Of a stretch of 64,000 nt of DNA, positions 1-64,000 are shown in pieces. Numbering within the stretch: the stretch's first letter is position 1; the number at the start of each line of letters is the position of its first letter. Origin of the DNA: Macrostomum lignano. Lineage: Eukaryota. The stretch lies in contig NIVC01000392.1 of NCBI GenBank assembly GCA_002269645.1, positions 62,001 through 126,000 of the forward strand. Direction: 5' to 3'. The notes under the pieces are model-generated. The model saw only the letters and a list, made by a program, of their open reading frames with translations. It had not been told where the DNA came from and did no database searches. Both the position numbers and the translations under genes were made by a program.

Positions 1-374
1 AGCTAGGGCCTATTTACAATCTATTTTCTATTTTCTATTTCTGTTTCTATTCTATTTACAAGTTAGGCCTTATAAGCTAAATGATACCATTAGCTTCAAT
101 ATAGTTAGAATGCTTCTTTTTTACTCATTCTTAGCTAACTTGAAAAAAATAAGTTCAATAGGCAAAACTTTTAGTCTTTTTTTAATTAATATACATATAG
201 CTATGGCTCATTTTTAATATAATTGTTTGAGATACAAGTCTAGAATGTAATATATTCTTTAAATCAATAACAAAAATAATTATATTAATTTCCAAATTAT
301 ATATTTGATAGATAACTCATATTCACAAAAAACAAAATCTGTTTCTGTGTATAATATATACTCAACATCAAGTG

Positions 375-890
375 CTTCCATGTTAGTTCCACGTGTGCCT
401 TTTTAAGTTTTATATCTGAGTAATAATCTCATATAAACATGATAACTCATGTTTTTCATGTTTCTTGTTAATATCTGCTACTTCCACTCATGTCCTTTCA
501 TATCTGAGTAATGTATATCATATAAACATGATAATTCATGTTTTTCATATTTCATGTCAATATCTGCTACTTCCAGTCATGTCCTTTCATATCTGAGTAA
601 TGTATATCATATAAACATGATAATTCATGTTTTTCATGTTTCATGTCAATATCTGCTATTTCCAGTCATGTCCTTTCATATCTGAGTAATGTATATCATA
701 TAAACATGATAATTCATGTTTTTCATGTTTCTTGTCAATATCTGTTACTTCCACTCATGTCCTTTCATATCTGAGTAATGTATATCATATAAACATGATA
801 ATTCATGTTTTTCATGTTTCATGTCAATATCTGCTACTTCCAGTCATGTCCTTTCATATCTGAGTAGTAATTCATGGTTTTCCTGTTTTT
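375..890. repeat. 89-bp tandem repeat, about 5.5 copies
   Basis: ATATCTGAGTA recurs at about 412, 500, 589, 678, 767 and 856. Confidence 0.9.
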
Positions 891-1087
891 TCTTATCTTC
901 AATGCGAGGATTCACTTAACCAAGTCCAGTATTTGCTTAGTAGAGTTTGTTTAAGTAAGAAAAAGTGAAGTAAATGTGACTGTACACTTGTCTTTTATGT
1001 CACTATGTTTCTGTCAACGCTTTGAAGTTATTTTTGATGTTATGGAAGCATGTTTTTGCATGTAATAAAAGTTATAATTCATTTCAG

Positions 1088-1567
1088 GCTTTCATTAACG
1101 ATCCTTTTTCGGTCTTTGAGCCAAAAGGAGAACTGCCCTTACCCTTTCCGGACAAGGAAGTGGTCGTCGGCATCAGACTAACAGCGACTTGTGTTCGTGT
1201 AGCTGCTCAGATCCTAAACATTCCACTGTCCGGTTCTCTGCTTCGAAGGGCTCCTGGAACGAATGTCAATTATATTTCGGAAAATGGTTTAGCTCTGGCC
1301 TACCGTGATGGTGTAGCAATTTTTCGACATAGAAAAAAATCATTGAATTGTCACCAAGACCATTCCAAGCGAGCGAAAGCGGCTGCTGCCGGAAAAGAGT
1401 GGTTGAAACATAATGGTTGGAAGTTGGAAGAAGAGAGTTCGCAGCTTTCAGCTGTGATTGCAAAGCAGCATGTAACAAAGGCACTTGATCATCTGGAGTT
1501 GGCTGTATCCGTAGCTCCTGATGAAATACGTAGTATAATTCAAATATCTGTTGCGTGTGTGCATCAG
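1088..1567 (+). CDS. Putative 160-codon exon of an unknown protein
   Basis: Stop-free frame bounded by ATTTCAG| (1087) and CAG|GTAAAA (1568), both phase 0; no recognisable domain. Confidence 0.35.
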
Positions 1568-1641
1568 GTAAAAAAGCGTGATTGATTCTACTCAATTGTC
1601 TACTGCGAGGGGAGCAGAATTTGAGCAGGGAGAGTCAGAAG

Positions 1642-1774
1642 TGGAAAAGCAGCGAGAACTGGAGAAGCAGCAAGAGCTGGAGAAGCAGCGAGAACTGGAG
1701 AAGCAGCGAGAACTGGAGAAGCAGCGAGAACTAGAGAAGCAGCAAGAGCAGGAGAAGCAGAAAGAGCTGGAGAA
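1642..1774 (+). repeat. 18-bp tandem repeat (reads EKQREL/EKQQEL), cut off by solo LTR
   Basis: GAACTGGAGAAGCAGCGA-type units; the open frame runs into TGAGGT at 1775. Confidence 0.75.
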
Positions 1775-2771
1775 TGAGGTTAGCTTTCTTAGCTAATTTT
1801 CTTAGCTAATGTTTTTGAATTTGCTGACACCAGTGAGGTGGGGCGGATTCATCGTTTGAATTGCCACCGGCGTTGAGTTTGCACGAATAAAACCGGAAAA
1901 ACGCGCAGACGAATCACAACAAAATTTCTTCTCCTGTTTTACTCCGACAGCCGGGTTCTCAAGTCCGGGGGGAGGGTAGTCGTAATCGTAGCGGAGCGGT
2001 CGTTAGCGGCGCGGTCGTTCAAAGCGGTGAAACACCGGAGATTTCTGACTCCGAAAATTGATGCGTCGGTTATCTGAACTCGTTACTTTCAGTAGGGTAG
2101 TTGCTGCCACCACCGTAATTTACGTATTACGGAACGAATAAGTCTCAGAGCTTTCTTTGAGATGAGAACTTTGGTTATTTTACGCCCCACGGGCAAATGA
2201 CTCAAGAGAATACTATGGCCTTGGATTAGTGAATAAATATAGTTAATTATTGGAATTTATTAGATTGACTTATTTCGAGCAGGCTGGATAATAAAATAAA
2301 AATTACACGACACTACGCGGATGAGACGCGGGCCGAGGTCGAAAATGTTTCGACTGGGCTTAAACGAGCAGAAAACTGTAGCACTAAATTTAAACGGTAG
2401 TAGAAAAATATTAGAAGGAGCAGTTGAAGGAGCAGTTTAAGGAGCAGGAGCAGATTTTGAAACAGTCATGTAAATCATCGCTTTAAATAGAGGGGAGTGA
2501 TCGGTCACGCATTGGGGACAGAGGCTGGGCATGCACAGTGGAGAGAAAATCACGTAAAAGGGGCGGCTTAAACACATAGAAAAAAACAAAATTACGGCAC
2601 ACATCCAACTCCGTGTAAGCAGTACACGTTGCGGGTATAGACAGAAACCAACACCGGGAGTGATGTCACTCCAATGAAGGGGGAAACGCAGCGGTTCACC
2701 ATGCACATGCAAAAAAATTAAACATGCCAAATTCCAGTCATCGCATCTTACGTGGCAACCCGCCTGCCACA
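1775..2771 (-). mobile_element. Solo LTR-a, diverged sister subfamily of the adjacent Gypsy LTR
   Basis: Colinear homology to 12201-13212 (GCTGACACCAGTGAGGTGGGGCGG, GTCCGGGGGGAGGGTAGT, GCTGCCACCACCGTAATTTACGTATTACGG); ends CTGCCACA at 2771; left end (TGAGGT at 1775) approximate; no TSD. Confidence 0.8.
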
Positions 2772-2829
2772 AATAGTTATACTGCTTTTTTCTTGGAAAG
2801 CCGAACCGATTCGTGGGGCCTTTTCATAT
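2772..2829. repeat. Left part of a palindromic MITE-like repeat (family X), continued at 13217-13267 and from 20728
   Basis: TATACTGCTTTTTTCTTGGAAAGCCGAACCGATTC is the inverted counterpart of GAATCGGCTCGGAATTCCAAGAAAAACAGCAGTATA at about 13234-13269; related copies at about 20.9-21.1 kb and 62.1 kb. Confidence 0.75.
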
Positions 2830-3842
2830 TGAGGTGGGGCGGAGAAGAATTTTTTGGAAGGTTCTGAGTTTTGAAAATTTGCTGACACCAGTGAGGTGGG
2901 GCGGATTCCTCGTTTGAATTTCCGCCGAATGTTGCGTTCGCACGAATAAAACCGGAAAAATCGCGCAGATGAATCACAACGGAATTTCTTCTCCTTTTCT
3001 CCGACTGCCGGGTTCTCAAGTCCGGGGGGAGGGTAGTCGTAATCGTAGCAGAGCGGTCGTTTAGCGGCTCGGGTCGTTCAAAAGGGATGGAACACCGGGA
3101 GATTTCTGGCTCCGTAAATTAATGCGTCGATGTGTTGAACTGGTTACTTTCAGTAGGGTAGTTGCTGCCACCACCGTAATTTACGTATTACGGAACGGAT
3201 AAGTCTCAGAGCTTTCTTTGAGATGAGAACTTGGTTATTTTACGCCCCACGGGCAAATGACTCAATAAAGGCTATGGCTTATGTCAGCAGATTAAATATG
3301 ATTCGGAATAATGGTTATGGGCTTAGTTTATTAATAACAATGCAGGCTTATGATTAGTAATTTTGGTTTTTTAGACGACTGAGATGTTCACGGGCGCCGG
3401 TGCGCTAAATAAAACTTAAGAAAACGAAAATTAGATTAAGGAAAATTAGGTGGTCGAAAAACAAAAGGGGGAGGGTGGGGGAGAAAGGTTAGAAAACAAC
3501 ACCTCGTGCGCAGTTTATAAATAAAGAGAGAATTACATGTACATCGTTTGGAAGTTAAGCTGGACAGGCCGATGGAGCAAAGTTTCAGTGCGTGGAAACT
3601 TTGGGTGGACGGCTTGCCGCAAAGGAAAAGGGAGAAAAAATTTTAACAAAATCCACCGCAAGGGAGCGTGTTTTAGCACCCAGTGGAAACTAAAACAGTG
3701 GCTGGACGGCCACTTGACGGAAAAATGATGCGCTGGAAATTCAATAGATGGATACGAAGGTAAAAAAAATTAATGTTTCTTGGGCATGCAACTTAGCGTA
3801 ATTGTTTGATTAAATGTTCAACAGTGGCACTCGACTGCCACA
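2830..3842 (-). repeat. 3' LTR (1013 bp)
   Basis: Direct repeat of 12201-13212; I saw one substitution and two small indels. Confidence 0.97.
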
Positions 3843-3872
3843 TGCGCGGGGTGGCCGGAGGGTTGCGCAGAG

Positions 3873-4649
3873 TTAGCAGCAGCCGCTGCTTCCTTGGCCA
3901 CCGCGGCGTCCGCGTCCGGCAGCTCGGCCGCCTCGGTTGGCCGGGTGATCTCCTCGAGCAGGATGCTCGGGGTCGGCGTTCCTCGCCGTTCTGGGCCGGT
4001 CGCTAGCTGAGCTGGCCAGCCGGGCGTTCTTGAAAAAGTGCTCAATTCCGGGGGTTATTCCCCGTCGGCGGGCTGCGTGCTCGACAATTAGGGCGAATAG
4101 GCTGCAGCAAGGCCCGATTTGCTGACCGTTGGTATCTCGTCGTAGTCTCTTGCCGATGAGAGCGGCCGTAGTTTCGAGAGCTTGGGTGATGTCCGTCGCT
4201 GGGAACTGCCGGGCGAGGCTGCTCCAGCTGCGGCAGTCGTTAACCGCTTTAGGCCCGGGGCCGCTAGCAACTTCCCAGATGAGCAGCTCCGTTAGCTGCT
4301 GCGTGTGCTCCAGGGCGGCAGCGGTGACGGCCTCCGGGGCGTTGGGCTCGGCGTCTGGCCGTCCTGGATTGGCGTCGTCGTGCCAGTCGGCCGGCGGTAG
4401 AGGGGGCGTTAGGTTTCCGGGTTCTAGCAATCGTACGATGTCGTCCAACTCATCGTGGACGGGCGACGGCGCGGCTCGGACCCTGTCGAGCAGAGGGTCC
4501 AGCCAGGGGTCCGGACTCGGATTAGGAGCGCGCGGCAGGATTGGGTCGACGGCAGGTCCCATCGGAATCCCTCGATCTTCGTTTAGCAGATCTAGCATCG
4601 GTTGCTGACCGGCCGGAGCTCCAGCTCCCCACATCGGGTCGTCGTACAT
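3873..4649 (-). CDS. Gypsy ORF3, 258 aa, unknown function (env position, not env-like)
   Basis: ATG at 4649 (MYDDPMW...) to TAA at 3873; Pro/Asp-rich N-terminus, about 100-aa predicted helical core, RG-rich tail ending GCC; GC-rich like gag-pol. Confidence 0.75.
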   Translation of the reverse strand: MYDDPMWGAGAPAGQQPMLDLLNEDRGIPMGPAVDPILPRAPNPSPDPWLDPLLDRVRAAPSPVHDELDDIVRLLEPGNLTPPLPPADWHDDANPGRPDAEPNAPEAVTAAALEHTQQLTELLIWEVASGPGPKAVNDCRSWSSLARQFPATDITQALETTAALIGKRLRRDTNGQQIGPCCSLFALIVEHAARRRGITPGIEHFFKNARLASSASDRPRTARNADPEHPARGDHPANRGGRAAGRGRRGGQGSSGCC

Positions 4650-5411
4650 GTCAGGCACAGGTGCAGTTGACGCAAAAGGGATAAATAAATATGATGGTGA
4701 GCAAAATATATACAGGATAGTGGATAAATATATACAGGAGTATGAACAAGTTGGCTGGCAGATAAATAACAAATAGGACGAATAGCTAGGAGCGCAGGAA
4801 TTCAATTTACAAATTGAGAAAAATCAGTTCCGAGCCAAGTTGCGGTTTAAATACTCCAAAAAGGTTATCCACTGGCTGGAGAAAGGGTGTTCCAACCAGA
4901 GAAACCAGCCACCACCATACGCGGATGGGGGGGGGTTGAATGAACGAAAGGCCATAAAACAGATAACCGCGCGGCAGGGGGAGGTCCGAAATCAAAGAAT
5001 TGAAATGGGGCGCCTGAGCGGCTCACACAAAATAGGTCGGCGGTTAGGATAGCTGAATAGCGCGTAAACAGATAGAAAAATAAAAGGAGCAATTGGCGGG
5101 CTCCATACTAAGATAATATTGAATGAACAGTTTAGTGACCGGGGCTCCATAAGGAGTTACAGGAGCGGGGGCTCACAAAAGGCACTGGGTAGGGGAGCCC
5201 AACTGGGCAGCCCTTACAACGTTCCCAGGCTCGAGCAAAATCGAACAAAGAGCAGGGGTCGAGTCACCTTAAATGCCCTCCACTGAGGACAAGGCTTAGA
5301 ACAGGGGCGCTTGACCTGAGCGGGCAGAAGACAGTTTGGCCCTTAGGCTTACAAACCGGAAGGAAAATTAAAATACCTACAATTTAATCAAACTGTAAGG
5401 TGTACAAATTC

Positions 5412-6045
5412 ACTGCTTTCCTGAAAGCATTAGAAAAGGGGGGGGGCACTTCTGCACTTTGAACGTGTGCGAAGAAGCTTACAGCAACAGGGATGCGCAA
5501 AATTTAGATGAAAAGAGGAAACGCAAAATAAAGCAATGATCTTACTGTATCGCATTGTTTAATGAGGACGCGTTGATTAAATATTGTCGCATTGGTGCGT
5601 GCTTTCACCGCAAAGCGTAAGGAAATTTACAGAGCGCATGGTGCTGATTAATGAATTCGCATTTAATAAAATTAGCAAAGTTTTACGCTATACATGAGCA
5701 CCGGAAACTATGCACTGCTTTTACCGGAAAGCATAAGGAAAAGAGAAACTGCTTTTAACCCTGAAGCATAAGGAAAAGTACATTGGAACGACGCCTGCTT
5801 TTATCCTGAAAGCATAAGGAAAATGGCAAAATGAAACTGCTTTTAACCCTGAAGCATAAGGAAAAGTACATTGGAACGACGCCTGCTTTTATCCTGAAAG
5901 CATAAGGAAAATGGCAAAATGAAACTGCTTTTAACCCTGAAGCATAAGGAAAAGTACATTGGAACGACGCCTGCTTTTATCCTGAAAGCATAAGGAAAAT
6001 GGCAAAATGAAACTGCTTTTAACCCTGAAGCATAAGGAAAAGTAC
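5412..6045. repeat. Array of about 10 TGCTTT-N4-7-(A)AAGCA hairpin motifs, including 3.4 copies of an 88-bp unit
   Basis: CTGCTTTTAACCCTGAAGC at 5749, 5837, 5925 and 6013, interleaved with CTGCTTTTATCCTGAAAGC; older variants at about 5414, 5592 and 5716. Confidence 0.85.
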
Positions 6046-6212
6046 ATTGAATTTAAACGGAAAATTAAAATCGGCTTTCAGCACAGAGCAGGTGCAGAGA
6101 AAGCTTACAGCAAAATTAGAATTGGAACGCGTTCGCAAATACAACTACTAATAGTAATGCGCATCAGAAGTTAGCAACTTGGCGCAACAGAAAACTCATT
6201 GGTAAATACCTT

Positions 6213-9200
6213 TCAGACTTCGATCTCCATACCGATGTCAGGCAGATCCGGGTCGCCTTCAGACAGCACTTCCGGATGGCGGAGGCTCGGCTCGAACAAT
6301 TGGCTGCCGCGCAGGTCAGGCTGAGCTGCGACTGGCTGTTCTGGAGCGGGCTGATCGGCTGGGTCGACTTCGCTTTCATCGCTCGACTCGTAGGGCAACA
6401 TTGGCCGCTCTGTCTGGCGCGGCGGCTCCTGCGGTCGATCTGCCATCATCTGCGGCACCTTTATGATGTTGTTGCGGTGTACGAGCATTTCAGCTGGGCG
6501 TCCACGTCGGGCTGTTGCTGGCTGGATCCAGTAGGCTACTTCGCCGACCCTCCTGTTGACCTTGTACATGCTTTTGTACGGCCGGTGAAACTTCGGCAGC
6601 TCGCCCAACTCGAGCTTCGGGTTGGCCAGGGAGACCAGATCTCCGGGCTGCAGTTCCACGGGCTTGGGTCGGTTCTCGTAGTACTCTTCACGGCGTTGGA
6701 TCTCAGCTCGCAATCGCTGTCGCACAATCCTTTCAGTCTCGGCCAGTCTACGCTGATGCTTTGCGATGTACTCGGGGAGGTCCGGCGATACGTCCAGGCG
6801 GTCTAGGGTGTTATCGATCGGATACCGGTAGGGCACTCCGTAGATGACGTAATGCGGCGAGAATCCCGTCGTACGATTGACAGCTGATCGCAGGGCTGTC
6901 AAAGCGGCTGGCAGCATCTTGTCCCACTGTTGATGATCTTCGAGAAGACAAGTGAGCACCTTCTTGATATTTTTGTTGCACGATTCAGCTTGACCGTTGG
7001 CCCAGGGCGAGTATGGCGGCGTCGTTGTCTGCCGGATGCCATAGACTTCGCAGAAATGTCGAAACTCGTGCCCTGTGAACTGTTTGCCTTGGTCCGAATG
7101 GATCCACGCGGGGATTCCGGTGATCGGGAAGACTTGCTCTTGCAGGAGAGTTATGATCGTCTTGGCGCGCTGATTCTTCATGGCGTAGGCGAAGGGGTAC
7201 TTTGACGTCGTGTCGACTTAGGTGAGGATGTACTTGTTGCCTCGGTCTGTCGGGTCTCCAGTGGGGCCCATGATGTCGATCGCACATCGCCCATAGATTT
7301 CGCAGACCGGAAATGATTGTACATGCGCTGGGATGCGTCGCCGTCCTTTACTCTGAGTGCAGGTCTGGCAGGAAGCGACATAGTCGGACACGGCCTTGGC
7401 CAGGGCCGGTCGCCAGAACCTCTCGCGCACCTTTGCGATGGTGAGATCTCGGCCCATGTGTCCGCAGTAGGGCGAACCATGCAGGTCGGCAAACACTGTG
7501 GCGTCGAGACTCTTCGGCAGGACGATCCTCGCATTGTCCTCCTCGTCAACATCGTCGAGATGGATGACTAATAGTCCGTCGTCTCGGACTCCCAATTGCT
7601 CATAGAATGCTAAGAGATTTCGCTCATCTCTTGTTAGATTTAATCGCTGATTCAGCGGCGGCTTCGGTTGTCGACTTTCAATTAAGTTGATCATCATCGC
7701 GATGGCGGAGTCAGCACGCTGATGGGTCTGGAGCTCCTCACGTGTGACTGGTCTCGGGATGTGATCAGTTAAGTTCAAAGTTTGGCGTCTGTTAGTCGAA
7801 TTAGTCGGCGCGGCTTCGGCTATGGCGGCATGGTTCGGGGTCTGGAGCTCCCTCCGCATAATCGCTACTCTGGCCGGTTGCCGGGTCGATGAAGAATTTG
7901 AGGGCCGATCCTCATCGGTCATGTCAGCGTCGGCTTCGTCAGCATTAGATTCGTCAGCAGATGAGAGTGAGTCAGCGGAACTGTCGGTATCAAGGCTGAA
8001 TCTCACCTTCTTGAACACAGGACGGCGAGCGGGTTGGCAGCGGTCTTCGCTGGCTGCGCTGTGGTCGCTATCCTCGTCGCCTTCAGCTAGTAGCCGGCGG
8101 CCCCTTGACGGGCAACATGTCGTGCTGCTAAAACTGGTGGGCGACCTCTGTGAGTCCCAATAACGACTGGCAGATGGCCTCGACTTTGTCGCCGGCGGAT
8201 GCAGCTCTGTCAGCGGTTTGCTGTCGGCTGTCGGTGTTGCGGGCGGCGTAGTCTCGTCGTTGGACCCAGTTGATTTCGTCGGCGGCTTTCGTCGGTGACG
8301 GCGGGTCGGTCGCTTCTTGCTCGGTGGAGGACTAGGGTGGCTGCTGTCGTGGACCTTCGGCGCCGCTGCGCCAGTTATCGCGGCTGGCTGCTTACTTTGG
8401 TCCTCGACGGCGGCCTCTCGCTGAGCTTCCTCCAAACATTCAGCGTCGTCCTCAGGCCGTCTTGAGAGGCCGTCGGCGTTTTGGTGCTGACTTGATTTTC
8501 GATGCTGGATCTCGAACTCGAATTCGCTGAGGCGCTGTAGCCATCGTCCAAAGATTCCTTCTTGCTGAGTTCGCCTCAGGATCCAGGTTAATGCGGCATG
8601 ATCGGTTCGGCAGATGAACTTCTTGGCCAGCAGGTAGAATCTGAAGTGTCGCATTCCATCTACGACTGCCAAGAGTTCCTGTTTCGTAATCGGATAACGG
8701 GCTTCGGCCGGTTTGAGTCGCCGGGAGAAATAGCCGATTGGTCGCTCTACTCCATCAGCTTGGCGTTGGCTCAGGCAGGCTCCGATTCTGGTCGCAGAAG
8801 CATCCGTGTCCAGGATAAACATTACTTCCGGATCCTCGCTGAACTGCGGATACGCGAGCACTGATGTCGAAGTCATGGCTGCTTTGAGCTGATCAAACGC
8901 GTCTTGCTGGGCTTTTCCCCATAGACAATTGAAATTTCTAATCTTCTTTTCCTTGATTAGGTCGTGGAGCGGAGCTGCAAGTTCTGCGTAGCCAGGTACG
9001 AATTTAGCATAGTAAGCGCACGTGCAGACAAAACTCTTAAGCTGTCGGGCTGTTCTTGGTCTTGGCCAGGTTTGAATAGCTTCGATTTTCGCCGGGTCGG
9101 TCTTGATTCCATCTTTGGTTACTACGTGTCCCAGGTAGTGGAGGCTTGCCCGAAATAAATGGCACTTCTTGCCTTTGAACTTTAGATTAGCTTCTTGGAC

Positions 9201-9980
9201 TCTCTTAAATACTTCTTCCATATGCCGTAGGTGGTCGTTAAATTTCTTAGAATAGATGATTACGTCATCCAGGTAAGCGATAGCACTTTTGTAGGCAATC
9301 CCGTTGAGCACAGCGTTCATGAGGCGCATGAAGCTGGCTGGAGCTGAACTTAACCCCATTGGCATAACATTGTAGGCGAACTGTCCGCGGTGCAGCGTGG
9401 CAAAGGCAGTCAGGTCTTGATCTTCCGGACGCAGAGGAATCTGGTAGTAGCCGCTATTCAAATCGAATGTACTAAATAGCTGGCTTCCTTCGAGGCTGGC
9501 GAATGCTTCTTGAATATTAGGAATCGGGTACGGAAAATACTCGCACTTTTGATTCAGACTCCGGAAATCTTGTACAATTCTTAGGCTGCCGTCCTTCTTC
9601 GGGATGATCACCAGCGGGGTGTTGTAGCTAGAGAAGCTCGGTCGAATCACGCCTTTGGCCAGCAGATCGTCGAGTAACTGGTCCACCTTGGGTAGCAGGT
9701 GCGGCGGGATCCTTCGCGTTGGGAGATGCACCGGATCTTTGTCCTTCAGTACGATGTTGTGGGTGACCAGATGAGTTCGGCCGAGATCGTGTGGCCCCTG
9801 CGAGAAGATGGTCTGGTACTTTCTCAATAGCTCGATGACTTGAGCGCGCTGGTCACTGGACAGATCCTCGCTGATATCGATCTCCTTAATCCAAGCATCG
9901 GGATCCTCGTCTTGGATTTGATTGACAGAGTCTTCTGATTTCAGCAGCGGGAAGAAATGTAGCCGGGCAGTCTGATTGGT
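6213..9980 (-). pseudogene. pol: Gypsy pol: RT, RNase H, long linker and integrase, with in-frame TAA at 7218-7220
   Basis: YLDD; FILDTDAS...TDH (RNase H); HGSPYCGH...CQTC (IN zinc finger); DDE in AIDIMG / HSDQG / GQAES; NKYILT*VDTTSKYPFAY shows the frame continues across the stop. Confidence 0.93.
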
Positions 9981-10798
9981 CTAGCAATCCCGACTAGGGC
10001 ATTCGCTCGCACTTTGATGGCTGTAGTGCCACGGTTGATCATTTCGATAGCGCCTTCTCCATTAGCCATGGAAATCAGGGCAGGCGCGGCGTCCAAGTGC
10101 TGCACATCTTCTTCGCGACGAGCTGGTTTCAGCGGCTCGATCACGGCGGGTGTACCCTGGTTTTCTTCTCGTCCTTTGGCTAATTTGATTTTAATTCGGG
10201 CAGATGATAACGGCGGCACAGTTGTGCTCTCGGCCGTGTAGATTCTGCACGTTGTAGCTTCAGTTCGCGTGTAGCGAAGCGGTGCGGCAGTGCCGTCCTT
10301 GAAAAACAGCATTCCGGCGGCGAGGTCCAGTGATGTGCTGTACTTCTCCAGGAACTCGAAACCCAGAATGTTGTCATGCGATCCTTTCGCTAGCAGAAAC
10401 TTGACTGTAGGCTCGAAATTACCAATTTTCACTTTAATAGATAGCTGGCCTGCCATTTGAATAGGCTCTCCATTGTAGGTCACGATACGTTGAAGGCAGG
10501 GCTCGATTTGGCCACGCAGGGTCGGGTCGTCAGTACATAGGCGGTGCCAGGTGCTGAATCCTAGGACTTCGCACTTGGACCCGGTATCAAGCAAGAAAGC
10601 AAAATAGCGGCCCTGAATCTCACCAGTTAGAAACGGGTCTCTCCGAGGTCGCTTGGGTGCTAATGGCTGTACAGGTGCGGCGGAGGCGGTCTCAGCAGTG
10701 GCCTGCTGAGTGACTAAAGTCCGCGGCGGGGACTTCAGTGCTGGCTCGGCTGCTGGATGGCGCTGCCCCCGATGGCGCGTCCAGCCGTCCCGTTTCCC
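9941..10798 (-). CDS. Gypsy aspartic protease region (-1 frame from gag), out of frame with RT in this copy
   Basis: FLLDTGSKCEVL and NILGFEFL motifs; frame stops at 9941 while the RT frame opens at 9980. Confidence 0.88.
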   Translation of the reverse strand, partial: GKRDGWTRHRGQRHPAAEPALKSPPRTLVTQQATAETASAAPVQPLAPKRPRRDPFLTGEIQGRYFAFLLDTGSKCEVLGFSTWHRLCTDDPTLRGQIEPCLQRIVTYNGEPIQMAGQLSIKVKIGNFEPTVKFLLAKGSHDNILGFEFLEKYSTSLDLAAGMLFFKDGTAAPLRYTRTEATTCRIYTAESTTVPPLSSARIKIKLAKGREENQGTPAVIEPLKPARREEDVQHLDAAPALISMANGEGAIEMINRGTTAIKVRANALVGIARPIRLPGYISSRC

Positions 10799-12129
10799 GA
10801 GCTGCTGTTGCGCTGGGATGCGGTGCTGGCCGACCGTCGGTGCGGGCACTCATCGGCGCGGTGCTCGCGATTGCACCTGTAACACATGGCATTCTGCCGC
10901 CGCAGCTGATAGGGCGGCGGCCTCGAACTCGACCGTTGCTGCAGCTGCTGCTGCTGCTGACGTTGACCTCCTGCTGGCGGCGTTCTCGGCGGCGGGTTGC
11001 TGCCGTCTCGTGGTTGCTGAAGTCGATGGAACGGTTGCTGCGGCACCATACGCGTGCCAGGTGTCGTAAATTGGGCGCTTCCGTCGGCGCTGCGGCGAGG
11101 AGTCGAGGGTACCAGACATCTGGAGCGTTGGCCCCACGAGTCCCGCGGCTGGTGGCGAGGTTCCCATGGCTCCGGGGCGTCGTTATCGCGCGATCCCCGA
11201 GAGTAGAACTCTCGCATCTCGTTACTCAAAGTTTCAAGTAGGCGTCGCTGCTCTTGCAATGTCTCGGCTTGTTGTTCCATGACTTCCCGCAACCAGTTCT
11301 CCTCGGGCCGAGATGACTTGGCGTCGTGTTGCACCGCAGTGGGCGTCTGACTGTCGTCATCTTCCAGGACCCGGACATGTCTCGCTGCTGGCGGCGGTGC
11401 TACTCGCTGAGCCAGACTAGCTGCTGTCTCCAAGCGTAGCACGGCCCGTCTCGCTGCGGTCAGATTCTGCGGTCGCACCAGGATTAGCTGTTCTCTCGCC
11501 GACTGAGCAATCCGCACTCCCACTGTGAACTGATCCACCAGTTCAGCCTGCTTCTGAACCGGGGTAAAATGCGGAAATGCTCTATCGGCCAGAGCAATTA
11601 GTCGATCGCCATAGTCGTCAACGCTCTCGTTCTTGCCTTGCTGGCAGCTTCGGAACTGCTCCCGGTACTCCAGCGTGTCGGCCACATGCGTAAAACGTTC
11701 AGACAACCGCTGTTTGAACTCACCAAACGTTAGATTATCTGGCAGCTCCATCCTGACGACTGCGGGATAGGTGGTGGCGATGTCCAGATTCACGAGGACC
11801 TCCGCCTTCTTGCGTCTGTCGTCTGTGATCCCGTTGAGCTCGCAACGCTCTTCCAGAGCCTGGATCCAGACGTCGAATTCCTGGTTCTGCGTATACCGCT
11901 GAATCTTGACCGGTTTCGGCGCTGGAGCTCGATCCTGCTGCTGGGGCTGCTGGTACACATGATGATGGTGTTGCGGCTGGCCCAGGCTGGTCTGCTCCAG
12001 TCGCCGGCGCACCTCTTCGGTCACCGCGCGAATCATCTCGTCGTAGGTCGGTCTTGTCGTTGAGTTGTCGGGGCCCGCGGCGTCGGCTGTCGCGTCCGCG
12101 GTCGTTGAATTAGTATTAGTTGAAGCCAT
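10735..12129 (-). CDS. gag: Gypsy Gag (capsid plus single zinc knuckle)
   Basis: ATG at 12129 (MASTNT); capsid-like block QQGKNESVDDYGDRLIALADRAF; CYRCNREHRADEC (CX2CX3HX4C). Confidence 0.9.
   Translation of the reverse strand: MASTNTNSTTADATADAAGPDNSTTRPTYDEMIRAVTEEVRRRLEQTSLGQPQHHHHVYQQPQQQDRAPAPKPVKIQRYTQNQEFDVWIQALEERCELNGITDDRRKKAEVLVNLDIATTYPAVVRMELPDNLTFGEFKQRLSERFTHVADTLEYREQFRSCQQGKNESVDDYGDRLIALADRAFPHFTPVQKQAELVDQFTVGVRIAQSAREQLILVRPQNLTAARRAVLRLETAASLAQRVAPPPAARHVRVLEDDDSQTPTAVQHDAKSSRPEENWLREVMEQQAETLQEQRRLLETLSNEMREFYSRGSRDNDAPEPWEPRHQPRDSWGQRSRCLVPSTPRRSADGSAQFTTPGTRMVPQQPFHRLQQPRDGSNPPPRTPPAGGQRQQQQQLQQRSSSRPPPYQLRRQNAMCYRCNREHRADECPHRRSASTASQRNSSSGNGTAGRAIGGSAIQQPSQH
10752..10798 (-). 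promoter_or_regulatory. Programmed -1 ribosomal frameshift signal (gag-pro)
   Basis: G GGA AAC at 10798-10792 in the gag frame, 6-nt spacer, GCTGGA...TCCAGC stem; the -1 frame reads GKRDGW into the protease ORF. Confidence 0.8.
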
Positions 12130-12177
12130 AGTAATGTAGCGTTTGAACGACTCGTTGAAAGGGTTTCGGCGTCTCGT

Positions 12178-12199
12178 AATCCCACTTAGCTGACCACCA
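12178..12199 (-). promoter_or_regulatory. Primer-binding site, tRNA-Leu(CAA)-like with bulges
   Basis: TGGTGgTCAGctAAGTGGGATT, 1 nt after the LTR, versus TGGTGTCAGAAGTGGGATT, the complement of a typical eukaryotic tRNA-Leu(CAA) 3' end. Confidence 0.7.
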
Positions 12200-12200
12200 A

Positions 12201-13212
12201 TGAGGTGGGGCGGAGAAGAATTTTTTGGAAGGTTCTGAGTTTTGAAAATTTGCTGACACCAGTGAGGTGGGGCGGATTCCTCGTTTGAATTTCCGCCGAA
12301 TGTTGCGTTCGCACGAATAAAACCGGAAAAATCGCGCAGATGAATCACAACGGAATTTCTTCTCCTTTTCTCCGACTGCCGGGTTCTCAAGTCCGGGGGG
12401 AGGGTAGTCGTAATCGTAGCAGAGCGGTCGTTTAGCGGCTCGGGTCGTTCAAAAGGGATGGAACACCGGGAGGTTTCTGGCTCCGTAAATTAATGCGTCG
12501 ATGTGTTGAACTGGTTACTTTCAGTAGGGTAGTTGCTGCCACCACCGTAATTTACGTATTACGGAACGGATAAGTCTCAGAGCTTTCTTTGAGATGAGAA
12601 CTTGGTTATTTTACGCCCCACGGGCAAATGACTCAATAAAGGCTATGGCTTTATGTCAGCAGATTAAATATGATTCGGAATAATGGTTATGGGCTTAGTT
12701 TATTAATAACAATGCAGGCTTATGATTAGTAATTTTGGTTTTTTAGACGACAGATGTTCACGGGCGCCGGTGCGCTAAATAAAACTTAAGAAAACGAAAA
12801 TTAGATTAAGGAAAATTAGGTGGTCGAAAAACAAAAGGGGGAGGGTGGGGGAGAAAGGTTAGAAAACAACACCTCGTGCGCAGTTTATAAATAAAGAGAG
12901 AATTACATGTACATCGTTTGGAAGTTAAGCTGGACAGGCCGATGGAGCAAAGTTTCAGTGCGTGGAAACTTTGGGTGGACGGCTTGCCGCAAAGGAAAAG
13001 GGAGAAAAAATTTTAACAAAATCCACCGCAAGGGAGCGTGTTTTAGCACCCAGTGGAAACTAAAACAGTGGCTGGACGGCCACTTGACGGAAAAATGATG
13101 CGCTGGAAATTCAATAGATGGATACGAAGGTAAAAAAAATTAATGTTTCTTGGGCATGCAACTTAGCGTAATTGTTTGATTAAATGTTCAACAGTGGCAC
13201 TCGACTGCCACA
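12201..13212 (-). repeat. 5' LTR (1012 bp)
   Basis: TG...CA; on the minus strand, TATA-like TATTTATAAA at 12893-12884 and AATAAA at 12704-12699. Confidence 0.97.
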
Positions 13213-16200
13213 ATATTACCAATTCCAGAACCAGAATCGGCTCGGAATTCCAAGAAAAACAGCAGTATATCCCGATCAAAAAAAGTTGGCTTAATTATGT
13301 CTTGAAGATGTCTTGCATAAGCTAGAAAGATGTCTTTAAGACGTCTTATAATTGACTTAATTCGGTCTAAAAATTGGCTCCTTGCAACACTTGTAGACAG
13401 CTTAGAGATAACTTAAAGACGTCTTAAGACATCTTCAAGACATCTTAAAATCTGCTCAAAGACATCTTCCAGATGACTTGCAAAAGATGTCTTGCCCAAG
13501 ATCATTTAAGAAATGCTGTTACCATGGTAATCAAAATTGTTTAAAAGAAATGACAAAAAGTATTACAGCACTCTTTTATTGGTTTCATTTCAGGCAACAT
13601 TGATATTAAAGAAAAGCTTTTTGAGCTTCTAATTATGGTTCAATGCAATTTATCATTTATTTTTTGATTTTATAAAAGGTACAGATTAAAAGTCACAAAA
13701 GCAATTAAAATGGTGAATCGAAAACAAGTAAAAATACAATATTTAATAAAAGTGCAAAAATACTCAATTGTATAAATATATAATGCATCATACCCAGTCA
13801 TTGCATGAAAAGACTTACTTAATGCAATAATGACTAAGTTGCTCATTGCTTGGTAAAAAGCTTGCTGTCAATTGATCCTTTGCTAGCCAATTACTAGTTT
13901 AGAATTGGCTTAATCCAGGAAGATTCAAGACCCAGGTTAGCTTGCACAATGATAAATAGCATGCATTGATAACAGTGGCTGAAAAGGATAAATTTAAAAA
14001 GGGTTATAGTTTATAGTTGAGTTTTAATAATTTCAAATTTATAAGTAAAAAGAATTAGATATTAAAAAATAAATAAAGAATAATTCTACTTTAAAACATT
14101 TATAAACAAATTACCTATAAGCTATACAAATTCAATAGCTTAGCCTTAGGCTCAAATATGTAGGCTAAGGCTTAGGGGCCTAGGGCCTAATCTCAAGGCA
14201 AAATAAAAAGATTGGAATGCCAATTTTATAAAACTTCTAACTTCTAAGTATACTAACTCTATTTTTAAATCTATTAGGCCTAGGCCTAATCCAACTTTTG
14301 AATATGATATAATAAATTAGGCCTAGGCCTATATATAGCCATTTTAGGCTATCTATTTTTTATTTTAAATTTTCATTGGCCTAGCCTTTAGACAATGGCA
14401 CCTATAATATATATATAGTATATTGAAAGCATATGTACATTGCCATTAGCCACTAATAAAGGCAAAGAAAAAGGCAAAAGCAATAATATAGGGCTTAAGC
14501 CTAAGGCTTAGCCCAAGGAAATTATTTAATTTTGACATAAAAATCAAAACAAAATTTTTAGGCTTAAGGATAGAGCTAAGAGGCCTACAACAAATTAGTC
14601 TTGATAAGCCAATCAATAGGCCTAGCTATGAAATTCTAACTTTAAATAAAAAAACCAGAAGTAAGTAAATAAAACACTTTATACTTATAGGCCATAGTTA
14701 AAGCCTGAATCTTTTAAGGCCTAACTTAAAAAAATTAAACATGACTTTGCATTAGTTAACTAGTGCTAATCTTAGCTAGGCATAGTATGCCATAGGCTTA
14801 GATAGATTGGCCTAACTAAAAGAACATTGTATTTATATTTTAGTTTAGTCTAATTTAAAATTATAATTTGGAAATCAGGATATTACAATTCTATTGCACA
14901 AAGATATAAAACTATATTCTGGGTTCTTTGTTTGCACCTGGCATTAGGATGGGAAATCAAATCCTGGAAGCTATCCAAGGAAGGACTAAGTAAAAGACTA
15001 GGAAGGTCTAACTTGACGATAGTAAATGTAAATCATCACTAATACACTATCACAGTAAGTAAGGATAAACCTAGGGTAGGGCTTAGGCCAGAAATCTATA
15101 TAGGCTATAGTAGCCAATGAAAAATCGAAACTTATCACACAAGATAGAAACAAGTGTTCGACAATTAGGCCCCTAATCATTAATTGATGATCATTAATAA
15201 TCATGCCCGGGCCGCCCGGGGTTGTCTTTAGTTCTTTTTAAAAATGATGTTCCGCCATTTTGTTTTTGGCTGTTTTGAACAAAAGCATCACCGATAAGAA
15301 TATATAATGCATCTTTGTCTATTTTTAATTCTGAGATGTTTAGATTTTTGTAAATATTTTTACCATCATCAATATTGTTGTAATTAAACTTTGTCTTTAA
15401 GTTTATAACGACCCAATATAAAAAATTGCATATATTGCGCTTCAAAAAAGCTTAAAGGGTTATTTAAAATAAGCACACCTTCCACAGACTACAATTCAAC
15501 GAAAATTAGCGATAACCCAAGACGCCCAAAATTGTGATAATTGCGCATTAATTACAATTGAATTTGCAAAATTAGGCAATTATTGCAAATTAATTGGCAA
15601 TTGATTGTCAATCTTGATAAGCAAATTATAATTTAATTGCAATCTCGACAAGCAGATTACAATTAGATTGCAATTGTGACAATTAAATTGTAATTAGCAC
15701 AAGAGGATTGGCAATCAAATTACAATTTGCTTGAGCAATTCTGATTGTAATTTCGCTTTTTATCTTGCTACTACTAGTAATACATACAATTAATATACTG
15801 CATTGATTTTTGTTTCATAGGAGAGTAGAGTACTCAGTTAATTGATTCCCTCATACACATAAATACACACTTGCCCATTAGAAAATAACAAACAAGTTCA
15901 GAAAACAAAATCAACTTATGCCAATTGCAACCAACCACTTCAACAAAACATTAAATTGACAACATTTTTAGCAAGACTCAAGATACTATTTATATTTTAA
16001 TGAATTAATTAGAGCTAATGCATTTTAGGATTATGGTGAGGAAATACGTTTTTGCAGCAATAAATAAATCAGTCTGTTGAGCTGGTCTGTTTTTGTAGCA
16101 ATAAATTGGGCCATTGGTTCTTCCTTCCTTCCTTAGGACCCTGGATGGGCTGCTGCTCCTTTGCTAGTCTGTTGAGCTAGAAAAATTAAAATAGTTTTGT

Positions 16201-17381
16201 TATTAGAGATAGGTAAAAGAAAAGAACAACATATTAATCATATGCCTATTTAAAACTCATTCTAAAATAAGACTACATAGTAAATGACTTAGCAATGACA
16301 TTGCCTTTTGCCCTTGGCTATATATTAAAGTCATCAAGCATTATAAGCATATAATTCCTAACTAGGTCTAGGCTGATCTATTTACTAATAGTATTACAAA
16401 ATTTATGCAATAACCAAGATAACTTACCATTATCATTAGACTTATTCTATAGTATAGATTAGGGGCCTATGATCAAATTTACTTCTAGTTTGGCTCTACT
16501 AGGCTTTGTAATTAGTTAAACTTAATTTAGGCCTAATGATTCTTATTTGAGTATAGTTAAAATCCAATTTTATAACTCAAAACTAAAATATAGAAATAGG
16601 CTAAGGACTTTTATCTTTAGACTAACTTACTTAGTGAAGGTCATGTAACCAGCATAAAAATTCTTAGTTTAGACTATAATATATACTATATAAGACAATA
16701 TTTGGTTATTATACCTTTTTACATTCAATTTTGATCAAAGTCCAGTTCTAAAAAAACTAGCAGAAATTTAACTGGACAATTTTATTTATAACTAAACCTT
16801 GCTTTGGTGCAGAATTTTTTGAACTAGATTTTGTTTTATTGATTTTACACAAGTATTGCCCTAGACCTAGTCTGAATTGTCTAAATTGAATTTCTGCTAG
16901 TTTTTTAGAATTGGATTTTGATCAAAATTGATCATGAAAAGGTGTATTATGCCTACTAAAGACACTAAATAATGATTGAGGCTATATTATGGTTTTAAAT
17001 AATGTAGTCTTAAATAATATTTGAATAGAATATAATAATAGAATAAAAAGACATTTAGAATAGTTGGATAAGATAGCCTAGGTGGCAAGTCCATTATAGC
17101 CATAATAGAAGTCTTGGACACTAAAGTTAAGAAAGCTAAGCTAATGAAAACATTGAAAAGCTTTGCTAGGCTATATTATACCTATAATTATACTTGGGTT
17201 TATGAGCTATGAGTAAAATTTAAAGGCCAATTGGGCAAAGCAAATTATAAATATAAAAAGCAATTGCTTTTTTAAATATTAGGCTTCACATAGCCAAGGC
17301 CTGCTCCTCAAAATTCCTATTAATAATTGCTCATGTTGTCTAAATAAATTTGCTAATTGCTAATATTCCAAAAATAATATA

Positions 17382-18390
17382 CCTTTTTACGTTCTATTTG
17401 ATAAAAACTGCAACCAATTTGGCCACAGCTCAGCCTGACCATAGACATAGAATTTTCCATAGACAGCCACCGCTAGCGGCAACCAATTTGGTAAAAACTG
17501 CGAGCTATTTTGCCAGCTTGAAGATAGCAGCTGCTCTGATGGCGAATCGTGGGCCGTACCAAAAGATAAGTCAGCTGGATCGAGAGCGAATCGTGAGAGT
17601 GTACAGGAGTGGCGACGACTGGGGAGAGCTTGGCAGAATGATGGGGATGAAGAAACCGACAGTGAGGAACATCGTGACCACGTATGAACGAACTGGTAGA
17701 GTTGGCACTTTGCCAAAAGGAGGAGTGAAGAGGATGGCGCTGACGGAGGCTATGGTGGACACCATTGTTCAATTCGAACGAGCACTTCATGGAATTCCTC
17801 TCTGAGATCGATGTTCTGATGGAAGAGGAGTTTGTGCTACTGTCCGATGGGGCTCGCGCTCACCTAGTTGTCCCTGGGATGTCTGAAGGTCATGCTCACC
17901 GATTCCTGCCTCCATACTCGCCGTTCATCAACCCGGCGGAGTACGCAGGCTCAGCGCTGAAGGCCAAGCTGAAAATGCAATTGCAATCACCTGCCATTCA
18001 GCGTGAGGTGGCAGATACTGGACTGGCTGCTGCAGCAGGTGCGACACTGCATCAGCACAGGATACGAATTCTGAAGAGAGAAGTGCAGCAAGCACTGAAC
18101 TGCATCACGCCTCTCAAGTGCCTGCGCTGGATCAACCATTCCCAGACGTACTTCAATCGGTGCTTGAATGCTGAGGACATAATGTTCTGACTTTGTGCAT
18201 GTATTGTTAACATTCTTTATCGTTATTGTTATGCTATTGAGCTGCTATCTTCAAGCTGGCAAAATAGCTCGCAGTTTTTACCAAATTGGTTGCCGCTAGC
18301 GGTGGCTGTCTATGGAAAATTGCTGCGGCTGCGTCAGGCTGAGCCGTGGCCAAATTGGTTGCAGTTTTTATCAAATAGAACGTAAAAAGG
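17382..18390 (+). mobile_element. IS630/Tc1/mariner internal-deletion derivative with about 150-bp TIRs
   Basis: CCTTTTTACGTTCTATTTG...GATAGCAGCT (17382-17533) inverted at 18240-18390; ends may instead lie at the internal TA sites (17390-18382). Confidence 0.92.
17539..18190 (+). pseudogene. Truncated ITm transposase
   Basis: N-terminal HTH (RERIVRVY...KPTVRNIVTTYERTG) joined out of frame near 17770 to the catalytic C-half LLSDGARAH...FLPPYSPFINPAE; first catalytic Asp region missing. Confidence 0.88.
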
Positions 18391-19647
18391 AATAATAATA
18401 ATAATATTTTTGCGCTTTTTGCAGCATTATTATTATTATACAATAAAGTCAATTTAGACCTACCCTACCCACTTGGCTACTATCACAAAGCAATAGGCCT
18501 TTGCTAGTTTTTTAGAAGAAAACCCAACAGAACACAAAGACACAACACAAGCCTGCTACCATAGCCAACTAGGTTACATTAAATTTACAGGTAATATCTT
18601 ATAGGGCCAGCCTTACATGCCACCTCTCTATCCAATCTATAGTCTATATATAATAGGCCAACTCTATGATGTAGATTATACTTATAATGTCATCATATCA
18701 CACAACAGAGGCACAACACAAGACTAGGCTTAGGCCTACAATAAAATAGGGGCTAGGCTACTGTCACTGAAACTGAAATTAAAAGCACTATATTAATATT
18801 ATTAGAATAATTATTTTGTTAGCTTTTACAGGCTTAGCCTTTTAATTAATGCTGATTATAATTATGACGAGTTCATAACTATTACAACAAGTCAAGTAGG
18901 GAGAGCTATACTTTAGGCTATCTGGCTAACTTATAATTATAGAAAACATGGCGGACATTTTGCAGCATTTTTGCTCAAAGCAAATCTTAATACATCGCTT
19001 AAACAAATTATAAACATTTTTCTTAAAAATGCTGCTAAAACAAATCTTTACAAAATATGGCTATCCAAACTGTAGTTATTGGCTCATTTCCTTTATCGCT
19101 AACACAAAATTATAAAACAGTTAAAGTTCACAATCAAATTGCAATTCGTCCAATTTAATATTCTAAGTATTCTACTGTTAAGTAGAGAGTAAAGCATTTT
19201 AGTAGAATTGCAATAATTACAAGTGACTTGCACAAGTGAATTGCAATTTAACTAATTTTAGGGAAATAAAATTGCAATTACGGCAATTATTTCAATTTTA
19301 TTGCAATATTCCCAATTTCATCGCAATCCAGGTGTTTTGGGAAACGTCACAATAGTGCTTGATTTTCTTTTTTATCGATTTAGTGATCTGGATAAATTTG
19401 TATCTGAAATTTCCTACTTACAGTAGAAACAGTAGTTTATGTAATTTTTTGTCTTTAAGGTGATGTCTTAAAGATGTCTTAAACAAGACATCTTACAAAA
19501 GTAAATTTTAAGTCATCTTGAAGACAGCTTCGTCAGGATGGCTTGTAGAAGCAAAGTTAAAGATATCTTGAAATTGTCTTGAGGTGTCTAGCCATCTTAA
19601 GACAATTATAAGATGTCTTAAGACAACTTTTTTTTGATCGGGATATA

Positions 19648-20723
19648 TGAGGTGGGGGCAATTTAGACTTGGGGGTGGTCGGGATTGTCCGGTGTTCACT
19701 TGATCTAATGTCGAATTTGAGCGGCTCGGGCCTTTGATTGGGCGCCGTCGTTATTTCGCACGAATTAAATCTGGAAAGTTTGCGTGAACGGATCCCGATG
19801 AAAACAACTTGTAGATACTCCGTCTGCCGGGGTCCTCAATCCCGGGGGGAGGGTAGTTTTGGTCGTAGGCAAGCGGCCTTCGTTTGGCGCAAGCATTCAG
19901 ATGGTGGGCCTCAGACACCGTAGATTGAATGAGTCTCGTATTCTTGTTGTGTTACTAACAGTAGAGTAGCGCTGCCACCACCGTAATTTGCGTATTACGG
20001 AACGTTGAAAAAGTCTCAGAGCTTGCTTCGAGGTGAGACTGGGTTATTTTACGCCCCATGGGCAAATGACTTAAGTTAAGCTATGACTTTTATCGAAAAC
20101 GGTTTGCAGCAAATTAATGCAAGTTTATTGCTTATCGAGTTAGTATAAAAAACTGAAAATATTAAACTAGGCCTCACGCGCGTAAAATAAGAGACCACCG
20201 ACGACAGATGAATCAGGGGTGCCGCGGTGCGGGCTTACTTAAATAAAACTAAGTTAGGTTTTCTTTCCTTCAAGTAATAGACTACGTTAACTAAACGTTA
20301 TTAAGTTAAGGGGCGTGTCGGAAAGAGTACAAGAAAGGGAAAAAAACAAGAGAAAGGGAGAAAGGAGATTGAGGGGAGGACAGGCGCAAGGGGTGGGAAT
20401 AAATACCCAGGAAACAGGTCACAAAAAGGCTTGCGAGGCCCAGAAACTGGGGAAGAGCGAAACTCAAAAGGCCAAAAAGGGGATTCAACACAACTACCGC
20501 AGAAATACATAGTAAAACAAAAGGAAAACACAATCTGGTCATATAGCGCCAGAAAATGGGGCAAGGGGAACAGAAAGAGGGCAGAAATACGTCATGACTT
20601 GCGCCAGGGAGTGGACTAACGGGGACCAGAATAGGGTACGCATAATTTTATTGTCCAGAAACTGTAATGTTATTAAAAAAATCATATGAGCCAATAATCA
20701 ATCGATGGTACCCAACTACCACA
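19648..20723 (-). mobile_element. Solo LTR-b (1076 bp), third subfamily
   Basis: TGAGGTGGGG...CTACCACA; TSD TATA (19644-19647, 20724-20727); shares conserved blocks with the other LTRs. Confidence 0.9.
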
Positions 20724-20859
20724 TATATAACAATTAAACTCTGTTAATATTTGACTGCCTTAACAACCTAACTTAGCACAATTTTTCGCTTTCTTCTTGG
20801 CAATTGTCATTCAATAATAAAAACTTTATAGCACGTATTTCCCTCTAGTTATGGAGACA

Positions 20860-21160
20860 AAAAGTTATACTTCACAAATTGGTTCTGGTTCTGGAACCAG
20901 AACAAGCAATATGAAAAGGCCCATTGAGCCTCTTCACGGCAATCGATTCCAGAACCAGGGCCTTTTCATATTGCTTTTATATTGTCAAACATTCAACAGA
21001 ATTAGATAGTTATACTGCTGTTTTTCTTGGAAGAATTGAATTGGAGGCTTTTCATATTACCAATTCCATCTTAACAATCTTACCAATTCCAATTTCTCCC
21101 TCTAGTTATGGAGACAAAAAGTTATAGGCCTACTTCACAAATTGGTTCTGGTTCTGGAAG
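20860..21160. repeat. Family X repeat fragments, locally duplicated
   Basis: GGCCTTTTCATAT, TTCCAGAACCAG and GTTATACTGCTGTTTTTCTTGG blocks; CCTCTAGTTATGGAGACAAAAAGTTATA occurs twice. Confidence 0.7.
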
Positions 21161-21984
21161 TCATTTTAAGTCATTTTAAGTCACTTAAGCCACTCGAATG
21201 CACCTATGAAAAGCTTCAAAAAGCATCCAAAATAAAATGGCGCAAAATTAAATTTTTACTTTGACCAGATTTTACAATATTACAATTTGGCACTTACCTT
21301 AACTTAGGGCCTAGTATTCTAAGGCCTATTATAGGGTGCCCGTGCCTTCCTTTATCTCCTTTATTCTACTTTATTTAGAAAACCCCTTCTTTATCTCCTC
21401 TATTTAGAATTTTTTTGGGAGTTTCTCCTTTATTTTAGACATTTTAGCTACTAGGATTTTTAGCACTTGTAATTTTTGGGAGTTTCTCCTTTATTTTAGC
21501 CACTTTAGCTACTAGGATTTTTAGCACTTGTGCTTTAATGTATTGTTAGTTTAGGGCCGGGTCCTTTTAAATATTCATTTTTTAGAAGACTATTCCATTG
21601 ACTTGCATTATTTTCAAAGGTAAAGTTATGTTATGTAGAAGAATAGCTTGTAAGTCTCAAGAAAGGTTTGTATATGATTAGTTAATATTTGAACAAACTT
21701 TAAAGCGGCAACCCTAGGTTAGCCACAATATTAAATATGTGGAACTATGGAGCTATAAATATACAAGTTCTCAGGATTGCAAATTGGCTAGAAAGATGAT
21801 GTGATCTAAGCAATCAACAAATAGGCCACTAAATAAAACAACCATGAGAGTACTATATCCCTTGAGAGTACAACTAGGAGAGTACATGAGAATACAACTG
21901 GCTTTTGAAACAGGGATTGGAAAATTTTTAGGCCTACCTCAAAGACCTGATAAAGAATCCAGCTAGGGCCTAATGGCTGCAGGG

Positions 21985-22560
21985 GCAGATGAGAGTGAAA
22001 AAAGAATAAATAGACAATAAAGAGAAAAGAGAGGTGAGAAAAAGGATAAAAGAATAGATAAAATAAAATATAAGAGTAGATAGGAGGGTAAAGAGAAAAA
22101 GAGAGGGCAAAGAGGAGAATAAAAGAGTACAGGGACAAAAGAGGGAAAAGAGGCAAATAAGAAAGATAAGAAGAGAGAGGAGAGATGAGATAGAGAGAGA
22201 AAAGACAAAATAAAAGAGAAGAGAGAGGAGAAAGATGAGACTAAAGATAAGAGAGCAGAGAACAGATGAGAGTAAAAGAAGGAATATTAAAGAAAAGAGA
22301 TTATAGGGGAGAGAGTTAGGAAAAGAAAGAAGAGAGAAGATAGAGGGAATAACAAAGGAAAAAGAAAAGAAGAGGAGAAAGATAAGAGAGCCCAGAGGGG
22401 ATACAGGAAAGAGTAGAAAATAGAATCAAGATGATTAAGATGAGAGAGAAAAGAGGAAAGTAGAGAGGATAGGAGAATAGGAAGAATAGAAAAGAGATGA
22501 AAAGAGAGATCAGAAGAGAGGAGAGAGAAAAGAGGAGACAAAAAAAGATAGAAGTTTCAA
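21985..22560. repeat. AG-rich low-complexity tract; related tract at about 31290-31490
   Basis: Nearly pure purine on +; both tracts end GAAGTT(T)CAAAGGACC. Confidence 0.7.
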
Positions 22561-24429
22561 AGGACCTAAAGGACATAAAGATTCAGAGGCAAGAGGCCAG
22601 AATTTGCCTATACAGGCCTTAGACAGACATTGCTTGTTATTGTTACATTATCAAATTAAATCTCCTTTATTTTGGGATTAGTCAAACAGTCTTCTTATTT
22701 TACTTTCTGAAAATGCATGAGCACCTTGCTATTAGTATTATCCTATAGTCCTAATAAACAGTTTCCCACTAGGCCAATATCTGTTTTATTAGATTTTTTT
22801 ATTTTTTCATTACTTATCCATAAAGATAGAGCCATATTATATATGTCTTGCTAAAGAAACTCTCAACTCTAGACCTAGTCTTATGGTCTATAGGCCCTAT
22901 TTGATAATGTATACATAGCCAGGCATAGGCATGGCTTAGCGTAACTATAGAATTTAGCTGTTTCTATAACTTAGATAATCAGGCCTAGCCTAAGTTAAAA
23001 ATATAATTAGGCTTAGTTATAAAAATGTATAAGTTCCTTACATGTTATAACTAGGAACTAGTTTTTTTAGTTTCTATAGTTTGCCATTTTATAGTTAGGC
23101 TTATACGAAATAAAGTAGGCCTATGCCAATATACTTTATTGGCAAACTATAGGCTTTTTGGCTTATGCCAATTCTATATTTATTTATATATAATTCTATG
23201 ACTCAAATGTCTTAAAGTAAAGAAAACTAAAGCAAGGCAGTTTATTAGACTGATTTGTATTCATGTTTTAGAATTTTTATTGTAATAATAGGTTTATTAT
23301 TATGTTATTGACCTAATTATTTGTGGTAAAAATAAATTTATGTTTGTTTTTTTAAATTAGCCATTTATACCATAAAATACACTCAACAACATGTTAGAGT
23401 TTCCACCCCAAAGCCAATAGTCAACTGTTCTCATATCTTAGCTCTAGATGACACAACCTATGGTTCTCATAGACCATGCCCATGGTTCTTATCTTAACAA
23501 TTTTGGCATGCAAATTAATGCTGTCTAATATATTGTTTATTAGCATATTGATGATTTAGCATACATTTTGTTACCAAGCAAGTGCTCTTAGAAGTTAGTA
23601 ATATATACTAGTATAAAATTGATTATATGTCTTATTGACACAATTATTTTGCCAGTTAGGATTAGAAACCATAAATTCAAATAAAAAATATTAATAAATC
23701 CAAGTTACATGATTTGGGAGACCCCTTGTTTACTTTGATTTCAACTAGGCTAATATCTAAAGCTGAGTGGATCAATCAATTGGTAGACAGGGTTTAATGT
23801 GTATCTCCTCATAGATGGCTGCCAACTCAAATGCAACACATATATCAATGCAGAATTTTCCTACGCAACAAATAGGCTATTTTAATGTTGAAATTTAAAG
23901 TAGTTTTATAGTTTGTTGATTCCCTCCAAAAAACTACGACTTTTTCGGACATTCCATAGTCTCAGTTAGAAAAAATGAGCCATTTTCACAGAATATTCTG
24001 TGGCCACATCAGTTTGAAATTGCAGTGCTATGCAACTCAAAACAGCAAAATTATTCCCAGGCAACATTGCCCATAGAAAACAGAAAGAATGGGGCCTTAT
24101 AAAAAGTAGCCAAATTTAGCAGCAGAAGTTTAAAAGCCTTCAGTTCTAAACTTTTTCAAGTCTTTTTGCCATAGACAAAAATTGTAACTTTCATTCTCAA
24201 GGCATAGACTTTCATTTACAATAGAGCTACATAAGGCTTTAAATAAAGCTATTAGTTGTCCATATTTAAAATTTTTGGGTAAAAATTTCAGGTTCATGTG
24301 TTCATCCAATCAATGTTATAAAATTCTCATTACTTATGAAACACCCCTCATATTATTTGTAATGCCTATATGTAAACATAATTACATTGACTACTATCTA
24401 AAAGTCAATCTGAGAAGTTTATAAGCCAA

Positions 24430-24725
24430 TGAGGAAAATGCATTGCTTGTGTACAACAAGGCATTACATGGTAAAATTCATGGCTTCTACTTTATATAGC
24501 AAGGCATTAGATGGTAAAATGCATGGCTTGTACTTTTATACAGCAAGGCATTGATTAGATTAAAATGCATTGCTTGTATACAACAAGGCATTGATTAGAT
24601 TAAAAATGTATCACTTGTGTACAACAAGGCATTAGATAGTAAAATGCATAGCTTGTACTTTATATAACAAGGCATTGATTAGATTAAAAATGCATCGCTT
24701 GTGTACAACAAGGCATTAAATAGTA
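24430..24725. repeat. About 38-40-bp degenerate tandem repeat
   Basis: GCATTGCTTGTGTACAACAAGGCATT-type units. Confidence 0.8.
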
Positions 24726-26764
24726 AAATAGAGGAGGTCAAATTGTTAGTGAGATACTTAAATATGTATTTCTGTTTATTTATAAATGAAATTTATATCT
24801 AGCTGAAGTGGTCGGATATATCCTATTGCTACACTCCTAAAAATATTATACAGACAAAAATCAAAGCAACACTTTTAAGTCTCTTCTAGCTATTCTAGCT
24901 TGCAGATGGAAAGAAAATCTCCATCATTCAATGTTCATAGACAATGGACATCTAGGGTTCAATGTTCTGCTTGTAGACAACTGCCCTCATAACTTTGCTG
25001 TATTAGGACTGTATTAGGTTCTTTAATGCTGATGCATTTTGTCTACAATAGACATTGTCAGGGTTCACTAAATTTATCAAATGAAGTCATCTAACTTGTT
25101 GTGAATCATTTGATCATAAATCTTTGCTGTACAACCATAAAATTGACTGCATGTCAATATGAAATATCAACAAGTGGCAACGCTGTGCCCGGTAGTAGCC
25201 AAACCTGGATCTCGACAAGTAGCAATGCTGTGCCTGGTAGCAGCCAAACCTGGATATTGACAAGTGGCAATGCTGTGCCCGGCAGCAGCTGAACCTGGAT
25301 CTTGACAAGCGACAATGCTGTGTCTTGTAGGAACCATGGCTTGATTAAGAATTGAGTGACTGTCTTCCTTTTCCATGGCTAAGGGATCTTTGGAGGCTCT
25401 GATACCTCCGATACTTCGGCTGTGGCTTACAGTAAATTCAATCTGATCTCTACTATTGCTAATGGAGACCAGTTCTGCCTTCGTCAATTTGTTTAAGGGC
25501 TTATTTTTGGAACATCCTCTGGCCAATACAGCCAAAGGCCTTGCAAAGGGTATTTTTCGTATTGCAGCTTTCACTTTCCACTGGCTGATGCTGTGTGACG
25601 GAAGCAATAGATGGGTTGCACAGATGCACTTGGATATATATTCAAAGTGAAGCAATATATAGCATAATAAAGTTTTCATTTTCTCTATCATACCAGAAGA
25701 TACTCTTGACACACATTTTATTAGAGCATGTTGACTTTATGAAGTTTCCAAACTGGATCTTATATACTTAAGAATACAAAAAATCTAAGACATCTGCTTC
25801 TATGAAGCAAAGGTACTAATTACTGAATTTTGATTGTAACAGAGTTGCAACATGCTTGTGCAATTCTCTTACAGACCAGCAATTAAAAGGTTGCTGGTGT
25901 GACAATCAACTGGTTCGATCAACAGCCAACTAAAAAGAAGCAATTAAGGTTGAAGCATGTGCATTTTTGTAACACCTTGCTACAAGCTTATAATAACTAG
26001 GTACTAACATACATTGTTATTAGCTGGAACTTTTGGGTTGAGTTTGGTAGACACAGACAGTGAAATAACCTTAAATGTGGCCTGTCAAGACAAGCAATTC
26101 AAAAATAATTCTGAAACTTGTGTCAAACAGTACATTCAACAAAAAACTCACACCAAAAAAACTTAAGCTTCCTTTTTTAAGACTGCCAATGCTCGCAGTT
26201 TGTTTCTGCTACTTTGGTCCTAAGAAGGGCCTTTTGATTGGCATCAAAAAAGCAAAAGCAGCCTTTACAGCTGGCATATGATCTGTGTGAAATATCAAGA
26301 GCAAGTAGAGATGAGTAAGCAAAGTTCTATAAAACCTAAAAATTCTGACAGTTAAATTACAAATTAACCATTCAAGGGAGCATGATATACCAAAGTTATT
26401 TGATCCCTGCATCTGTTCTCGTACAAAAACATCCTAAGCAGACACTTGATGAGCCATTTCTGCAAAGATGAAATAAATTTGAATGTACAAGCCATTGATC
26501 ACAACAAAAAAATCTTATCAGGCATTTACTGGATTACAATTTTGACTTCCAAGAATGTAGGAAAATAAAATATAGGGATTTTTTAATGAAAAAGGTGATG
26601 ATTGATTAATAACAGAAAAACGTAAGAGAAGCAAGCAGAGAGAAAGAGGAAGTTGTAAGGGAAATGAAAGATAGATGATTATAGGCACATATTCCTACTA
26701 TCAAAAAAGACAAAGGCAAAGAAAAAGAAGGTAAAGGTTGGAAGGGAATGTTAGCAATGCAGGT

Positions 26765-27390
26765 AGAAGGCAAGAGATTAAGGCAGAGTGGAAGGCAAGA
26801 GATTAGGGCAGAGTAGAAGGCAAGAGATTAGGGCAGAGTGGAAGGCAAGAGATTAGGGCAGAGTGGAAGGCAAGAGATTAGGGCAGAGTAGAAGGCAAGA
26901 GATTAGGACAGAGTAGAAGGTACAAGGTACAAATTTAAAGGTAGAAGGGGAAACCAGAAAGCAGATAGAAATGAGAAAACAGAAAGCAAATGGAAGGGGA
27001 AACCAGAAAGCTGGTGGAAAGGGAAACCAAAAAGCAGATGGAAGGGGAAATCAGAAAGCAAGTAGAAGGGGAAAGCAGATAGAAAGGGAAAGCAAAAAGC
27101 AGGTAGAAGGGGAAATCAGAAAGCAGGTGGAAAGGGAAAGCAGAAAGCAGAAAAAAGAGAAAGCAGAAGGAAGGGGAAAGTAGAAAGCAGATGAAAGGGG
27201 AAAGCAGAAAGGAGGTGGAAGGGGAAGGCAGAAAGCAGGTAGAAGGGGAAAGCAGATAGGAGGTGGAAGGGGAAGGCAGAAAGCAGGTAGAAGGGGAAAG
27301 CAGAAAGGAGGTGGAAGGGGAAAGCAGAAAGGAGGTGGAATAGGAAAGCAGAAAGCAGATAGAAAGGGAAAGCAAAAAGTGGATAAAAAA
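26765..27390. repeat. Purine-rich tandem repeats
   Basis: GAAGGCAAGAGATTAGGGCAGAGT units, followed by GAAGGGGAAAGCAGAAAGCAG variants. Confidence 0.85.
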
Positions 27391-30381
27391 TGAAAAGATA
27401 ACACGTAGACAAAATTAGAAAAAAGGTAATTAGGTTGTAATAGAAGAAATGGTTAAATAATAAATGTGGAAAGCTAATACATAGAAAAGAATAAAGAAAA
27501 GGAGGCAAGAAGCTAATTGAAAGGATAGCAAAAAGCACATTGAAGCAGGTAAAAGTGGAGGCAAGTAGGCCTAGAATAAAATTTAAAAAATAAGTAGAAG
27601 AGAGAGAAGAAAGGGAGAAGGCTAAAAGCAGTTTTTTAGCTAAAATAACAGAACCTAAAGCAATATAAAATGTCCTAGGTTCTAAGCCAAGATAAATTAT
27701 AAGAAATACTTTATTAGCATTAGAAACATACTTGGAGCTCTAGACCTTATATAATTTTTTTTCAAAAAATCTATTAAACTTTGCTTTTTATTTATGATTA
27801 TGTATAAACATAGTTGTTTTTATCTTTTTAAACTATTAACTTGTCTCAGTTTTCAATAAATTATATAAAAATCTGTATCTTAGCCAAGTATATTATTGTG
27901 TACAAAGTAATAAATAATAATAACAATAATAACTATTATTAATACTAATAGCCAAGCTTAGCAAACAAATACAAGCTACTTTAAATATATAAATTATTTA
28001 TAGATATAACTTTAACTATAATCATGCATACAAATACAAAAAAATAAAAAAGTGTAAAATTTGGACTTGGAAGTATAGCCTTAGCCAAATATTAAAATTT
28101 TTATACATTAGCTAGCTAGTATCAAAATCTATTAAATGGAGTAGACCTTGAAAAATTCACTAGATCTATGTAAAATTTATAATTATAAATAAAAAGTCTA
28201 TGTATAAATAATTTTGGCCTTATATTGATTGTTATTAGATAAGCATTTTTGCATTTAGTTTAGGCTTTGGCCTAGCTAGCCTATAGCCTACCAAATAAAT
28301 AGACCTAATTTTATTATATAATAGGCCCCTATCTAATATCTATCTATCTAAAACTCACTCTAACCAACCAACAGACTAGTATTTTACAATTTATGGTAAA
28401 TGCCTTGCCTTTGACTGGACATATAGGCATATTTATAAAAAAAACAAGAGAAATAATTTCAATATACAATAAAAAATTATATTAATTGGTAATCCTGATA
28501 TTTCACATTACTGAATTTTTGTAGCATTGATCAAAATTTAGGTTAGTTTAATTTAGTTAGCTCAAAAAGTAAAAAATCATTTTCTAAGTGCAACAACACT
28601 TAATTTTATTAGGCCTACATTATGATATAAAGCATTTATAGAACTAATTCAACTTCAAATGCATTTTACAGTGTTTGATAAAAGCCTAGACTAAAACTAT
28701 GTGGACAGACATTGACCTGTCATTTAATCATCAATTCTGACAAGACTGTTCTGTGCCTACCATAACATAGACTATGGCTATGCCTATTTATTATATGTTG
28801 GCTTATACCCTTATATATGCAGGATACACGACATAAATCATAGACGTAGCATCATAATTGCAAACTTCAAAAGGGTGCCACTTTATTTTCTTGATGTAGA
28901 ACTATAAGGCTTACAATGCATGCAACTCTGCACTAGCTGCATGCATTGCTAGGCTAAAAACTGTGTATCTTATATATAGATAGGCCTAACAAATAGAACA
29001 CAGTTGAATGCCTACATGTATCCCTCTAATTTTAGGATGCCAAAAAGTTTACTTTACAAATTGGATCTGGTTCTAGAACCAAAACAGGTTATTTCATTGA
29101 ATATGAAAAGGCCCTTGGTTAAAATTAAAACATCTGTGCATCCTGGCTTTGGGGCTAAATTTTTCAGATTTGTCAATACTACGAGTAATAGGCTAACATC
29201 CTTAAAACCTTGTCCTTAGCCATTAGGCTAGGGCCCAGTTAAATCTCATGTTGAAGCAAAAACAAGTTTCTATTTTTTCAACATCTTTTCTTTCATCTAC
29301 AACATATGATATGTCTAGGTACTAGGCCTATATCATCAAATATAAATGTATGATAACTGAATTTTTAGTGTTGCTTCCTATTGTCCCCACCTAACTGCCT
29401 TGCAGTTAGACAAAGGTTAGGCCTTAGTATTTAATTGTTTTATAAGCCTAGAAAATTCTCCATACTATAGAGCCTACCTATTGTAGCAACTATAGCAGCT
29501 ATAAATAATTAAGGCAAAAATTATCACACAAGGCCTTAAATGATATAGAATTATATAATATTAATTATATCAAATAATCAAATAAATATTTTTAAGTTTT
29601 TCATTTGCATAGTCAAAACTTTAATGCAAACTATGAGTATGTATAAGTTTAAGCAAATTTGCCAAACAAAAGCAAAAGCATAGAATTTTTAGAAGTTTTT
29701 TTAGGCCCTATATAGGCTTAATTATAAATATTATTGGTAAAAAAACTTCAATTTTTTACTGTTATAATTGTAATACAATATAGTATATGAGGTAATTTAA
29801 TAAATTAAAGATCAAATATCTAAATAAAATTATCACTATCTTATATATTATAATCATGAGATACAATATCTTCCCATTGAGTTTTATTATAATAATACTA
29901 GCATATGGTAACCCAGACTTAGCTTGAGTATAACAATAATAGATTTATATAATTTCTTTAATTAAATCCTGTTAAAATATTGCTACTGGGGTAGCAATAG
30001 GAATATGTCCCCTCCTAATAAATGATAGGAGAAATGCCATTTTTGTCTCCTTTTCATTGTCTAAATCAATTTTTTTTCAAAGTGCCTTTGATGCCAAAAT
30101 AAGTGCCTATTTCACACTTGCAACACTAAAATAAATGCCTAGGGCACCAAAATAAATAGGCCATTTATAGAGTCAAGTTAAATGCATATATTGCATAATT
30201 GTACATTGTGCCAACTGAGTGCCTCTCTATGGTATCAAAATGTCTACAAAGCTATTAAGCTAAAATGAGTGCTAACAATACAAATTTGTAATGTATATAA
30301 TAATTTAGTTCTGTAGAATTCTTAGCTTTTCCCTTCTTACTATGTCATTAATAGCAATACCCTTAAAAGCTGAAACTATTT

Positions 30382-30739
30382 TTTTATTAGAGGCAGGGGG
30401 TTAGGTGCACCCTGGTGCACTTTAAGCAAAATGGGCACACAACCGGCAAGAGGCATTACTACCCATTCCACCGACTCCCCTGAGCAGGCACACAAGCGTG
30501 CAGATACGTACGCAGGCACACACTCACACAGGAGTGCACAGCGGCCCTAACTTTATTTTATTGTTAGGCATGTACACTTCACTGCGCCTTTGGGGGTTGG
30601 CTCTCAAGGCCGTTAATTGCATGAGCAGAGCCAAGCCAAGATTCCAATTCAGCCCCAAATTAATGTGACTGCACTTGGAATTGAGCCTGGGTTGCTGGCA
30701 CACCAGAGCAGCTGCGCAACTGCTGGGCTACGGCCCCCT
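30382..30739 (-). mobile_element. tRNA-derived SINE, full length
   Basis: 13-bp TSD GCTGAAACTATTT (30369-30381, 30740-30752); head GGGGCCGTAGCCCAGCAG (A box) and GGCTCAATTCC (B box); tail CTCTAATAAAAAAA; homologous to 52969-53134 and 55229-55588. Confidence 0.88.
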
Positions 30740-31598
30740 GCTGAAACTATTTGCTATTGAGTGTATAAAATTTAAGCTATAATACTAGACTAGTTTTATG
30801 TTTAAAATGGTATTTTCTATATAAATGATAATTTTCTTTTTAAATATAAGTATGTAATTATCAAATAATGCTATTTTACTATAATTTTTAAAAACTACTT
30901 TATTCTTAAAGCTATTAAAAGTAAGAAATATTTATTGAGCAAAATTTATGAATGGGTACCTCTTTTTTGTTTAGGTTAGTGGGTCTTTTTATTAGGCCTA
31001 TGAAAAATTTTGTCTATTCCAGTAAATTATAAACCTCAATAATAACAAAAATGCTTAATTCTTGGCTAATTGAAAAAAATAAACACTTGCACAAGTGATT
31101 AAACTGAAAACAGATTTAACAATGGCATACAGAGCAAACCTATATTGTGAAAATCTCTTTAGATATGGCTGTTCAGTCCAAGGTCAGGGTAATTGCGACA
31201 TAATTCTTAATAACCCCAGCTAATGCTATAAGTTTTATAGCCAAGTAAACTAAAGCAATGCAGACTAAGGTGTTTTTGCTCAAGGACACAAATTGAGAGA
31301 GGAGAGGAGAGAAGAAACAAGAGAAAAAATATAATAGAGGAGAGGAGAACAAAGGCTAAGAAAACAAAGAGGAAAAGAAAAACAAGAGAGATGAGAGGAA
31401 AGCAGAAACAAGAAAAGAGAGAAGACGAGAGAGGTGAAAAAGAGAGGAAAGAGGAGACAGGAGTGAGAAGAGACAAGAGAGAAGTTCAAAGGACCCGTAC
31501 CCGGAGGTTCAAGAAATTTGAATTTTATTTTCATCATGGCTAATCTGTTAATTAATTAATATTGGCCACCAATCTCTACTCCAGCAGCCGGACCCACA

Positions 31599-32222
31599 AT
31601 GGTGAAGCGCAAGAACATCATACCGAATGCCCATTTCCACAAGGACTGGCAGCGCTTTGTTCGCACCTGGTTCAACCAGCCCGCTCGCAAGGAGCGCCGT
31701 CGTAAGGCGCGCGTTGAGAAAGCGCGCCTTGTAGCGCCAAGGCCAGTGAATGGGCCGCTTCGCCCTGTGGTCCGCTGCCAGACCATCAGGTACAACATGC
31801 GTGTTCGCCCCGGCCGCGGCTTCAGCCTGGACGAGCTCAAGGCCGCCGGCATCAATCGCCGAGTCGCCCAAACCATCGGCATCGCCGTTGATCATCGGCG
31901 CAAGAATCGCTCAGCCGAGAGTCTGCAGCGCAATGCCCAGCGATTGAAGGCCTACCGTGGCAAGCTGATCCTATTCCCGAAGAATCCCAAGGCGCCAAAG
32001 GCTGGCGAAGCTTCCGAGGAGGAGCTCCGGTCTGTTGTACAGCGTCCGCTGCCGCCCGTGGTGGCTCCCGGCCGCCGGCTGCGCCGCGTGAAGGCTCGCG
32101 TCCAGTCTGAGGACGACAAGAAGTTCCACGCCTTCCACGCCATCCGCCAGGCCCGGGCTAACAAGCGGCTGGACGGACTGCGCAAGAAGAAGGCGGAACA
32201 GGCCGAGAAGGAGAAGAAGTGA
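31599..32222 (+). CDS. RPL13: 60S ribosomal protein L13 (eL13), intronless, 207 aa
   Basis: [34 protein letters not shown] and [23 protein letters not shown] signatures; intact ORF. Confidence 0.97.
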
Positions 32223-32416
32223 AGTTCGAAATCAAAACCGGCTGACTGACTGGCACATCGGTTTGATTGTACGGAATTGCTGAATGATTGAAACAATTCA
32301 AATACACTAATTGAAGCGATGCGATGGGTTGGATTTGAAACTAAGTCCGCAATTTGCGTTTGGATTGAAAAAAAAAATATATAAACAAAAGTTGTTGGCT
32401 TTTATTGCGTTTTTTA

Positions 32417-35200
32417 TGGCGCCTTCTCAAACAAAATGGCGCCTCTCTTTAATTGAATGGCGCCTCTCCACAAATGGAATGGCGCCTCTCTCAAATTAAA
32501 TGGCGTCTCTCTCAAATTAAATGGCGCATCTCCACAAATGCAATAGCACCTCTCTCAAATTAAATGGCGCCTCTCTCAAATTAACTGGCGTCTCTCTCAA
32601 ATTAACTGGCGTCTCTCTCAAATTAACTGGCGCCTCTCTCAAATTAAATGGCGCCTCTCCACAAATGGAATGGCGCCTCTCTCAAATTAAATGGCGTCTC
32701 TCTCAAATTAAATGGCGCATCTCCACAAATGGAATGGCGTCTCTCTCAAATTAAATGGCGCATCTCCACAAATGGAATGGCGTCTCTCTCAAATTAAATG
32801 GCGCCTCTCCACAAATGGAATGGCGTCTCTCTCAAATTAAATGGCGCATCTCCACAAATGGAATGGCGCCTCTCTCAAATTAAATGGCGTCTCTCTCAAA
32901 TTAAATGGCGCATCTCCACAAATGGAATGGCGCCTCTCTCAAATTAAATGGCGCCTCTCTTAAATTAAATGGCGTCTCTCTCAAATTAAATGGCGCATCT
33001 CCACAAATGGAATGGCGTCTCTCTCAAATTAAATGGCGTCTCTCTCAAATTAAATGGCGTCTCTCTCAAATTAAATGGCGCCTCTCTCAAATTAAATGGC
33101 GTCTCTCTCAAATTAAATGGCGCATCTCCACAAATGGAATGGCGCCTCTCTCAAATTAAATGGCGCATCTCCACAAATGCAATAGCACCTCTCTCAAATT
33201 AAATGGCGCCTCTCTCAAATTAACTGGCGTCTCTCTCAAATTAAATGGCGCCTCTCCACAAATGGAATGGCGCCTCTCTTAAATTAAATGGCGCCTCTCT
33301 CAAATTAAATGGCGTCTCAAATTAAATGGAGTCTCTCTCAAATGGAATGGTGCCTCTCTCAAATTGAATGGCGCCTCTCCTAAATGAAATGGCGCCTCTC
33401 TTAAATGAAATGGCGCCTCTCTCAAATTAAATGGCGCCTCTCCTAAAACGTGCTGCCTTTCTTAAACAAAATGACACCTCTCCTCAAATGAAATGGCGCC
33501 TCGAATAAAATGACGCTTCTTAAAAATGACGTTTTCTTAAACAAAATGGCGCCTCTCTTAAGTGAAATGGCGTGTCTCCCAAATGCAATGGCGCCTCTCC
33601 ACAAATGAAATGGCGCCTCTCCACAAATGAAATGGCGCCTCTCCACAAATGAAATGGCGCCTCTCTCAAATATAATGGTGCCTCTCTTAAATGCAATGGC
33701 GTCCCTCTCAAATGGAATGGCGCTTCTTTAATAAAATGACGTCTTCTCAACTGGAATGGCGCCTCAAATGGAATGGTGCCTCTCTCAAATGCAATGACGT
33801 CTCTATCAAATGAAATGGCAGTGTCTCTTAAATTAAATGGCGCCTCTCCTAAAAAAGTGCTGCCACTCTCAAACGAAATGACACCTCTCCACAAATGAAA
33901 TGGCGCCTATCTCAAATGGAATGGCACCTCTCTCAAATGGAATGGCGTCTCTCTCAAATGGAATGGCGTCTCTCTCAAATATAATGGCGTCTCTCTCAAA
34001 TGGAATGGCGTCTCTCTCAAATGGAATGGCGTCTCTCTCAAATATAATGGCGTCTCTCTCAAATATAATGGCGTCTCTCTCAAATGAAATGGCGCCTATC
34101 TCAAATGGAATGGCGTCTCTCTCAAATAGAATGGCGTCTCTCTCAAATATAATGGCGTCTCTCTCAAATGAAATGGCGCCTATCTCAAATGGAATGGCAC
34201 CTCTCTCAAATGGAATGGCGTCTCTCTCAAATATAATGGCGTCTCTCTCAAATATAATGGCGTCTCTCTCAAATGGAATGGCGTCTCTCTCAAATGGAAT
34301 GGCGTCTCTCTCAAATGGAATGGCACCTCTCTCAAATGGAATGGCACCTCTCTCAAATGGAATGGCGTCTCTCTCAAATGGAATGGCGTCTCTCTCAAAT
34401 ATAATGACGTCTCTCTCAAATATAATGGCGTCTCTCTCAAATGAAATGGCGCCTATCTCAAATGGAATGGCGTCTCTCTCAAATGGAATGGCGTCTCTCT
34501 CAAATATAATGGCGTCTCTCTCAAATGAAATGGCGCCTATCTCAAATGGAATGGCACCTCTCTCAAATGGAATGGCGTCTCTCTCAAATATAATGGCGTC
34601 TCTCTCAAATATAATGGCGTCTCTCTCAAATGGAATGGCGTCTCTCTCAAATGGAATGGCGTCTCTCTCAAATGGAATGGCACCTCTCTCAAATGGAATG
34701 GCACCTCTCTCAAATGGAATGGCGTCTCTCTCAAATATAATGGTGTCTCTCTCAAATGGAATGGCGTCTCTCTCAAATATAATGGTGTCTCTCTCAAATG
34801 GAATGGCGTCTCTCTCAAATGGAATGGTGTCTCTCTCAAATGGAATGGCACCTCTCTCAAATGGAATGGCACCTCTCTCAAATGGAATGGCACCTCTCTC
34901 AAATGGAATGGCGTCTCTCTCAAATGGAATGGCGTCTCTCTCAAATGGAATGGCGTCTCTCTCAAATGGAATGGCGTCTCTCTCAAATGGAATGGCGCCT
35001 CTCTCAAATGGAATGGCGTCTCTCTCAAATGGAATGGCGTCTCTCTCAAATGGAATGGCGTCTCTCTCAAATGGAATGGCGTCTCTCTCAAATGGAATGG
35101 CGTCTCTCTCAAATATAATGGCGTCTCTCTCAAATGGAATGGCGTCTCTCTCAAATATAATGGCGCATCTCTCAAATGAAGTGCCGCCTCTCTTTATAAA
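32417..35200. repeat. 21-bp satellite, about 2.8 kb
   Basis: CAAATGGAATGGCGTCTCTCT with CAAATTAAAT, CAAATATAAT and CCAC variants. Confidence 0.97.
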
Positions 35201-36223
35201 ATAGCGCCCGCTCAAATGAGAATGTACTTTCTGAATTGAAAGTGCTTCCTCAAATGAAATGGTGCACCTTTAAATGAAATTAGAAACTACTTAAATAAAT
35301 TAGCGCCTACTCAGATGAATTAGCAATTAAAGAATGAGTTTCTCAAAATCAGAAATTTATCAACTCAGAACTCTTGTCAATTTATTTGAAAGCAAAACTG
35401 AGCCCCCCGCTCCTCTCATTACCCTGAATCAAACGATCAATTATTAAAAAAACAAAATAAGATTGGTACTTGGTAGGTAGAGGAACATTAACGAAACTTA
35501 ACAGCCTTAAAGAACACACAATAAGAATTTTTGCGGTATAAAAGTATTATAAGTTGTCATCAATAACCTGATGGGCTAAATCGAGACCTTTAATTCATGT
35601 ATGTATGTTGTAAAGACTTCAATTTATTGTAGATTGGTAGAACGATATACGCTTGATACGAGGAAAGCGACTGCAATTTATATTGTAAATATTGAGCACG
35701 ATACATTGGGTGTATAAGGAGGCTTAATGGTGGAGAGCAAGAGCGGCCAGAATGCAGAGCGTACCTGAGTAAGAATGTACAGCGAAGTATTGCAGAAAGG
35801 TGCACGCAGCGAGAGGGGTAAAACACCACCCCAAAATAAAAACAAGCTAACAAAACTAACAAAAATCCCGCAGCAGTCGGTCACAACAGGCTTCCAGCTG
35901 CCGTCAGCAGCAAAGTCCCTCTTTTAATTATCAGTATTTGCTTCTGACAAGGAGCATTAAAGTACAGGGGTGTTGCAGAATGCAGATCAATTAAACAGAT
36001 AAGTGCAATACCTATTATAATGACATCTGTCGAAGTATTTGTAGCTAGATACAATAGGAATATGCAAGTATTTAGATTGATTTATGTGTAACTGTATAAA
36101 ATATCATTTATACAGTTATGATATTTTATAACTGTATAAATTAATGTTTAACATTAAGTTTAATTTAATTAAGTTTAATTACGTTTAATTAAGTTTAATT
36201 AATGTGGTCGTTGGATAAGCCAA

Positions 36224-39200
36224 TCACGGCACGCAGACGATGATAGTCAGAGGAAACAGCAGCGTCAGAGAGGGCTCTGGTTTGGTGCTGCTTGCATGTT
36301 CCGAGGTTTCCGGGCTGTTCGTCATTGAGGATTGCAGCAGCGGTGTTAGTCTGAAATCAGTTAGCGGGTAATGCAACTCTGATGTGCATGTAAGTAACCT
36401 GTTCGATATACTTAATCAGCCTCCATGATCCTCAGTTGCTGGGCCAGCCTCCCAGATCCTCAGTTGCTGGGTCAGCCTCCCAGATCCTCAGTTGCTGGGC
36501 CAGCCTCCCAGATCCTCAGTTGCTGGGCCAGCCTCCCAGATCCTCAATTGCTGGGCCAGCCTCCCAGATCCTCAGTTGCTGGGCCAGCCTCCCAGATCCT
36601 CAGTTGCTGGGCCACACTTCCAGATCCTCAATTGCTGGGCCAGCCTCCCAGATCCTCAGTTGCTGGGCCACACTTCCAGATCCTCAATTGCTGGGCCAGA
36701 CTCCCAGATCCTCAATTGCTGGGCCAGCCTCCCAGATTCTCAGTTGCTGGGCCAGCCTCCCAGATTCTCAGTTGCTGGGCCAGCCTCCCAGATCCTCAGT
36801 TGCTGGGCCCGCCTCCCAGATTTTAGTTGTTGGACCAGCCTCCCAGATTCTCAGTTGTTGGACCAGCCTCCCAGATTCTCAGTTGTTGGACCAGCCTCCC
36901 AGATTCTCAGTTGTTGGACCAGCCTCCCAGATTCTCAGTTGCTGGGCCAGCCTCCCAGATTCTCAGTTGTTGGACCAGCCTCCCAGATTCTCAGTTGCTG
37001 GGCCAGCCTCCCAGATTCTCAGTTGTTGGACCAGCCTCCCAGATTCTCAGTTGTTGGACCAGCCTCCCAGATTCTCAGTTGTTGGGCCAGCCTCCCAGAT
37101 TCTCAGTTGTTGGGCCAGCCTCCCAGATCCTCAGTTGCTGGGCCAGCCTCCCAAATCCTCAGTTGCTGGGCCAGCCTCCCAGTTTCTCAGTTGCTGGGCC
37201 AGCCTCCCAGATTCTCAGTTGCTGGGCCAGCCTCCCAGATTCTCAGTTGCTGGGCCAGCCTCCCAGATCCTCAGTTGCTGGGCCACCAGCCTCCCAGATC
37301 CTCAGTTGCTGGGCCACCAGCCTCCCAGATCCTCAGTTGCTGGGCCCGCCTCCCAGATTCTCAGTTGTTGGACCACCAGCCTCCCAGATCCTCAGTTGCT
37401 GGGCCACCAGCCTCCCAGATCCTCAGTTGTTGGGCCACCAGCCTCCCAGATCCTCAGTTGTTGGGCCACCAGCCTCCCAGATCCTCAGTTGTTGGGCCAC
37501 CAGCCTCCCAGATCCTCAGTTGCTGGGCCACCAGCCTCCCAGATCCTCAGTTGCTGGGCCACCAGCCTCCCAGATCCTCAGTTGCTGGGCCAGCGCTACC
37601 CTGCTAGGTCTAGAAGCCACAATTGACAAGAATTTAGTACAGTATATATCATTACTTATTAACAAAAACGTTGAGAACATTGACATCGGGACTGGCAGGC
37701 TGCACCCTCTCCAGGTAAGTTTGATATGCCGAGTGGCTTTTCAGATAGGACACAAACTGTGACAGGGTCGTCTCTAGTGGCATTTCTTCTGTTAGTCTGC
37801 GGATTAAATATGTAGCGATTATGTTTTTAAACAGTTGCCCATTACTCTGTCTGCCTCTTATTTCTTTTATGCATAAAATACAAAGAAGAACCAAAGTACC
37901 TGATGCACTTGTTCTCGTTAAACATGGGCAGAGTTTTATAAGCCGTGTCAACCAGTTCGCGTCTGGCATCCCAGTACGGTCCAATGTAGTTTTCACCTTG
38001 AAAGTACTGGAAATACAGGTAATGAAAAGTTAATAGCAATATTAATCTGCTTTAAGTTAATTTTATTATTTTAGCCCATCTTAATAATTCCAAAATCCGT
38101 ACGAAATCTCCTTACAAAAAACAACACATTGATTGATGCTCAATCAGAAATCAAGGAGTCATCGAGATTTTGAACAAGAGTGTCACCAGTTCCTCAGTCA
38201 CTGGTTAGACAAGAGAGTCACCAGTTAGACAAGAGAGTCACCAGTTAGACAAGAGAGTCACTAGTTAGACAAGAGCGTCACCAGTTCCTCAGTCACTGGT
38301 TAGACAAGAGAGTCACCAGTTAGACAAGAGAGTCACCAGTTAGACAAGAGAGTCACCAGTTAGACAAGAGAGTCACCAGTTAGACAAGAGAGTCACCAGT
38401 TAGACAAGAGAGTCACCAGTTAGACAAGAGAGTCACCAGTTAGACAAGAGAGTCACCAGTTAGACAGAGAGTTAAGTGTTGCAAGAGAAGTGGAAGATGA
38501 GATAATATTTGCATATAACTTCGTTTTTTTCACCTCCTGTATGAGTTGATTAGCTCGAATCTCATTTGAACTGTCAACTCCATGCAAGCGAAGTGAGCAG
38601 AAGCCATAGCAGAGCAAAGCCAGTGCACCTGTGGGCTTCAGGCAGCGGCCCACTTCATTATAGAATTTTGGCACATCAAACCAATGTAGCGCCTGAGCCA
38701 CCGTGATCAAATCAGCACTTTTGTCTGGGCATTGAAGACTGTAACAATCGCCTACACTGTGAATAATAATAGATTAAGTAATAAATGATCAATTTAGTAG
38801 AAATATTTAATTAAGTTTAATACTAATTAGCTGTAACTGTAATCACTATATACTCTTTAATTATTATAATTTCTTAATAGCAATGCAATTTTAACCTTGC
38901 AACCAAGTGAAAACAATTGCAAGAAAATGACAATTAAAAGCAATTACAATTACAAAAAATATACTATTACCCTAAATTTAGCATAGTAAGACATTTGGAA
39001 ATGTTTTCTTTGTTACACAATAAATAAATTGTAAATGGAATAAAAGCTCTTATAGACTAATAGTAAAAAGGGATCTTATGTCAACTTAATCTAGCATAGG
39101 ATAGATAATGAGATTTTACATAATGCCTTATCCATTTGTAGTTGCTTCTAATCTACAGTATATACTGTCTGTGTCTGTCTGTCTTTGATGTTTTTTTTTT

Positions 39201-40271
39201 AAATGTGTCAAAAGACAAATTCAGTGGCACCCCATATAAACAAATTTTGGAAGCAAATATCTTGGGAAATACAAAAGACAATCAATGTGTCTAAGCCTAA
39301 AATATCATTAAAAAGCTGACATGTGTCAAGAATTGAAAAAAAGATTCTGTGCAAATTATTGGAGTATAGAGACATAGCAATAAATAAAAGTTTTGGTTGA
39401 AGATTGTTGAAGAACTATAACTTTGATTTATTGCTGCCTCTCTATGCTTCAATCATTTGATCTAAAACTTTTATCAATTCTTGACGCATGTTTTAGCTTT
39501 GCAATGATATCTTAGATATATAATTGTCTTCTGCTAAATATTAAAAAAGGATAATATTTCAAGATAATAGTTCAAATATGAACTATTTTAAAACAATTTT
39601 AAAAAATTCAAATGGCCCCTATACTATAGGCTATAGTCTATAAGGGGCTTAATATGCCAGTTGTAGACTTTTGTCACTTTCTTTTACTGATAATAATAAT
39701 ATAATATTTAAAACAATATTAAACACATTAAATGCAACAAGCAATAACTTTTTTTCATTATTTAGTTACAATAGCTTACTGAAACTCGATATTATTTGAT
39801 GCTGAAAATGTGCTCTGTGCAGCAGATATCTGTGTGGTACTTGCATCACTTGCAATGACTTTTGCAAAATAGATGCCCAATAATTCTGTTAGCTGGCCAG
39901 ATCCACAACCAACATCGAGCGCTAAACCAGATTTCTAAAATCAGAGAAGTTAAATTTCGCCTTTATTATAAAATTTTCCTTTATAAAGTGTAGCCAAAAA
40001 GCTACATATATGATATACTCAGGAAAATACTAAAAATTTGAGTACAGTTACAGAGATTCACATGCCAACATTTTAGAAATCATCTATTATTTTTAAAAGA
40101 AAAAATACGCACTTTAAACTCTTCCACATCAAGATTATCATGAATCCTTCCATTCAAAGAAATTAGTTGCTTCCATGCCATGAAAATTGATTTCATCACT
40201 TTTTTAGGATATCTTGGCCTTGCTGCTCTATAAAAGTTGGAAAGGCTTGAACCAACAAATAAATTTCTCAT
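36224..40271 (-). CDS. Class I SAM-dependent methyltransferase (Methyltransf_11-like), 6 exons, about 319 aa
   Basis: Exons 40271-40113, 39934-39780, 38756-38534, 38006-37900, 37796-37656, 36398-36224; all GT-AG with matching phases; motifs YRAARPRYP, LALDVGCGSGQ and SADLITVAQALHWFD. Confidence 0.9.
36427..37592. repeat. 28-bp (then 31-bp) tandem array filling methyltransferase intron 5
   Basis: GATCCTCAGTTGCTGGGCCAGCCTCCCA; a CCA insertion dominates after about 37280. Confidence 0.96.
38205..38465. repeat. 20-bp tandem repeat in methyltransferase intron 3
   Basis: TAGACAAGAGAGTCACCAGT units. Confidence 0.93.
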
Positions 40272-40801
40272 TGCTGGACAATTTCTGAATTTAAAGTATC
40301 TTTAAAAGGAATCGGAAGGGGGAAAAGTATAGGAAAGAAACGTTATTAAGATAACACTACAGTAGCAACTGGAACTACTTCTTACGTCTTTCTAGTAAAA
40401 CTTACATATTGAAATACAACACGATTTGACAAAAGTTATAACAAAAATTTCTTTGTTTGTAGTAAATATAAGGACTTGAACTTGGTAAAAATTAATTCTT
40501 TATTACACATTTATTTTCATCAGTGCGATAAAAATGTTTAATAATTGAATTTAATTCTTTTCTGTAGAGGATTCCCTAAAATCATCACGTGTCGCCTGAT
40601 AGGATTCCCTCCATGCAGCTGGCGCATGCTTGGTTAGCTATAATTACGCTTGTTCAAACCTTCGTCTGCTAAGTTAGAAGGCACTAAGATCAAGAAAACA
40701 GCGTGAAGGCTATATTCGTTGGACACTTTTTACTTTTTTGGTACTTATCTTTTTAAACTAGCAAATTTGTAAAGCTTAGAAGAGTTCGATAGCTATGAAA
40801 A
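40272..40801. promoter_or_regulatory. Probable bidirectional promoter region
   Basis: 530 bp between divergent ATGs at 40271 (-) and 40802 (+). Confidence 0.55.
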
Positions 40802-43691
40802 ATGGTTCTGGATGGCAGCTTCGCTCATGTTGTCGCTGGAGGGTAAGCAGTGTTGTGTTTGTATTTTGTATTGTAGTACAGTCAGTAGGCCTAGTATTTG
40901 GTCAAACCGGTTTCATTTTTAAATCTGTCAGTGACATGCTTATAAATGTTTCTCCCCGTTTTTTTCACTTTTCAGCTTAGCTGGCACCACTGGAGCTGTG
41001 CTCACTTCACCACTTGAGATTGTGAAAACCCGCTTACAAAGCTCTGTCACCCATTGGCAATGGCACAATGGTATTAGCAATGGACATTCGCCAGTATCTT
41101 CTACTACTGGTTATGCAACATCATCATCAGCTGCTAGGACGATGCTTAAGATACCACCTAATTGGATTGGACTACAACCAGCTATGGCTGCTACATGCTA
41201 TTCACAGGTTGGTTTTTGTTTTAAAACCTCACTATATGTTATATTGTTTATATTAATTAAGTGAATGCATGTCATGAATCAAAATTTTATTAGCATACCA
41301 GTATAAGAGTATACTATAAAAATTTGCATAACCTAAAGTCCCATCTCCTATCAAAGCATAAATACAAAAAAACATAAGTTTATAACATAATCAATGCATT
41401 TATTTATGTCCATTGCATGCATAATAGATTATTGTTAGATGAATACTAGGAATCAAGTGCCTCCCTTTGGCCTATGGGATGCAGTACAGTTTTATTTTTC
41501 GCCAGATACAAGGTTCAAAATTGCACCCTATGCTCAATTTCAAGGTGCAAATTTAAGACTAAGAGTGCAATTTCTCTTTTTTCTTATTTAAAGGCAGTGC
41601 AACTGAGGCTTCAACAAAAATAGGTTATGAGACTGCACCTAAACTGCACCCACTTTTTAAAATTTAGGGTGCATATGCACACTGCACAAAAAATAAACCC
41701 AGGGGTGCCCAGTAAACAAGGAGCAAAAATAATTCATGCAAATCCATTAAAAAGTCATGTATTTTCTTAATAACCAATTCCTTCTACAGTTTTATAAATC
41801 ACCTTATTCAAGTAAAATTGTCATAGATATTAGATATTGACTTTTTTCAATTCCCTTGCCAAATTGTATTTAGGCAACCTGCTCCGAGGTCAACAAGATG
41901 GCCGCAGTCAGTCGAATGTCTGTACTGCAGTGCATTCGCTACATTCGACACACTGAAGGCATCCGAGGCCTGTTCAAAGGCCTCAGCATGACCATACTGG
42001 GCGTGCTACCCTCTCGAGCTTTCTACTTTGGCGCCTACGTCAATGGACAAGAGATGCTATCGGAGCTGCTTCCCCGTGGTTCCCATGGCAACAACTGTTT
42101 GGCAGCTGCATTCGCCGGTTTTGTTTCTCTGACTTGCACAAATCCGATTTGGCTAGTCAAGACTCGAATGCAGTTGGATCAGAGGTGCTTATTAAATCTA
42201 ATTGTTTATTAGTCACCTTGTGGATAGATTTTTTCTATTCTATATTAAATTAGAGAGGAATTTTCCATTGCTAATTTAATATAGTCATGCTGTATGCGCG
42301 TGCAAATGGGTGCAGTGCAGATCTAGTAGAGCTGTACCAGTGTCTATGCCGTGTGTACTATTTATAATTCTAGATTGTACAGTGTATAGAGAAATGCTAG
42401 CTAGTGTTTCTTTACACCCACCCTAGCTAGCTAGTTTAAACTAGTTTTATACTCTTAACTATTTTACTTGCACTTGATCAATGTGGTATCTTTTTTCAGT
42501 TGAACTCGGCGCAATCTTATTCACATTCACAATATCTAACATTATATTTGCAGCCCAAAGTCCCAGTCGCTAAGCGCTATCCGTTGCATTCGAACCGTGT
42601 GGCGTCAGAACGGCTTTCTAGGCTTCTATCGCGGCATTCAAGCCTCCTATTTGGGCATAGCCGAAACTTCTCTACATTTCGTTGTGTACGAAGACTTGAA
42701 AAGGCGATTATTGAGATGGTCGCGCGGTGTTGACAGCGTCGTTGTTGGTGTTAGTCGAGCCGACGAAGTGTTTTATTGTTCGATTGCTAGCACCTGTTCT
42801 AAGTCGTTCGCCACTTGCGTCTGCTATCCGCATGGTAAAGTTTTACTACTTTGGGGACAAGGGTTGCGAAATTCTACCTGAACATTCTCAATCCCAATCC
42901 AGGGCACAGGATGCAGGCTTTCTCACATTCCTCTTTTCTCTCGTTTCCCCAAGGCCACAAAAGGCCCAGGCCCCGTACGCTCGAACTTTAGATCTCTCTC
43001 CCTCACCCGTTCCCTGCTAAGATTTAGCTTCATTGCAATTTAGGTTAAAACACAGTCTGTCCTTGCCCTCAGTTATAAAACCAAGCCCGCCAAGGCCTTT
43101 GAACGACCTTGGGACGCCCCCCCCATGCACGCCCCCGTCCCTCCCCCCTATATGCTAGTTCTAATTGGGCTGTAGGAAACCCTCTCCGTTCTAAAAATAG
43201 CTCCTGTTTACCAGCCCTCCGTACCAAAGTACACACGGGTTTGGACCACGCGGCCGCCGCGTGAAAAAGCACGAGACTTTAAGCTTGGCGGGGGTGTTGG
43301 GCTTAGGGGCTTGTTCTGCTTGGGTGTGGCGGACTGACGGGTATTGGAGTGTGGAAAATAGCTAACAGCATACGCCGCATACATTTTAAGATTTTATTTT
43401 TTCCTCTTGAAGTAGCTGTAGCTTCTCTTTTTTATACGCTGTATATAAGAGGCTAATATGTATTCTGTTACCTAATTTTCAGAGGTACTGCGCACTCGAC
43501 TCAGACAGGAGGGCAACAAATACCGTGGCTTATTTCAAACCTTCCGCCTCATCATAACCGAAGAGGGCCCGCGCGCCCTCTACCGCGGCATGCTGACCCA
43601 TTTTATGCGTCAGATTCCCAACACTTGCATTGTGCTGACCACCTACGAGGGCGTACTTTATTTCTTTCGCGAGCACAAGCTGCTGCTGTGA
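40802..43691 (+). CDS. SLC25A36: Mitochondrial pyrimidine nucleotide carrier (SLC25A33/SLC25A36/Rim2 family), 5 exons
   Basis: Exons 40802-40842, 40976-41207, 41874-42184, 42554-42834, 43483-43691; three carrier motifs [20 protein letters not shown] and [10 protein letters not shown]; SLC25A33 versus SLC25A36 orthology not resolved. Confidence 0.9.
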
Positions 43692-45126
43692 AACCGCAAA
43701 CTGTTTGAAAAGGACCACGTTTTGTGACCACCGTGACCCCACCCGTCCTCCCTTGTCGCTGTCTTATCTACTCTACCTCTTTCTTGTCACCCCGCATAAC
43801 TCCGCATAAATTCGAAACCATTGCATTCTCAAAATGCTGTATTGCATGAATTTGTTCCTGACATTATCGATTTGATTGAGGAGATTTTTGCTCAGAAAGC
43901 TGGCATTTTTTTAATTAAAAAAACAACAAAAAATCAGTCTTGTTAAACGGGCTTGTGCACAGTTACGAATTTCATTATTTATGCTTCCTTGTCTTCATTC
44001 ATAACTGCATAGTTGCTTTCATATTTCTGTATTAATAAATGCTGTACAGTAATCTTATATTATCCATCCAAGTTCGTTTGCTCTGTTTGCTTGTTATAAA
44101 TATTGTCTGTACATACTTGTATTTTTCATATTTTTGAAAGAAATCTTTTTGCTCAGCCAGTCAGTCGCCTGCTGATTAATTAATATTATGGATTTTTATG
44201 ATGTGCTTGTGAGCTTTGTGATGGATGCCCATTGGTTTTGAGTTAAATATGTGAATTGGAATATATTTGCACCGGATTCTGATGTTGAACCTTCTTATTT
44301 TGTCCACTCGTACATGACCCAAGCCCAGTGCTTTAATTATTTTTTTATTCTTATTAATTAAAGTATAACATTGTCATCATCTTCTGACACCCTGTGTGCT
44401 TTTTTTGTTTGTCAAAAAACAACTGCTTGAGCTTGTTTGCTTCACCCTAAACCCTAAGAAGTTGTTTAATTGTTTTTTTAGTAATCATATTGTAGTAAGT
44501 TTAAAATCTGTTTTTTTATAAATACCAATCATTTGTCTGCCTGCCCTGTCTTATTGTTATTTATAATTTATTTTTATTAATTAACAGCCGTGATGCCAAT
44601 TGTTAATGAAATAAAATAATTTTTACATATATAACAAAATGCATACAGTACGTTGTTTATCAATTTTCTGGTCGTCGTGTCGCGGTCTCAGAAGACAAAT
44701 GCTAAAAGTTGAAGTCTATCTGACTTCAAGTTCGCCCAATTTCCCCAATTCTATTAATGGCACAATTTGTTTTAAACTTTAGTGTCGTTAATTTAATGCA
44801 CAGTTATGTCAATTTTTTGTTACAATTGTGAACATCAGTCTGCAACACTGGTCCTGTGAAATAAATCAATTATTTTTTCAGTTCTCATTTTTCTTGTTAG
44901 CTTTGAAAGTAACTGTTGGCTGCAATGCAATGTTTTTTTCGTTTCTTTCTTCAGCAGATAGCGATTATCTAATTTCTATTTTTAGACCCATAAGTCTGAT
45001 AGCAGCTTAGCAATATTTTGGCTATAGTTAAATTATATCTTCAAGATTACAGGCGAGAGACATTTATTGCTGTTTGAAATGCATCGAAAGATAAAAGTGT
45101 TGAAGCACAGAACTTTTACAGTCAGT

Positions 45127-46179
45127 GTGACTACTCAACGCTGAATTGGTTTTGTGGGTGAGTTCAGTGACTGCTCAACACTGAATTGGTTTTGTGGGTG
45201 AGTTCAGTGACTGCTCAACACTGAATTGGTTTTGTGGGTGAGTTCAGTGACTGCTCAACACTGAATTGGTTTTGTGGGTGAGTTCAGTGACTGCTCAACA
45301 CTGAATTGGTTTTGTGGGTGAGTTCAGTGACTGCTCAACACTGAATTGGTTTTGTGGGTGAGTTCAGTGACTGCTCAACACTGAATTGGTTTTGTGGGTG
45401 AGTTCAGTGACTGCTCAACACTGAATTGGTTTTGTGGGTGAGTTCAGTGACTGCTCAACACTGAATTGGTTTTGTGGGTGAGTTCAGTGACTGCTCAACA
45501 CTGAATTGGTTTTGTGGGTGAGTTCAGTGACTGCTCAACACTGAATTGGTTTTGTGGGTGAGTTCAGTGACTGCTCAACACTGAATTGGTTTTGTGGGTG
45601 AGTTCAGTGACTGCTCAACACTGAATTGGTTTTGTGGGTGAGTTCAGTGACTGCTCAGCACTGAATTGGTTTTGTGGGTGAGTTCAGTGACTGCTCAACA
45701 CTGAATTGGTTTTGTGGGTGAGTTCAGTGACTGCTCAACACTGAATTGGTTTTGTGGGTGAGTTCAGTGACTGCTCAACACTGAATTGGTTTTGTGGGTG
45801 AGTTCAGTGACTGCTCAACACTGAATTGGTTTTGTGGGTGAGTTCAGTGACTGCTCAACACTGAATTGGTTTTGTGGGTGAGTTCAGTGACTGCTCAACA
45901 CTGAATTGGTTTTGTGGGTGAGTTCAGTGACTGCTCAACACTGAATTGGTTTTGTGGGTGAGTTCAGTGACTGCTCAACACTGAATTGGTTTTGTGGGTG
46001 AGTTCAGTGACTGCTCAACACTGAATTGGTTTTGTGGGTGAGTTCAGTGACTGCTCAACACTGAATTGGTTTTGTGGGTGAGTTCAGTGACTGCTCAACA
46101 CTGAATTGGTTTTGTGGGTGAGTTCAGTGACTGCTCAACACTGAATTGGTTTTGTGGGTGAGTTCAGTGACTGCTCAGC
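45127..46179. repeat. Near-perfect 40-bp minisatellite, about 26 copies
   Basis: CTGAATTGGTTTTGTGGGTGAGTTCAGTGACTGCTCAACA; one internal variant seen (about 45658). Confidence 0.98.
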
Positions 46180-47004
46180 AGACTATAGAAGCGGTACGTA
46201 CTGCATATCACGACTTAATTAATTAGAAAATTCTAGAAAAGATAGACTGGGTAATTAAAACAGTCGATCTTGCTATCTCTGCTCTATTTTTATATGAAGC
46301 GAACAGCATTATGCAGACCCCGGCCGAATCATCAAACGCATGCATGAATAAATTCTGGGTTTGAAATAATTTTACACAGAACCACACGCGCATTTCGGCT
46401 TATTTTTAACATTGGGAGGCGAACGTGAAGAATGTGTATAAACAAGTCTGCCGGCTAGCAGTGTGCACTGTATACCAGCTACATGCATGTTTTCACCTGC
46501 ATGGAGAACTGTAAAATCTCGAGTGCGCTATGAGCGAGCGCTATTGGTCCACTTTTAGTATTATAAAAAAAGAAACAGGAAATACAAATTCCGCTAGCAA
46601 TATTCGCATCAGCCTACTTCGGTTCGTCAACGACCATTTCAGTCTGCGTAAACAGACTTATTGAGAGATTATGACTGCGAAATTGTTGTCACAAAAATAA
46701 TTTAATTGTTCTCTTATCTGCGTTTTATAGTCACGTGTGTGTCTAAACCGCTCGTGTGTGTACTTTATGTCTGGAAAGTATACCATTTTGCACTTCCCGT
46801 GGCCTACGTACACAGGTGGCCATTTTCCCCATGGATTATATTGGGGGAGACATACGAAACCAATAATTCTAAACTAGCTTCCATACGAAAAATCTTGATA
46901 TTATTTTTGGGAATCGCGTTTGTTCTTACTGATTTTTGGCACCGCAAACACTCATTTTGGCGCCACAGGCACTCATTTTGGTGCAACAGGTGCTCCAAGA
47001 GTTT

Positions 47005-47265
47005 TTAGCACCAGGGGCTTTAGCACCAGGGGCTTTAGCACCAGGGGCTTTAGCACCAGGGGCTTTAGCACCAGGGGCTTTAGCACCAGGGGCTTTAGCA
47101 CCAGGGGCTTTAGCACCAGGGGCTTTAGCACCAGGGGCTCTAGCACCATGGGGCACCAGCACCAGGGGCTTTATCACCAGGGGCACCAGCACCAGGGGCT
47201 TTAGCACCAGGGGCACCAGCACCAGGGGCTTTAGCACCAGGGGCGCCAGCACCAGGGGCACCAGC
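47005..47265. repeat. 15-bp tandem repeat
   Basis: CACCAGGGGCTTTAG units. Confidence 0.95.
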
Positions 47266-47850
47266 TCAACTAACTGCCTGTAATGATTGAAGCGTTCTTC
47301 ACTGCTATATTGCACATAGGTCGTATACCGGTACTGGCTAATTAGATTAGGTAAGTTGGTTTTTCTGTTATTCAATAATACGCTCGTGCATGTACGTACT
47401 GTCTCAAAATTTGCACATTTAGCATGATTTTTGGAATTGCCTTTTTTCCTTCAAAGTAGTTTTGCTTGTCCAAGTTCAAAAAACAGAATGGGCCGGTGTG
47501 TTGTGTTGATGACAATTAAAGAAGAAAAGCGACCGTCTTTCAGGTGCGAATAAACAGATGGATCACATTCAGATTGATTATGTTTATTTGTTCTAGATAG
47601 CAACTTTATTACATATTCCGTCTCGGGGGCGAGAGCAAAGCTGCGTGAGCAATGTCCACTTTATCAGTATTTTTACATCCTACGTACTCCTTGTACGAGT
47701 GCGCGCTAATAACTGATAAAAACTAAAAACAACTGCGATGTATCTTACAGAAAGGAGCGGTTGATTTCATCACGTGAATGTGTTTTTTTCAGATATCCGC
47801 GTGACCTTAGATAACAGTTTGGTCAAGTTTTGTAACACTTCTCGCAAAAT

Positions 47851-49273
47851 CCCTGACACAAATTTAGCATTTCTGACACCAATTTAGCATCCCTGACACC
47901 TATTTAGCATCCCTGACACCTATTTAGCATCCCTGACCCCTATTTAGCATTCCTGACACCTATTTAGCATTTCTAACACCAATTTAGCATCCCTGACACC
48001 TATTTAGCATTCCTGACACCTATTTAGCATCCCTGACACCTATTTAGCATTCCTGACACCTATTTAGCATCCCTGACCCCTATTTAGCATCCCTGACCCC
48101 TATTTAGCATCCCTGACACCTATTTAGCATCCCTGACACCTATTTAGCATCTCTGACACCTATTTAGCATCCCTGACACCTATTTAGCATCCCTGACACC
48201 TATTTAGCATCCCTGACACAAATTTAGCATATCCGACACAAATTTAGCATCCCTGACACAAATTTAGCATCTCTGACACCTATTTAGCATTTTTGACACC
48301 TATTTAGCATCCCTGACACCTATTTAGCATCCCTGACACCTATTTAGCATCCCTGACACCTATTTAGCATCCCTGACACAAATTTAGCATATCTGACACA
48401 AATTTAGCATCCCTGACACAAATTTAGCATATCTGACACAAATTTAGCATCCCTGACACAAATTTAGCATCCCTGACACAAATTTAGCATATCTGACACC
48501 AATTATTTAGCATATCTGACACCTATTTAGCATCCCTGACACCTATTTAGCATCCCTGACACAAATGTAGCATATCTGACACAAATTTAGCATCCCTGAC
48601 ACAAATTTAGCATATCTGACACAAATTTAGCATCCCTGACACCTATTTAGCATCCCTGACACCTATTTAGCATCCCTGACACCTATTTAGCATCCCTGAC
48701 ACAAATTTAGCATCCCTGACACAAATTTAGCATCCCTGACACAAATTTAGCATATCTGACACAAATTTAGCATCCCTGACACAAATTTAGCATATCTGAC
48801 ACCAATTTAGCATATCTGACACCTATTTAGCATCCCTGACACCTATTTAGCATCCCTGACACCTATTTAGCATCCCTGACACCTATTTAGCATCCCTGAC
48901 ACAAATGTAGCATATCTGACACAAATTTAGCATCCCTGACACAAATTTAGCATTTCTGACACAAATTTAGCATCCCTGACACCTATTTAGCATCCCTGAC
49001 ACCTATTTAGCATCCCTGACACCTATTTAGCATATCTGACACCTATTTAGCATCCCTGACACCTATTTAGCATCCCTGACACCTATTTAGCATCCCTGAC
49101 ACCTATTTAGCATCCCTGACACCTATTTAGCATCCCTGACACCTATTTAGCATCCCTGACACCTATTTAGCATCTCTGACACCTATTTAGAATTTTTGAC
49201 ACCTATTTAGCATCCCTGACACCTATTTAGCATTCCTGACACCTATTTAGAATTTTTGACACCAATTTAGCAT
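47851..49273. repeat. 20-bp minisatellite, about 70 copies
   Basis: CCTGACACCTATTTAGCATC / CTGACACAAATTTAGCAT variants. Confidence 0.97.
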
Positions 49274-49765
49274 GCGTAAAACTTGGTCGGCATCTTTAGT
49301 AGTAAATTGTAATTAAGTATTATTTACAAAAATTGAAACTTTAATACCAGTAAAGTCTTATATCCGCATTGAATCAATGCATACCATCAGCAATAAATGC
49401 GACCCTTATTTAACCATTAGCTCCGATGAACGCATGTCAACGATTTAACATGTATCGGAGTTTCAGAGAGGCAAAATTCTATGCGCAATACGAAATGTAG
49501 CCAATCTCTCTAAAAAATGCACTAAGCTACAAAACTTATTCGTTCCAAACTCGTGTAAATAAAGCGCTTATCTCCATCCAATGATTGGTGAAGCTGGCTC
49601 CATTTGTGCGCAAATCTTCATCAATAGCGACCTGTGAAAACACACGCCTCATGTACACACATTTAGCGCTTTATAAAGTGTGCAACAGCAGAATTCAGCG
49701 TTGAATTATCATTTTTGCTCGCCTCTGCCTTTAATCTACCAAAGTCTAATTACTGGCTTTTTTAA

Positions 49766-52333
49766 ATGGCTGACAGAGCTGCCAATCAAACAGATTTGGA
49801 AAATTCGACCGCATTTTCTGCTGAGGTTGAGGGTGAGTTAAAGCTGCATCGTGTTAGCGTGAGAATTCTCAGTGGACTCTCATATGGATTCTCAGTGGAC
49901 TCTCATATGGATTCTCAGTGGACTCTCATATAGATTCTCAGTGGACTCTCATATGAATTCTCAGTGGACTCTCATATGGATTCTCAGTGGACTCTAATAT
50001 GGATTCTCAGTGGACTCTCATGGTGATTATCAGTGGACTCTCATGGCGATTCTCAGTGGACTCTCATGGTGATTCTCAGTGGACTCTCATGGTGATTATC
50101 AGTGGACTCTCATGGTGATTCTCAGTGAACTCTCATGGCGATTCTCAGTGGACTCTAATAGGGATTCTCAGTGGACTTTCATCAGTATTCTCAAATGCTT
50201 CTTTTGCTTGCTTGATTGATTGATTGATTGATTTGCTTCTTTTAAAAGATTACTCCGCCGAAACAAGCAGATGCGCTGGTATGCAGGTGCCCAACTTATT
50301 GCACCCATTGCAGGCTATTACAAGGCAGCTGCAAATGTGACCAAATTAGTGGAAGCTCTGAGACTCTACGCAGCCCCCGTGCTCACTGTTGCTTGCGTTG
50401 TGGGTTCGAGCTTGATCTTGTTCTCCGCTTTCAAGCGATGGTCCACCCTGCAGCCAAAGCACTATGTACTGGTGGCGCTGACAGTTGCTGACTTGGTCAC
50501 CATCCTTTCCAGGTAAAAATTATTCGCGTGTGAAGGTGCGATCCATATTAAATGCGAATCGTCGCGTTCCATCGCGTGTGTACAATTGTTTTCCTTACCC
50601 GTGCGTACATTGCCTCCTCTCTGCCTGCCTGCCGCTGGTTCCATCGCGTGTGTATAATTGTTTTCCTTACCCGTGCGTACATTGCCTCCTCTCTGCCTGC
50701 CTGCCGCTGGTTCCATCGCGTGTGTACAATTGTTTTCCTTACCCGTGCGTACATTGCCTCCTCTCTGCCTGCCTGCCGCTGGTTTTATCGCGTGTGTACA
50801 ATTGTTTTCCTTACCCGTGCGTACATTAATTGTCTCCTCTCTGCCTGCCGCTGGTTCCATCGCGTGTGTACAATTGTTTTCCCAACCCTTCCTCTCTGCC
50901 AAAAATACGAGTACATCAATGTTTTACTATTTGTCCCCCTAACATATTGCAGCGTATTTTTCAATCAATTTTTCTACTACGGTCTCGACTTGCCAATGCC
51001 GCACGTAGTCAACAACAATGCCTGCCAGCTGTGGTCGCTGCTGTGGATTGTTGGCAACGGCCTGTCCACCAACCTGCTCTGCTTCCTGGCCATAGACAGG
51101 CTGTACGCGGTGAGCCGGCCGCTGCAGCACCGGGCGAGCGCCAGCCGCGGTCGCTACTGCCTGCTGCTGGCCGCCTTCTGCGTCCCCTTCCTGGCTGTGG
51201 GCGCCTTCGGAGCCGCCACCTTTCGAATCTATGAATATCTGGGCCAGCGGCACTGCTACATTGATGAGAGCCTCCCGAATTGGGTGGGCATCGCCTATCA
51301 GGCCTACGCCACTCTGATTGCCAACGGCACTCTGGGCAGCTGCTTCCTGCTGATCGCCAACGCCGTTCTGGCTGGTCGGCTCTGCGCCATCGCGCGATCG
51401 CGTCGAGCTCGCTGGCAACTGCCTGAGGAGTCCGGCAGGCAGCTGCAGCAGTGGCGAGCGGAGTTTCCAAGCAGCTCAAACCCGATGGAAAGGTGCGTCT
51501 GATTTTGCGGTTTAGTATTTTCTTAACAAATTTGTAGCCTACACAGGTGGCTACAAAAGCTTATCTTGTTTTGAGACGCTGGGTTCACTTCTCACTTTGC
51601 ATTCTTCTTCATCAACGTTTAGTCTCTTAGTTAATTTCCTGTTAGCTTCATCGGTCGACTTGTCCATGACATTGACTTCGTAGCATTCGATTTCGACGTT
51701 AAACTTGTATATGTGAACTTTAAAGGTTACTTCCCGGTGAGCTAAGCGACCAAAGACGCTTCTTTGCTTAGCTTTTCATTGGCTCCGAGCTTCTGTCTAT
51801 GGCCAAAATCAGCAAATCTGGGGGAGAAATTCGCTTTCAATATGATCAATTATTAATTGATTAAAAATAAGAACCTGCGATGGAGAATGGTCCATTCCCT
51901 GTTACTTGAATAAAGCCCATTTCACATTCCGCCCTGCAGCTTTGACCACCCGTCCAACGCACCTGCTGCTCGCGAAGGGACATCCAAAACGGAAATAATG
52001 GGTGCCCCAACTCCAAATGGTGGCCAACAGCAGCACCAGAAGCAGAAACCTCGTCAGAAGCGTCAGAAAGAATCAACGACGGCCGTACGCACCGGCATCA
52101 CCTTGATGGCCGCGTCTGCAGCCCACTTGGCCGGCTCATTACCTCGCGCTATCACCTACCTGATTGCCGGCGTCATTCACTACGGCAACCTGGCGTCCAA
52201 GTCCGAGCTGACGGCTGCTCAGCTGCGATTAGTCTTCGAGCTTGGCGCCCTATTTGACTACCTGTTCTATCTGAATTGTTCGCTGAATTGGCTGATCTAC
52301 TGCGGCAACGTGCCCGACCTCAGGCCCTGGTAG
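49766..52333 (+). CDS. Class A (rhodopsin-like) GPCR paralogue 1, 4 exons, about 399 aa
   Basis: Exons 49766-49832, 50314-50512, 50953-51492, 51940-52333 with matching phases; N-terminal NQT/NST sequons; TM3 LAIDRLYAV; TM7 NCSLNWLIY. Confidence 0.85.
49862..50183. repeat. 22-23-bp tandem repeat in GPCR1 intron 1
   Basis: GATTCTCAGTGGACTCTCAT units. Confidence 0.92.
50567..50885. repeat. 72-bp tandem repeat in GPCR1 intron 2
   Basis: TTCCATCGCGTGTGTACAATTG recurs about every 72 bp. Confidence 0.9.
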
Positions 52334-52968
52334 CGAGACAATGGTCAACTGCTGAAATTCGCTCTTGACATCTTCTTGAACGACTTTAATTAATTTTAAG
52401 TTTTTAAGCTTCTTAGATGGAACGCATTGTTACTACTTGATGAAACAAACTAAAAGTAGTCTCTGTTGCATTGAGCAGATAAGTTTCTTTGCATTGGGTC
52501 ACGGACGTTTGCGGGAAATATTTTCGCTACCTTTTGTGTCTTCAGAGGCATCAATTAAACTCATTTTAAGAGCTTGTCAATAATTATTAACGCTTGAGCT
52601 CCTCTATAGCCCTAGAAATTTAGTGCAAGTTAAGCAGAGACGGCCGCGGTTAGTACATATGCGCCTTTCAAAGCTGCCACAGTCTCAACACCTGTGTAAG
52701 CTGTAAAACAGCCACTCAATCTCTCTTACTATCTGAAAATCCCATGTTTTAAAATAAAGGCTACCTAAATACATTACTGCTTGAAGCCAGTTTTGTTTAT
52801 TTGCTAATCTTCTGCATCGTTGCCTTATTCTTTTGCTATTCGATACTCAACTATTCATAAAGAGAATACTTGACTAATGGCGTCAGACAAACGTCAGTCA
52901 GTCGAGAATTCCCATAAATATTTTTGACCTTTCAGCACAAAAATCCACGCAGGCCCAATACACCTGTC

Positions 52969-53134
52969 TAGCGCGGCTCTCTGATGTACCAGCGGCCCAG
53001 GCTCGATTCCAAGTGCAGTCACATTGATTTGGGGCTAAATTGGAATCTCGGCTTGGCTCTGCTCGTGCAACTAACGTCATTGAGGGCCAACCCCCAAAAC
53101 ACAGTGAAGTGTGCATGCCTAGCGGTAAATAAGT
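52969..53134 (+). mobile_element. Truncated copy of the tRNA-derived SINE
   Basis: GGCTCGATTCCAAGTGCAGTCACATTGATTTGGGGCTAAATTGGAATCTCGG shared with the other copies. Confidence 0.8.
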
Positions 53135-53136
53135 TT

Positions 53137-54205
53137 GATCTTCATTCCCCATCTGCCACAGTCTTCATTCCCCCTGCCGCAGTCTTCATTCCCCACCTGC
53201 CACAGTCTTCATTCCCCACATGCCGCAGTCTTCATTCCCCACCTGCCACAGTCTTCATTCTCCACCTGCCGCAGTCTTCATTCCCCACCTGCCGCAGTCT
53301 TCATTCCCCACCTGCCACAGTCTTCATTCCCCACCTGCCACAGTCTTCATTCCCCACCTGCCGCAGTCTTCATTCTCCACCTGCAACAGTCTTCATTCCC
53401 CACCTGCCGCAGTCTTCATTCCCCACCTGCCACAGTCTTCATTCCCCACCTGCCACAGTCTTCATTCCCCACCTGCCACAGTCTTCATTCCCCCTGCCAC
53501 AGTCTTCATTCCCCACCTGCCACAGTCTTCATTCCCCACCTGCAACAGTCTTCATTCCCCACCTGCCACAGTCTTCATTACTCACCTGCCACAGTCTTCA
53601 TTCCCCACCTGCCACAGTCTTCATTACTCACCTGCCACAGTCTTCATTCCCCACCTGCAACAGTCTTCATTCCCCACCTGCAACAGTCTTCATTCCCCAC
53701 CTGCAACAGTCTTCATTCCCCACCTGCCACAGTCTTCATTCCCCACCTGCCGCAGTCTTCATTCCCCACCTGCCACAGTCTTCATTCCCCACCTGCAACA
53801 GTCTTCATTCCCCACCTGCAACAGTCTTCATTCCCCACCTGCCACAGTCTTCATTCCCCACCTGCAACAGTCTTCATTCCCCACCTGCCACAGTCTTCAT
53901 TCCCCACCTGCCGCAGTCTTCATTCCCCACCTGCCACAGTCTTCATTCCCCACCTGCCACAGTCTTCATTCCCCACCTGCAACAGTCTTCATTCCCCACC
54001 TGCAACAGTCTTCATTCCCCACCTGCCACAGTCTTCATTCCCCACCTGCCACAGTCTTCATTCCCCACCTGCAACAGTCTTCATTCCCCACCTGCAACAG
54101 TCTTCATTCCCCACCTGCCACAGTCTTCATTCCCCACCTGCCGCAGTCTTCATTCCCCACCTGCCGCAGTCTTCATTCCCCACCTGCCACAGTCTTTATT
54201 CCCAT
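53137..54205. repeat. 23-bp minisatellite, about 46 copies
   Basis: AGTCTTCATTCCCCACCTGCCAC units. Confidence 0.97.
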
Positions 54206-54481
54206 AACTTATGACTTCTCTTTCCATTATACTCATTTCTTCAGCGTTCATTGTAATCTCGTCTCCATATTTCTTCTTATATTCTTAATCTCTTTTCTTC
54301 TCAACCCCTCGTGTGTTTCCTCGTCCTTTTCACAGTCGTAGATTCCATTGTTTGTGGCAAAATATTTCTTTCAATATAATTTGTTTAGCTGTCGCTTCTT
54401 AAAACGTACAAATCTTATGTTGCCGTTTAAATTGTCTTGATTTAAGCCTAGATTGTGATTTTTTTAAGTCACTCAAACATA

Positions 54482-57400
54482 ATGATCGGCAACATGAACG
54501 GCACAACAGACGCTCCGAATGGTAAGCTTGAATTGATGTGGAATTATGCAACACTTTCCGCGATTGTAGAAGACATGCTGCTTCATCTAAAATTGCTTGG
54601 CGTGAGGGAGGTTCAAGATTGACTTGAATTTTTACTTTTATGGGGTGGCGCGTGTGTGTATATTGATTGAAGGTTTAGTTTGGTGGGGTAGCGTGTGTAT
54701 ATATTGATTGAAGGTTTGGTTTAATGGGCCAGCGTGTGTGTACATTGATTGAATGTTTGGTTTAATGGGGCAGCGTGTGTGTACATTGATTGAAGCTTTA
54801 GTTTTTAATTGAAGGTTAAATTGTATATCTGTACATTCCATTTTGATTCGGCTCGCTCTAAACGCTATTTTTTGCGCAGGCTTCTCAGTGGCCGCTATCA
54901 AAGTGTCGAAAATAGTGGAAGCCCTAAGATTATACGCGGCTCCTGCGTTCACGGTGGCCTGCTTGGTCGGCACCAGCATTATCCTGTTCTCCGCTGTCAA
55001 GAACCGAAGTAAACTGCAGCCGAAGCACTACGTTCTTGTAGTGCTCATCATCTCCGACCTAATTACCATTCTGACCAGGTAAAGTCAGGTATCAATCGTC
55101 AGCTCAATCGTAGTTTGACTTTTATCAGTAGAACTGCATCAGGTAAAACAAAGAAATGAGCTTCTTTATTCATGTCTAAATGGAGAAACGAAGTTACAAG
55201 CGGGTAACTATACAAGATTTCAATAAGGAGGGGGTAGTAGCGGAGCTCCAGGGTTGGTAGCCAGCGGCCAAGGCTCGATTCCAAGTGTAGTCGCATTGAT
55301 TTGGAGCTAAATTGGAATCTCGGCTTGACTCTGCTCCTGCAATTAACGCGCTTTGAGGGCCAATCTCAAGGCACAGTGAAGTGTACATGCCTAACGATAA
55401 ATAAAGTCAGGGCCACTGTACACTCCTGTGTGAGTGTGTGCCTGTGGGTATGACTGCGTACGTATCCGCGCGCTTGGGTGCCTGCTCAGGGGAGTCGGCG
55501 GAATGGGCAGTAATGCCTCTCGCCGGTTGTGTGACAATGTCGCTTAAAGAGTGCCAGGGTGCACACAGTCCCCAACTCTAATAAAAAAAGGATCGGAACT
55601 CTTGCGCTCACGGTCCCTTTGGTTCGATTCCATGTGCGGCGTTATTAAGTTGACTTCTTTGTGCATGGACAACCCGGATAAAGTCAACCCGTGGCTAGTG
55701 GACCGCTGCGAGTGGACTGACGACTTGCTTTGCGTCAGCATCCAGAATCCTGTGTGTAAGTAACTAACATCAATTCCCATTCAATGACACGCAGCCTCAG
55801 CCACAAAGGGCTAAACGTCCAAATCTGATGAATCCCACAACAGGCTTGAAGGGGAGTAAAATCCTTTTTTGATTAAACGCTTCTGATAACCCATTTTTGC
55901 AGCAAAAGAAACAAGTAGCTTCAAGCGACAATCTGATTGATATTAGAGCGTGAAAGATGGTTTGTTTTTAACGGATAACAGTTTAATTTCACCAAAGAAA
56001 GTGTTTCTAAAGAAAATCTGTCGTCTCGACCTTAAAAATAATTGAATGCCTTTGATTTATTAAGCAAAGAAGCCACGGAAAGAAGGTTGGTCAGTTCGTA
56101 TTCGAAAGAATGATGTAACCGCCCTTGTCAACCGTCCGCTTCGCGGGGAGGCGAGCGTATGACCAAAAGGGGCAATGACCGTAGGCTGCCTATGACCGGG
56201 CAATGACCTGACGGACCTCCAGCACCAGACTGTCCCGCCCACATGATTGATAGCTTTGGTAGCGCTGCGTGACCAGAGGGCCAAGGACCCACATGGACCC
56301 CACCTGTAGCCAAGGTGCAATAGTTGGTCACTCGGCCATGGCATGACCGAGTGGCTGCCACCACTCCATGTGACCTGGCGCACCTGGATCTTTCTACCAG
56401 ACCTCTCGAGGCTAGAGCCCCGCCTGGATTGGTTACCAGGGGATTTAGGCTAACAGGGGAGACGCATGCAGCCGAGTACAGGGACTCTGCTTGGGGCATG
56501 ATCGGGAACTCTGGGCTCAATCTGGAGGATTTCTCAGCAGGGGATCCTTTGTGGCTGTGAGCGAGGCTGACTTGCGACTTTGATTACTAAGAGTAGTATG
56601 AGGCGAACATGTACTGTCTATAGTTTAGATTGCTCAGGGCGAAGGGACGCGTCAGCATGGGGTTGCAGCCTTCCTACTGCCATTCTGTGCCAAGACTCGC
56701 TAATCCCTCTACTGCACGCACACGCGGCCCCGCAGCACGCACTCACACAGGCGGGCTTTGCACGGGGAGAGGCCATTAGCTTACCCAACTTCCTTATGCT
56801 TTGCCACCCCGGGAGAAAGGCTTAGCAAGCCATGGGTGAAATGATGGTGAAAGAGTGAATAATGATGAGGTTAGTTAATAGATAATAATTAGGCCCTAGG
56901 ACAAATAATCAGGCAATTAGGCGGCTTCACTATTAAGTAAAAAATACAGCAAAAGGTACGGTATCACAATTGGCTCAGCTCTCTAATCAAGCAATGGAAA
57001 AATAGGCAAACTCCGGATAAGCAAAGGCGATTAGAGCACAAATCAGTAACAGGAACTTACCGGCAGCTGCACAGAGAGAGAGAGGCGGAGTGACCGAGGG
57101 CGGCTGTAGGCTGCAGTCAGGCAGACAGTGAAGCGGCGATGCGCTGAGGCGACTAGGCGCTGGTGTAGATCAGGCGATGCTGATGATGCTAGGCGGTATC
57201 AGACCGCTGGCCGATAGGTCGTTCCAAGGTCGTTTCCATGACTCCCTCTCTCTGATTGGCTGCCGGCAGAATGACGTCAGAATGAGTCATGATGAGAAGC
57301 ATGAGACCGGCATAGCAACATGAGAAATGGGAGAATTGCGCAATCCGGAGGTGGGGTGGGGGGATAATTGGCGCAGCGGGAGGTCGCAAAAGTGTTGCGC

Positions 57401-59788
57401 AAGCAAACATTGAGAACAATGGGGCTGTGGTCGAGAACAAAGGAATTGGAAATCGGGGATAATTGGGGAGAATCGAGAACAATAGAAAAGCAAACATTGG
57501 GGAAAAGGTGATAATTAGGTGCGAAAACGAGAACAATAGAAAGAGAAAATCGGAAAAAAGTGATAATTGGTGGGGGTAAAGAGAACAAAAGAATCAAAAA
57601 CGAGAACAATAGAAGCGGAGGTGGGGTGGGTGTCGCATGAGAAATTTGGGGAGGAGAACAATGGCATGAGAAAAGGTTGCGCAAGAGAGGGGGTGAGTCA
57701 TCGATGAGTCATCGAGGGGAAGAGGGGATCACACGACTTACGTCACCGTTTGAGAGTTTGAGAAGGGATGGGGGAACGGTGAGCACACAGAATACTGTAA
57801 GTAGACGCAGAGAAAGGGGGGACAGCGCAGGAAAATAGTGCTAAAAGGGGCCAAAAGAGAGGAGACAGGAAGAGTGCATAAAGAATAGGGAGGCGCGCAG
57901 GGGAGATAGGGTAGAGGGGGATGTACAAAGAGGGAGGGGGAAGCTCCGGAAAGGCAAGTGTGGCGGCAGGGGAGACGGAGCCAAGGCAGCAGGGGGGGGG
58001 GTGCAGCAGAGCGGGAGTCTCCAGGCCTGGTCGAAGACCTGGCCGAGTCTCAACAGCTCTGTGCAGGGGGTGCACGGCGATAGGAGGCACTTTCGAAAAA
58101 GTTCCCCTGCCCTATCCCGCGACCAGAGCGTGGTTACATCAAAACCACAGTGCATAGCTCATCCGTTAATATCAAGGGTACATTTCAGAAACGAATTACT
58201 AACTAAACCCTGGTCAAGGCTCAGTCTCAATCAGCTTCCATTATCAATCAACATCCGCAGCGCCTTCGTCAACGCTTTCCTACACTACGGCGTCAACTTG
58301 CCAACTCCGCACATTGTCTACGACGGCTTCTGCAAGCTGTGGTCGCTGCTGTGGATTGTTGGCAACGGCCTGTCCACCAACCTGCTCTGCTTCCTGGCCA
58401 TAGACAGGCTGTACGCGGTGAGCCGGCCGCTGCAGCACCGGGCGAGCGCCAGCCACGGTCGCTACTGCCTGCTGCTGGCCGCCTTCTGCGTCCCCTTCCT
58501 GGCTGTGGGCGCCTTCGGAGCCGCCACCTTTCGAATCTATGAATATCTGGGCCAGCGGCACTGCTACATTGATGAGAGCCTCCCGAATTGGGTGGGCATA
58601 GCCTACCAGGCCTACGCCACTCTGATTGCCAACGGCACTCTGGGCAGCTGCTTCCTGCTGATCGCCAACGCCGTTCTGGCTGGTCGGCTCTGCGCCATCG
58701 CGCGGTCGCGTCGAGCTCGCTGGCGACTGCCTGAGGAGTCCGGCAGGCAGCTGCAGCAGTGGCGAGCGGAGTTTCCAAGCAGCTCAAACCCGATGGAAAG
58801 GTGCGCTTTTACCGTAAATACGTGGGCGTACATTAAAACCCGTCAAATCAACTTCTCTGACATATTCCCTTTGGTGCTGCTCAATCAGCTCAAGCAGTAA
58901 ATGGAATTATTAATCAGATCAGGATTTAGGGCAGAGACAGGCTCATCTAGGATACAGCCTTGCCCTTATCAGACATGGCGAATGGTTTTGACCTTGATGG
59001 CTCACTGATTACAGAAAGTTTGTAAAATTGTAAAAAAATATTAATTACATCTTTCTGGGATGTCGTCCATTGTTACTGTGCGTATTACATGTACAGCTAA
59101 AGTATTCAATATTCAGTTTAGCTTCGACCAGACGAAAGTGACCGAAAGGAAGCGATTTACTGGTACCTTTCGTTAGATTGATGTGACACTATTGTGGATT
59201 TCACATCAATTTAGGGCCTCTTTACTGGAACCCAATGTTCGTGCAGATTCTGTGATAATTGCAATAGTCCGACAGAATTACAAGGATATTTCAGGACCTG
59301 CTTGAGGAAAATACAGCTTCAGTCTAACATCCAATTATCCAATGATTTTGCTGAATCGCTTTTACAAGCTAGAAACTTGAAAAACTTGAGTGTCAAATGC
59401 CCTCTCCAACTACACGATCGAAAGGAACACGACAGCTCATGATCAGCAGCCAGTCGAGTCCGCTGTACCTGCCGCCCCGTCCTTTGCCGGTCCCCGAGTA
59501 CCGAAGCGTCAGAAGCGCCACCAGGAAGCATCTACTGGAGCGGTCCGCACCGGGATGACCCTCATGGCTGCATCGGCTGCTCACCTAGCTGCTTCGCTGC
59601 CCAGGGCTGTCACATACCTGATCTCTGCCGTCATGCACTACGGCGGTTTAGCCGACTCCGAGTCCGGTGCGGCCCAACTGCGACTGGTGTTCTCTCTTGG
59701 CGGCTTATTTGACTACCTGTTCTTTGCTAACTGTTCGCTTAACTGGCTGATCTACTGCTCCAATGTACGGGAGCTCAGGCCCTGGTAG
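54482..59788 (+). CDS. Class A GPCR paralogue 2, 4 exons
   Basis: Exons 54482-54521, 54880-55078, 58261-58800 and about 59425-59788 (last acceptor uncertain); exons 2 and 3 are the same length as in paralogue 1 (199 and 540 nt). Confidence 0.82.
55229..55588 (+). mobile_element. Full-length copy of the tRNA-derived SINE in GPCR2 intron 2
   Basis: Reverse-complement match to 30382-30739 across its length; B box GGCTCGATTCC; CTCTAATAAAAAAA tail. Confidence 0.85.
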
Positions 59789-59812
59789 GTCAAGGATATG
59801 ATGAAATTTTAA

Positions 59813-60225
<413 letters not shown>

Positions 60226-62079
60226 GTCACTTATTAGTAACTATAGTATCGATTACTTGCCTAACGACTGCAGCGGATCGGAAAACAACTAAAATATTTC
60301 TATTGCACCAAACTATTTAGATGTAGAATGCAACGTTAATCTATACTAAATGCACCAAAATCGTTATAGATGGCTACTTCTAGAAAAAAAGTGTTTTAAT
60401 TTTTATGAATCATTTATTTGCACTCACCTTGTTTGTTAATGCCTAACTAGATCATGATACTGTTTCAATGTTAATGCATTAACCAATCATAAATCGTTAA
60501 ATCTCTGTCAAAACAAGATTACCACTCATATTATAAAGATTATCTCAACGCAAATGCATGATGTATACGGTAACCGATTAATTAGATGCTAAAATTATTT
60601 GAAAAATGCACAATATACTACTCATTAGCGTCGGTGCACCAAGTTTAGGTTGTTAACTACAACATCTTTTGGATATAAAATAGTTAATACATACATCGTC
60701 CAAAGAGATGGGGAAGTGTCAGAGCTTGCTGCTCGTGCTCCGGCGACTGTCTATGGCAAAGCCCCCACCCCACTTGGTGCAGTGCAAACTGCAGCACTAA
60801 TATCAATATGGAACGGATTGGCTGCTAAAACTGGAGCAATTGTAGCAAAAAGGCTGACATCATGGTGCTCGGTCCCAGGCTGCTACAACTTCCTACAACT
60901 GCCACCGCCGCAGTCGACGCTCTAATCGACATATTCGTTCCCATGGCAACCGTTTTAACTTTAATAATCAGCTAGGCTTCGCGAAACAATTCTCAAAAAT
61001 GCTCAACGTCAGGCCGAGCCACTCGGACGCAGTTGAGATTCGGATGCGGATGCCCTATGAGTATTGGAAGCTGCGCTGTCGGCGGCACAAGCTGAGCTAC
61101 AATCAAGATCAGCTGGACCTGCTGCTGATACCCTAATCTTAATACTTTATAGGTACACTTATAGTTACACATTATTTATTAAGAGTGGACTGAGTGATTC
61201 GTCTACTCTTATTGGTTGCACGTACGTACGAGACCTCTCACCACACCATTTGGAGTTTTAAGCTGCCCATAGACCAATCCCAGGAAGTCCACAGCGACTG
61301 AGACAACCAGAGAGAGCAAGGTTGCTGCTGATTCTGTCAGGGAGAGACAACCCGAGCGGATCCAGAGCGGTCGGAGCGGGACGGGGTCGTCGGGGACCTC
61401 TTTTTCGAGACATCCTTGACACCAAAAGTGACAGCTCGACACCCATAAATAAGAATCATTAGTTATAAAATTTTTCATTCAGTTTAATTTTATTTTTAAA
61501 AGGCGTTGGACGATTGAATGCAGCTGTACGTAAAGTTGCTAGCTGTCAACAATATATCGAACTTTTGTTCTCTGTGGTTCACCTCATTAATGGTCTCTAG
61601 CTACTGAAGCTTTCATCACAATCAACCTCTCATGCAGGATCATTCCTATAAAACTATCTTCGAACTTTTCCTCGAAAAAATATAATATAGACTGGATTTT
61701 TATGCCCGAAGAGGTCTCCAATTACCAACTAACAGTAATATACTCGTACGCTGAGCTTTTACCCTCGATTTAGTATCGATTTTTTCTGATCGATTAACTT
61801 TTACAGACTTACTCAGATTTTGTTCGTTTTTAACATATTTTCATGTGTCTAATAAGGGGCTTTCCAGTCAGTCCGGCGACAGATTTCGTATTGTAGATTT
61901 TACGGATTTTAGAAAACAAATAAAACTTTACATGAACAGAGTTCAGTTTTTATTTTTACATGTAGAGAATTCACCGTAGGGCGGCCGGTATCTTTTCTAA
62001 TAAATTTTTACATTATGGCTGTACTTCTGGCATAATTTAGAGCGTCACATCAAACGTTCTAATGTACGAGTATAATAAC

Positions 62080-62200
62080 GAGGCTTTTCACATTACCATT
62101 TCCAGAACCAGAATCGGTTCGGATATCTTCCAAGAAAAAAAGCAGTATAACTATTTACATGTAACTTTGCTGAACATTTGACTGCCTTAACAAGCGCAAC
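62080..62200. repeat. Uninterrupted family X arm (reference for the empty site)
   Basis: GGCTTTTCACATTACCATTTCCAGAACCAGAATCGGTTCGG...CCAAGAAAAAAAGCAGTATAACTAT...TTTGACTGCCTTAACAA. Confidence 0.75.
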
Positions 62201-62723
62201 GATTTAATGCAGTTTCCCACTTTTAAGCAGTATCATCATTATAAAAACGCGCGTTACAAGCTGTTGAAACCCGCGCATTTTGAAGCCGCTAAATTCCAAT
62301 CTGGGTTAATAACAACAATAGCAGTTATAATAATTCCAACAATAAAAGCTCTCTAATCCGTTTAAATGCCAGTAGCCGATTTACATGTAATAGCTCTTTT
62401 TACTACACCTTGTCGCCAAATCGTTCGTCCATTCGCCGGATTTACTGGATACCCTAAAAAGGCCATCTTTTTTGTAATTACGAGCCAGAAGGTATTCTAT
62501 TAGCAACGTATTAAAAAAGAGAAAGAAAAAAGTCAACGGAAAGCTGAAACATTTGTAGGATTTGCAGTTGATCATAAAGATGTTTTATTGAAATTTTAGA
62601 TCAGTTTAAATTTCAATCATGTATTGTTTTGTTATTGTTTCAAAAGTTTAAATTGGGCCAATGAAATTTCGGCCCTAACATTGGTATTTCTAGTTTCAGA
62701 TCTTGATTTGCTTCTACTCTTCA

Positions 62724-63755
62724 TCACATATTTGTTTCAACGCTTCTTTCGTCGCGTCGAGTGCCTCGGCTGCTCGGGGCCGGGCTTTTTGACGCGGCAC
62801 CGGCCACAGGACGGCACAGCACGAAGCGAGTGAACTGGCGATGGAAAACCAGGTAGATGAGCGGATTCACCAGCGAGTTGATGGCTGACATGAAGGGAAA
62901 CACGAAGTAGTGCACCACGAATGGCAGAGCGTCGAAGTACGTTCCCAGGTTCCAGGCCATGTAGTTCACAGTGTCGGGCAGGTTGAACACAATGAACGCC
63001 ACCACGGTGAAGCCAATAAGGATGGTGAATCTCCTTGACGCCGATTCCGAATTATTTGACGAAGACGACATTTTAGCCGACCTGCGCAGGTGAAAAATGA
63101 TGACGGCGTAGGAGCTGAGCATGCAGAGAGTTGGCAGCAGCACAGTGATGCTGGTGCTTGCGACGCTCAGAGGTCGCAGGGCGGCTTCGGGCACTCGATT
63201 GCGACTGTCGCAGATGATCTCAGAGTTAGTTACCGAGTTGTTGCCCTCAGCATCGCCGTCAACTGCAGCTGCCTCTCCTGGCACCTGTTGCGGCCAATAC
63301 GACAGCAGGTTTAGCGGCACGTAAGCAAGGAAGCTGACCAGGAAGATGGTGGAGTAGAAGAGCTTCAGCATGTACCGCTTGCGTCTCTGCCACCAGAAGT
63401 GGCAGCAGATGCAGAGACAGCGCTCGATAGTGAAAGCGAGCGTGTTGTAGATGCTGCAGTTGATGGTGTACCAGAACAGCATGGCACTGTCGTTGCCAAG
63501 AATGCAGAACAGGTACCAGCTGGAGTCGAGGGTGTCGGACTGACTCGGCCGCGGGATGGACTGCAGCTGCACGAACACGATGTTGGTTGACAGGACCAGC
63601 AGGTCGAAGACAGCCTGGCTGCGAACCAGAGCGGTGGCGGATTTCGAAGCAATTTTGTGTCGCAGTGCGAACACCAAGAGTAGAGCGTTGAGCAGAATGC
63701 CGACGGAGGACAGGGGCAAACTGATCAGCAGGAGCTTCTGGCCTAGATCGCTCAT
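62724..63755 (-). CDS. Class A GPCR 3, single coding exon, 343 aa
   Basis: Seven hydrophobic segments; TM1 GILLN, TM2 AVFDLL, TM3 FTIERC, TM6 FNLPD, TM7 VNPLIY. Confidence 0.92.
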   Translation of the reverse strand: MSDLGQKLLLISLPLSSVGILLNALLLVFALRHKIASKSATALVRSQAVFDLLVLSTNIVFVQLQSIPRPSQSDTLDSSWYLFCILGNDSAMLFWYTINCSIYNTLAFTIERCLCICCHFWWQRRKRYMLKLFYSTIFLVSFLAYVPLNLLSYWPQQVPGEAAAVDGDAEGNNSVTNSEIICDSRNRVPEAALRPLSVASTSITVLLPTLCMLSSYAVIIFHLRRSAKMSSSSNNSESASRRFTILIGFTVVAFIVFNLPDTVNYMAWNLGTYFDALPFVVHYFVFPFMSAINSLVNPLIYLVFHRQFTRFVLCRPVAGAASKSPAPSSRGTRRDERSVETNM

Positions 63756-64000
63756 CTTAATCTAAGGTTCCCTGGAGAATGCGTTGAAATTCAGGTTTTA
63801 GTTGGAAATCAGTTGGTTCTGAACAAGCTCAAACCCATATGACACACACTTACCAGTTTTACCTTGATAGTATCCTGTCCCGGATGCAGACCTGGGGAAC
63901 GGCAGGTGGAACAGCTTCAACTTTATATAGGGAACTGGGGAGTTGCACAACAGTTTCAAATGCCTACTGATTGGCTCTAGAGAGATTTAGAGACAACCCT

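Follow-up and report, generated by a model that had tools for sequence, protein, structure and literature searches.

The window analysed here, the whole 64,000-nt stretch of the Macrostomum lignano assembly GCA_002269645.1 (contig NIVC01000392.1, positions 62,001–126,000 of the forward strand), contains a 10.4-kb Gypsy element on its minus strand, to which all features of the element given below belong. The element has the LTRs, the gag gene and the pol order PR-RT-RH-IN of a Ty3/Gypsy LTR retrotransposon. Its 5′ LTR (12201..13212) and 3′ LTR (2830..3842, TG...CA) are 99.6% identical over 1014 nt and are bordered by a 4-bp target duplication, atat, at 2826–2829 and 13213–13216. A primer-binding site at 12180..12199, which we take to be tRNA-Leu-like, is followed by an intact gag with a CCHC knuckle (10735..12129; PF03732) and by pol, which encodes protease, RT, RNase H and integrase (6213..10849); from a GGGAAAC slippery site within gag (10792–10798), we infer a programmed −1 shift. 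The two lesions that the earlier note had ascribed to pol are a frameshift near 9960–9980, at the protease/RT boundary, and an in-frame stop in the integrase at 7218–7220, and sister copies have an uninterrupted pol frame of at least 1545 aa. Between the RNase H and the integrase zinc finger, at 7750–8450, lies a low-complexity stretch of ~230 aa rich in Pro, Ser, Arg and acidic residues, which is in frame in sisters. Downstream of pol are a 1.56-kb non-coding spacer (4650..6212), which contains 88-nt tandem repeats at 5728–6049 and is 66–80% identical across subfamilies, then ORF3 (3873..4649), and then a conserved C-rich motif ahead of the 3′ LTR (3843..3872).

Several other features of the locus deserve mention. 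In the window (3843–3872) and at the homologous sites of copies L031–L056, L114, L115 and L134, the 3′ LTR is not preceded by a polypurine tract; a conserved C/G-rich motif occupies its place, in the other subfamilies printed as in the window, and a short inverted repeat forms the start of the LTR. Priming of the plus strand may depart from the standard mode. Each LTR also holds, ~50 nt from its end (2876–2927 and 12247–12298), an inner copy of the LTR end plus a primer-site-like sequence. A related LTR at 1813–2828 (90% identical over 1813–2219) adjoins the 3′ LTR; the element seems to have integrated at the border of this relative. On the plus strand, at 980–1796, exon-like open frames, including 201 aa without a Pfam match and an 18-nt repeat of the EKQREL type, suggest that the elements lie inside an intron of a host gene.

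ORF3 runs in gag–pol sense from an ATG at 4649 to a TAA at 3873, downstream of the pol stop (6213) and upstream of the 3′ LTR, and its 258 codons contain no internal stop, so that the intact third frame described in the earlier note is borne out. When the region was shuffled 2000 times in dinucleotide blocks, an ATG-initiated frame of this length arose twice; the length of ORF3 is therefore not a product of chance. We refer to the ORF3 of the window as B type, as distinct from an A type that other copies carry instead. Its N-terminal arm (aa 1–105; 4335..4649), delimited by charge and alignment, is acidic and Pro-rich, as had been claimed, and lacks a hydrophobic run; all 12 B proteins examined have a net charge between −7 and −20 over their first 100 aa, and short motifs are conserved along it (a DDPMWG-like start, PAPxPSP, WLxxxLDxV, DxxRLLE and TPPLPPxxW). 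The core, domain B (aa 106–217, 112 aa; 3999..4334), delimited by structure prediction and alignment and noted previously as helical-looking, is predicted to be a five-helix bundle (AlphaFold2; mean pLDDT 83.6, pTM 0.76). The tail (aa 218–258; 3876..3998), which had been called RGG-like, keeps its Arg/Gly character, with 3–10 Arg among the last 30 residues in 22 of 22 proteins, and is common, in frame, to the A-type twins of the subfamily. This basic tail fits nucleic-acid binding or nuclear import, and it is the only part of the protein that would point to RNA or DNA binding.

The membrane-related claims of the earlier note fared unevenly. There is indeed no transmembrane stretch: the highest 19-residue hydropathy is 0.90 in ORF3 and 0.63–1.73 across the family, being below 1.6 in 21 of 22 proteins, and ORF3 has no transmembrane anchor of the kind found in retroviral and errantiviral Env. 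The furin consensus is R-X-K/R-R. The note had seen no obvious furin site, but residues 168–171 (RLRR) match the consensus, although the motif is not conserved and would have no bearing on a protein that is not secreted. As for the C-terminal CC, it exists in the window's own subfamily and is not conserved beyond it, occurring in one of 12 B-type proteins from different copies. Because Gly-2 is also absent in 22 of 22 proteins, the proposed lipidation is unsupported, and so is the suggested membrane or cell-to-cell movement role.

In its own genome, ORF3 has at least 94 matches at 27–100% identity, and domain A has at least 111, with 120 and 127 candidates scored, respectively; because the match lists comprise 120, 127 and 148 scored candidates and the assembly holds duplicate loci, these counts are not independent. 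According to the available portion of PMC12801592, M. lignano is a hidden allotetraploid whose assembly is redundant, and thus all copy counts given here include duplicates. Forty stretches of up to 10 kb around ORF3 matches were taken for comparison; in most of them, ORF3 is found downstream of an integrase and upstream of an LTR, with Pol 90–99% and ORF3 30–45% identical to those of the window's element. The closest sister (L031) differs from the window's ORF3 at 12 sites, of which 10 are silent and two are replacements. The homologous frames are open at ~25–50% ORF3 identity, with a core dN/dS of ~0.2–0.4, where Pol is above 90% identical, and in these stretches, which are biased towards good matches, 36 of 41 B domains are full-length in one frame, 28 of those being stop-free. 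Among 19 B core sequences, the median pS is 0.68 and the median pN 0.44, with pN the smaller of the two in all 171 pairs (pairs that are not independent) and a median dN/dS of 0.40 over the 105 unsaturated pairs; four close B pairs gave pS/pN values of 0.185/0.073, 0.079/0.039, 0.332/0.101 and 0.246/0.067. The A core behaves similarly (median pS 0.73, pN 0.34; pN below pS in 105 of 105 likewise non-independent pairs; median dN/dS 0.27 over 36 unsaturated pairs). The earlier note held that decay in sister copies, or a dN/dS near 1, would speak against an accessory gene; what we observed is purifying selection, and we are nearly certain that ORF3 is a real, selected gene. Its divergence is nevertheless far greater than that of RT, for which 12 copies have a pN of 0.002–0.018 and a pS of 0.01–0.51: across subfamilies, ORF3 and U3 retain 54–61% nucleotide identity, whereas RT retains 89–99%. 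Some RTs are far closer to each other than their ORF3s are, as in L036 (RT pS 0.08 versus ORF3 pS 0.64–0.71), which demonstrates recombination.

The family of this non-Env accessory ORF, which the earlier note did not recognise, matches none that is known, and a known host gene or env/ORF family, which the note had named as a contrary outcome, did not emerge from sequence or profile searches. Against 5.8 billion proteins, none of 4435 candidates matched; the ESM Atlas held nothing for the B core or for an A+B fusion described below; no Pfam family recurred among the 22 B or the 15 A proteins compared (best E 0.016), GDSL, DEDDy, J-domain and RING being absent from ORF3 by Pfam; PDB sequences gave no match for A or B; and the A profile was unmatched among viral contigs. 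All relatives found among 1.84 and 5.8 billion proteins are M. lignano records. Three weak profile matches outside the flatworm (P0004–P0006) comprised short repeats only and were taken as chance. Foldseek found no confident match in PDB or BFVD (best E 0.73, 0.80 and 1.8), and neither F-type nor gB-type fusogens were matched in Pfam, PDB or BFVD, the predicted core being a 112-aa all-helical bundle. In a structural search, the best Z was 9.3 for B (3swh_B, rmsd 3.3 over 112 aligned residues; 3zc0_A, rmsd 3.0 over 103, 4% identity) and 6.9 for A, both below the tool's helical-bundle mark of ~13; the Bcl-2-like, Translin, MUN/CATCHR, CID and MIF4G folds compared reached Z 9.3 or less, as generic helical bundles. 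A likeness to the Bcl-2 BH1 motif, seen by eye, was unsupported by the fold searches. Domain A (model pLDDT 82.3) matched no known family either. The profile comparison of A with B was not significant (E 0.18–0.24). Both models, however, align with identical segments in a number of solved chains; their predicted topology is likely to be shared. The predicted A–B complex scored 0.02, in a run that did not use alignments and with an uncertain partner fold.

How might ORF3 be expressed? A TATA-like box (TATTTAAA; 4846..4853) lies 204 nt before its start codon, and further conserved non-coding motifs, defined by alignment, lie upstream of the box (4854..5080). Within the box, a TAT.T column is invariant in 13 of 13 aligned upstream regions; with a pattern picked after viewing the alignment, TATA-like matches occur in 15 of 18 upstream windows, 76–218 nt before the start codon, versus 5 of 36 control windows, and the majority of subfamilies have such a module ahead of ORF3. 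We infer from these signals a candidate internal promoter ahead of ORF3. An internal promoter for ORF3 has been demonstrated in Tor elements, according to the available part of PMC4402516. None of the runs that contain ORF3 is recorded as RNA. Contigs of four sequencing runs that we guessed to be RNA cover parts of ORF3 with 1–3 differences, although such contigs would neither reveal transcript starts nor prove transcription; one 1152-nt contig from a run guessed in the same way carries the subfamily flanks around ~535 other letters, as expected of an A twin. No splice joint into ORF3 was present among the 15 joints shown of 55, and a candidate acceptor for splicing or trans-splicing, 108 nt upstream of the ATG, was rejected because its position is not conserved.

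The larger result is that the ORF3 slot is exchangeable. Three copies with the LTR, spacer and ORF3 tail of the window's element carry the domain A core instead of domain B. The swappable cassette in the window spans 4025..4663; L062 and L063 have in its place a 529-nt A-type cassette that cannot be aligned with it, within flanks that are 91–97% identical. Such A/B twins occur in six subfamilies, with flanks 91–97% identical and integrases 0.5–6% apart, the A copy of one pair being without the spacer. The junctions are sharp, lying at most ~60 nt from the start codon on one side and close to the core end on the other, their positions vary by subfamily, and the shared tail stays in frame with either cassette. 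Among 101 listed copies selected by integrase (at least 71% identity), the 9 kb downstream contain A in 50 cases and B in 32, 19 have neither and none has both; in the next family (53% integrase identity), A or B occurs in 0 of 47 listed matches. Thirteen of the 19 copies with neither were examined: remnants of B are present in two and a remnant of A in one, a third cargo, C, is found in two others, the region is missing from one, and the remaining seven have nothing within 7 kb. Cargo C occupies the ORF3 slot at L122:4128–4700 and L126:2329–2901, with homologues in L146–L152; it has no relationship to A or B detectable by profile comparison. In sister Gypsy families, Pol ends in an orphan C-terminal extension that is homologous to C (at least 64 matches), and thus C was probably gained by recombination. 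Because at least one young-looking copy, L121, lacks ORF3 and the two C copies have neither form, neither A nor B is needed in cis.

Other arrangements were also seen. L041/L042 (G000 C1081:316674–336673) are tandem B-type elements that share one LTR, and L120 contains two A cassettes in tandem. In L115 and L114, which are A-type copies, the spacer is deleted and ORF3 directly follows pol. At L049:7300–7800, a broken B-type ORF lies by rDNA-like sequence (identified by eye), with many repeats on few contigs.

Both forms have been active recently: pol is uninterrupted over at least 1545 aa in seven B and four A copies of 35, most of them with LTR parts 99–100% alike. To place the two forms on the history of the element, we used 54 LTRs, 31 from B and 23 from A copies; of 68 domains, 14 were excluded because they had no full LTR or domain. 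The A/B label changes 18 times on the LTR tree, versus a shuffled mean of 17.6–17.8, and therefore A and B are distributed at random over the tree. The cassettes themselves are nevertheless subfamily-specific, with 84–99% identity inside a U3 cluster and a median of 60% between clusters. Cassette distance tracks LTR distance for A (rho 0.47) and for B (rho 0.61), with 0 of 499 permutations each, for 19 A and 27 B after eight long branches had been removed. Over the six twin pairs, few as they are, A distance tracks B distance (rho 0.63, 6/720), and B distance is tied neither to the upstream spacer (rho 0.43, 131/720) nor to the integrase (89/720). This subfamily-specific co-divergence, together with the scattered label, indicates that A and B have both been carried through splits so old that silent sites are almost saturated, while the flanks were still exchanged. 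We consider it very probable that A and B constitute a true dimorphism.

Copies of both domains have outlived their elements. An intact A+B fusion of 291 aa is present at L071–L073 (G000 C616, C2108 and C1020), three copies of one insertion with 3–5 kb of common flank (91–98% identical), in an element that is missing RT and has a broken gag and integrase. The fusion ORF (873 nt) shows 0.7–1.0% differences and no indels among the copies, versus 1.4–2.6% and 8–12 indels in its neighbours, and its pN/pS is ~0.3 (6–9 changes). Similarly, a lone intact A gene is found at L078–L080 (G000 C292, C1863 and C4115), three copies of one locus, where a 100-nt integrase remnant and an LTR piece are all that is left of the element; the promoter module, including the conserved upstream motifs, is kept, and one replacement was counted among few changes. 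Both genes are annotated as hypothetical genes. These observations suggest host retention of the fusion and of the lone A gene, with a selection signal that the few substitutions make weak.

Accessory genes near the 3′ LTR with an internal promoter are known from the foamy viruses (tas/bet), and Rev has an Arg-rich nucleic-acid-binding stretch; these belong to the Retroviridae, and we found no homology between them and ORF3. Among Gypsy elements, the available text on C. elegans Cer1 (PMC10309623) reports that a non-Env ORF3, CERV, is needed for RNA export. According to the same text, CERV differs from ORF3 in being ~517 aa long, spliced to a gag exon, furnished with a Cys loop and a G-protein-like domain, and known in one form (PMC10309623); our searches brought up no similarity between the two. 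If ORF3 resembles the export factors CERV and Rev, its Arg-rich tail is the only feature that points that way. The ORF3s of bdelloid rotifers, as far as described in the part of PMC5408684 available, are alike in occupying a modular slot with varied cargo across element types; there the cargo is recognisable (GDSL esterase, DEDDy exonuclease, Env), whereas in M. lignano orphan domains alternate in two forms per subfamily. In the Tor elements of Oikopleura, by contrast, ORF3 is a membrane glycoprotein Env (PMC4402516, available part), and the M. lignano element is also unlike the flatworm errantiviruses, for which the accessible text of PMC13524379 gives a gag-env-pol order with a gB-type Env. 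The sORF2/FAST-like proteins of the MDG1 group resemble ORF3 in being small extra ORFs of Env-less Gypsy elements; they have, in the portion of 10.1101/2025.03.14.642691 available, a transmembrane helix and often a myristoylation motif (MGxxxS/T), neither of which ORF3 has. VANC of the Arabidopsis VANDAL transposons is likewise an accessory protein that diverges together with family-specific non-coding DNA and its tandem repeats, but it belongs to a plant DNA transposon, acts on DNA methylation and has no sequence link to ORF3 (PMC5735166, in the part available). By this analogy, the co-divergence of ORF3 with the LTR would be compatible with a cognate-activator model. The available portion of PMC12801592, which names Gmr1/Osvaldo, Mag, CsRN1 and Mdg3 clades for M. 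lignano, mentions neither an extra ORF nor the gene ids of the fusion and the lone A gene, and two short motifs of the element are absent from its supplements, which hold six family consensus sets only. The literature searched gave no account of the ORF3 family or of alternating ORF3 cassettes. Non-env third genes are known in Gypsy elements; ORF3 is a new orphan protein family in a known position.

What, then, might ORF3 do? Our tentative reading, to which we attach somewhat less than even confidence, is that ORF3 is an intracellular, subfamily-specific regulator that acts in trans, is produced from the predicted internal promoter and exists as A and B cassettes. A short mRNA would start below the TATA-like box; the Arg/Gly tail would take the protein to nucleic acid or to the nucleus, and the helical core would bind a host or element protein. 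The acidic arm of B would then recruit host machinery and thereby increase transcription or export of the RNA of its own subfamily, in the manner of Rev and CERV, foamy-virus Tas or VANC, and A, which has no acidic arm, would provide either a second step or a brake. Copies of the two forms would affect one another in trans and recombine within their common flanks, and both forms would thereby be kept in each subfamily. That the cassettes co-diverge with the LTR speaks for a target within the element. A different and rather unlikely role is counter-defence, in which A and B would oppose a host restriction or small-RNA factor and the rarer form would escape the host response. An arms race would be expected to give the fast protein change observed (pN 0.33–0.50, against the very low values for RT), as well as the swapping of cassettes and the third cargo, and the listed A and B copies are balanced in number; selection, however, is still net purifying, an antagonist directed at the host need not co-diverge with the element's own LTR, and it would be odd for a host to keep an anti-host protein.

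The mutual exclusion of A and B on one element could instead reflect a contest of element against element, through copy-number control, exclusion or a poison and antidote, with the host keeping some copies as restriction genes. The intact fusion and lone A gene at old, dead loci, with fewer changes than their flanks, agree with this proposal, which we hold to be distinctly doubtful: few substitutions make the signal of host selection a weak one, each locus is represented by three duplicates that are related to one another, and a pure brake is hard to keep under selection at the level of the element. That active masters carry both A and B, and that single-form copies are products of repeated deletion, would account for the existence of the fusion, for the congruent A and B distances and for junctions that vary between subfamilies. 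It is very improbable nonetheless, because none of the 101 listed integrase-selected copies carries both forms, in 81 stretches scanned by profile the two occurred together at the fusion locus alone, no A remnant lies beside B or the reverse, young, unbroken copies of each single form exist, and the fusion represents one dead insertion. Hardly tenable is the idea that ORF3 spreads the element from cell to cell as a lipid-anchored movement or fusion protein; the position of ORF3 in the place of Env and the terminal CC of the window's subfamily would suit it, but the CC is confined to that subfamily, Gly-2 is lacking, hydropathy is low in nearly all family members, and sORF2/FAST proteins, according to the available portion of 10.1101/2025.03.14.642691, need a transmembrane helix and measure 60–210 aa, compared with the 258 aa of ORF3.

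A further idea, which we regard as speculative and on balance unlikely, is that of a two-part retrotransposon, in which each subfamily would persist as two partner elements that encode the A half and the B half of an accessory machine, the A+B fusion being the same machine in one protein. The partners would complement one another in trans, would exchange their flanks by recombination in the way of a pseudo-autosomal region and would have been inherited together through many subfamily splits, the host having twice kept the gene from dead copies, possibly as a control. The A and B forms of ORF3 represent a long-lived balanced dimorphism within a transposon lineage, of which we found no earlier description, and they allow a direct test of whether the copies of a retrotransposon cooperate or compete via trans-acting proteins. 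LTR reporters and transgenesis already work in this animal (PMC12801592, in the part available), and the two candidate host-captured copies provide a second handle.
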